Positions 1 to 64,000 of a stretch of 64,000 nucleotides of DNA are shown here, piece after piece (positions within the stretch are counted from its first letter, which is position 1; every line of letters starts with the position of its first letter). Made by a program: the position numbers and the translations under genes. The stretch lies in the IMG/VR virus record IMGVR_UViG_3300035497_000258, positions 1 through 64,000 of that record. One strand, 5' to 3'. The notes under the pieces were generated by a model that did no database searches, had not been told where the DNA came from, and saw only the letters and a program-made list of their open reading frames with translations. The DNA comes from a virus (Duplodnaviria > Caudoviricetes).

Positions 1-11980: not shown

Positions 11981-12468
11981 GATATGCAGGAATTATACGA
12001 AATGACATAGCCTCAGCCCCAGGTATATGTTTAACTTATTTCGCTCAGGGATGTAAATCCAGATGTAAAGGATGCCATAATCCAGAAACTTGGTGCTTTA
12101 ACGAAGGTAAGGAATTTACTCAAGAGACACTTAATTCTATCATATCTGGGCTTACTGCTAATGGCATATCTCGCTCATTAGCGATTCAAGGCGGAGAACC
12201 GCTTTGTGAAGAAAATCAGTTCCTTACAAACCTCATTATAACAGAAGTAAGAAAAGTGTATCCAGATATAAAAATATATTTATGGACTGGATATTTATAT
12301 GAAGATTTATTAAATAACTTAACCACACATCTAAGACATATCTTATCTAATATAGATTATCTAATAGATGGACCTTATATTGAAGAACAACGAGATCTTA
12401 CTCTTTGGATGCGTGGTTCTCGTAATCAAAAAATTTACGACTTAAAACATCAGGAGAAGAAAGAATGA
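11977..12468 (+). CDS. nrdG: anaerobic RNR activating radical-SAM enzyme
   Basis: CKSRCKGCHN (CxxxCxxC), GGEP, DGPY, RGSRNQ; directly follows nrdD. Confidence 0.93.
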   Translation: MRYAGIIRNDIASAPGICLTYFAQGCKSRCKGCHNPETWCFNEGKEFTQETLNSIISGLTANGISRSLAIQGGEPLCEENQFLTNLIITEVRKVYPDIKIYLWTGYLYEDLLNNLTTHLRHILSNIDYLIDGPYIEEQRDLTLWMRGSRNQKIYDLKHQEKKE

Positions 12469-12812
12469 CATTATACGAATTTAATCAAGCTGGATATAGT
12501 AAAATGCCTAATTACACAGAAGAAGATATTCATAAAGCTATTTTGCGGGTTTCCAAGTTCTTATCCTCCCATGATTCTAAGTATTATATGTTTTTAAACC
12601 ATGATGAAAGATATTTTACTCTCTTTACATATAAAGAGGAATATCATCGCTATAGAAAGATGGCGGAAGAGATTCTCACACTTGCGCAGGAACTAGGTCC
12701 TATCAAAGAAATCTCCGTAGAAGATGATAGAATTGAATTCTGGGTAGGAGAAGGCGATGATTGTAAAATGTATCTATTCTTTGATTACTTCCAAGGAGTG
12801 ATTGAGATTTGA
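12465..12812 (+). CDS. hypothetical protein
   Basis: 115-aa ORF coupled to nrdG (ATGA overlap), RBS AGGAG. Confidence 0.7.
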   Translation: MTLYEFNQAGYSKMPNYTEEDIHKAILRVSKFLSSHDSKYYMFLNHDERYFTLFTYKEEYHRYRKMAEEILTLAQELGPIKEISVEDDRIEFWVGEGDDCKMYLFFDYFQGVIEI

Positions 12813-13045
12813 AAGAAGCTATTATATTTTATGAAGAATTTACTTGGGTTTCGCAAATAAGAATATTTAAAAATAATGAAATAATCGCAAAAGAATTTAT
12901 TAGATGTGAGCCAGAAGAAGTTGTAAAATATTGCTATGAGAATGGCATTACTAGACTAACTGTTCATGCACCAGATTATATTAAAAATTCTCTGGTTACA
13001 TCTATTGCAAACGCAGATTATAATAAAGAAATTGAGGTAAGATAA
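12809..13045 (+). CDS. hypothetical protein
   Basis: TTG start after AAGGAG, overlaps neighbours in the operon. Confidence 0.6.
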   Translation: MKEAIIFYEEFTWVSQIRIFKNNEIIAKEFIRCEPEEVVKYCYENGITRLTVHAPDYIKNSLVTSIANADYNKEIEVR

Positions 13046-13293
13046 TGAAATACTTGATTGAAGTTACTGAAATCTATAGAGTTGATAGTGAGAATGAAGT
13101 TGAGAATCTAATTAATGAAGCAAAACAGAGTAATATGTACACCCTTTCTAAGTATAATTGTGTTAGTAGAGAACAGAAAGCAAAAGGCGAAGTAATTGAT
13201 TCTTGGTATAAGGTTTCTCTTACTAAGAAGTTTACTGAGGAAAAAGATCCTAGCACGCAAGTTGATATTGAGTATAACGGGGAGGATTATTAA
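13045..13293 (+). CDS. hypothetical protein
   Basis: TAATG coupling, RBS GAGG. Confidence 0.7.
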   Translation: MKYLIEVTEIYRVDSENEVENLINEAKQSNMYTLSKYNCVSREQKAKGEVIDSWYKVSLTKKFTEEKDPSTQVDIEYNGEDY

Positions 13294-13829
13294 TGGTTTT
13301 TCAGAAGGTTTCAAGATTTACTGAGGTAGATATGCCGCGCCGGTCAACTGCGGAATCCGCAGGTTATGATTTCTTCGCAGCAGAGGATACTATTATTCCT
13401 TCTTTTGTTTCTCAATTCGATACTTTAAGAAAATATACGCATGACCAAGGAAAGCCTTATGAGCCTCTTACTCTTGATGAAATTGCAGAATTTACTAAAA
13501 ATTCCGATACTCGTTTTACTCTTGTTTCTACTGGAGTGAAATGTCAAATGCCTAGTAACGTACATCTCAAGCTGTTTTCCCGCAGTTCAGTGCCTTTGAA
13601 GAATTGGCTAGTGCTTGCAAATGGAGTCGGGATTGTGGATGCAGACTACTTCGGTAATAACGATAATGAGGGCGAAGTGTTCTTTCAATTCATAAACCTC
13701 GGTCCTAATCCTATTCTTATCAAGAAAGGTGATAAAATCGGACAAGGTATTTTTGAAAAATATCTAGTTACAGAAACAGATGAAACAACAGAAAAGAGAA
13801 CTGGAGGATTCGGCTCTAGTGGGAAGTAA
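13293..13829 (+). CDS. dut: trimeric dUTPase
   Basis: SAGYD, RSS, GIVDADY, GDKIGQ, RTGGFGSSG motifs. Confidence 0.93.
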   Translation: MVFQKVSRFTEVDMPRRSTAESAGYDFFAAEDTIIPSFVSQFDTLRKYTHDQGKPYEPLTLDEIAEFTKNSDTRFTLVSTGVKCQMPSNVHLKLFSRSSVPLKNWLVLANGVGIVDADYFGNNDNEGEVFFQFINLGPNPILIKKGDKIGQGIFEKYLVTETDETTEKRTGGFGSSGK

Positions 13830-14313
13830 TTTGTTATTAGCTTTAGATCAAAGCACTAAGATAACTGGATATGCAGTATTTAATGGTTAGGAACTAATCG
13901 CTCATGGTCATGTAACTTTTAGTGGAAGCGATTATATAAATAGAATTGTTTAGCTGCGGCAGTGGCTTAATGGCATTATCGACTCTGTAGATGGAAGCAT
14001 CTAGGTAGCTTTAGAAGATATTTAGCTTTAGGATGCTAAAGGAACTGGAGTTACTGGGCTTCCTACTTACAAGAAACTTGCGCACGTGCAGGGAGCTTTA
14101 ATGACTTTACTAGAAGAAAAAAGAATTTCTTACTAGTTGGTCTTAGCTTCCTCGTGGAAAAGTACGTGTGGAGTTAAAGGTAAAAGACGAGAAGAATAGA
14201 AGAAAAATGCTTAGTTATATGTTAAAAATACGTATGGCTTTGACCCTACTTCTGATGAAGCCGATGCGATTTGTTTAGGGCTTCATGTATTAAAGCACGA
14301 TTGGTCGAATTAA
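13819..14313 (+). CDS. RuvC-like Holliday junction resolvase (8 in-frame TAG=Gln; absent from ORF track)
   Basis: LLALDQSTKITGYAVF...VALEDI...SSWKS...SDEADAICLG; GTG start, ends TAA. Confidence 0.85.
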
Positions 14314-14373
14314 TTTAAATTAAACTAGAAATTTTTTATAAAAGATAGGGTTATTTGAAAAGAGGGAAAGAAG

Positions 14374-14832
14374 ATGTTGGAATTTATTATCAAATACTGG
14401 CTCTAGTTCCTGTTTGGAATAATCACCGCCGGCGCGACTTGTGCGGCTAGATTCTTTTATAAAATGTATAAAGATGAAAAAGCAAGACAAACTGCCGATG
14501 GTAGAGCCTCTATCTCAAAAGAAATAACTGACGCGATAGGTGCCGCAGTACAAGATGTTCGCTATAATTCTAGCGTAGAGGATGAAAAATTAAAAGAAAA
14601 TATCATTTGTATTTAGAATAAATTAAATGTTCTGAAACACGCCATTCTTATTTTATATAGGGAGCCTTTTGAAAAAATGTGCGAAGAAGCATTAAAGAAA
14701 GACCATGAAATTACTCTTGCAGAATTTTAGGAACTTTCTCATGAGCATGACATTTATAAATCTTTAGATGGAAATTCTAACGGAGATACTTTGTATCATT
14801 TAATTGAACAAAAATATCAAAATAGCCTATAA
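14374..14832 (+). CDS. membrane protein, putative holin/lysis-associated (3 TAG=Gln)
   Basis: N-terminal hydrophobic helix, coiled coil, C-terminal YKSLDGNSNG motif; open only with TAG read-through. Confidence 0.6.
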
Positions 14833-14872
14833 AAGAAAAAAGGGGAGCATAAAGCTCCCCTTTAATTTTTTA
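14833..14872. terminator. bidirectional intrinsic terminator
   Basis: AAAAGGGGAGC-ATAAA-GCTCCCCTTT between convergent genes. Confidence 0.85.
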
Positions 14873-15052
14873 CATCGTGGTATCTTTCTCTTCTAATTCC
14901 TTTACCTTATGATGATAATAACATACCTCTTCTAAATCTTTTATCATATCAATAACTTCGCCTAATTCCTCGGCGGATACTTGCTCTGGATGCCCCATTT
15001 GCTCCATAACTTGGTCAATAAGACATTCTTTAATCATTTTAATTCTGTGCAT
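14870..15052 (-). CDS. small hypothetical protein (last gene of 5-gene cluster)
   Basis: 60 aa, ELGEVIDMIKDL motif. Confidence 0.7.
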   Translation of the reverse strand: MHRIKMIKECLIDQVMEQMGHPEQVSAEELGEVIDMIKDLEEVCYYHHKVKELEEKDTTM

Positions 15053-15053
15053 A

Positions 15054-15476
15054 TCACGCCACTCTTTCTACTATTAAATTAGCATTTTGAACTGAAATCG
15101 TCTGTGCGGTTGTATTGCGGATAGTTACCTAAGAGCAACAACCTTTAGGGACATCAATGAAAATACTTGCGGAAATGTTGTTATATAGATTCACCGCACC
15201 AGGAGTAGAAATCATAGTAGATGAAGCTACAGGTTCACCGTCTATAGCTATCGTCAGTGAGATAGGGCCAGCAGTGCCAGTGGTGGGAACCGCTACATTC
15301 CCGCCAAAAAGCACTCTATATCTAGCCCTACTTTGGCCATTAGTTAAACCACGCAAATTAACTAGACCACTTCCACTTCTGTGCATTATTGAACAATTAC
15401 CTTCAATTGCGGTATTAAGGAATAATACATCTTGGTTAGCTGCCACGCTCTGAGCTGCTACACTTGTCAGTTCCAT
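15054..15476 (-). CDS. beta-rich protein, BclA-C/spore-coat-like (1 TAG)
   Basis: track ORF 15129-15476 extends through TAG to TGA at 15054; RBS AGGAGG. Confidence 0.65.
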
Positions 15477-15491
15477 TGTATTACCTCCTTA

Positions 15492-16232
15492 TTAGGCGCA
15501 ACCACAGCTGCATCCATTAGAGCCGAAAGGCACTGCATTACCGAGAGGAAAAGCAGAATAGGGAGAGGCGGTTAAGTATGCAGGCTGAGGTGTAGGCCGC
15601 AGCTGGTCAACGAGATATGCGTTCTGCGAGCACTGGGATAACTGGAAACGTGCGCTCTGCAGCTCTGAATCCTTCTCGGCCATGCGATCCCGCAGATTCT
15701 GCATATTAGTTTCCTGAATGAGCGCGCGAGTCCGTTCACCTTCACCATGAATCGCGTTTGTAATATCACAAGTATTACGATATGCTTCTGCTTTAACGCT
15801 GTCGATACTACGCTGTGTGGTGCAACAACAATCCTGCATTGCATAGCGAGTATCAGCGATATTAGCATTAACTGCATCAAAGCCCTAAGCAACAGAGCTA
15901 AATCCGGTACATAAATCACGCTGAACGTTGCCAAAGCTATTAAGTAAAGTTGTATTCTGAGAATAGAAACCATCACATAAACCTTGCTGGATACCACGGA
16001 CACCATTCTCGACCTGCTAGAAATTCATATCCTGGGCTAACTCACCACGAGTTAAAGCGCCCTGACTAGAGGCATTGTTATTACCCCAGCCACCGTTGCC
16101 GTTGCCCCAGCCCATAAACATGAACAGGAATAAGATAATGATTAACCAAGCACCATCGCCATTTCCCCAGCTACCATTGTTTCTACCAGAAGCAGCAGCA
16201 ATATCAGACAGACTATAATCGTTATTAAACAT
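15492..16232 (-). CDS. Gly/Asn-rich membrane plus coiled-coil protein with Cys-rich tail, spore-coat-like (2 TAG)
   Basis: track ORFs 16017-16232 and 15492-15839 fuse in frame; WLIIILFLFMFMGWG, DCCC, GCSCG. Confidence 0.75.
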
Positions 16233-16259
16233 TTTTAAATCTCCTTTAATATTTTAATA

Positions 16260-16490
16260 TTAAAGGCCAAATTGCTATTTAAAAGCAGCAAACTCCTAAT
16301 CAAAATTTCCACCTTTTGATGCTACCATATTTCGAGCAATTTGTTCTATAGAAGCAGAATCTCCCTACTTGGCCAGAGAAAGTAGATTCTACATAATAGG
16401 ATTCCCCTGGGAATATTGCTCTAACATACTAAAAACCATCTATTGCGGATTACCATTCCTTAGAATATTTGCAATTTGGAAAGGATTCAT
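16260..16490 (-). CDS. small hypothetical protein (5 TAG)
   Basis: MNPFQIANILRNGNPQQMV...; RBS AGGAGG; ends TAA. Confidence 0.7.
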
Positions 16491-16503
16491 TACGTTACCT
16501 CCT

Positions 16504-16908
16504 TTAGAATTTTATTTGCGGGGACTCCTGTTTAGGAGTTCCCTTTTTCTCGTTTAGAGAAGCTTTTATCTCAGCAAGAGCAGAATCAAATTCATCCTTA
16601 GTAACATATTGTGCTGTAGCTTCGATGGGCATTGCCTTTAACTCATAGATATTTAGCGTAGAAGTTCCATCTAAATTAATTTGTTTTGTATATATCTTCT
16701 TATTTGCTAAATCAGGGAAAAAGAAAATTGAACCATCGAAATCTATTGAAGTTGCTCTCACCTCATCAATAGAAGAAACAGGGCGTCCTTTAATTCCAAC
16801 TTGCGGGATCTAGGTCTATTCTCCGTAGGGCTATGGCCGATAATACTGCGGTTGCGGTTGCTATTGTGCGCCATATACCTAGCTTGAATAGTATGGATAA
16901 GTTGCCAA
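16504..16908 (-). CDS. hypothetical protein with Q/P/Y-rich N-terminus (5 TAG)
   Basis: TTG start after AAGGAG; in frame with track ORF 16504-16761. Confidence 0.7.
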
Positions 16909-17027
16909 AAGTTATTCACTCCTTTTATATTAGTTTCTTTGGCCTTCACTAATATATAAAAATTTGGGAAATTCACTTAATCAAACTTGTCAGAATTTTT
17001 GTAAAAAAGATTCCCAGTTCTCGGGCA

Positions 17028-17069
17028 AAAAAAATAAGGGGCAAGAACTATTACGTCCTTGCCCCTAAA
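17028..17069 (-). terminator. intrinsic terminator
   Basis: GGGGCAAG...CTTGCCCC stem followed by T-run on minus strand. Confidence 0.75.
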
Positions 17070-17073
17070 GGTA

Positions 17074-17277
17074 TTACTTAAATAAATCGGCTAAAGTCTT
17101 ATCCTTAGCATGAATATATTTTCTCTGAATTGCGTTCCACTCGTCCATTTCTTTAGAGTAATTAGTCCAGCCTTGCTCGACTGCATACATCTTAGAAGCG
17201 ACACCGACATCAACGCTGCGCTCTTCTGCGACTGCCTTGATAGCCATACGATTTTCATAGAATCTATTATCCATCAT
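17074..17277 (-). CDS. small hypothetical protein
   Basis: 67 aa, RBS AAGGAAG, TAG-free. Confidence 0.7.
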   Translation of the reverse strand: MMDNRFYENRMAIKAVAEERSVDVGVASKMYAVEQGWTNYSKEMDEWNAIQRKYIHAKDKTLADLFK

Positions 17278-17318
17278 ACAACTTCCTTTCCTTAATATTA
17301 AAAAATTAGTTATATGAC

Positions 17319-17951
17319 TTAAATATTCTAGTCCTCGTAGCTTAATTCTATCTCGAGAATTTCTGCTATAGACTGTGCAGAATAAATCTTAGTTTTAAGC
17401 TGCTGCATCTTATGGTAGTAAGGATACACAAAACTAGAGATTGCTGCACTTAAACGAGATAAATCTTCATAAGACCAGGTTGTATTCTCTTCGTGGATGG
17501 CATGCCACTCAAGGATAGGTGCTTCCGCACCCGCATCAACCATAGCCTTATACTATGATAAGTTTAAGCTGATTTCAGACTGGTCATTAGCTGTAACCCC
17601 ATAGCTTTTACCGTCCGAGAAAACTAATGCCTATGAATCTAGGAATTCCGCGAATTTCTCTCTATTTTCCTTTTGTTTCTCAGTTTGAATATCTCCAATG
17701 CTTTTACGTAAAATACATTCTCCATTGTCATACGCATAGACATTAGGGATAAAATCTTCAATAGGCTCGTTTGTTTCGTAGACAGAAACCGAGTCTAAAG
17801 AATAAAAAGTATCACAATCTGAACCAATAACACCTGTTGCTTCCTCCTCCGCACAACTAATTAAAAGTGCGGGTTCAGTCTGCCATTTAACCCATCTAGG
17901 TTCAGAAATCATATCTACGATTAAATTATTTTTATTTACATATATAAACAT
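17319..17951 (-). CDS. tail-fibre-assembly/DUF4376-like protein (TAG read-through)
   Basis: track ORFs 17631-17951 and 17328-17543 are in frame; ends TAA 17319. Confidence 0.6.
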
Positions 17952-19135
17952 AAGTCTACCCCTTTGAATAAAGATTTGAAATAATTATCCATTCGCTAGA
18001 CTAAATAAAAAGTATTACCTTTACTTATATGCGCTCGCCAGCTTAAGTAAGACTATACAATATTCTCAGTAGTAGTTTCACCGCTTAACCAAAGTTTCTA
18101 CTACCGCCGCATCTTTCTGCGCTATTTGGCTATTTTCTCTTTAAAAGGAAGTTGTATAAGACCATTGTCTTTCGTTAGCCAAAAATTCCATTTTAAATAC
18201 TTAAAAGGCTGTTGGCGTTTTCCGGGTTTAATCTACATTATAGTAGTTTTCTTACGATTCAATTTAAGGCCCTAGCTAACGAGCTTTTGCTCGATCTTAA
18301 GCACGCATTCCCACAGATATTCTTTATCATTTCCAAAGAAATAAATATCATCCATATATCTGCCGTAGTATTTAAGATGCAGCTGCTCTTTAGCATAATG
18401 ATCTACTTCGTTAAGTGCTAATAATGCTAAAAGCTAAGAAGCCTAACTTCCTAGTCCTAGACTTGTAGGTTTATATTCATAATACGTCTTACCAGGCTTA
18501 AAGTATTCTACTTTTACAGGTCTATAGCCATATTGTCCTTTAACTATATAATACTATTTATCTGACTAAGGCGTATTATCTGTTGTGGGTGAATAACAAA
18601 AAGTGTCGATAATATATTCTACAAGCTCGCTTATCTGTGGCTATTGAACGTATTTCCGCACTACTGATTTAAGATATTCATGGTCTATTGAATCGAAATA
18701 CTTTTTAATATCTAGCCTAACCGCATAAAAATTCTCACCAAGACCAAAGTCCTAGTGAGCTTTCTATAAATGTATTCTAACTCGCTTTAAGGCAAAGTCA
18801 ATTCCTTTGTCTTTCAATGTAGCGCAATTATCATATATCAATTTAGGAGTAAGCTATGGTAAAAGAAATGTTTCACAAAGAGCATTTTGAAGCATCCTAT
18901 CATAAATATAACAGGCTCTTATATCTCGCTTCTTACCTCTTTCAACTATTGAAAAACAATTAAATACCATCTACTAGTATTCATTATTCTTCAATTCTTC
19001 TTCTAAGCGTAAAACGTTATTTAATCTATTCTCTTCAAAATTAATAGTACTACCTTTCCATCTTACGTTTCTGCAAACTTTGTATGAAGCATCATATAGA
19101 GCTTCACGACTACAACTAATCTAGGAGTCCTACAC
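17936..19135 (-). CDS. DGR reverse transcriptase (399 aa, ~19 TAG=Gln; absent from ORF track)
   Basis: ERGKKRDI, DRMLQNAL, LDIKKYFDSIDH, LGLGSQASQ, YYGRYMDD, LNRKKT motifs; GTG start after AAGGAGGA. Confidence 0.92.
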
Positions 19136-19412
19136 GGGCCATCCTCCTTGAAAAAATTTTATCAGCTAGTTCTAGTTAGACTTCTCAATGTGGAACTAAC
19201 ATCTAGCTTCGTAATTTGCCCTTACGGGACTGGATAAACCTTCCTTAGATGAAATACACTTTTTTAATAATATTTTTCTCTTTTATAAAACAATAATATA
19301 ACATAATAACATTAGATTACTACTCACCTAGATAGACGCTTCTGCGTCTCTCTTCTAATCGTTGTTAGTCACGGCCTAAGTCGGCCGCGCCTAACGACAA
19401 GGCTTTCATCTA

Positions 19413-19533
19413 ATCCGGCGCGAGGTAGGCGCCATTGTTGTAGTTGTTGTTGTTCGCATTACCACTAGAGTTGACATTGCAGACATTGTTCGAGTTGTTG
19501 TAGTTTCGCGAACGAAGCCACCAATTGCTGGCA
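19413..19533 (-). repeat. DGR template repeat (TR)
   Basis: 121-nt AAC-rich copy of 20220-20340; all 18 differences are at TR adenines. Confidence 0.95.
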
Positions 19534-19537
19534 AGAA

Positions 19538-19984
19538 TTAACAAGGTTTACCCCTGAAAGAGCGTTGATGTTCTTCGATGCTTAACTTGCAAGCCCTCGC
19601 TAAATCTGCAAGATACCAATAAGAGTTGCGTTTCTTCTCACTTTGAACAACAAAAATACACAAATCTAATTCTCTTAAAATAGAATCGCAATAACCTATT
19701 GCCGCATCAAAAAATTTATTTACTTTATCTAAATCTTCCTTAGTCCTAACTTCTATCTCGCTAGCTGCAAAACAATTACCATGGACTCGTTTTGCACTAT
19801 CTAAAATACTAGCCCCAAAAGCTGAGTATAGATATTGACTGCCCAGTGCACCAGGACTATTATACTTTCCATTCGCCTTCTGTTTAGAAGGTCTAGTCAA
19901 TACTAATACTTGTAAAACTAACTTTCTAGCATCATTAAGATAAGCAACTTTAGATAAATGTCTATCAGCTGTCTTTACTGACAT
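19538..19984 (-). CDS. avd: DGR accessory variability determinant (Avd-like four-helix protein)
   Basis: 148-aa helical basic ORF directly upstream of TR and RT; MSVKTADR..SK start typical of Avd-like proteins; no TAG. Confidence 0.75.
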   Translation of the reverse strand: MSVKTADRHLSKVAYLNDARKLVLQVLVLTRPSKQKANGKYNSPGALGSQYLYSAFGASILDSAKRVHGNCFAASEIEVRTKEDLDKVNKFFDAAIGYCDSILRELDLCIFVVQSEKKRNSYWYLADLARACKLSIEEHQRSFRGKPC

Positions 19985-20096
19985 ATTTATCCTCCTTCGA
20001 TATAATCAATTTAAGAAAATGAGAGGAAAAATATTATCTTCCTATTGAAGTAAATAAAAAAGAACTGGAAGTTTTTTCTTCTCATTTTCTGTTAAT

Positions 20097-20125
20097 ATTA
20101 TACCAAATTATTTTCAATATATCAA
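20097..20125 (-). promoter_or_regulatory. sigma-A-type promoter for avd-TR-RT
   Basis: TTGATA-17-TATAAT on minus strand. Confidence 0.7.
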
Positions 20126-20204
20126 GTAAAGTTCTCTCACTACTATATAAAAATTTAATTAATTCATCTAAACTTTTTTGTCCAGATTTTGTTAAAAAGA
20201 ACTT

Positions 20205-21221
20205 TTAACCAATGCAGAAAACCGGCGCGAGGTAGGCGCCAGCGTTGTAGACGTTGCCGTACGCACCACCACTAGAGCCGACATAGCAGACATTGGTCGA
20301 GTAGTTGTAGTGTCGCGAACGAAGCCACCAACCGCTGGCAGAGCCGCTGCTTTCTCCACTACTAGTTCCAATATATTTAATTCTACTAGAATTGTCAGAA
20401 TATTTAGAATAATTAAAAGATTTTCCACTAGTACATTCTGCATTAGAAGTAGTCCAGTTAGATTTTTTAAGTGAAGAATAAGAATCTAAATTCACTTCTC
20501 CTTCAGAAGGAATCCACACTGTTTCTGTAGCATAGGTAGCAGTACCATTCTAGCCACTTGTTTGCGTTAAACAAGTTCCTTTACTTAAAGATTTAATATA
20601 GCTTTTAGCATCACAATAAGAATAGAAATTACTACATTGAGTTTTAGCCGTACTATTTGTCCAAACTGCAGAAGAGCCAAAAACAGTAGTAGTAGGTAAT
20701 AAGTATTTAGACTAAAAAGTCAAAGTACCAGTTGCATCCTAATCTATTCCAATAACTTCCATTGTTGCACTAGATGCTCCTAAAACAGCAGTAGAAAGAG
20801 TAGTAACTTTAGTATTACCAATAGCCACTACTGAATTAAACTAAGTAGAAGTAATTGTGCCGTCTGCTCTTGCTTTACATAAATTTTGAACTTCTTCCCA
20901 AGAAGCACTATCCCAAGTAAAAGTTAAAGAAGATGTTACTTCTACTGAAATTGTAGCTGTTTTACTAGTGGTACTTTCTTTTACGGTAATAGAAGCAGAA
21001 CCTACCGTGCTTCCTTTTGTGATTGTAATTGTTGTACCACTAATAGAGACAGTAGCTACACTAGTATTAGATGAACTTACTGTAAATGAACTATTACTAT
21101 TTAATTTATTAATAGTAACAGTTGTACTATTAATATATGGACCTAATTCAACTTCATACTCACTTAAAGTAAAATAGCTAGGATTGACACCTTTACTTAT
21201 TAAAATTGCATTAACACTCAT
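20205..21221 (-). CDS. DGR target protein: Ig-like domain plus C-terminal CLec/DUF6273-like variable domain (338 aa, TAG read-through)
   Basis: SSSNTSVATVS Ig-like motif; WWLRS...LAPVFCIG C-terminus carries the VR; track ORFs fuse in frame. Confidence 0.88.
20220..20340 (-). repeat. DGR variable repeat (VR)
   Basis: matches TR except at A positions; lies at the 3' end of the target gene. Confidence 0.95.
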
Positions 21222-21224
21222 TTA

Positions 21225-21581
21225 TTAATCTCCTTTTAAGATTTTTTTAAGGAGATTCTTAAGATAGTAAACAGGGGCCTAGAGTAACCATTCATTCCAC
21301 TACCATCCCCAAGGTGAATTAGAACCATAATCTAACCAATAATCACTGCGGTCGGGCGGGTCTAATGGCAGTAATTGATCTAGTATATCGGCTCTTTCAA
21401 TCGATTCTTGGTTATTGGGGACGAAATTCTTCCCTATTTGGCTATCTTTATTGCAAAAAGGGATGCCTTGATAGCTGATAGTTCCGGTGTGTTCGTCTAG
21501 ATCACAAATTGCGCCTTGGTAAAATTTTACAAAACCACCAAATCCTGTTATCCGCAGTCCTTTTCTAGCGTACATTTCCAT
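21225..21581 (-). CDS. hypothetical protein (2 TAG)
   Basis: ATG after AAGGAGG; open to TAA 21225 with read-through. Confidence 0.65.
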
Positions 21582-21761
21582 AGTAAACCTCCTTATAGGC
21601 AAAAAAAATATAGGAAAAGACAAGTAGCCTTTCCCCGTATAAGACATCTTGCCTTTTATATCATATTTAAAAATTTAATAAATTCTCTTAAACACAATTG
21701 TCCAAGTCTAATTACTTAAATTTCTCAATAAGTTTTTTTAAATATAATGAGGTGATTTAAA

Positions 21762-22145
21762 GTGTTAGAATTATTACAACAAATATTCTAGACTTGTGTT
21801 ATTCCTTTACTAGGTATTCTTACTGCTTATATCGTTAAGCTTATTAAAACCAAAAGCGAAGAAATAAGCAGCAATACAACTAACGCAACCGCACAAAAGT
21901 ATATTGACATGATTACAGAAACTGCCTAGATGTGTGTTATAACCACTAATCAAACTTACGTTAATTCTCTTAAAGCCGAGGATAAATTCGATGCTGAAGC
22001 TCAGAAAACTGCGTTTAAATTAACTTATGATGCTATCATAGCTACATTAAGTGATGAAACTAAGAAATATATTACCGAAACTTCTGGAGATCTAACAGTC
22101 TATTTAACCCAAGTAATCGAGTCACAAGTAAACTAGAATAAATAA
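21762..22145 (+). CDS. putative holin, LL-H-like (3 TAG)
   Basis: N-terminal TM helix VIPLLGILTAYIV, TNQTYVNSLK, IESQV; GTG after GAGGTG. Confidence 0.7.
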
Positions 22146-22146
22146 A

Positions 22147-22188
22147 GAAAAGCCCCTAGGATTAATTTCCTAGGGGCTTATTTTTTTA
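22147..22188. terminator. bidirectional intrinsic terminator
   Basis: AAGCCCCTAGGA-loop-TCCTAGGGGCTT flanked by A/T runs between convergent genes. Confidence 0.88.
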
Positions 22189-22638
22189 TCCCATATCGAC
22201 AATAGTCATAGTAATAGATGCTGTAGGAGTGCTAGAAGCAGTAAACGTAATTCCAGTACCTTTAGTCGCTGATGCAGTACTAATTAAATAAAACTAATCG
22301 CTACTAGAGTAGATAATGGGCGGAACATTACCGTCAGTCCCGCACCGCAAACTAGTATTACTATAAGTATATTTATTACTACTCCAACTACTAGATGCAA
22401 TAGTAAGGGTATACACTTTAGCACTTGCTGCATCAAGACCATTGTGAATTGTAGTAGCAGTATAACTATAAGAAGAATCTTTTATAGTATCGGCATTAGC
22501 GGCATTAAGAGCGACTCTTGTACTATCATCCACGTCGATATACATTTTACCATCATCAGTAGTAAAATATGCGTATCCTTCTTTTTTCGTAGTAGGCAGG
22601 TTAGCCGCCTTACCCTTACCAATCTTAAATAAAGCCAT
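22186..22638 (-). CDS. small tail-fibre-associated protein (1 TAG)
   Basis: LPTTKKEGYAYFTTDDGKMYID fibre-type motif; Ser/Thr-rich. Confidence 0.65.
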
Positions 22639-22669
22639 TTATATTTCTCCTCTCTAAAAAGAAAATTTA

Positions 22670-25297
22670 TTAGAAATCAAACCATTTAAGCTAATTCTCA
22701 AGCGCTTCAACCCTATCCTCTAAGTCATTTACGTACCTAGCACTATAAGTTACAATATCTTTGTTACTAGCATCATCTGCTACTGTTTCTGTCTTAATTA
22801 AAGTATCTATATATTTAGAACTATAAGTAACTTCATCACTATTATTAGCTTCTGATTTATTAGTTTTAATTAAATTATCTATATGCTTAACACTATAAAC
22901 ATATCTTTGTTTTTGCTCATCATCTTTACTAGCATCCCAATTATCTTGAATAAGATTATTTATATAATAAGCCGAATATGCTTTTTCTTTTGTACCATTT
23001 GGGTCATAATCATCAATTAATAAATTACCAACACCACCAGTTAATCGAGATACTTTCCAGACTCCATTAACAATATAACCCCAATAATAAGTTCTATCAT
23101 CATCTTCATCATCATCTATTAAAGTGATATTACACACTTCATCAGCAGCAGGCTTAGTGAAATTAGCACTATTATTATTTAAATATTCCTCTAATACTAC
23201 GTCTGTACTAATTTCTTCAGATACACCTATCTAACTATTTTTAAGTTCATAACTCACACTAGCGGTTTTTAAAGAATCACCGACTGGCCCCTTTAAACTG
23301 CCTTCAATTCTAGTCCAGGCCCCTTCTTCTCTAAGAAATATAGAACCAGTATCTGAATTTAAATAGCAATCACCATTCTATGCTCCATCAACTATAATAC
23401 TAGCATATACTGTATCAGTAAGCGCAGTACCAGAGAAAATTCTACTACCAGCCGGAATAGTTAAATTTAACTAGACTGTATTAGCATCTAATATCTCAGT
23501 GTTAGCACTACCAGTTTCTGCCGCACCTGTTTTAGCATAATTGATACTAAAATTCGGAGCTTTAGGAATACCAAAAGTTAGTTTCCATCCCGTTTGTTCT
23601 GTAGTATTCTCATAAGTAGAAGTAATAGTAGGATTAGTAGCACTACCATTCTTACCTGTATAAGGGCTTAAAGTAGTTTTAGCGACGGAAGGAACAGGAG
23701 CAGATAATCTAGCCTGATAAACGAAAGTAGAAGTATTAGCACTTTTATCTATTGCTGTTAATTTATAAATAAATCCAGTGCCTTCATTAACATAGTAATC
23801 TCCAACTTTCATTTCACTAGAGAACGTGGTAACTGTATAAGCACCAGCACTTTTCTTACCTAACTGGCTACCGTAGAAATAATGTGCGGCCGCAGGTAGA
23901 TGGAAGGTGTATTTAGGCTTGTTTATGTTACTTTCATCCAGTGTCACAGAAGGATCTGCTGTAGACTCTAATATTTCAACATCAGGATTCTATAAAACTT
24001 GCGACTGCGGTAAAGAGAAAGACAAGACAGGATTATTTACTTTAGCTTCTCCTGACGAATCATCGCCTTCTTTATCCAAAGTAAAACTAGGTGTTTGATT
24101 AGCATCAAGAATTGTAGTTTCACCTTGATTAATATTTTGATTCTTAGGAGCTGTAATAGTGACATTAATCTTATTATTATAAGTACCAGATTTTGAGGTA
24201 GAAACTTCATGGCTATTAGCTTTCCAATTTCCACTTGAGTCTTTAGTAGCTACATCTTTATCTTTAACTGTTACTGTTCCAAGTTCCGCAGGAGCCGGTA
24301 GGGAAAATTCCCAATTAGGCTTATTATAATAATCATCAGACTTAGAATCTTGACTGTTCTTAACACTAACAGATTCACCCATATTAACAGTCTTAGTACT
24401 GACTGTAGCCTTTACAGGCTAAGGTAAATGGAACGTTAAAACAGGATTGTTTATTTTCTTTTCGCCATTGGCATCTGTTCCTTCTTTATCCAAATCGAAA
24501 AAAGGATCTTTATCTGCTCTTAAAATCTCAGTCGTACCTTGGTTAATATTCTAGTTTTTAGGAGCAGTAATAGTAACATTTATTAAATTCTTGTAATCAC
24601 CAGACCGAGTATATGTAGCATCATGACTATTAGCCTTCCAACTTCCACTTGAATCTTTAGTGGCTACATCTATAGTATTTACTTTAACAGAATTTAAAGT
24701 ATCTTTAGCCGGAAAATGAAATTGAATCTAAGGATTGTCTAAATCGTCAAAATTATAAGTAATACTAACGGGAGCATTATACATTTCAGTCTAAGTCGCT
24801 AACATATTCCATAAGGGGGTATAGCCAGTTAAAGAGGCTACTAATACATAACCTAAACCATAATTACTTTTATTAGAATTGACACCTAAAAAAATAGTAT
24901 CGATACCAGAAACAGAATCTGCCCATGTTTCAGCGTCTGATTGTTCTATATAAACCTTCTACCACAATGAGCCATTATATGTTTTATTATCACAGACTGC
25001 CATGTCAATATTTCTATATCTATCATAAGCCTCATCCCGCACATTAGGTAGACCATAAGAAATAAATACGAAATCTCCGACATTAACAGATGAACTCCAC
25101 CGTTTTTCTAAATCGTTCTATAAACTTAGTCCTCTATATTTTGAAACTAAATTAGTATTACTAAGTTTTTTATCAGAATCCTCTAATGTTATTGTTTTTT
25201 TAAGAGTAGAGGCATCACTAATATACGCATAAGTTCTAAAAATTTGTTTAAGTTCAAAATTTTTCCCCTGCTATCCGCCATAGAAAGAATTACTCAT
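22670..25297 (-). CDS. tail fibre-like protein with internal repeats (875 aa, TAG read-through)
   Basis: MSNSFYGG start; three track ORFs fuse in frame; ends TAA. Confidence 0.75.
24005..24725 (-). repeat. two-copy intragenic repeat, period ~414 nt
   Basis: DVATKDSSG.WKANSH...VTITAPKNQNINQG...NNPVL.F.LPQ occurs twice. Confidence 0.85.
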
Positions 25298-25311
25298 TTA
25301 TTCATGCCTCC

Positions 25312-25956
25312 TTAATATATAAAATCTATAATAACATTCTATAAGTCACTATAGTTATCTTCGGAATCTGGATTATCAGGATTAGGTAACTAATAAACGC
25401 CATTTATTCCGATATTGAAATTAGCTAAAGCTGGGTTATAATCTTCTTCATAAGTAGCTTGAATAACAGCATATTCTTGCCAATACTCCTAGCTAGTTTT
25501 TATATTATTATATTTTTTATTTAAAGCTGTTATAGAATTAGATCTAGTTGTTTCAGCATCCTACATACCACCAATTCCAATATTTATATATTCATCAGTT
25601 TTAGCTGTATTTATTACATAAATATATGTTTTTTCAAATTTTAAACTTGAAATTGTAATATCTTCATCTAACTCATATACGCCTGTACGACCAATCATAA
25701 TGGTTTTTGTACCATCAATAGTAATCTTTGTACCCGGAGGAGCTTGTATACCTAGCTTAGAAAACTATGTAGCTCCATAACCTGCAACTATATCACTATA
25801 GATATTAAATTTTCCAGTTTTATATGCTGCGTTTTCTGCTCCAGTTGATGTCCAAGAACTAATAGTCTAAGACTTATTAGTAGCAGATGTAGAAATGTAA
25901 CCGCCAGAAGCATGCCAATCTTCAAGATTGTACACAATCTGTCCTACAGTTGACAT
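25312..25956 (-). CDS. tail-associated protein (TAG read-through)
   Basis: 214 aa, RBS AAGGAGG; KLGIQAPPGT, IMIGRTGVYELD. Confidence 0.7.
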
Positions 25957-25967
25957 TATATCCCTCC

Positions 25968-27881
25968 TTATACTCTAGTGAGCATTTCAGTCGCAGTAAT
26001 TGACATCGTGCCCGAATAAGCAAGAGGCAAAGAAAACTACGATATAACATAATTCCCTGCTACTCCACTTGCTTTATCTTCTATATAAATCACGTTGTTA
26101 GGCTCTAAATAATATTTCGGCAGACAAGTCATTTGAATAGTAGTATTATAAGTTAAATTCTAATATAACATATCTCTAATTTTGTCAAATGCACTTGTCC
26201 CCGTGGAACTATTATTAAACATATTTTTCCACTCACCAGATAGTAAAAAATATTTTTGCCCATAAGCCGCATAACTCTTGATTAATTCTTCGTCAAACTC
26301 TTCAAGAAAAATAATATCTGGAACAGTGCTGTAAAATACCGCAGTAACATCAGAATCAGTTTCTACCTTAGCTCTACGTCCTATAGCTTTAACTGAATAT
26401 TTACTTGCCTCTGCTCCATCATCTATAAAATCTAACCAATAATTTAATTTCTTAGGGTCATCCTTTACATCAGGACACCAGTGATTAGTATCATTCCACT
26501 CTTCTTTAGTAGTATCATATAAGTCTCTCCATCCAGATTTTAATTCTTCATCATAATAACTATATCTACCATTGGAAATTGCGGCGACCAGAACTTGACG
26601 GTACATCTCTTCTCGCCATTCTGCACAAGGAATTCCGACTAATTTCACCACTTCTCCTTCTTTGGGAGTATATTCGATCCCTTCCTCGGTAAACTCATAT
26701 CTAATTACCTAAGTTGTATCATCAGGATTCAATAAAGCATACATATTCTTGTTAGCTAAATTGATTGGAGGTTTACTATCTATAGCTAAATGATACCTAA
26801 TATCTACTTCAGCACCTTCAGTTGTAGTGCGTGTCCCCCACACAACAAAATCATTTTTAATCTAATCATATTTAGGATTTTTAGTTATAGAAGCAACAGT
26901 ACTAAAATCCGTAATTGAATATTTATATTTAGTATTAGAATAATTTCTAGTATAATCGGCGGCCGTGAGGTCTGTTACACTATCATTCGAGTTAAGATAG
27001 TTCTTTATCTCTTGAAAAATAAATCTACCATCTATATCATAAAAATATTCATAATTTCCTAGTGTAGAGGCTATTTTCTTTAGTAAAGATTCCACTGTAT
27101 CTCCAGCATTAAGTATTAACTCACCTGGATAAGTAAAGGGAGTAGCCTTATATCCTGCATCATCACCGTAAGATTTCATTATATAACCACCAGACCAAGA
27201 ACTAGCCTCTTCAAGAGACTTGGTAAAAGTAGTATAATTAGAATCAAAATAAATTGGCGTATCGCCTATATATTTAATTATCATTCTAGCTGTATCGTCT
27301 ATATCACTAATAAAAATATTGCTAACTGGCTCTTCGCCAAAATGATTCACAGCTTCTTGAATAATTTCAAACACGGTAGGATATTCTACAGTTCTATTTT
27401 CATCTGTATCTACTATATATTTCTCGTGAAAAGTTGTATTAGCAGGTAAAACACCGCCAACAGTTCCATCCAATAGACACATCTTATCTTTACCGTTAAT
27501 AGTTATTGTCCAACCACTTGTCGTGCGGGAAATCTGTGCATCGGATAAAACAAACAAACCACAAGGAAACCATACAATCTCGCCATATTTTTCTATATAG
27601 TTAGGAAAAGGATTCTTATAACCTACCTCTACCCGCACTTTCTTATTAATCGAGATTTCATTGTTTATATCCTCTATGCCACTATTCTACTGATTAGCTA
27701 ACATAGTCAATGAAATGGTCCGTCGTACACTAGAATTACCATTAACGCTTAAATTGCCACTTGATATGATGCCCTAAATTTCTTTAATAGGTTTTTCATC
27801 GTAAGAAAGAAGTATTAATCTAGCAAATTGTGTACGAATGTGCATTTCATCTAATTTTTTTAAAAAAATTTCATCATACAT
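25968..27881 (-). CDS. tail hub/baseplate-like protein (637 aa, TAG read-through)
   Basis: GNLSVNGNSSVRRT, GKDKMCLLDG, YEYFYDIDGRFIFQ; track ORFs fuse. Confidence 0.7.
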
Positions 27882-27884
27882 AAT

Positions 27885-30674
27885 TTAATCTCCAGTATTC
27901 CTAACCGTCATCTAATTAGTAAGTGTACGATAATTAATAATTGCATAAGTAGGTTTCTTAAAAGCTAAATAAGATATTAAGTCATCTGCTGGATTTAATC
28001 TATATTTATAGCTAGGTCCTATCACTATTTCTTTAATTTCATCTGAATTCGGTCTTTTAATTTCAAGTATTGTATCTATTTCAGACTCAATTTCTATAGA
28101 AATTATATCATTAAATACGTAATATAATTTACCATTATCCCACTGGTCAGTTTCTTCATTATAATTTGTAAATTTTGTATTATATTTAGATTCAACCTAT
28201 TTTTTAGTTTCTTCCTTTATAATATCTAAAATATTTATTTTATTAAATACATCAAAATTAGTAGGTACATCTTTCATTAAATTTTCTATCCTATAGTCGT
28301 AATTAGCATAATTATAATTATACTTTTTTAAAACTATATCAGTATCAGTAAACATACCAGCAATCTAGCCCCAAAATTTAGTAGAAACGATAGAAGTAAC
28401 TACCCCGCTACTTTCATCTGCTGATACTCCAACACGACATACATAATTAACAACTACAGGGCCTGTAAACTTTAAATAAATGCTTGTAATTTCTTCATCT
28501 AAATTTTCAAGATTATATACCTTATTACGCCCAAGAGACACTTCTTTATCATTTATAAATAAAGTAACTATTGGGTAAGTAGGCTCATTTTCAACCGCAG
28601 TAACTAGTTTTTGATAATATTTAAGCTAAGTTTCAAGGTCTGAATAATCTTCTCCATTTTTTTTAGCCTCACTAATTGCTGCTTGAAAACCTATAATTTT
28701 ATATTTATAATCTAGCTTAGGATATTGTTCTACCCAAATACATTTTAGTTTTCTAAAATCATATCTATACCCGCCGCCAATAGAATACTCATTATCTGCC
28801 CTAATTAAAGATACTAAATTATCTGGATTAGTATTTTGTTTTTTAGAATCTTTACTATCTTTTTTACCAGTATATAATCCTTCGATCTAGCCTGCTAATA
28901 AGAATTCTGTATCATCATCTTCAAAATCGCGATAAGCGCCAATATTTATTAGGCCATATTCATTAAGATTTTCTAAATTAAATTCTAATACTTCATAAGC
29001 AGTAGCTGAAAACTCATATAACATTCTTCCCAATGAAGCGTTAGGCTTTAAAGAAATATTTATTAAAGTTACTATAATATTTCCTTCAGAAGCAGAACGA
29101 TATAGCTTATATCCACCATCATTTAAAAATTCCTCTACTTTATCTCTGAATCTTTTTTCAATAAAAAAATTATTATCAGTTAAATTAGAATTATATGTAT
29201 TTATTTCTCCATCCAAATATTTAGTATAAGGAATAATTAAATCGTCATTATAATAATAGCCTTCTTTTTCATTAAAAGTAAAGAAAGTATTATCTTTATC
29301 CATATGGAGAGAAATTAACCCAGATATTGGAAATTCTGCATAATAAGCATTGCCATTCCGCAAGATAGTAGCATATTTAGAACCTAAAGTATCTTGCTTA
29401 CTAGCTAAAACAGTATGTTTAAAAGAACTAATTTGAAAATTATAATCTAATTTTAACTACACTCCATCTGCATATAAATAATTACTCTAAAAATCAACAG
29501 AATGATAGGTAGTAGGATACTAATATAAAGGAGACGTGCGGAAACCCTCATCGTTCTCCAACTAAAAAGCATATTGATATTTAATACCACTCTCTATAGT
29601 ATAATCTGTAAATATAAGAGTCTCATCAAAAGTATTATCTAAAAATAAAAAATACTTAATATCATCCCACACCGTATAGTTACTAGCTTCAGAAGTTCTA
29701 GTTAAAACATAATTTCCAGATAAAGCAAAAGTACTAGTTAATGAAATCTAAATACAAGCATTTTCTTTACAGAAATGAGAAGTACTGTTAATTAATAATT
29801 CAACATTATTTAACCTAGTTAAATAATTCTTAGTAACCATAAAATCATAGGTTCTAGCTAAACTTCCTTTATATCCATTTATAGTCTAAATAGAATAATT
29901 AACAGAATATTCTTCAAAATTAGTAAGAGTAGTCTTAAACCTATGTGTATCAAAGCTCTAAACTTTATCAGTAATTTCTATATTATATTCGCTCAAAAAA
30001 GTAGTATCATATAATAAAGTAGTTCCACTATCATGCTATAGCCAACCCGAAGTTTCAAGCAACGTTCCATTCTAGTATAAATCAAATTTGTATTTATCTA
30101 CATATTCATCATTGCCTTTGGGAATTGAATAGCTACCATAAAATATGGGTGTAGTAGTAAGTTCAGCATTATAAGTATTATCTTCCTTAGTGGAATTAGC
30201 TACACTACCCAAGTTTTTCATTTCAATAACAGGCTAATCTATAGCTTTAATTATCATTACTGTAGACCACTCTGAAAAACTATTATTTACTATAGATTCA
30301 TTTTTCCAATTAGCGAAATTTTCAAGTGAGCCATCCCAAAGGTCATTTTCGCCAAAACGAAGCTAAATTTTATAAAGTACTCCTTGTTTCCAAGTTTCCG
30401 CTAAATCCTCAGATTCAATATTTACATAATAATTCAAATCTGTAGCATCTTTTGCAACAATTTTTGTTCTACCTTTATAGATAATCCCATCTGGATATTT
30501 ATTAGTATCTACAATACTTTTATTATTTGTCTATTCAACTACTCTTATTTGAATATGATTAATCTCATTAATAGTAGTTAAAGATGGCAAACTAAAATAT
30601 ACTTTATAAGGATCTGTGCTATATATAAAAGCTTCCTAAGAACTATTTAATATTGGGGGATAAATAGTTGCCAT
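27885..30674 (-). CDS. tail protein (929 aa, TAG read-through)
   Basis: MATIYPP start; in frame with 28887-29363; ends TAA. Confidence 0.7.
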
Positions 30675-30763
30675 TATTTTCTCTCCTTTATCTCCATTTA
30701 CTATTTATAAAAAAAGCCTAATAAAGACTATCTTGTTCTGCCCAAAAAGAAAAGCGATGGAGA

Positions 30764-31132
30764 TTATTCTCCATCGCTCAAAATAGGATATAAAGCTTCA
30801 ATTATACTATATTCTAGGTTTATATCCTCTAAATCTGAAAGCAGAAGAGGAGATAATGAAACTTCATTAGGAATTTCACTTAGCTCATTTAGTTCGTTCT
30901 GCGCGGCCGGCCGCTTATCGGCGGAAATAATCAAGCTTCCATCATTAGTCTCTTCTGCGTACTTTCTAAAAGCATTATCCCTAGTTTCAATAATACTTTC
31001 ATACAAAGGCAAAAGTATTTTAGCGTTTTTAGCTAACTTATACCCAGCTTTAACGGAGAACTATATCTCGCTCTCCCGCACTTTAGTTATAGCTTCATAA
31101 ATATTACATATTTCATAATTTTTTAATGTCAT
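30764..31132 (-). CDS. hypothetical tail-module protein (1 TAG)
   Basis: ATG after AAGGAG..AAGG; extends track ORF 30764-31012. Confidence 0.65.
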
Positions 31133-31151
31133 CCTTTTTCTCCTTTTGCTT

Positions 31152-34100
31152 TTAAGCGAAATAAGCTTTATCGGCCGTAATACCTTTTTGGCTTGTAGCG
31201 CTGCTAAAATCTACGGCTCCTGTCGGACTTAAAGCGGACTTTACAGTACCTCCAGATAGATCTTCAGTTAAATTGATGCCACTCTTTGCTGTTAAAGTAC
31301 TTGCTACTGTTAAGGTGGAAGATGCAGTAATAGCACCAGTAACTGATAATGTAGATGAAGCGGTAACTGCGCCAGTAACAGATAACTCAGAAGAAAGTGT
31401 GGCTTTTTTGCCTACCTTTAAATATCCTGATATATCAACTGTTTCATTATTATTACTTCCGCCTAGCTTAACTGTAAGAGTACCAGATGATCCTGTGCCC
31501 TAACCTTGAGTTAAAACTATGGCATCAGAAGTTGCAGTTGAAGTAACATTAAATATGCCTGTAATAGAAGTATTACCTGTTAAATTTATACTACTAGAAG
31601 TTATCTAAGCGGTATCAGCTTTATGTGTACTATCACCCAAACGTATATCTGAACTATATAAAAATATATTTTTATTTAAAGCACCATCGGAGCCACTAAT
31701 TCTGACAGCTCTACCTGTACCAGTTTCTAATATCATGCCATGAGCGCCCGCTGATTTAATTCCTAAATTACCTGTACTTTCTACTCCGTCAGAACCTTCT
31801 ATCTAGCCAATCCGACCGACTTCATTGGTATAACTTGATTTAAATTTAACATAGCCTTCATAAGAAGCTATTTCTATTCTATCACCATTTAAGTAAGATT
31901 TAGTAATTGAATTACCATCTGCATCAAGAATACTTGAATCTGTAACTTTGGTAATAGTAAATCCAGCTATAGAACCATATTCATTAGCAACGAGCTTATT
32001 ACAAGTAATGCTACCACCAGTTAATCCATTACTATTAATTGAAAAATCACCTATTGTACCATTAGATTTTGCAATTAATTCATAACAAGTAATAGTACCA
32101 CTAGAATCTAATATCGTACTACCACCAGATAGGGTGGTTTGGCCTATACTCCATCCGCCAATCGTTCCTGACTTATTAGCGGTTAGAGATTCTGCTTCTA
32201 CGGTACCCTTAACATCAACATTCTAAGCATATAATTTACCAGTATAATCTACATAAAATATTTCTTCGCCCGTTGTATCATTGCCATCTTCATCCTAATA
32301 TGTATCGCCTTTAATACTAATAGCTTTAGTCGTATTTTTTATATCTTTAGCACGCAAAGTCATAACCATGCTGTTAGATTGACCCTTTGTTACTCCACCA
32401 TAAATAACTGCACTATTACCATCAATATTTATTCTACCAGCATCGCTAGAGCCAAAAAACGCAGTTCCATCCTCCATTAAAGCGAAAGTTGTAACACCGC
32501 TGCTATATCCATATAAACCTACTTTTTTCTGCCCGGTATCTTCTCCCATTATAACACCAGTAAACTTGTTGTCTGTACCTTTAGTACCAGCGCCAATCTA
32601 AGGAGCAAGAATATAATTATTCGCATTATCTCCATCAGTACTAATAGAGATAGAAGTACCATCCCACCCATTAATAGCTTCATTGCCATAAGTATCAAGG
32701 TACATAAATACCGTATGAATTACATAATCTGTAGTAGCATCTACATTGGCTGGTGATTTCAACTAGCATTTAAGAGTGCCTACTGTCGAATCTTCATAAT
32801 AAAATTTAGAGGAAGGCTTAATATAATATTCATATCCAATTACTTTCTTATTTTCATCTAACACTTCACTCTTTTTTACTGTAATTAAAGAATCGTTAAA
32901 TGATTTTATATTTCCTGTAATATCTGTACTAGTAACAGTCCCATCTGCATTAGTAACATTTAAATAAGCTAAAATACTACTACTGTAATATGAAGGATTA
33001 GCACCCGAAGAACTATATTTAACATAACTAGGTATCGAAGAAATATCAATCTACTTAGCACTATAATTATCACTTACTAATACATCAATAGGATAATAGC
33101 AATAAACATCTGTAGTTTTAGAAAGACTTATATTACTATTTGTTTCTGCTTCTTTCTCTTTAACAGAAACAGTTAATTTAACATAATAAGCTGAATTAGT
33201 CTCTGAATTAGTAAGTTTTAATCCGGCGACAGTAAGTTTCTTTTCGAATATATAATTTCCTTCTTCATCTTTCTTAGCGTTAGGATACCACAGATTATCA
33301 GTGCTTTCCCAGTTATAAGAAATATCATAATCAGTATTAGAATCTAAGTTAATTCTTTCTCCATCTTTATAAACATAGGCCATTAAATCTAAATTACTCT
33401 AAAATTTATTATTCTTATAGTGTAATGGCTTATAATCACTTAACTTTTTACCATCACCATCGCAAGGCCGCACCATAGCTACATAAGTAGTACCATTAGT
33501 TCCCTAATCACCATCTTTAACAAAAAGAATTTCTTTCTAAAAAGTATATTCCTTTTCATCTAAAGTAATAATTTTTAAAGTAATAGTATTATTTACATAA
33601 TTAACTCTATACTTCTATCTAATAGTATAATGCAAAATATTAGAACTGTCAATTCGCATATCCGTCATCATAGAATTAGAAGGCGTATAAGCTTCATCGC
33701 CTGCAACTAACTATTTACCATCAGGTCCATACCACTATGCTTTATAAGAAGTACCGTACCCATCTTTCCAAGCTAAGAAAATCTATAAAGTTCGTTCCTT
33801 TTCCGGATCTTCTGCCGTTGTTATACCTTTATCACTCGTAGTATAAATCTCACAAACATCACCATTAGAATCATAGCGATACGTATCAGTACCAGTATAA
33901 GTAATAGTTAAATCTTCTTGAGTTTCACTATTATATATCGTATGATAAAGACAACCAATAATCTCGGTTCCATCATAGCTATAAACTGAGCAAAAGAAAT
34001 CTAAATAGCTATAAGTTAAATAGTCTTTAATAACAATAGAATTAACAGAAGAACCAACTACCGTAGTTTCGCCATCTTCATTAGTCTACTTATGTCTACC

Positions 34101-35780
34101 TTCAACTAGAGTGTAACTTCCATCTGGTTTCCGCATATACCAGTCACCGACTAAGGTTTCATCATTTTTATTATTAGCAATAGAAAGCTAAATGTCATCC
34201 TACAACGTAGTTTGTTCTATGTCACAATCATACTCACTTAGATAATTTTCAACAGTTAAACTAGCCTCTGCGGTAATAGTACTATTATAAACTACTATTA
34301 ACTTATAATCTTGCTTATAAGGTACCTTAGACTTAGATAATTTAAGGGTGTTAAAATCAACAGTATCATCGTCTACTAATATCCAGCCTACACCTGCATC
34401 TTTATCATAATGCTCATCGCCTATTAGAACCGATAAATCTCTTTTATACCAATAACATTTACAGCTATCTTCTGTAATTAAAGACTAACCGGAATATAAT
34501 AATTTTCCTTCAAAATTTAATTCCGATACTTTATCTGTGAATATAGTTCCTTTGGGAGCAGAAATTTTTAAATAATATAAAGAATCCTCGGCTGATTGGA
34601 CATCAACATACTAGATTTTAATATCAGTAACTCTAATATTAGGTACAGAAGTCTAGTCTTGTTCGACTAAATCTACGGATAAGACATTATCATTATCATC
34701 TTTATTAACGACACTGGTCTTAGTCCTATCGTATTCAAAATTCTCCTAAAAGAACTTAATTGACTTTAAACCTAATAAGAAATTCTTCTATATCTGAACA
34801 ACAGCAGACTAGGTGGAAAAGTTATTATAGCTATAGGGGTCGCCTATAAAAGAGCTAAAATCTAAACGATAAGTTACTGTAGGTGTTTTACTATCCTCTT
34901 TAATCTACTCAAGAATTTCTTTATATTCTTCTGAATCTTTATCTTCAATCTGCGCGAGCTCGAGGTATTCTTCCTCTAGTTTCTCAAGAAAAGTTCTTTC
35001 ATCAGCTACTAGATCCGCATATTTTTTCTTCTCGGCGTAACTCATTAATACACTGCTTGCATTATTATAAGTCTCTATATCTGAATCACCTTTAGTAAAA
35101 AATACTAACTCTAATCCATAATTACCTTTAGTATGTGTATTCTAAAAAGCTGTCTAAAAAGAACCAGAAATCTACATATATTCATAATTATTAGCATATT
35201 GCTAAAATAAATTATGAAACCAATCAGTAGAATAGTTATCAGAACCTTCATAGATATATTTCTCTATTTTATCTAAAGGATAAGCTGCTATTACCTCTGC
35301 TTTCTTTTTATCTTTATCATCAGAAGAAAGAGAATCATCAGCATCAATTTGCGCGAGCGCTTGGTCTCTAGCGGCCTCAGACCTATCGCTTCCCGCAATT
35401 AATTCGTAAGTATCATCTGCTTTATAACTATAATAAGCATCCATATTAGGCCCTACTTCAATTATCGTGTTAGATAAAGAAGCTGTTTCTTGTTCTGATA
35501 AAGATTTACTAGTTACGGTGTTTTCTATTGTTTTCTTATTAGAAAAATCTCCGCCTGGGACTTTGACAAAAACTTTAGTTCCTACTTTATACTAATAACT
35601 TAAATCATTGGCATAAGCAGAAAATATATTACCATTATATTTAACTTTATACTCGCCAGTATCAAGATCAACTACTTTAGTAATCTCAGCCTGAATAGTT
35701 TTATCATATTCAAGATTTTTAATTGCATTTTGAAAAAATACATTCATGCCATCTAAAAAAGACTCATTAATACTACTCAT
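31152..35780 (-). CDS. large tail/spike protein (1542 aa, TAG read-through)
   Basis: four track ORFs in one frame; APQIGAG, GLYGYSSG, GTIGGW repeats. Confidence 0.75.
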
Positions 35781-35798
35781 GCTATCTCCTTTCTCTCA

Positions 35799-35829
35799 TA
35801 AGGGGAGAGGAATAGCCTCTCCCCTTTTA
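35799..35829 (-). terminator. stem-loop after tape measure gene
   Basis: AAGGGGAGAGG-AATAG-CCTCTCCCCTT. Confidence 0.6.
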
Positions 35830-35831
35830 GT

Positions 35832-38800
35832 TTATCTATTAATATTAACATATTGTATTGCTTCGTTGGTAAGATTCTTAAGAGCTTCTTCAATTTCATT
35901 AGAACTAGTAACATTAGGGAATGTAGCCTCAATATGTACTTGCTACTCTAATGTATTACCGCTAGTAGAAACAGAAGAAGTAGAATTAACCCGTGCGGCC
36001 ATTAGACCTAACCCCGCACTAGCCGTACTATCCAATGCTTCAACTATACTTTGAAGGACATTTGCGCCTAGGGAGCGAACAGCGGAAACCGCAGATAAGA
36101 TGTTGCTAGTATCCTCGGCATTCAGCACTAATTCTTTCTAGTGTAGAAGTGCTAATTTACCACCTTCAAAATCGCCAGTATATCCACCTGTATCGAACTT
36201 TGCATATTCTTTTCTATCTGCATAAGTGAAATAAGCTTGACCGTCTAGTACTTTATCTATATAATCCGTGATTGCGTCATCTTTACCATATTGATTTAAC
36301 AAATCTGTAATTTCATTATTAGATAATTCTGTATCTTTCCAGCCTTTATCCATTCTCATGTCTGCCCATTGACTATAAAGTTCACTGCTAGTGCTATAAT
36401 TAGCATCCTACCACGCTTCTAACATTTTAGTCGAATAATCATCAAAGAAATCTTGCGTAGTAACATTTACTATAGCTCCAGATACTTGCTAATAAGCATT
36501 AACTACATCATATAAAGTTTCAGCTAATTCTTTATAATGGTCTGTCTAAGCCTGAATAGAATTTAAATTAGCGTCCATACTATCAGTAGCTTCTTCTCCT
36601 GCTTTTTCAACTTTCTCAGTAGCCGCAGTAGTATCGTCGATCTACTTAGTTAAATCATCATAAGAAGTACCAGTATCTTTATTAACGTCAGTTATAGTAT
36701 TCTCATAACTCTAAGAAGCTTTTTCCATTTCTTCTATAGCTTTATTAAAAGCTTCATCAAAAGTAGTAGTACTACTAGTCATAGAACCTAAAGCTGTGCC
36801 GTAACTATTATCAAAGTTCTATATGGTAGTAGTACCAGCTTTGGTCATATCATTTATAGCCTTTTGTTTTTCTTCTTCTAAGTCCTTGATCTTCTGCGCA
36901 TAGTATTCACGAATTTCCGCAATCTAAGCTTCACGTTCATCAACAGTAAGAGATTCATCGGTATAAACCTCTTTAATTTTATCTGTCATTTCCTACCAAG
37001 TATCGATTATCTCGCCACTGACGTCTTTAACCTAGTCTTTAGCGATATTATAGTAATTATTAGCGGCATCCAAATAATCTTGATTAGCCGAGTCTATTTC
37101 ACTCTAATCGGCCGTATATTTATAAGTCCAGTTACCCTAATCATCGCGCATTAAGGCAAGAGAAGATTTATTGTTCTATGCTTCTTCTAATGCAATCTGC
37201 TTTAAAGTCATTTCATACTCAGCGTTCATAATATCTATATCATATTGAGATAACTTGTTATTCTAAGCTCGTAATTCACATTCATCTTTTAAAGCCTAAA
37301 GCGTGGCGGCGGCAGCTTTAGAGTTCGACTCATCTATAGAACTTTGAATCTTATTAGTAAGAGTTGTAACTTCATAAAGCTTATTAACTTCATCGAGATA
37401 ACGCTCATCTGTATCAATGAAATTATCATACTACATCTGTAGCAGCGTAAAGCCTTTATTACTAGTTAAAGCTTGCTCTAATTTATAAGCAGCTCGCTCA
37501 ACCGCATTTTCAAAGATAGCTTGAGCAGTCTCCATAGTCTCCTATGTAGCTTCAAGCATAGCTTCCTAAGTATCTTGGTATTCAGTAAGTAAAGCATCAT
37601 ACTGATTTTTAAGCATATCATAACTAGCATCAGCCTCATCTACACCAGCTAGATTAGCTTCCGCAGTAGCCAACATACTCTCTAAATCATCTAGCCATTC
37701 TTTCTACAGCTTAGCTTTTGCCCATGAAGCTTGCATTTTACTATTATAGGTGCTTTGAATGGCATCAAAACCCTAAGCAGTCTTTAGCGATACACCTTGA
37801 AGTGTCATAATTTCTTTAATGGTATCACTAATTGCGGAATTGTGGTCAAGAGTGTCAGTGAACTGCGAGAACCGCTCCGACGCTGCATCTAGGGCATCCG
37901 CAAACCCATTCTCAAATTCTTCGATAGAATCTAATATACTCTCGCCAGATGAGATTATTTCATCGAGAAGGTCATTCATCTAAGACCTAATTTCATCTTT
38001 ATTAGTATCTGTAGTTGCATTATTCCAAGCATCTATTAATTCACTAGCTTGACTTTCAAAAGTCTTGGACATCTCTGCTTCTGTACGAGCATTATCTGCT
38101 GCATAAGCCATAGAAGATAGTCCATGAGTTAAACTATCACCATAAGATTCTGCTATTGTCTTTTGGAAATCGCTATAAGCCTAAAGATTCTCTTTAGCAT
38201 CAAGCTTAATCTAAAGTTTATAATTTAAAGAAGTTAATATGCTATCTAATTTCTTTCTTGTATCATCTCTTATGCCGTCTGTTGTTTCTTTAATAACATC
38301 TAAAGTATCTTCATAATTACCTAGATAATCCTACGCATTACTATACCACTTTTTCATTGCATCTAGCTATGTCTTCGCATTATCTTGCTAATCCGCAGTC
38401 ATAGCATTATAAGAAGTCATAAAATCATTATACGTCTTTTTAATGTATTCTTGCACTTCATCGTAGTTAGTAATCTCATTTGTTTCAGAATCATACTTGA
38501 CGTCTAAACCGAGACCGGCTATTAATTTTTTATCGCTATCTAGGTAACCCTAAGCTTGTTCTAATTTCTTGTTATATAGGTCAATTTCATCATCTAGCTC
38601 TTCTTGGTATTGTTTATAATAAGCTAGTCTATCAGTGCCATAAGCACGTTCCGCATTTTCATCTATTAAATCAAGAAGGTCAGCTTGCTTTTCTAACTAG
38701 CGATTAATATCGTGATAGCGTTCTCCCGCCTCTGTCTTTAAATCTTCAACATCGGGATCTTTAGAAGAACCACTACCCGATCCGGAACCATTTTTACCTG

Positions 38801-41800
38801 AGCCAGAGCCAGAAGTTGCATTTTTTTGAGCGTTATCTAAAGCAGATGAAACAGACTATAATGCCGCAATACTTCCTGCGATTGAACCAGCATTTGCTTT
38901 CATATCGCTTAAAGTAGATTCAAGGCCACTTAAAGCTGTATTAGCAGTATCAAGTTTAGACTAATTAAGCTTATCTTGATTTAATTTAGCGGCCTATCCG
39001 GCTGCAGTGGGAGAAATACCATAAGCTCTACCATCCTATACTCCGCCAGAACTTGTAGACCCAGAAGAAGTACCGCTAGTACCGCTATAGCTTGAACCAG
39101 ATGAACTTTTAGAAGCAGTTGAGCTAGGAACAGTATTCTACGAAACAGCAGAGTGATCTGTGTATCCATTTCCTTCTGCAGCTTCATATGCAGCAGCCCA
39201 AGCCTAACCAACACTATTAGCAGCAGCGACAGCATCTACAGCATGAGCACCTGCAGCATTACTAGCAGAACTAAAAGCACTAGAAGCTGTATTACTTATA
39301 TCTATATAGTTATCAGAAACAGAATCAGTTAAACTACTCGAATTAGAATCAATATCAGAATTAGATTCATCATTAGCAGTAACAGAATCAATCCAAGCCT
39401 ATTTAGCATTTGCTAAAACACTCTATTGCTAAACGATTTGTGCGGCCGCCGAGTCTTCTGCATTTGTGCCAATGGCAGCTATATAAGCTTTATAGAGACT
39501 AATCATTACCTCTAATTCTGTTATATAAGCATTAAGTTTTTCTTGCTCGATTGTTAATTCGTTTATAGCTTCTTGTTTAGAAGCTTCTAGTTTAGACTGC
39601 TAACTATCTATAAAAGCATTAGCAACATTTGCATCACATTGAATCATACCATCTGTTGTAGCTTTGGCATTTTCAAACATTGCGCCATAGCCCTAATCGA
39701 TAAGATTTTCCATCTCATCTATGGTATATTTCCAATCTTCTTGAATTATATCTGTTAAACTCTCAAATTCTTTAGCTAGTCCTAAAGCATTACTTATATC
39801 AGTATCAAAATCTAGCTAGACCTAAGCTTCAATCTATATTTTAGTCTTTTCTAATTCTTTAATCTTTTTATCTAATTCATCAGTATTAGCTGTTAATGTT
39901 ACTTCTAATTCTTCTTTTTTATCTCTTAATTCTTTAGCTCTGTCAGTATCTCCTTCTTTTTCAGCCGCTTTAGCCTGAACTTCAAGAGTTTGTATCTCAC
40001 TCTATAAAGTCTAATTTTTAGCCCGAAGTTTTTCTCCTTCTTTTTCTATCTACTCTTGTTGATTCATTAAAGCTTTATAAGCATTAGCTTCTTCTTGCTC
40101 GGCAATGTCTCTTAAAGCCTAAAGATACTCATGAGAATTTTTATCCTAAATATCTCCAAGCTAAGTATATTTTTCAGCTATTAAATCAAGATTAGCAATT
40201 TGCTCACTATCTAAATCTTCATAACTATCGCCTTCCGCAAAACTACTTAATGCACTCTAAATATTAGAAGCATTTTGACTTGCTGTATCATAATCATAAG
40301 AAATAGAATTACTACCATATTTAACCGAGCTCAACTTATTTAGAACTTCATCTAAAGAATCCATTCCTTCGACATCAATAGTAGCTAAAATTTCCCAATC
40401 TTCAGCAGATAAAAATCTTAATTTACCTTCTAAGCCATTTTCACCGAAAGCATCAATTAACTTTTCTTTAACGCCCTGTACTGTATTTTGAGCGTTCTAT
40501 TCAAACTCTTCTAAACTTATACCAGCAGCTTCTAAATAATTAGTTAAATCTTCTGTAATATACTAAGAATAACCAACGCCTTGACCAATAGCATTATATA
40601 TATTAGCAGTGGTAGCTTTTAAAGAATCCTATTCAACAACAGGTTTTACATAAACTTCTAAATATTCTTCTTCATCATTATCTACCATCGCCATTCTAGC
40701 TTGCTTTAGAGTATCCTAAGCACTAGCTATATCTTCTGCATTATAGGCAAGAGGATTATCAGCATAATACTGCAAAAGGGCAGTATAATTTTCTTCGAGC
40801 TATTCATAATCCTCTTGATTTGCAGAAACGAAATCGGCTTGAGCCTATTCCGCCTAATTTAAAAGAGCTTCATAAGTTTTATAAATCTATTTAGCTTTTT
40901 TGTCGTCCTCGTCAACGCTGTCTAAATAAGCCTAATTTCTAGCTAAATAATTCTCAGCATCTTCTTTCGTATTACCATAAGTAGTTCTGTCTCTACCTTC
41001 GGTTAAATTTTTATAAGCTTTATCCTTTTGAGCTAAGAATGTCTCTGCTTGTGTTTTTTGCTTTTCAGCAGTTAATCTTTCCTATAAGGCTATTTGTCTT
41101 TCAAGAGAAGCTTCTTCAAGCTATAAAGTTCTTAATTCTTCAGCGTCAGTAAGAGAAATAGTATCTTGAGAATTAATTTCTTCAATCCTACTTTTAGTTT
41201 CTTCTAAGCTAGAATTTAAATCATCTAATTTAGATTTTTCTTCATCATATGCAGAATTAGCATCACTAATAGCATCTGCTGCTTCTTCTTGCGTTGTTGT
41301 AAGCGCATCAACGAGCTTTACTGCCCCATATATAGCTGCTACAACAGTACCTATTATAGCGAGTTCTAAAAGTAAAGTCTTTACTAAAGATTTAGAAGCA
41401 GTATCAAGCAATTTTGTAGCTACAGTTCCTAATCCTTTAGCTATAACATTTTTAGATTGAGCCATTGTATCAAGCTCAACAAAAGCGGCAACAAGTTTCT
41501 CACTCTAAAGCAACCCTGCATTTGCAGCCTAAAGCGTAGTATAACCTGTAACAAGAGTAGGAATTACCATACCTAAAGCAGCTAATCCCTAAGTCAATCG
41601 TTCTGTAAATGTTAAATCTTTATCTGTAAAAACATTAACGAGTGTTTTCATACTCTAAATAGCCATGCCTAATGACATAAGCTAATTAGCAACAGAAACA
41701 GTCCTAGCAGCCCAATCTTTCTAACGATTTATGATGCCTTCTAACGTAGCACCAAAACCTTCATATTTTCTAGTGGCTTCATCTGTAACGATAGCAGCAT

Positions 41801-44800
41801 TATTCTAAGCTGTTATATAATTCTAAGTAGAATCTGCTAAAGCATCAAGAGAAGCTCTTAACTGTTGAACTACTTCACTATCATTGCCCAATTTTTCTGC
41901 TAATTGATTAACAATAGAATTAAGATTATTTATATTTCTTTCTGTATCGACAGTAGCCTGTGAAAGCTAATTAAGAACCTGACTAGAATCCTTTAAACTA
42001 ACATTAACTCTATTTAAGCCTACATTATTTAACTATTCTTGTAAATATTTTAATGTATTCTAATATTGTTCAGTTTTCTATTCAGCTTCTGTGGTATTTT
42101 CAGTTAATTCTTTATATATAGCAGTTACAGATTTTAGTTGTGCGGCTTGAGTATAAACATTCTAGTAAGCAGCAGCCAATTTCTACGAACCAGTTGCAGC
42201 TTCGCTAAGATTAGCACTCTTAGAATAATAATTTGTTACTATTGTCTAAGCTTTTTCTAAAGTTAAATTCAACTACCCAATATCCTAGACTTGTTGATTT
42301 ATTGCGGTCTAAGACTCATTAGCAGTAGTTGTAAGCTACTCTCCTAAAGAAATTAAATTTAAAACAGCATTTTTTTCATTAGTAGCAGCTTTAACCTAAG
42401 ATTCATCCATTTGTTTAGATAATTCATATATCTAATTTTCCATCTGGACTTTCTTAGCCAATGTTTGTATTTCAGCATCATTAGTAGTTGCTGCCATAGT
42501 AGCTGCCATATCCGCGGCTAGTGATCTAAACTGCTTATCTTCTTCAGCAGCTAAACCAGTTAATTGCTTAATATTATACTGCGCATCCCGCAGACCTTGT
42601 GCGATTTGATCCTTAAAGAGTGTAGTGGCAGCATATCCGAGTGTTATCATTACTCCCTTTAACCCGCCCATAGCATCAGCTACATCAGCTATGCGATTTA
42701 AAACAGGAGTGACAACATTATCCAATCCGATAAATGTATCAGCATTAATTAAGCTATCATAAATATTTTCTGCGGCCGCCCGTACTCTGTCGCGCGCAGC
42801 CTCCCAGGATTCCGCATAAATGTCTGCTTGCTCTTGAAGCGTTCCTTCTGACCCATAAGCAGTATCAAGGTTTTCTTTAAAAGTGTCATAGTTGTTCATC
42901 AACGCCATGAACTGAGTGTACTATCTAACCATTTAACCCTCTTTATTTCTAAAGAGGATAGACTATATCTTCTTTTCTTTTATAAGAAAAGTCTCCCATT
43001 TCGCTCCGGTAAAAGAGCTACGTCTTTCGACTAGTCGTTGAACTTTATTCTTTATTCATACTTCCAAATATACCCATGATGGGTTTTTTTCTTTCCATTG
43101 CATACATTAGATATTAAATTTGGCAAACAACCCTCATTTTGTCTAGCTGCTTCTGCACAGCTAGGATATATATCTATTAATTCTCCTTGCAAGGTATATT
43201 TACCAACTTTTTTAGCACTTTTATTTAATCCAGTTTGATAGGCATGAACAGAATTCTCTCCGTTCGTTATTTGTTCTAAATTTTCAACCTGATTGTTAGT
43301 TTTATTCCCATCTTTATGGTTAATTACCAAATCTTCTTCTAAAGTACCATTAAATAAACTATAAACAATTCTATGAGCTAATCTACTTATTTTTCTTCCC
43401 TCAATAGAAAAACACCATTCAACGTATCCATCTTTAGTTATTTTTCCCTTTAAAAGATTATTAGTTTTATTACTTTTTGCCCTACCTTTGTTTGAAATCA
43501 TATAAACTGTATCTTTATAAGGTAACCAGATTTCGCCTTCTAAATCACCAGTATATTTAACTCTAGCTTTAACACCATTTGAGCGTTCCTTTAAACCAAT
43601 ATTATAAGCATGATAATTATTTTCACTAATTGTTACCCATTCAAGATTATCAATATTATTATTTAATTTATTTCCATCTTTATGATTCACCACAGGTAAT
43701 TTTTTAGGATTAGGAATAAAATATTCTGCCACTAATCTATGTGCTAAAAATTCATATCTTTTATTTTTATGCCGTAGGCTATATTTCAAATATCCCCCTG
43801 AAATACTTCCCTTTAGCCAATTATTTGTTTTTTGATTAAATAATTTACCATTGTCAGTAATAAAGTATGTAGTTAATTCGTCATTAATTAAAATTTGTTT
43901 CATATATCTCTCCTTTTATTAAATATATATGAATAAAGAATCTTAGCTGCGGATTGTCCATATACCTTTAATCTTTTTACCATACCTTCTACATTACTAG
44001 TCGCCACTAATCAAGTTATTTATTCCTTATTAATTTGGTAATTAAAGCTTTAGGAGTTCCCCGCAATTAGAGAGATTTTAAGCGAGCATTAATAGTCTAC
44101 CCGCTACAGCTTCGGAGAGGGCAATTTGCTCGTCTTGCGCAAGTGTACCCCACTTTTCGCCTATTTCATCTAGGATAGTATCCATCTACTTGAGTTCGCC
44201 ATTACTATCCTTGATATTTACTCCAACAGCCTAGAGTGCTTGTGAATATGAACCTAAAGTAGTTCCATCGTCGAGCGTTTCCCCGAGTTCAAGATCTTGA
44301 ATTCTCGCAAAGAGTGTCTTAACTTAAATATTCTAATAAGTGCGCAACTACTTATTACGTTCTTTTATGAACTGCTTGTAGTTTCCTACAAGAATAGACC
44401 ATATCTTAACCTATTTGGCATATTTAGGTAAAAATCATTTCTTCCGCCATTAGCTTGCGGCTTTACTCCCCTTAGCGGAGATGGTCGTTGAACTTAAAAA
44501 GGTAATATGTCTAAATTAAGGAATTTTCCTTTTCTATAAATTAACTCATATAAAGGAATGTTATATTCTTTACAATAAGCTCTTTTTCTTTCGTCTCTTT
44601 CTTGTATTATCTCTAAAGAGTCTCTAAATATTTCTCGCTCTTCAAAGTGCTATTCACCCTATACTTCTATATAGCATCTTAGCTTACCATCCTCGTATAC
44701 ACCGAAGTCGAATTTCTAAGTACCTAGTTCTGGGACTTTGACTTGCTCTTGAAATTCAATATTTCTATCCTTAAGATAATGAGCAATAAAAGTCTCACCC

Positions 44801-46543
44801 TTCGACTTCCATCTATCACAACTAGGACAGCCCCTAGAAGCCATGAGACTAATCTAATCTGCTTTAAAGATTAAACCGCACTTTAAACATTTATAAGTAT
44901 TTTTCTTTAACTAACCATTATATGTTAATAACTAAATAGTTCCATAAAACTCATTATCTATTCTTTCTTGGACTTCTTTTAAAGAAAGCATATTAGCTTG
45001 TTTTGAAGTATCACAATACTTACAAGCAAATGGACTCTATAAGCAAGCTTGAATATTTCTTTCTATATCATTCCCGCAGGCTTTATGATGAACTATCACG
45101 TTATCTTTATCTATCTTTCTTACTAGTTCAAAATCATTATTATTCTCATATATTCTTTGTATCCTTTGAAGCTTAGTAAGACCTTCTTCTCTGCAACATT
45201 TATAATTCTTTAAAAAATTATTTGCAGATTTTTTATAATGTTCTTTCCCACAATAACAACACTTTAAAGTTGCTGGTCTAGTAATAGCAGTATATTCTAG
45301 TACTTCAATTTTCTATTCTGGAAAAGAATCATAAAATCTCTTTAAAAATTCCTCTTTATCTACTCGTTTAGACATTTTTCTTTCTCCTTATTAAGTGCTG
45401 GTTGTCCATTCTCGGCCACTTAGGTTTATGCCGAACCATATGGTCATCCGCTTACTTATTTCTGCTTTCGCTCTTTAACTTAATTATAAGAAAGAAGATA
45501 AATTAAGTCAAGCTAAGCGGCTTTAGGAGTTTCCAGCTTTTAGATTTTCTTTATGCCCTTAAAATCAAGGCAGTACCGACAACATCCGCGCTCTATCTTG
45601 TTTCAGCGACAACAGTAGCTAAAGCAGAAGTAGCATATTCATAACTCAATCCAACTGTTGTAGCGACAGATGCAAATTTACTTAAACCTTCTGAAATTTC
45701 TGCGGAACTCGATGCTGTAGAGGCACCTAAGGCCGTGATAACATCCGCATAGTATTCTAGGTTGTCAGAGCCTTCCGCAAAGTTATTCCAAATAGCAGTT
45801 AATTGCTCTGAAACGGTTTCCGCAGATTGACTGGTCACATTAGCAAGTTTGACAGTTGCTTCAGTACGAGCCTGCACGGCCTCGTCGTCGAGACCTTGCT
45901 GGTAATAGATCAAGCTCGCGTCGGTATAATTCGTGGTTGTTGTGTTCAATGCAGCTGCCGCTTTATTCGCCGCAGAAGCATAAGCTTCCATTTCTTCTGT
46001 AGACTTGCTTGTAACTATTCTTATATTTGTTAAAGACTCATTTAAGTCTTGTGCATATCCATATGCAGTAGAAAGTGCACTCATAAAACCATGCAGAGCG
46101 CTAGAAGTTAACTGCCAACGCGCAGTATTCTTCATAGTTACCCACATCTCAGAAAGTAGAGCGTTAGAGCGCTTCATGGGTAACTCAGCTTGGGAAATCG
46201 CACTAGCTACTTGTAAGAAAGCCTTCTTACCTTCCGGGCCTACAGCACTTAATTTAGTAGCATAACTTTCAAGAGCAGTTTTACTATCTCCTAAAGACTC
46301 CCTAAATTTAGATAAATCTAGCTAGCCAGTTTTAACATTAGTGGCTTCAACTAATTTTAGCTATAGCTCCTAAGCCGCTGTTGCAGCTTCTTCTATGTCT
46401 TTGGTAAAGGCGTCCCCAAATTTGGCTTTAGAAAAATCATAAGTAGCAATCTTCTCTAAAGAGGTTTGTACTTCTTTTAATTTAGCATTTAGCTAAGCAG
46501 TATCTGCACTAAATGCAATTTCATAATTTAATCTTTTAGCCAT
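35832..46543 (-). CDS. tape measure protein (~2765 aa), exons 46543-45568, 44322-44099, 42929-35832; many TAG=Gln
   Basis: TP901-like core (LNESLTNIRIVT, VGTA|FKTLFARI, VAG|VRQYTQFMALM), Ala-rich coiled coil, C-terminal FDTGGYTG...LHQKELVLN; spliced length 8298 nt is divisible by 3. Confidence 0.9.
42930..44098 (-). mobile_element. group I intron 2 in tape measure gene with HNH endonuclease
   Basis: P1 GCGGGT/GCTCGC; GTTCAACGACTA and AAGATATAGTC core; terminal G. Confidence 0.9.
43052..43903 (-). CDS. intron-encoded double HNH endonuclease with NUMOD1-like tail
   Basis: two HR.V...VNHKDGNK.NN...NLE motifs; TAG-free. Confidence 0.88.
   Translation of the reverse strand: MKQILINDELTTYFITDNGKLFNQKTNNWLKGSISGGYLKYSLRHKNKRYEFLAHRLVAEYFIPNPKKLPVVNHKDGNKLNNNIDNLEWVTISENNYHAYNIGLKERSNGVKARVKYTGDLEGEIWLPYKDTVYMISNKGRAKSNKTNNLLKGKITKDGYVEWCFSIEGRKISRLAHRIVYSLFNGTLEEDLVINHKDGNKTNNQVENLEQITNGENSVHAYQTGLNKSAKKVGKYTLQGELIDIYPSCAEAARQNEGCLPNLISNVCNGKKKTHHGYIWKYE
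44323..45567 (-). mobile_element. group I intron 1 in tape measure gene with Vsr/PD-(D/E)xK endonuclease
   Basis: P1 TGCCT/GGGCA; GTTCAACGACCA / AAGATATGGTC core; terminal G; splicing restores GTAFKT. Confidence 0.88.
44494..45375 (-). CDS. intron-encoded zinc-ribbon plus Vsr/PD-(D/E)xK homing endonuclease (293 aa, TAG read-through)
   Basis: CxxC repeats; SKGETFIA..KFDFGV..IEVQGEQH..D..KRAYC. Confidence 0.82.
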
Positions 46544-46572
46544 ATTTTCTCCTTTCTCTCCTATATAAAAAT

Positions 46573-46606
46573 AAAAAGCCTTTGAGAACTTAATCTCAAA
46601 GGCTTT
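46573..46606 (-). terminator. stem-loop upstream of tape measure gene
   Basis: AAAGCCTTTGAGA-loop-TCTCAAAGGCTTT followed by T-run on minus strand. Confidence 0.7.
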
Positions 46607-46646
46607 AATTCTCTATTATTATTAAATTTTTTTTTGATATAATGAA

Positions 46647-47162
46647 TTAATCACGACCAGCAATATCTTTAATTGCGGAAAGCTGCTCAAGGCCTTCACC
46701 ATTCTTGATATTTTCTAAAATAGCCTTGATTTGCTCGCTCATAGAGCCAGTGTCCTCGCTCAGATTACCCATCATTCCCGCAAAAGACTGGTTATAACGT
46801 GTAATATCACTAGCTGTAGTATACACGCAGTCCCGCAGAAATGCAAGTTCTTCACCCGGGATACCAATATAAATCTTCTCGATGATATGATTACTAGCTA
46901 ACTTATCATAAATATCATAAATCTTTAGACTATCATCGATCTCGATATCAGTATACCACTTAGCAAGCGCCACGTCAAAGAAAGACTTTAGAACCACAGG
47001 ACTAAAATTAAATGTATTCTCATCCATAGAGTTTTGAATAACATAGTTAATAAATTCAATCTTACTTTGCAGCGGCACATATCTCTTAATTTCAAAATCA
47101 CCATAATCCGAGGTCATAGGATTGGTATTATTAGTTACAGGAAGGTCAGAAAGCTTAATCAT
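46647..47162 (-). CDS. hypothetical protein, possible tail assembly chaperone; TAG-free
   Basis: 171-aa intact ORF just upstream of TMP; RBS AAGGAG. Confidence 0.7.
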   Translation of the reverse strand: MIKLSDLPVTNNTNPMTSDYGDFEIKRYVPLQSKIEFINYVIQNSMDENTFNFSPVVLKSFFDVALAKWYTDIEIDDSLKIYDIYDKLASNHIIEKIYIGIPGEELAFLRDCVYTTASDITRYNQSFAGMMGNLSEDTGSMSEQIKAILENIKNGEGLEQLSAIKDIAGRD

Positions 47163-47191
47163 TTTACATTCTCCTTTTTCTCTTTTGTTTT

Positions 47192-47220
47192 ATTATAACA
47201 AATTTTTATAGTTAATTCAA
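47192..47220 (-). promoter_or_regulatory. sigma-A-type promoter
   Basis: TTGAAT-17-TATAAT upstream of 47162. Confidence 0.65.
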
Positions 47221-48603
47221 AAAAATATTTATACCATCAGATTTTTTTACAAATTTTTCTAGGTTGTCAATATTTAGTTTTCCATATGATTTAATTGCGT
47301 ATATAGCTGCTTTAACTTCTCTAATTCTTTTTAGCTTGGCATAATTATTATTATCATACCCACCATACCATTTATTCTATACACGCTCTATAACTATAGT
47401 AAATCCATCTCTATTACCATACTCTCGTTTTCCGGCACTTTGAACTTGATTAATCTATTCTACTATAGCACTAATGATGCCTAGCATAGAATAAGCTTTA
47501 AAATCATGTATTAAAATTCGCTATACTTCTTGCTAGTTTGTACCAACTATATATTTTTCTGCCATTTCATTAATTAAATCTCCACGGATAATTCTATAGT
47601 TCTAATCTAATGTAGCATTTGCTCCAGACCCAAAAGCTAAAGTATTATAAATCTAATAGTCTACTAAAGCACCATTTCCGTAGAGTGAGTGTAACAATGG
47701 CATGACTTGAGAATACTAGCCTGAATATGACACCATCTTTGTAGGACCGCTATTACGATAAGCTTTAACAGAAGCATAATTCTATACGTTCATATCTGTC
47801 ATAAATTCAAGTGTTTTATCATTTAATTTACTATAAGCAGAATAATTAAAACCTTCTCCACCAAAAGTAATATCAGCAGCCTTAGAAAATGTATTACCAT
47901 CATCTACTTGGCTGCCACTTGTGCCAGTTAGTCCTTTTGTTGTAGCGACAAAATTTCCTATCTAATTTAATGCCATACCCTAAGCAGAACTTGCTACAAC
48001 TAGAGCTAAAGCCTCAGAAGTAGGAGTTAAAGCATTAGATAGCCAACCTACATCATAGCTATCTTTACCCTTTTTCATAGAAGATTTAATTAATGCTAAA
48101 AAGTTCTTTAATCTTAGGACCTATTGTACGCTACTTTCTTGAATTTCATTAGGATTTTCAATCATGCCTAATAAAACAGAAGCAGAACTCTCATTAGCCT
48201 AAAATACACTTAATAAATCATTTAAAGCTTCCGCTGCAGCCTGGGTATCTGTCCCTTTCAAGGCATCCTCAAGAGAACCTACAGCCGAGTTATAATTACC
48301 TATTAAACTACTAGCCTACTCTGCTGCTTCATTATATTTTTTAACTACAGCTACTTCTATGGCTTTTTCCATGCGCTCAAACTTCGCCAAATCCATAGCT
48401 TGAATATATTCCTATTTAGTGGTTCCTGCGTTCTAACTAGCTAGCTACGCCCGCAAAGCCTGAAGATATCTAGTTTTTATTTTCTTAAAAGAACTACCTG
48501 CGGACTGGCCGTATGCACGTAGCGTACCACCTTGGTAATTTTCTGCATGACCGTGAATATTAATTACTTTTTCCTCGCCATACTAAAATACATATTTAGC
48601 CAT
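47212..48603 (-). CDS. hypothetical protein (463 aa, many TAG; absent from ORF track)
   Basis: ATG after GGAGG; no TAA/TGA until 47212; KAADI...SVKAY resembles a PD-(D/E)xK core. Confidence 0.7.
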
Positions 48604-48616
48604 AATTTCCTCCAAA

Positions 48617-48647
48617 AACGAAGAAAAGGGAGGGTATAAACCCTCCC
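48617..48647 (-). terminator. intrinsic terminator after major tail gene
   Basis: GGGAGGG-TTTATA-CCCTCCC then TTTTCTT. Confidence 0.8.
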
Positions 48648-48734
48648 TTAATTAATCATCTTCATATTCGTCAACATTATCTTGACTATTGATTTCTTCT
48701 TCTTTTTGCTCGTCAGAAATCATAGACCGAGCGT

Positions 48735-49954
48735 TTAACCCCCCGATGTCTCGGAGTCCGCAGGCTTTTCAACAATGCCCTTCTCGCAATCACGTATTAA
48801 ATCAACATCAAGTTCATCTTCATCAATCACCTGAATCAGAGCCAAAACTTTATTATCGCTAAATTTCGTATAAGCGGGGAAAGCATCAACCACAAAGTTA
48901 AAAGTAGAAGGATCACCGCTAGAAGCCATACTAAATGTAAAGTTAGACTGGACTTTACCATTAGGAATAATAAACTCAGCAGGCATATCTCTACCATCGC
49001 TCTCGCGTCTAAACAAGGTATCGCCTTCAATGTAGAAGTTGCCAGAGAAACTATCAGCAGTAATTTCCATCTACAGCGCACCACTCTTTTTTGCAACATA
49101 ATAATCAACTAAAATAATCTTATTAGCTTTAATCTTAGAACAAGTAATTGTAGTATTACCATTACTATAAGTTACTGCTGTAGGTACACAAGGTTCATCA
49201 GTAATATAACCATTATCATCAAGAACCATAATATACATATCCGCATTTTCATTATAATTATCACCAGCAGTTAAATTATTACAAGCGGTAATATGTTCAA
49301 GAGTAATAGTACCATCAACACTTGCTTTAATTTGAGAAGTAGAATGAACATAAACGGGAGCCTCATCTTTAGCAGAAATTAGTCTTGCACCAGATAAAAT
49401 GGAAAATCCTTCAGGAGTTAGTAAAGCATCTTCCATATTAAAAGTAAGAGTTTTCTCGCCGTCCCAAGCAATTAAGCGCGTGTTACCTCGACCCATTATT
49501 ATTCCAATAAGCTCGCTACAGCTTATTGCGTTCTCTTATGAACTGCTATATCTTTATATATACATATAGATTAGACTATATCTTTTTCTCTTATAGAGAA
49601 ATCTTCCATTTCGACCGCCAATCACTTGCGGCCTACGTCTTTCGACTAGTCGTTGAACCTTACTTGAATTCTATATCTTTAGTAAGATATTCAAGCCTTG
49701 GCTGCTGATTGCCTAGTGAGGATTTTTACTAGGTTTTCCAGCAATTAGAAAGATTTGCTAATTCTTATCACTAAGAATAGGGGCAATCATTTACCCTGGG
49801 CATAAACTGTGGTAACAGCACCTTCTAAGCTAGAAGTTTTTAAAGAATCAAAATAAATAACAGGCTCATTCTTTAAGAATTCTCTTGAACCAAGTCTCAT
49901 TCTGCTACGCGCACGGAAAACAACATTGCAAATCTCGCGCGATCCAAACCGCAT
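48735..49954 (-). CDS. major tail (tube) protein, exons 49954-49793 and 49493-48735 (306 aa, 1 TAG)
   Basis: MRFGSREIC...TVYAQG|GRGNTRLIAWDGEK...FSMASSGDPSTF; position between neck genes and TMP. Confidence 0.8.
49494..49792 (-). ncRNA. ORF-less group I intron (299 nt) in major tail gene
   Basis: P1 GGGT/GCCC; GTTCAACGACTA, AAGATATAGTC; terminal G. Confidence 0.88.
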
Positions 49955-49968
49955 AATTAATTTCCTCC

Positions 49969-50706
49969 TTAATGAATATTTTTCATCCAATTTTCTACTT
50001 GTTCTTCAGGTTTGCCACCCGCAAGTCGTGACTTCAAATCTACGTCCCAGCTTACTTGTAGCATATATCTATCAACCAGATCAAACAACTAAAAAACCGT
50101 TAAATTTAAACAATCCTATAGTGTCATAGAATTTAATCCTACTACCAAAATAGAAATGTATCTCGTTAAAACACTGCCCTAATCAGCAGATTTTATTTGT
50201 GCTATTTTGCGGCGAGAAGCTTCTAATTTATCAGCTATCTTCTTAGCTGCCGCATTAGCCGGATTATATACTATATCGTTATCTCCCTTAAATATCTACT
50301 TTGTACAAGAAACCTAATTTAATACATTCTAAAAAACTGAAAAGTTTGATTCATCTATTATGCTAGATTCTTTTTCTTTATTCATTAAAATAATGCTATT
50401 TGGAGTGACTAAAGTTTTACGATCCGGAAACAATAGCTACAAAGCAGTCAGAATAATTTGCTTTTTATCTTTAAACTCTGGCTGCATTAGTATTTTCATT
50501 AATACCTAAAAATTCGTAACAGTCTCTAAAAGAGACTCGTCCTAAATGAACTAACGTTTCTCTAAACATAAATACTATATAGCCTAAAAATAATCCTCCT
50601 CACCCATGAAGGCTATATCCTATAGAGTGGGAGGATGTAGTGTAAGCTATAATTCTGGAATAGGAATGTCAATTCCAGCCATTAAAGATAAAGTTAAATC
50701 TTTCAT
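49969..50706 (-). CDS. hypothetical virion morphogenesis protein (245 aa, many TAG)
   Basis: open with read-through; ATGA coupling to upstream gene. Confidence 0.72.
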
Positions 50707-51239
50707 TCAAGAGGATTAACTTCATCTTCATGTCCTCTAACTGCTAAATATCTTAATGTGATTCCGCCAAATTCATCATCATAAACATCCTAATCAGCAC
50801 CCATAAAATTTAATACTCCAATACCGGTTAAATGCTAACTATCTAACATAGAATCAATTTCACCAGCTATTCGGTACGGCCGCAGTTCATAATCTCCTAA
50901 ATCCCAATTAGCGAAATGACATATAATCTTAATTTCAACTACATGGTCTCGGTAGTAAGGATTTGAGGCATTAGGGGTAAAACTATCATAAGTAATACGT
51001 ATATAATTCAATTTATCTGAATTTACTACTATCTTAGGAATATTAGAAATATTTTTCTACTCAAATAATGATTTAATTTGTTCAGAAGTAAGATTTGGTT
51101 TTTTCTGCCAATCTTTTACATTATAATAAAGCAATTTAAGAACATCTTGATTACCGAGTATTTTATCCATGATAAGAGAAGTGTCCTTCGACATTCCTAA
51201 AAAACTGGACTTAGGATACTCGTAAAAATTCCTTTTCAT
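50703..51239 (-). CDS. putative tail terminator/neck protein (TAG read-through)
   Basis: SSFLGM..LKLLYY..LRPYRIAGEID; ends TGA. Confidence 0.68.
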
Positions 51240-51260
51240 TTCTCCTGTTTCTCCTATCTA

Positions 51261-52250
51261 TTAAAACAAAGATTCAACTACGATTACTTTCTCTCGTAAT
51301 ATATCATCTTTGGACCATTGTAAAGTAAACTATCCACTTACAGACTTTAACCAAGTTAAAGAAATAGTTTTATCATCAACTGGTATAATTTCTACTGGAG
51401 CTTTTTCTTTAACACACCAAACACCACCTTCATCCGAGCTATATTGTTCTGCGATTTTGGGTTTGATGAATGTTAAACCTTCAATTCCACTATTAGGCAT
51501 AGAATCAACAGGTTCAATAATAAGACCATTCTTCATTTCATTTGTTTTATCATCTGTATCTCTATCTATATAGTACTCTTCTGCGTTAATTTCAATTATA
51601 TTTTTCATACTAATTGAATCAACCGCTTGTACCTACCAACATTTTCCAGCAAACAGAAATTCAGAATAACGGTCAAAAGCCTAGATAGTTTTATCATTCT
51701 ACGGGAGTAAAATATTCAAACTCCAGTTAGGTCTATCAACTCGTATTTGATTCTTCTGGATAGATTCAATCTACGTTTCAACAGGACCTCTTATAGCTGC
51801 CCAAGTAGAATACCAGTTACCAGAAGCATCTTTAAATTTTAATTTATATTTGCATTGTCTAATTTCCCCTCTGAAATAAGCATCCTCAGTCAACTACTAA
51901 AGATAAATAATCCAGAAGGTCTAAGTACCAACCCAACAAAATACATCACCGAGTTGATAATTATATTTATAATCAATAGAGAGAATCTTATCATCATAAT
52001 CTTGTTTAACTTTATCAGGATTAATCAAAGCTCTATAGACTTCGTTAATTTGCATATCCTAATCAAGAGAAGAATCATCTTCGCTTAAGCACTCGCTATA
52101 AGGTTGTACTAAAGTGACATCACAACCTTGATAAGAATATAACAAACTCTTTAGAAAAGTATTATACTTATCTTGAATCATGCGGGCTTCCTGCTAAATG
52201 CCGCCTTGATACTCGAGGCGTTTCCGCATCATATCATAATTAGTAGTCAC
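51261..52250 (-). CDS. putative head closure/neck protein (329 aa, TAG read-through)
   Basis: RALINPDKVKQDYDDKILS, EDAYFRGEIR; in frame with 51330-51608. Confidence 0.68.
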
Positions 52251-52551
52251 TACTTTTCACCGCCTTCGCCATAATATCTATACAGCGAAAAACTGTTTTG
52301 CGATAAATCATGAAATCATCGCAAATCTCGCTTTTTAATCCCTCTAGCTTAGATAGCAAAATCAAAAAATCTAGCTCACTAGAAAATACTTCCTGGAGTC
52401 CCGCAATTTCTTCAATAATAGTATTGAGATGATTCTCCCAATTTTCACTATTTTCTCGCATTGGAATTAGCTTCCAAATCTAATTAATAAGCCTGCGGGA
52501 ATCGACAGAAACGGTACTGTCATTAATCTCAAAGTTATACTTAGTTATCAT
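52240..52551 (-). CDS. hypothetical protein (1 TAG)
   Basis: RLINQIWKLIPMRE; overlapping start and stop with neighbours. Confidence 0.68.
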
Positions 52552-53044
52552 CTAAAGCACTCGTTTCTATTAAAGTAGACCAATTAGACTTTACTGATCC
52601 ATTAGAATCAATATATTTGCGACGTTTGTATAAACGCTGCATATGTCTATCTTGTCGTTCAGCCTCTTGTTTAAGTTTCATAAGCTTGTCCAGATGATTC
52701 GCCTAGCTCGTCATCTTATAGTCCGCTCCCGAGTATTTCATCCGCACGTTTTCTATAGATGCTATCTATCTTTGTAACCAGGTATTATACATAAGATGAG
52801 CGAGGATATTAACTTCCTCGCTCGTTAAATGACAATTAAATTCTAAATTCTCTGTATTGTAATCATATAATGGGAATCGAGGAAATTCAAAGCCAGGAAT
52901 GGCGTCAAGTAGAATATTAAGAAGATCCTTCTCAGTATCTTCTTTAGTCCAAATGAAATACATATCATCTGTTATTTTACCAAAGAACCGGTCATAAATT
53001 TCCTAGAAAGAGGTATTGGTTCCAGTAATTGGATATTCTGCCAT
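52541..53044 (-). CDS. putative head-tail adaptor (TAG read-through)
   Basis: FFGKITDD...WLQRQ...TSQANHL; RBS GGAGGTG. Confidence 0.7.
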
Positions 53045-53058
53045 TTTTTGGCACCTCC

Positions 53059-53610
53059 TCATTCTCCGTCTTTAGGAATCACCAAAGCTTCCTTTTTAGC
53101 ATAACTAGGCGTAGCGACACGTCTCTTAGAAGTTTCGACTTCTTCAACCTTATCTTCTTTTGATGCCTCATTCAAAGCAATAGCAGAAGTAACATTAAAT
53201 CCAAGAAAATCTAAAACTGCCTGCCGTTTATTCACATCATTCAAAGGAACTGAAACTGAATACTTCTTAATTAAATCTTTAACTCCAACAGGAGCGAACT
53301 GTAAAGCATCCTTAAACTCATCTAAAGAACATTCATTAATCCAGGTAGGAATAATATCTTCGGTAAGCCAATATTCAGGCTCTTCTGTCAGATTAAGCCC
53401 TTCATGGATAGCTTCCTTGTTCTGAATCAAAAGGAAGTTATACAGCAGTTCTCTTCCGCCAGGTTGTGCGGCGACCGCAGTTATCTCACCGTATTCGACC
53501 TACTTGGTCTCCTTCGGATAGAATTCTCTGCGGATTCCCCGTTCAGGAATGATATAAACCACTGAACCTTCGCTACGATTAGTTATCTTAATCATATCTG
53601 TACTCTTCAT
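53059..53610 (-). CDS. hypothetical head-associated protein (1 TAG)
   Basis: ATG after AAGGAG; extends track ORF. Confidence 0.7.
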
Positions 53611-53632
53611 TTTTTATCTCCTTTTACTCAGC

Positions 53633-53661
53633 GGTTAGGAGGGGATTAACCCCTCCTACCT
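53633..53661 (-). terminator. stem-loop after major capsid gene
   Basis: TAGGAGGGG-loop-CCCCTCCTA. Confidence 0.6.
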
Positions 53662-53669
53662 TTTTATAA

Positions 53670-54701
53670 TCAAGCTCCGATAGTATCCAGCTTACCAGCC
53701 AGAGTAGTATCCACGTAGGAGCAAATATTGTTAGTCAGCATCACACCAACGCCCACCTTACGATAGACCTGGATATCACGAGACCAATCCTCATTCTCGC
53801 GCTCGCGCACATTGGTATTACCCTCAAAGGCAATCTTCACGGGCTTCATATTAGCGCCAGCGGGAATAACCCAAGCATAACCGGGGTCAATAACTTTACG
53901 GCTGTTGGTTTCATCCTCATAAGACTGGGGCAGAACGATAACCTGACAACCCTTATAATTGCCCAGATAACCCTGATTCCAACGGGTATCACGCATATTA
54001 TCAGAAACCCAGCCGGTCTCAGGCACCATCTTCACTGCAAATTCATAAGTGCAGTAAATAGTAGGCTGACCATAGGCAGAAGCAACCTGAATCAGACGGT
54101 CCATAGAAGCCTCATCAAAACGGTTGGTAGAAACTTTATTAGCTGCAGGGAGCTGGTTAATAGAACTCATAAGAGCACGGGCAATCTCACGATAGATTAA
54201 ATCATCCATGCCTTCCATGATAATATTTGTGACTTCTGCGAAATCGGCACGACCATCGAGAAATTCCTCAAAACCAATTTGAGCAGCGCCGCCAATAGCA
54301 TTGGTCTGCACTTCAAAGCTCTCCCCGCCCAGCTTAAAGACTTCATACACGCCAGCCAGACCAACATGGGTCACGAACTGCTTAGCACGCATATGGCCCA
54401 TACGGCGAGTAAACACAGGACGATCGCCCTGAGCAAAAGTCTTAGTCTCAGCGAACTGACCATAACGCTCAAGAACACGAGTAGGAAGAATATCATTCAT
54501 AGTCTCCTCAATCAGAGAGAAAATAGTATTCTTATTCTCACGGTACAGAGCATTAGTACCAGCGAGCTCATTCAGCTCATTCCGCAAAGTCTCATTTAGT
54601 GCCCCGTAGGTCATAGAAACACCATTCACGCTATAAGTGCCGGAGGGATTAGCCTTCGCCACAGTTTTCATTAAAGATAAAAGGTCATTATACTGTAACA
54701 T
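53670..54701 (-). CDS. major capsid protein (TAG-free)
   Basis: 343 aa, follows protease/scaffold and decoration genes; biased codon usage typical of high expression. Confidence 0.8.
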   Translation of the reverse strand: MLQYNDLLSLMKTVAKANPSGTYSVNGVSMTYGALNETLRNELNELAGTNALYRENKNTIFSLIEETMNDILPTRVLERYGQFAETKTFAQGDRPVFTRRMGHMRAKQFVTHVGLAGVYEVFKLGGESFEVQTNAIGGAAQIGFEEFLDGRADFAEVTNIIMEGMDDLIYREIARALMSSINQLPAANKVSTNRFDEASMDRLIQVASAYGQPTIYCTYEFAVKMVPETGWVSDNMRDTRWNQGYLGNYKGCQVIVLPQSYEDETNSRKVIDPGYAWVIPAGANMKPVKIAFEGNTNVRERENEDWSRDIQVYRKVGVGVMLTNNICSYVDTTLAGKLDTIGA

Positions 54702-54718
54702 TATCTATCTCTCCTTTC

Positions 54719-55369
54719 TCAAGCAATGCGCTGAAGCTTAACGGCGGGCTGGTTATCAGCCAGAGTATAAACCTTAACAACCTGGAAGGTAGGACCTTCC
54801 TCGTCACCAGACTTACAAAGGAAGCCATCAGAACCGACAGTCAGCTTATCACCTTTATCCAGAGAAGCCTCATTCACGCCATTGGTAGTAAAAATATCAC
54901 CCACATTGGTCTTAATAACACGGGGGAACATCTTCTGACCATCGTCAAGATACTGAGGATAATCATAAGCAGGAATCTGAATAGTAGCACCTTCATCAGA
55001 ATTCTCTCTGACAGCCTCCTCACTGTGGTCAAGCACGGTCAGAAGATCAGAGCTACTCTAACCAACAGGGCTATAAACACGAGCATTGTAATTCTGCTTA
55101 ATCATAGCAAAATCCTCGTACTGCTGACGATCCTCATAAAGCTTAACCTCATTAAAGACCATCATCCACTCGCCATCACCAGTGAAATTAACCTCGCCAT
55201 TAGCATAATCATACTTCACAAACTGGCCATTCTCTAAAATATTAATATCAGCGGCAGCAGGTAACTGGGCATAGATTTGACCAGTGCGCTGTGCAGACAG
55301 GTGGTTAGGCTCAACTTGAGAATAACCACGCTTAACAAAGCTAGCGCCGCTTAAACGTGTAATTGCCAT
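54719..55369 (-). CDS. capsid-associated/decoration protein (1 TAG)
   Basis: track ORFs 55058-55369 and 54719-55036 fuse in frame; VEPNHLSAQRTGQIYAQLP. Confidence 0.72.
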
Positions 55370-55389
55370 TATTACATTTCCTCCTTATT

Positions 55390-56700
55390 TTAATTCATTT
55401 TTGATTCAGTATCTTTAACAGCCTGAATCCAAGCAGGGATAACAGAATCCTGCTCAACTTCTGATAAACTAAATGTCACACCAGGCTTTTCCTCTTCTTC
55501 TTGAGAGAAATTAACTCTATTGCGTACGCAAGCAATAGATAGTTTAGCCTCAATGTCATCTAAAGAATAATTATCAATATTAGCTTGAACATCTGCTTTA
55601 TCTTCATCAGAAAGCATATAGAAGCTATTAATCATATTCTGCTTATCTTCATGCTCTTTAGCAAGTTTAAACTCCTTGAGAGGAGAAATCTCAGCTTGAA
55701 GTGCGGAAACGGTAGCTTCGAGCTGCGCGTATTCTGAAGTTAAAGCGTCGAACTTTTCCTTCAGCTCCGCATACTCAGTAACTTCGTCAAGATTATACTT
55801 CTTTTCGTCCTTACATTCATGCTTAGTTTCATTCTTCTTCTCTTTCTCATCCTCCGCAGGTTCAGACTTAGGGTCCTCTTCCTTCTCTTCGGGCTCAGAG
55901 TTCTTCTTATCTTCAGGCTTCTTATCATCTTCGGCCTTAGCATAAGAATCTGTATCAATCGTATTGACTAAAGACTCACTCGACTCAACAACATTAATAG
56001 CTGCTGTTGTATTAATTTGTTCCATCTTGTATTCTGTACCTCCTTTACTTAAAGCTTCTTGTAATTCTTGTACCATCGAGTACATTTCAGCTTTAAAATC
56101 TTGTAGAGAAAATTCAGATTTAATCTACGCACCTTCGAAACAAGGTTCGACATTCTCTCCAAGAATACATAGTTTTTCAATCAATGCTTCACTATAAATA
56201 AAAAATCTACTACCTAAATTTATATTTTCTGCCCAAGTTCCTTTTTGAGTTTTACTATTAATTTCCATAGACTGATTATTACCTTGCTCTATAATTCGCT
56301 TAGAGTCAGGATAAGCCTCAGTCCATAAATAGCCTTCTGTCACTAGATATTCTCTTTCAATACCTTCATCAGAAAATTTCTGAAACCAAACTTGAGCATT
56401 AGTAGGAACAAATCCATAGGGACGTGTAACATCAATGATAGACCACTTACCGTCCTTGATCTCCACTTCCCGCTCATGGGCTTCAAAATCCTTAGTATCT
56501 TGATTATAATAACCAACGATCGGACTTCCCGGCAGATTTCTTCCCATTTCAGTAGCAACTTCTTTTGTTATAACTGTATGGTTCCTATTAGGTTGTTGAC
56601 CAACATAACAGACTTTAATCTAACAATGACTAATTAAAGGACTAATCTTTGTCATTTCAATAAATTCCATTGTTGAATCAACAGGAATACTAATATGCAA
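55390..56700 (-). CDS. prohead protease/scaffold fusion (436 aa, 2 TAG)
   Basis: NRNHT, PIVG, PYGFV, GYLW, QSME, LCILG..VEPCFEGA protease-type motifs followed by acidic coiled coil. Confidence 0.8.
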
Positions 56701-56719
56701 CGTCAATCCCTCCTTTCAA

Positions 56720-58306
56720 TTAGCTCATTGCTTCACGATTCTGCAATGTTTTATCAGACTTCTCGTCGTCAGCTTTCTCCGGCCGCCCCACTTCATTCTC
56801 ACTACTATTGTTTTTAGAGGTTGAAGAAGAATGTGCTGCTTGCTACTATTGCTGTAACACATTACTATTCATAGTATTACTAGACATAGGCGGCAGCATG
56901 ATTTCAGACAGATGGAGAATTTCATTCTCAAAATGAGCAGTAGCGATAATACTAGATTGAGAGTGACCTAAAGCTATCTGCGGCAACATCTTAGAATAAC
57001 CAATCTAGGTTTGCTCTTTATACATTTTAGCTATATCTTTATAATTATAAATCGTAGTTTCAAGAATCTCGATTCTAAAATTATATTGAGTTTTATCAAA
57101 ACGCTTAATAATTGTATTTAAAAGCATCTCAAATTGATATACTAAATCTCGCATAGTAGCTTCATCGTTTAAGATAGATTTTTCAAGAGCTGTATTACCT
57201 TCGGTATTAAACAAATTCTGTGAAACACCTAAATTATTATACACTGTTCTTTCTACTCTTTGCAAATCATCGCTGGTTGCAGTCGAGTTATCATCCTGCA
57301 TATCAGCTACTTCTGTATCAGCAAAAGTAGTAAGAACATCAACACCTACTGCTCTCTTCAACATAGTAACTGCATTATTGTGCAGATCTCGAGCTTCATC
57401 GAGGTCAAAGACCAAGTCTCCATTTTTGTCAATCGGCAGCTTTTGGATAACTATTTTCAAGAGCTACTGCATGGTCTTTTTACGGTCGAGTTCTTGTGCT
57501 TCGTCTAAGTCAATGATAGAAGGAATAGCTTGAATGAGAGGCGGAAAATCACTATCATTCAAGTTAAATTTAACTCCAACACCAGGATCAAGCATAAACC
57601 AGCCATAATCATCACCGACATCTTGCTTTAGTTTTCCCTCTTTAAACTTTATATAAGCTTTTTGTAATTCTTTGGGGAAAAGAGACAAGACTTTTAGACG
57701 ATACTAAACATTAGAGAAACAGGAGTCAAAGAATTGGAGATTAACCTCTACGATATCCTATCCATTTTTCTTAAATCTACTTCTACAATAACGTGCGGGA
57801 AGCTGCTAAACCTAGAAGCTACTGCCCTCGTCAACTAGATATCCGTAATAAACACCATCTTTTACTACTGCTAAAGCTATATCGCCAAGAACCTTCTTGA
57901 CGTTAGAATCATCAAAGTAAAATAAAACTTTAGTATAATCTTTAAGTAATTTACTATCATTAGCTTTATCTTTTGCAAATGGCGTTACGTGCCAATCGTA
58001 TCTATAAAGAAAAGCAAGATATTTACAAATTCGTTGATATATTCCGCTAGATTCATAATAGTAATTTGATATTTCTCTTAGAGTATTAATATCTTTGCGC
58101 TTGATAGTATTAAGGATAAAATTTTTATCACCATACTAGCGGTGTGCTTTCTTGAAGCTTCCAATATTTACAACCGCGTCTTCAAGCTTCTTCACACCTA
58201 TACGAACCGCATTATTCTCGGTAGGCACTTCATCTTCTAAAGAATATTGTACTCTACCAAACATATCAAATCCTTTATCATGGATCTCTTCTTGTCTACT
58301 TGCCAA
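56720..58306 (-). CDS. portal protein (528 aa, TAG read-through)
   Basis: TTG after AAGGAGGTG; track ORFs fuse; C-terminal GRPEK motif; position after terminase. Confidence 0.8.
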
Positions 58307-58318
58307 TATCTCACCTCC

Positions 58319-58679
58319 TTAATATCCAGCTTTTTTGAATATATAATCGTAGTTTACTCGTTCTTCTTCCCAATAAGGAATTTCAATTAGTTTTATATTA
58401 TGTTCAGCGCAATAAAGGCGTTTCTTTTCATCATTATACTTTTGTTGATATAAACCTTTAGTGCCGCCAAATTTACTAACTGCTTGATAATGTTGTTTAC
58501 CTTGATATTCAATTAGAAAATCAATACGTCCATCATCATCGAAAATGGCGAAGTCAAAGCTATCGAAGAGGATTACCATTAGTACTCAATAAATCAGGAA
58601 ATTCATATTCTTCTTGAAAGTTAATTTCATTAGCTTCTAAAATACGATAGATTCTAATTTCACCTCTGCTAGCCCTCAA
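58319..58679 (-). CDS. Vsr/DUF559-like PD-(D/E)xK endonuclease interrupted by a 4-nt TAGC insert (segments 58679-58563, 58558-58319)
   Basis: MRASRGE...EYEFPDL...PLR|FDFAIF...IEYQGKQHY...ND..KR.YC...LIEIPYW; TTG after GGAGGTG. Confidence 0.8.
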
Positions 58680-59582
58680 TTACACCACCTCCTCATAAAA
58701 ACACCACTTTAATTTTTCTCCAGTTTCTGGGTGAATACCAGCTGTTTCTTTTTTACCTAAGCAACAAGCTTTAATGCTTTTTCCAGTATCGAATAGACTA
58801 GACCATTTAGCAGCAGAAAGCATAGAATTAAAGATCTAATTAGTATTTATACAAATAACCTTTATACTACGTTTATCTTTATACTATCTTGTGTCTATAT
58901 TTTCTACATCGTTAATATAAATCCAATGTAACGGTATCCCAGATTCAGGATGTTTGCCAGAGCTTTTTCGCTCACCCCTGCAGCATTGCCCTATTCCAGA
59001 AACACTTTTAAGACCGCACCAATTAGCGGCCTCTTTTATTGTTGTAAAAATTTTTCCAGTCTCTAAATTTTTAACAATTTTACTATTTGGATTTTTATCT
59101 CCTTGACATTCTTTAATGCGTTTCTCTCTTTTAATAGGATCATTCCAGAAATTTTTTACTCCTCGCTATAAATTTTCTTCAGCTTTTTGAGCGAATTCTT
59201 TATTAGACCAAGATTTCTTTCTAGCCTCAGAGAAGCTTTTACTCATTTTCGCTTTATATTCTGGATTTTTCCACATCTATTCCATATAATTATTTCCACC
59301 AGGAGTTAAATTATATCCTTTATCAGAGTTAAAACTATCATAATAAGCAATCCAATAAACTTCTCGTTCGTTGGCTTCTTGAAAAGTTAAATTATCTTCA
59401 ATAATTTCATGCGAAAAATTTTCCCATCCATACTTCTAAATTGCTTTCCAAAATAAAGTGCATCCTTTATAATAAATACCATTACAGCTAAATCGCTATT
59501 TAATATTTTGTGTCTAGCCTATATAGATTTTCCCGTTAGTTAAATTAGTATGTTTATATATACAATATTTCTTTTCTTCCAT
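58680..59582 (-). CDS. free-standing GIY-YIG homing endonuclease (300 aa, TAG read-through; absent from track)
   Basis: YCIYKHTNLTNGKIYIG(TAG)T...GYNLTPGG; C-terminal NUMOD1-like repeats. Confidence 0.85.
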
Positions 59583-59669
59583 AAGGATTTATACCTCTAT
59601 TTTCTTATAAAGTTCTCTTTATTAGTTATAAAAAATCAACTAATTGTATTAAATAAATCTGTCCTAGTC

Positions 59670-64000: not shown

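What the first reader, a model, noticed from the sequence alone, without database searches (positions are those of the whole stretch)
58545..58580. Second TAGC insert, in the LR|FDF motif of the nuclease between terminase and portal
Seen (minus strand): ...CCT CTT CGA TAGC TTT GAC TTC GCC. Deleting TAGC gives PLRFDFA and a clean 118-aa Vsr/PD-(D/E)xK protein. Read-through gives TAG CTT TGA (stop). Both halves are otherwise intact. Both TAGC-bearing genes have GGAGGTG-N6-TTG starts, and both have TCTTC a few bases upstream of the insert. In-frame TAG-C occurs elsewhere (e.g. portal CAG TAG CTC) with no frame change, so context beyond the tetramer must matter. Two identical independent inserts are hard to explain as random errors, and neither is a target-site duplication.
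Basis: partly seen in the sequence, partly recalled or inferred. Interest (0 to 1): 0.85.

Follow-up and report, generated by a model that had tools for sequence, protein, structure and literature searches.

The report
Stop-led four-base gap in phage nuclease
A phage nuclease gene is really broken by four extra bases that start with a stop codon, and the same kind of tiny break recurs in several enzyme genes of related phages, so ribosomes most likely hop over it, which would be an unusually short form of a rare decoding trick.

Summary
On the minus strand the nuclease gene reads CCT CTT CGA [TAGC] TTT GAC (TAGC = 58562-58559). It splits an otherwise intact 118-codon PD-(D/E)xK homing-endonuclease-like gene. 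A second TAGC splits the HxH motif of dnaE (1093-1096).

It is neither an error nor a pseudogene. The same CGA-TAGC break occurs in 2 IMG/VR loci, 12 metagenome contigs and 9 further IMG/VR stretches. Both halves are under purifying selection (pN/pS about 0.05-0.15). A 93-97% identical phage lacks both inserts.

Related phages carry 4-, 5-, 7- and 8-base inserts at conserved motifs of dnaE, a helicase (Walker A), a metallophosphoesterase (DxH) and this nuclease. All but one begin with an in-frame stop. Most end in a triplet that can re-pair with the tRNA of the preceding codon.

The mixed lengths rule out a single frameshift or four-base decoding. Short translational bypass (a gene-60-like hop) is the best explanation, inferred but not shown. 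Strong 5' hairpins accompany the helicase, dnaE and phosphoesterase sites, but not this nuclease site, where only the codons CCT CTT CGA are invariant. The inserts occur in both TAG-recoded and standard-code phages.

The parts
58686..58692 (-). Shine-Dalgarno GGAGGTG of the nuclease gene; it lies inside the end of the upstream GIY-YIG ORF
58563..58679 (-). Nuclease part 1: TTG start plus 38 codons, ending CCT CTT CGA (Pro-Leu-Arg). CGA (58565-58563) is the proposed take-off codon.
58559..58562 (-). The 4-nt insert TAGC: an in-frame TAG followed by C. It is absent in the near-identical contig G002.
58554..58556 (-). TGA that ends frame 0 if TAG is read through (TAG CTT TGA). Together with CTT it forms a CUU UGA C motif (rival explanation).
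58319..58558 (-). Nuclease part 2: 79 codons (FDFAIFDDDG...KKAGY) plus TAA, in the +1 frame. It carries the invariant D41, E56, Q58 and H62 of the family.
58680..59582 (-). GIY-YIG homing endonuclease ORF (300 aa with TAG=Q, 7 in-frame TAG) directly upstream. It is part of about 950 nt (58668-59617) absent from G002.
1054..1092 (+). dnaE part 1: TTG start plus 12 codons (MKTRVNYPGSLHN). AAT (1090-1092) is the proposed take-off codon.
1093..1096 (+). The other TAGC insert. It splits the HxH of the PHP domain (LHN|HTGYS) and is absent in G002.
1097..2322 (+). dnaE continuation (PHP domain, start of the pol III alpha domain) up to a 1416-nt insertion (2323-3738) that holds a GIY-YIG ORF
1055..1088 (+). 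Predicted 8-bp hairpin (TGAAGACT 1055-1062 pairing with AGTCTTCA 1081-1088), ending 4 nt before the dnaE TAG

Best explanation
The TAGC is a programmed 'micro coding gap'. The ribosome translates 39 codons and stops with Arg-tRNA on CGA in the P site and UAG in the A site. The peptidyl-tRNA then leaves CGA, the mRNA slides four bases, and decoding resumes at UUU. This gives the 118-aa consensus nuclease (...PLR-FDF...). It would be a very short translational bypass (hop) of the T4 gene 60 kind.

Shown: the insert is real, it recurs in many independent assemblies, and both halves stay under purifying selection. The three codons before the insert are invariant at the nucleotide level. Sister inserts of 4, 5, 7 and 8 nt sit in other conserved motifs of related phages.

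Inferred: that the ribosome, rather than an RNA- or DNA-level process, removes the gap; the exact product; and the efficiency.

Likely role (inference): the gap keeps the level of a potentially harmful nuclease low, and/or it disrupts a homing-endonuclease target. In this window the insert sits at the edge of a diverged tract that adjoins a GIY-YIG endonuclease gene absent from the nearest relative.
For: (1) Recurrence. CGA-TAGC-TTT occurs in L030/L031, in 12 of 16 metagenome stretches (the other 4 were chance matches) and in 9 of 36 IMG/VR stretches (the other 27 were unrelated). Both halves are intact in every one.

(2) Selection. Across 55 pairs of 11 distinct insert-bearing genes, pN is far below pS in both halves. 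Examples: L201-L204 C-half 23 synonymous vs 7 non-synonymous changes; L203-L207 10 vs 0; L198-L203 N-half pS 0.19, pN 0.023.

(3) Consensus. 76 of 80 homologous loci read ...PLRFDF... without a break. R39 is nearly invariant, and F40 and D41 are invariant, in 24 aligned homologues.

(4) Variable lengths at the same motifs.
- Nuclease: CGA[TAGCCGC]TTT (L036), CTG[TAGCCTC]AGA (L045), CGA[TCGT]TTT (G010).
- dnaE: AAT[TAGC]CAT, CAT[TAGTTCAA]AAC, CAT[TAGTGCAA]AAT, CAC[TAGAT]ACT.
- Helicase Walker A: GCT[TAAAAGCT]GGT, GCT[TAACT]GGG.
- Phosphoesterase: CAT[TAGCTAT]TTC.
 Only exact removal restores each motif.

(5) Landing triplets. GCT to GCT, CGA to CGC, CGA to CGT, CTG to CTC and CAT to CAA match the take-off codon in at least the first two positions. 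The 4-5-nt and TAGCTAT gaps pair at two positions (read from the same calls).

(6) Take-off codon. All TAGC-type genes have CCT CTT CGA, 9 of 9 even when those codons were left degenerate in the search. Only 4 of 76 uninterrupted loci use CGA there, and 1 of 76 has CCTCTTCGA.

(7) Unbiased chaining scan of 11 genomes. All 6 frame-breaking sites with 5 or more supporting homologues are these sites, and 5 of the 6 have a stop exactly at the first inserted base.

(8) 5' hairpins. Stems of 13-15 bp end 2 nt before the stop in both insert-bearing helicases (z -6.1 and -3.6, with one compensatory pair), against at most 6 bp in 3 uninterrupted homologues.

(9) Genetic code. TAGC-type genes also occur in phages whose late genes are intact under the standard code (L201, L204), so suppression of TAG cannot be the general route.

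(10) Precedent. Unassigned UAG after CAC gives skips of -3 to +19 nt in RF1-less E. coli (PMC6207430, passages). 10-nt UUA-led gaps occur in the phiHau3 terminase (PMC10732093, passages).
Against: There is no protein, ribosome or RNA data, and no sequencing run was listed.

At this nuclease site I found no distinguishing RNA structure. The longest 5' stems are 5-7 bp in insert-bearing genes against 4-11 bp in 48 uninterrupted ones, and alifold gives only about -2 to -6 kcal/mol with no covariation.

The landing triplet AGC pairs with Arg-tRNA at only two positions.

Several TAGC-type genes (L198, L203, L206, L207, L208) have sense TAG codons 18-21 codons downstream in the same mRNA. In those phages UAG must be hopped at one place and read as Gln at another.

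For the dnaE sites, similar hairpins also occur in 3 of 10 uninterrupted homologues.

The window's own dnaE TAGC variant was not found in any other assembly.

Selection measured between insert-bearing genes assumes that the insert predates their divergence.
Confidence: 0.5

Rival explanations
1. +1 ribosomal frameshift at CGA-UAG. With CGA in the P site and the slow UAG in the A site, the incoming Ser-tRNA reads the overlapping AGC (or a four-base step is made). This gives a 119-aa protein, ...PLR-S-FDF....
For: A 4-nt insert needs only a +1 shift. CGA is invariant before the insert. The relative G002 encodes a tRNA-Ser(GCU). The G010 variant CGA TCG TTT TGA C would also give PLR-S-FDF through a UUU-UGA slip.
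Against: It cannot explain the 5- and 8-nt inserts at sister sites. It would add two residues in L036 and L045. No uninterrupted homologue has an extra residue here: 76 of 80 loci and 52 unique 118-aa proteins, all gapless. In dnaE it would turn HxH into HxxH.
Confidence: 0.15
2. Two ordinary events in a TAG-recoded phage. UAG is read as Gln by the phage suppressor tRNA, and then a prfB-like +1 slip of Leu-tRNA occurs at CUU UGA C. This gives ...PLR-QL-DFAIF... and limits expression to the late, suppressor-rich phase.
For: The window is TAG-recoded: 277 in-frame TAG codons, and no ORF ends in TAG. The gene lies in the late module. TAG CTT TGA C contains the shift motif, as recalled from prfB. 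Some TAGC-type genes also contain sense TAG codons. Both inserts that directly precede TTTGA end in C or T, giving CUU or UUU before UGA.
Against: The same TAGC insert occurs in phages whose portal and capsid genes are intact under the standard code (L201, L204). The base after UGA is T in many copies. No SD-like stimulator lies upstream. It does not explain why CCT CTT CGA is invariant. It cannot work at the dnaE TAGC, where read-through gives QPYWIQ-stop. It replaces the invariant F40.
Confidence: 0.1
3. No full-length protein is made. The insert is a selfish or protective scar, for example one that blocks a homing-endonuclease target, in a dispensable homing-endonuclease gene. The halves look intact because the insert spreads by gene conversion into live genes.
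For: Homing-endonuclease genes often decay. The insert sits at a sharp mosaic boundary: 70-81% identity to G002 on the 5' side and 97-100% on the 3' side. It lies beside a GIY-YIG gene that G002 lacks. No stimulatory structure was found at this site.
Against: None of the 14 distinct insert-bearing nuclease genes I tallied has a second lesion. Divergence within insert-bearing clades is mostly synonymous. The same kind of insert interrupts dnaE and the helicase Walker A motif, genes presumed essential that are otherwise intact.
Confidence: 0.15
4. The four bases are removed or ignored before translation (RNA editing or processing, or DNA-level heterogeneity), or they are an assembly artefact.
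For: RNA- and read-level data are lacking.
Against: The identical insert appears in assemblies from many different projects, some at high coverage (for example a contig labelled cov 132). No known RNA process excises 4-8 nt precisely. The inserts start with stop codons and end in re-pairing triplets, which makes sense only at the ribosome.
Confidence: 0.05

Closest known systems
Phage T4 gene 60 translational bypass and its MobA homing-endonuclease cassette (10.1101/2022.08.31.505936, passages read; PMC5462505 and PMC6551183, abstracts in the search listing only)
   Same: A take-off codon is followed at once by a stop codon. A non-coding gap interrupts a conserved enzyme gene. A re-pairing landing codon follows. 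An mRNA hairpin 5' of take-off is present at the sister sites. The element is associated with homing-endonuclease genes and mosaic recombination tracts.
   Different: The gap is 4-8 nt rather than 50 nt (20 nt in one Aeromonas clade). At 4-5 nt the landing triplet overlaps the stop codon. No take-off stem-loop or nascent-peptide signal was identified. At the dnaE and phosphoesterase sites the nascent chain is only 12-13 residues long. The hosts are probably Firmicutes. There is no sequence homology to the gene 60 cassette.
Candidate UUA-triggered bypass of 10-nt inserts in the Streptomyces phage phiHau3 terminase (PMC10732093, passages read)
   Same: Short inserts begin with a slow-to-decode codon and break an essential phage gene. 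Standard decoding runs into a stop soon after. A 5' stem-loop is proposed as stimulator. A regulatory use tied to availability of the decoding factor is proposed.
   Different: Here the leading codon is a stop (TAG or TAA), the gaps are shorter (4-8 nt), at least four gene families are affected, and the sites occur in both TAG-recoded and standard-code phages.
Unprogrammed hops and shifts at stop or unassigned codons (Weiss et al. 1987, seen only in reference lists; RF1-less E. coli, PMC6207430, passages read)
   Same: Ribosomes stalled with UAG in the A site skip a few bases and continue. Skips from -3 to +19 nt were seen after a CAC-UAG context, the same codon pair as in one dnaE variant.
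   Different: Those events are low-level errors on artificial constructs. Here the sites are fixed, conserved and embedded in catalytic motifs of natural genes.
prfB (RF2) programmed +1 frameshift at CUU UGA C (recalled, not from a call)
   Same: Read-through of the window's TAG would place CUU UGA C in frame, the same heptanucleotide logic of a shifty stop.
   Different: There is no Shine-Dalgarno-like stimulator. It would need prior amber suppression. It cannot explain the sister sites of 5 or 8 nt, or the standard-code phages.
Mitochondrial 'byp' elements of Magnusiomyces capitatus (mentioned in PMC10732093; details recalled)
   Same: Many short non-coding inserts in protein genes are bypassed by ribosomes, and the elements behave as mobile insertions.
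   Different: As recalled, byps are tens of nucleotides long, occur in a yeast mitochondrion and depend on unassigned sense codons.

Membership tests
Programmed translational bypassing (gene 60 type) | Take-off codon immediately followed by a stop or slow codon in the A site | tested here: met
   CGA-TAG here. A leading in-frame stop is present in 10 of 11 insert types across four gene families.
Programmed translational bypassing (gene 60 type) | Landing codon cognate to the take-off tRNA, directly before the resume codon | tested here: inconclusive
   At this site AGC matches Arg-tRNA at 2 of 3 positions only. Sister types match better: GCT to GCT, CGA to CGC, CGA to CGT, CTG to CTC, CAT to CAA.
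Programmed translational bypassing (gene 60 type) | Stimulatory mRNA structure near the take-off site | tested here: not met
   At the nuclease site, stems are no longer than in 48 uninterrupted homologues and no conserved fold was found. The feature is met at the helicase sites (13-15 bp) and is suggestive at the dnaE and phosphoesterase sites (8-9 bp).
Programmed translational bypassing (gene 60 type) | One polypeptide made from both frames without the gap-encoded residues | not testable with these tools
   Needs mass spectrometry or a reporter assay. No sequencing runs were listed.
prfB-type +1 programmed frameshift | Shifty codon plus in-frame stop (CUU UGA C) with an upstream SD-like stimulator | tested here: not met
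   The motif appears only after TAG is read as sense. There is no SD-like sequence in the 15 nt upstream. TAGC-type genes exist in standard-code phages.
Quadruplet decoding by a tRNA with an expanded anticodon loop | A tRNA with a four-base anticodon, and inserts that are uniformly 3n+1 nt long | tested here: not met
   ARAGORN reported no such tRNA in 10 related genomes or in the window. Insert lengths are 4, 5, 7 and 8 nt. The rest of the window's own genome was not available.
PD-(D/E)xK (restriction-endonuclease-like, Vsr / I-Bth0305I-like) nuclease | alpha-beta-beta-beta-alpha-beta core with conserved acidic residues on strands 2 and 3 | tested here: met
   A model of the uninterrupted homologue has pLDDT 95, elements H-E-E-E-H-E, and the junction R39|F40 inside strand 37-45. 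All top Foldseek hits are this fold: I-Bth0305I 3r3p_A prob 0.99, TM 0.58/0.69; Vsr 1cw0_A prob 0.96. The best E-value is only 5e-3. D41 and E56 are invariant. Pfam DUF2726 is above cut-off for one homologue (27.0 vs 24.7) but below it for the window protein (16.8). PHROG 9084 'homing endonuclease' scores 4e-29.
TAG-to-Gln recoded phage (genetic code 15) | In-frame TAG at Gln positions of conserved proteins; TAG not used as a terminator; a suppressor tRNA | tested here: met
   ORFs lengthen greatly with TAG as sense. There are 277 in-frame TAG codons, 0 of 43 ORFs end in TAG, and early ORFs have 0 TAG in 3912 codons. TAG aligns with Q in nuclease homologues. A tRNA with anticodon CUA is found in the relatives G002, G006 and G009, but none lies within the window itself.
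Pseudogene | Relaxed selection or further lesions after the frameshift | tested here: not met
   pN/pS is about 0.05-0.15 in both halves among insert-bearing genes. No second lesion is seen in any of the 14 distinct insert-bearing copies I tallied.

The most novel reading that the evidence does not exclude
Gut Firmicutes phages of this group carry a family of 4-8-nt 'micro-gaps' inserted into the most conserved catalytic motifs of at least four enzyme families: DnaE HxH, helicase Walker A, metallophosphoesterase DxH and the PD-(D/E)xK nuclease. A typical gap has a take-off codon, a stop codon, 1-5 further bases and often a re-pairing triplet. Ribosomes decode them by very short-range hopping, driven at some sites by a hairpin that re-forms behind the ribosome. 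The gaps spread with, or protect against, homing endonucleases. In TAG-recoded members a UAG-led gap would work as the mirror image of an in-frame TAG: on while UAG is unread early in infection, and off once the suppressor tRNA appears.
Probability: 0.4. Interest if true: 0.9.

Novelty: new variant of a known kind. Interest (0 to 1): 0.78.

Why it matters
Efficient programmed bypassing has been shown at the bench essentially only for T4 gene 60 and its homologues, with phiHau3 and a yeast mitochondrion as further cases. A set of natural 4-8-nt stop-led gaps in conserved enzyme genes, presumed essential, seen in many independent assemblies, would show three things. First, short hops are a recurrent and selected way of reading genes. 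Second, it would give a minimal system for studying take-off and landing: 4 nt with no obvious structure at this site, against 13-15-bp hairpins at the helicase site. Third, it would explain why gene callers report split dnaE, helicase and nuclease genes in such phages. It also links recoding to the conflict between phages and homing endonucleases and, in TAG-recoded phages, to the timing of gene expression. I found no published description of stop-led micro-gaps in these phages. This rests on three full-text searches and term searches inside the Borges preprint and the phAss-1 paper. Supplements were not available.

Tried and rejected
Read and RNA evidence: no sequencing run was listed for window 57600-59600, so 'none was listed' and read laying was not used. 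No whole genome is held for the window.

Independent copies of the window's dnaE TAGC variant: a degenerate pattern in IMG/VR gave 12 stretches, none of them dnaE. The exact 23-mer in metagenome contigs gave 0.

Near-identical phage records in INPHARED: none. The closest cultured DnaE relatives are Enterocloster phages at 41% identity.

Conserved RNA structure at the nuclease site: stem census and alifold on 11 sequences, nothing convincing. The long-range GAAGA/UCUUC pairing (39-nt loop) shows no covariation.

TCTTC as a shared signal: TCTTC-N10-TAGC has 0 matches and TCTTC-N3-TAGC has 1 unrelated match. In dnaE the TCTTC is part of the hairpin arm.

Four-base-anticodon tRNA: none reported.

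PDB sequence search with the uninterrupted nuclease: only one chance-level hit, E 0.84.

Rfam on the 1416-nt insertion in dnaE: no match at E up to 0.1, so its intron type is undetermined.

Stop-led junction scans. The tblastn version was too noisy until strict flank-identity filters were applied. In the 4-mer version, 228 site/length combinations passed 6-of-12 identity on both sides. I judged them by eye on number of supporting subjects and motif sense, and most single-subject hits were not examined further. In the unbiased chaining scan, 55 of 62 clusters had 1-3 subjects (close relatives, intergenic DNA, gene boundaries) and were set aside without individual study. That scan missed the short N-terminal sites because it needed two 5-mer seeds on each side.

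Mosaic-boundary test on other pairs: the relatives were too distant. Only G003 vs G008 shows a weaker version of the pattern.

An internal ATG at 58579 opens an 86-aa ORF in the downstream frame. It is not conserved in L030 and was rejected as the real start.

Full report
**What is there**

On the minus strand a strong ribosome-binding site and a TTG start (58692-58677) open a frame of 39 codons. It ends ...AAT CCT CTT CGA, followed by TAG C, then TTT GAC TTC GCC. TAG is 58562-58560 and the extra C is 58559. Reading on in frame gives TAG CTT TGA. One base out of frame, 79 codons run to TAA at 58319.

The two parts together match phage homing-endonuclease families over their whole length (PHROG 9084, 4e-29, residues 3-110). 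A second TAGC lies at 1093-1096 (+ strand), 13 codons into dnaE, between the two histidines of the PHP-domain motif: SLHN|HTGYS. The Pfam PHP match of the downstream ORF starts only at profile position 17.

The pattern GGAGGTG-N6-TTG occurs only at these two genes in the window.

**Setting**

The window is phage DNA. Plus-strand replication genes (about 1-14000) use the standard code, with 0 TAG in 3912 codons. The minus-strand late genes are open only if TAG is read as an amino acid: 277 in-frame TAG codons in 13197 codons of 30 ORFs. None of 43 ORFs ends in TAG. In nuclease homologues TAG aligns with Gln.

Of the in-frame TAG codons, 44 are followed by C, so TAGC by itself changes nothing.

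There are four Rfam group I introns. A 1416-nt insertion with a GIY-YIG ORF lies in dnaE. Another GIY-YIG gene lies directly upstream of the nuclease (58680-59582).

**Not an error, not a dead gene**

A 136-kb IMG/VR contig (G002) is 93-97% identical to the window over most of its length. Among the indels in the high-identity alignments, I judged only two to be frame-breaking changes inside protein-coding sequence: the two TAGC insertions in the window. G002 has neither.

The same CGA-TAGC-TTT break is present in three further sets of assemblies:
- two IMG/VR loci out of 80 nuclease loci examined (L030, L031);
- 12 of 16 metagenome stretches found with a 21-nt pattern (the other 4 were chance matches);
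- 9 of 36 IMG/VR stretches found with a pattern that left the three upstream codons degenerate (the other 27 were unrelated).

Every copy has both halves intact. Among 11 distinct insert-bearing genes (55 pairs), non-synonymous divergence is far below synonymous divergence in both halves. Examples are 23 vs 7 changes (L201-L204, C-half), 10 vs 0 (L203-L207, C-half), and pS 0.19 with pN 0.023 (L198-L203, N-half).

**The wider pattern**

Of 22 related dnaE loci whose 5' end I could read (24 were found; two lack it), 7 carry an insert at the same motif: CAT[TAGTTCAA]AAC (L006), CAT[TAGTGCAA]AAT (L008-L011) and CAC[TAGAT]ACT (L020, L021). The other 15 have none.

In the nuclease, L036 has CGA[TAGCCGC]TTT and L045 has CTG[TAGCCTC]AGA. 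The remaining 76 of 80 loci read ...PLRFDF without a break.

I fetched ten related contigs whole and scanned them for inserts supported by uninterrupted homologues. This added four sites:
- helicase Walker A, SGYA|GxGKS: GCT[TAAAAGCT]GGT in G005 and GCT[TAACT]GGG in G010;
- a metallophosphoesterase, SDWH|FNHD: CAT[TAGCTAT]TTC in G006, uninterrupted in G002, G005 and G009;
- a nuclease variant without a leading stop in G010: CGA[TCGT]TTT TGA C.

An unbiased chaining scan for any frame-breaking insert found 62 clusters. All 6 sites supported by five or more homologues are sites of this kind, and 5 of those 6 have a stop at the first inserted base. The other 55 clusters had 1-3 supporters and were not studied one by one.

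**What the pattern implies**

Insert lengths of 4, 5, 7 and 8 nt need different frame shifts. Any frameshift or four-base reading would also add residues inside HxH, GxxGxGKS, DxH or RFDF. Only exact omission of the insert restores the motifs.

The inserts start with a stop in the incoming frame. The longer ones end with a triplet that matches the codon before the insert: GCT...GCT, CGA...CGC, CGA...CGT, CTG...CTC, CAT...CAA. The 4-5-nt ones and TAGCTAT end in a triplet that pairs at two positions.

This is the anatomy of translational bypassing. Known examples are T4 gene 60 (10.1101/2022.08.31.505936, passages), the proposed 10-nt UUA-led gaps of phiHau3 (PMC10732093, passages), and error-level skipping at unassigned UAG (PMC6207430, passages).

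**Signals**

Both insert-bearing helicase genes have a perfect 13-15-bp hairpin ending 2 nt before the stop (-26 and -22 kcal/mol; z -6.1 and -3.6), with one compensatory C-G to U-A change between them. Three uninterrupted homologues have at most 6 bp.

All six insert-bearing dnaE loci examined (four types) have 8-9-bp stems ending 3-4 nt before TAG, and the phosphoesterase has an 8-bp stem ending 4 nt before it. However, 3 of 10 uninterrupted dnaE loci have stems of similar length. A hairpin that re-forms behind the ribosome could pull the mRNA forward; this is inference.

At the nuclease site itself I found no such structure. What stands out there is the sequence. CCT CTT CGA precedes TAGC in every copy, 9 of 9 even when those codons were free in the search. 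Only 4 of 76 uninterrupted loci use CGA for that arginine, and only 1 of 76 has CCTCTTCGA. The G010 variant also follows CGA. CGA is read through an inosine-adenine wobble pair (established knowledge), which plausibly favours take-off.

**Code dependence**

The window, G002, G006, G009 and G010 are TAG-recoded. G003, G004, G005, G007, G008 and G011 look standard. L201 and L204 have TAGC-type nucleases next to portal and capsid genes that are intact under the standard code.

Stop-led gaps therefore occur under both codes. Read-through by a suppressor followed by a prfB-like slip at CUU UGA C cannot be the general route, though it remains possible in this window.

One point weighs against a simple hop. 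Some TAGC-type genes carry sense TAG codons a few codons downstream.

**The protein**

A model of the uninterrupted homologue (24-sequence alignment) has pLDDT 95 and an alpha-beta-beta-beta-alpha-beta core. The junction R39|F40 lies inside the strand that bears the invariant D41. The best structural matches are all restriction-endonuclease-like folds, including the homing endonuclease I-Bth0305I and Vsr, but none reaches E 0.001.

**Origin and role (inference)**

Both window inserts lie at the 3' edge of a tract that is only 53-81% identical to G002, while the 3' side is mostly 93-100% identical (88% in the first dnaE window, which contains the insert). At the nuclease this tract runs into the GIY-YIG gene that G002 lacks. 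This resembles the gene 60 cassette, where the gap protects against the element's own endonuclease. A role in holding nuclease levels low is equally possible.

**Earlier notes of this scan**

After forming this reading I found notes on other genomes describing stop-led 5-12-nt gaps behind hairpins in phage dnaE, RNA polymerase and other genes. They agree with this report, but they are unchecked AI notes and are not used as evidence.

**Verdict**

The insert is a conserved, selected feature. It is best read as a 4-nt programmed coding gap that the ribosome skips. The mechanism is inferred from comparative anatomy only.

Noticed in passing
window 1093-1096 (+): Sister TAGC insert 13 codons into dnaE, splitting the PHP HxH motif. 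It is preceded by an 8-bp hairpin (1055-1062 pairing with 1081-1088) and is absent from the 93-97% identical contig G002. This exact variant was not found in any other assembly.
   Followed up: yes
G005 (L138-L145) + strand near 65950; G010 (L175-L183) + strand near 129656: TAA-led 8-nt and 5-nt inserts inside the Walker A motif (SGYA|GxGKS) of a RecD-like helicase. Each lies behind a perfect 13-15-bp hairpin that uninterrupted homologues lack. In G005 the take-off and landing codons are both GCT.
   Followed up: yes
G006 (L147 about 9101-9107): TAG-led 7-nt insert (TAGCTAT) after codon 12 of a calcineurin-like metallophosphoesterase, splitting SDWH|FNHD. An 8-bp hairpin ends 4 nt before it.
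   Followed up: partly
G010 minus strand (nuclease homologue): A 4-nt insert without a leading stop: CGA TCG TTT TGA C. It could be decoded by a CGA-to-CGT hop or by a +1 slip at UUU UGA C, and the gene also holds a sense TAG.
   Followed up: partly
window 1-14000 vs 15000-64000: The code is split by module. Plus-strand replication genes have no TAG at all in 3912 codons. Minus-strand late genes use TAG as the commonest apparent Gln codon (277 TAG, 234 CAA, 99 CAG). No ORF ends in TAG.
   Followed up: yes
window 2323-3738 (+): A 1416-nt insertion in dnaE relative to G002, holding a GIY-YIG ORF with two in-frame TAG codons (2562-3638). G002 instead has a ~965-nt insertion only 76 nt further on (at window 3814-3819). 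Rfam finds no intron model here.
   Followed up: partly
window 58668-59617 (-): About 950 nt absent from G002 that encode a 300-aa GIY-YIG homing endonuclease (7 in-frame TAG codons) between the terminase exons and the nuclease gene.
   Followed up: partly
window 60248-60475, 60841-61175, 61810-62134, 49552-49802 (-): Four group I introns by Rfam (75-108 bits). Three lie in the terminase region and one lies between late ORFs.
   Followed up: no
window 56706-56722 (-): The portal stop (TAA) and the next gene's start region are conserved. In L036 this region lies in one continuous frame with TAG codons, so it was flagged by the scan. I read it as an ordinary gene boundary.
   Followed up: partly
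G002 72976-80281 (L123, L124): A tRNA cluster of 11-12 genes including anticodon CUA (suppressor), Ser-GCU, Leu-UAG and an unusual Phe-AAA. Several have atypical lengths.
   Followed up: no
dnaE loci, about 12-40 nt after the insert site: The codons for NLRLRD form a hairpin (for example AATCTTCG...CGAGATT) in both insert-bearing and uninterrupted dnaE genes, so it does not discriminate. It could still help to set the landing site.
   Followed up: no
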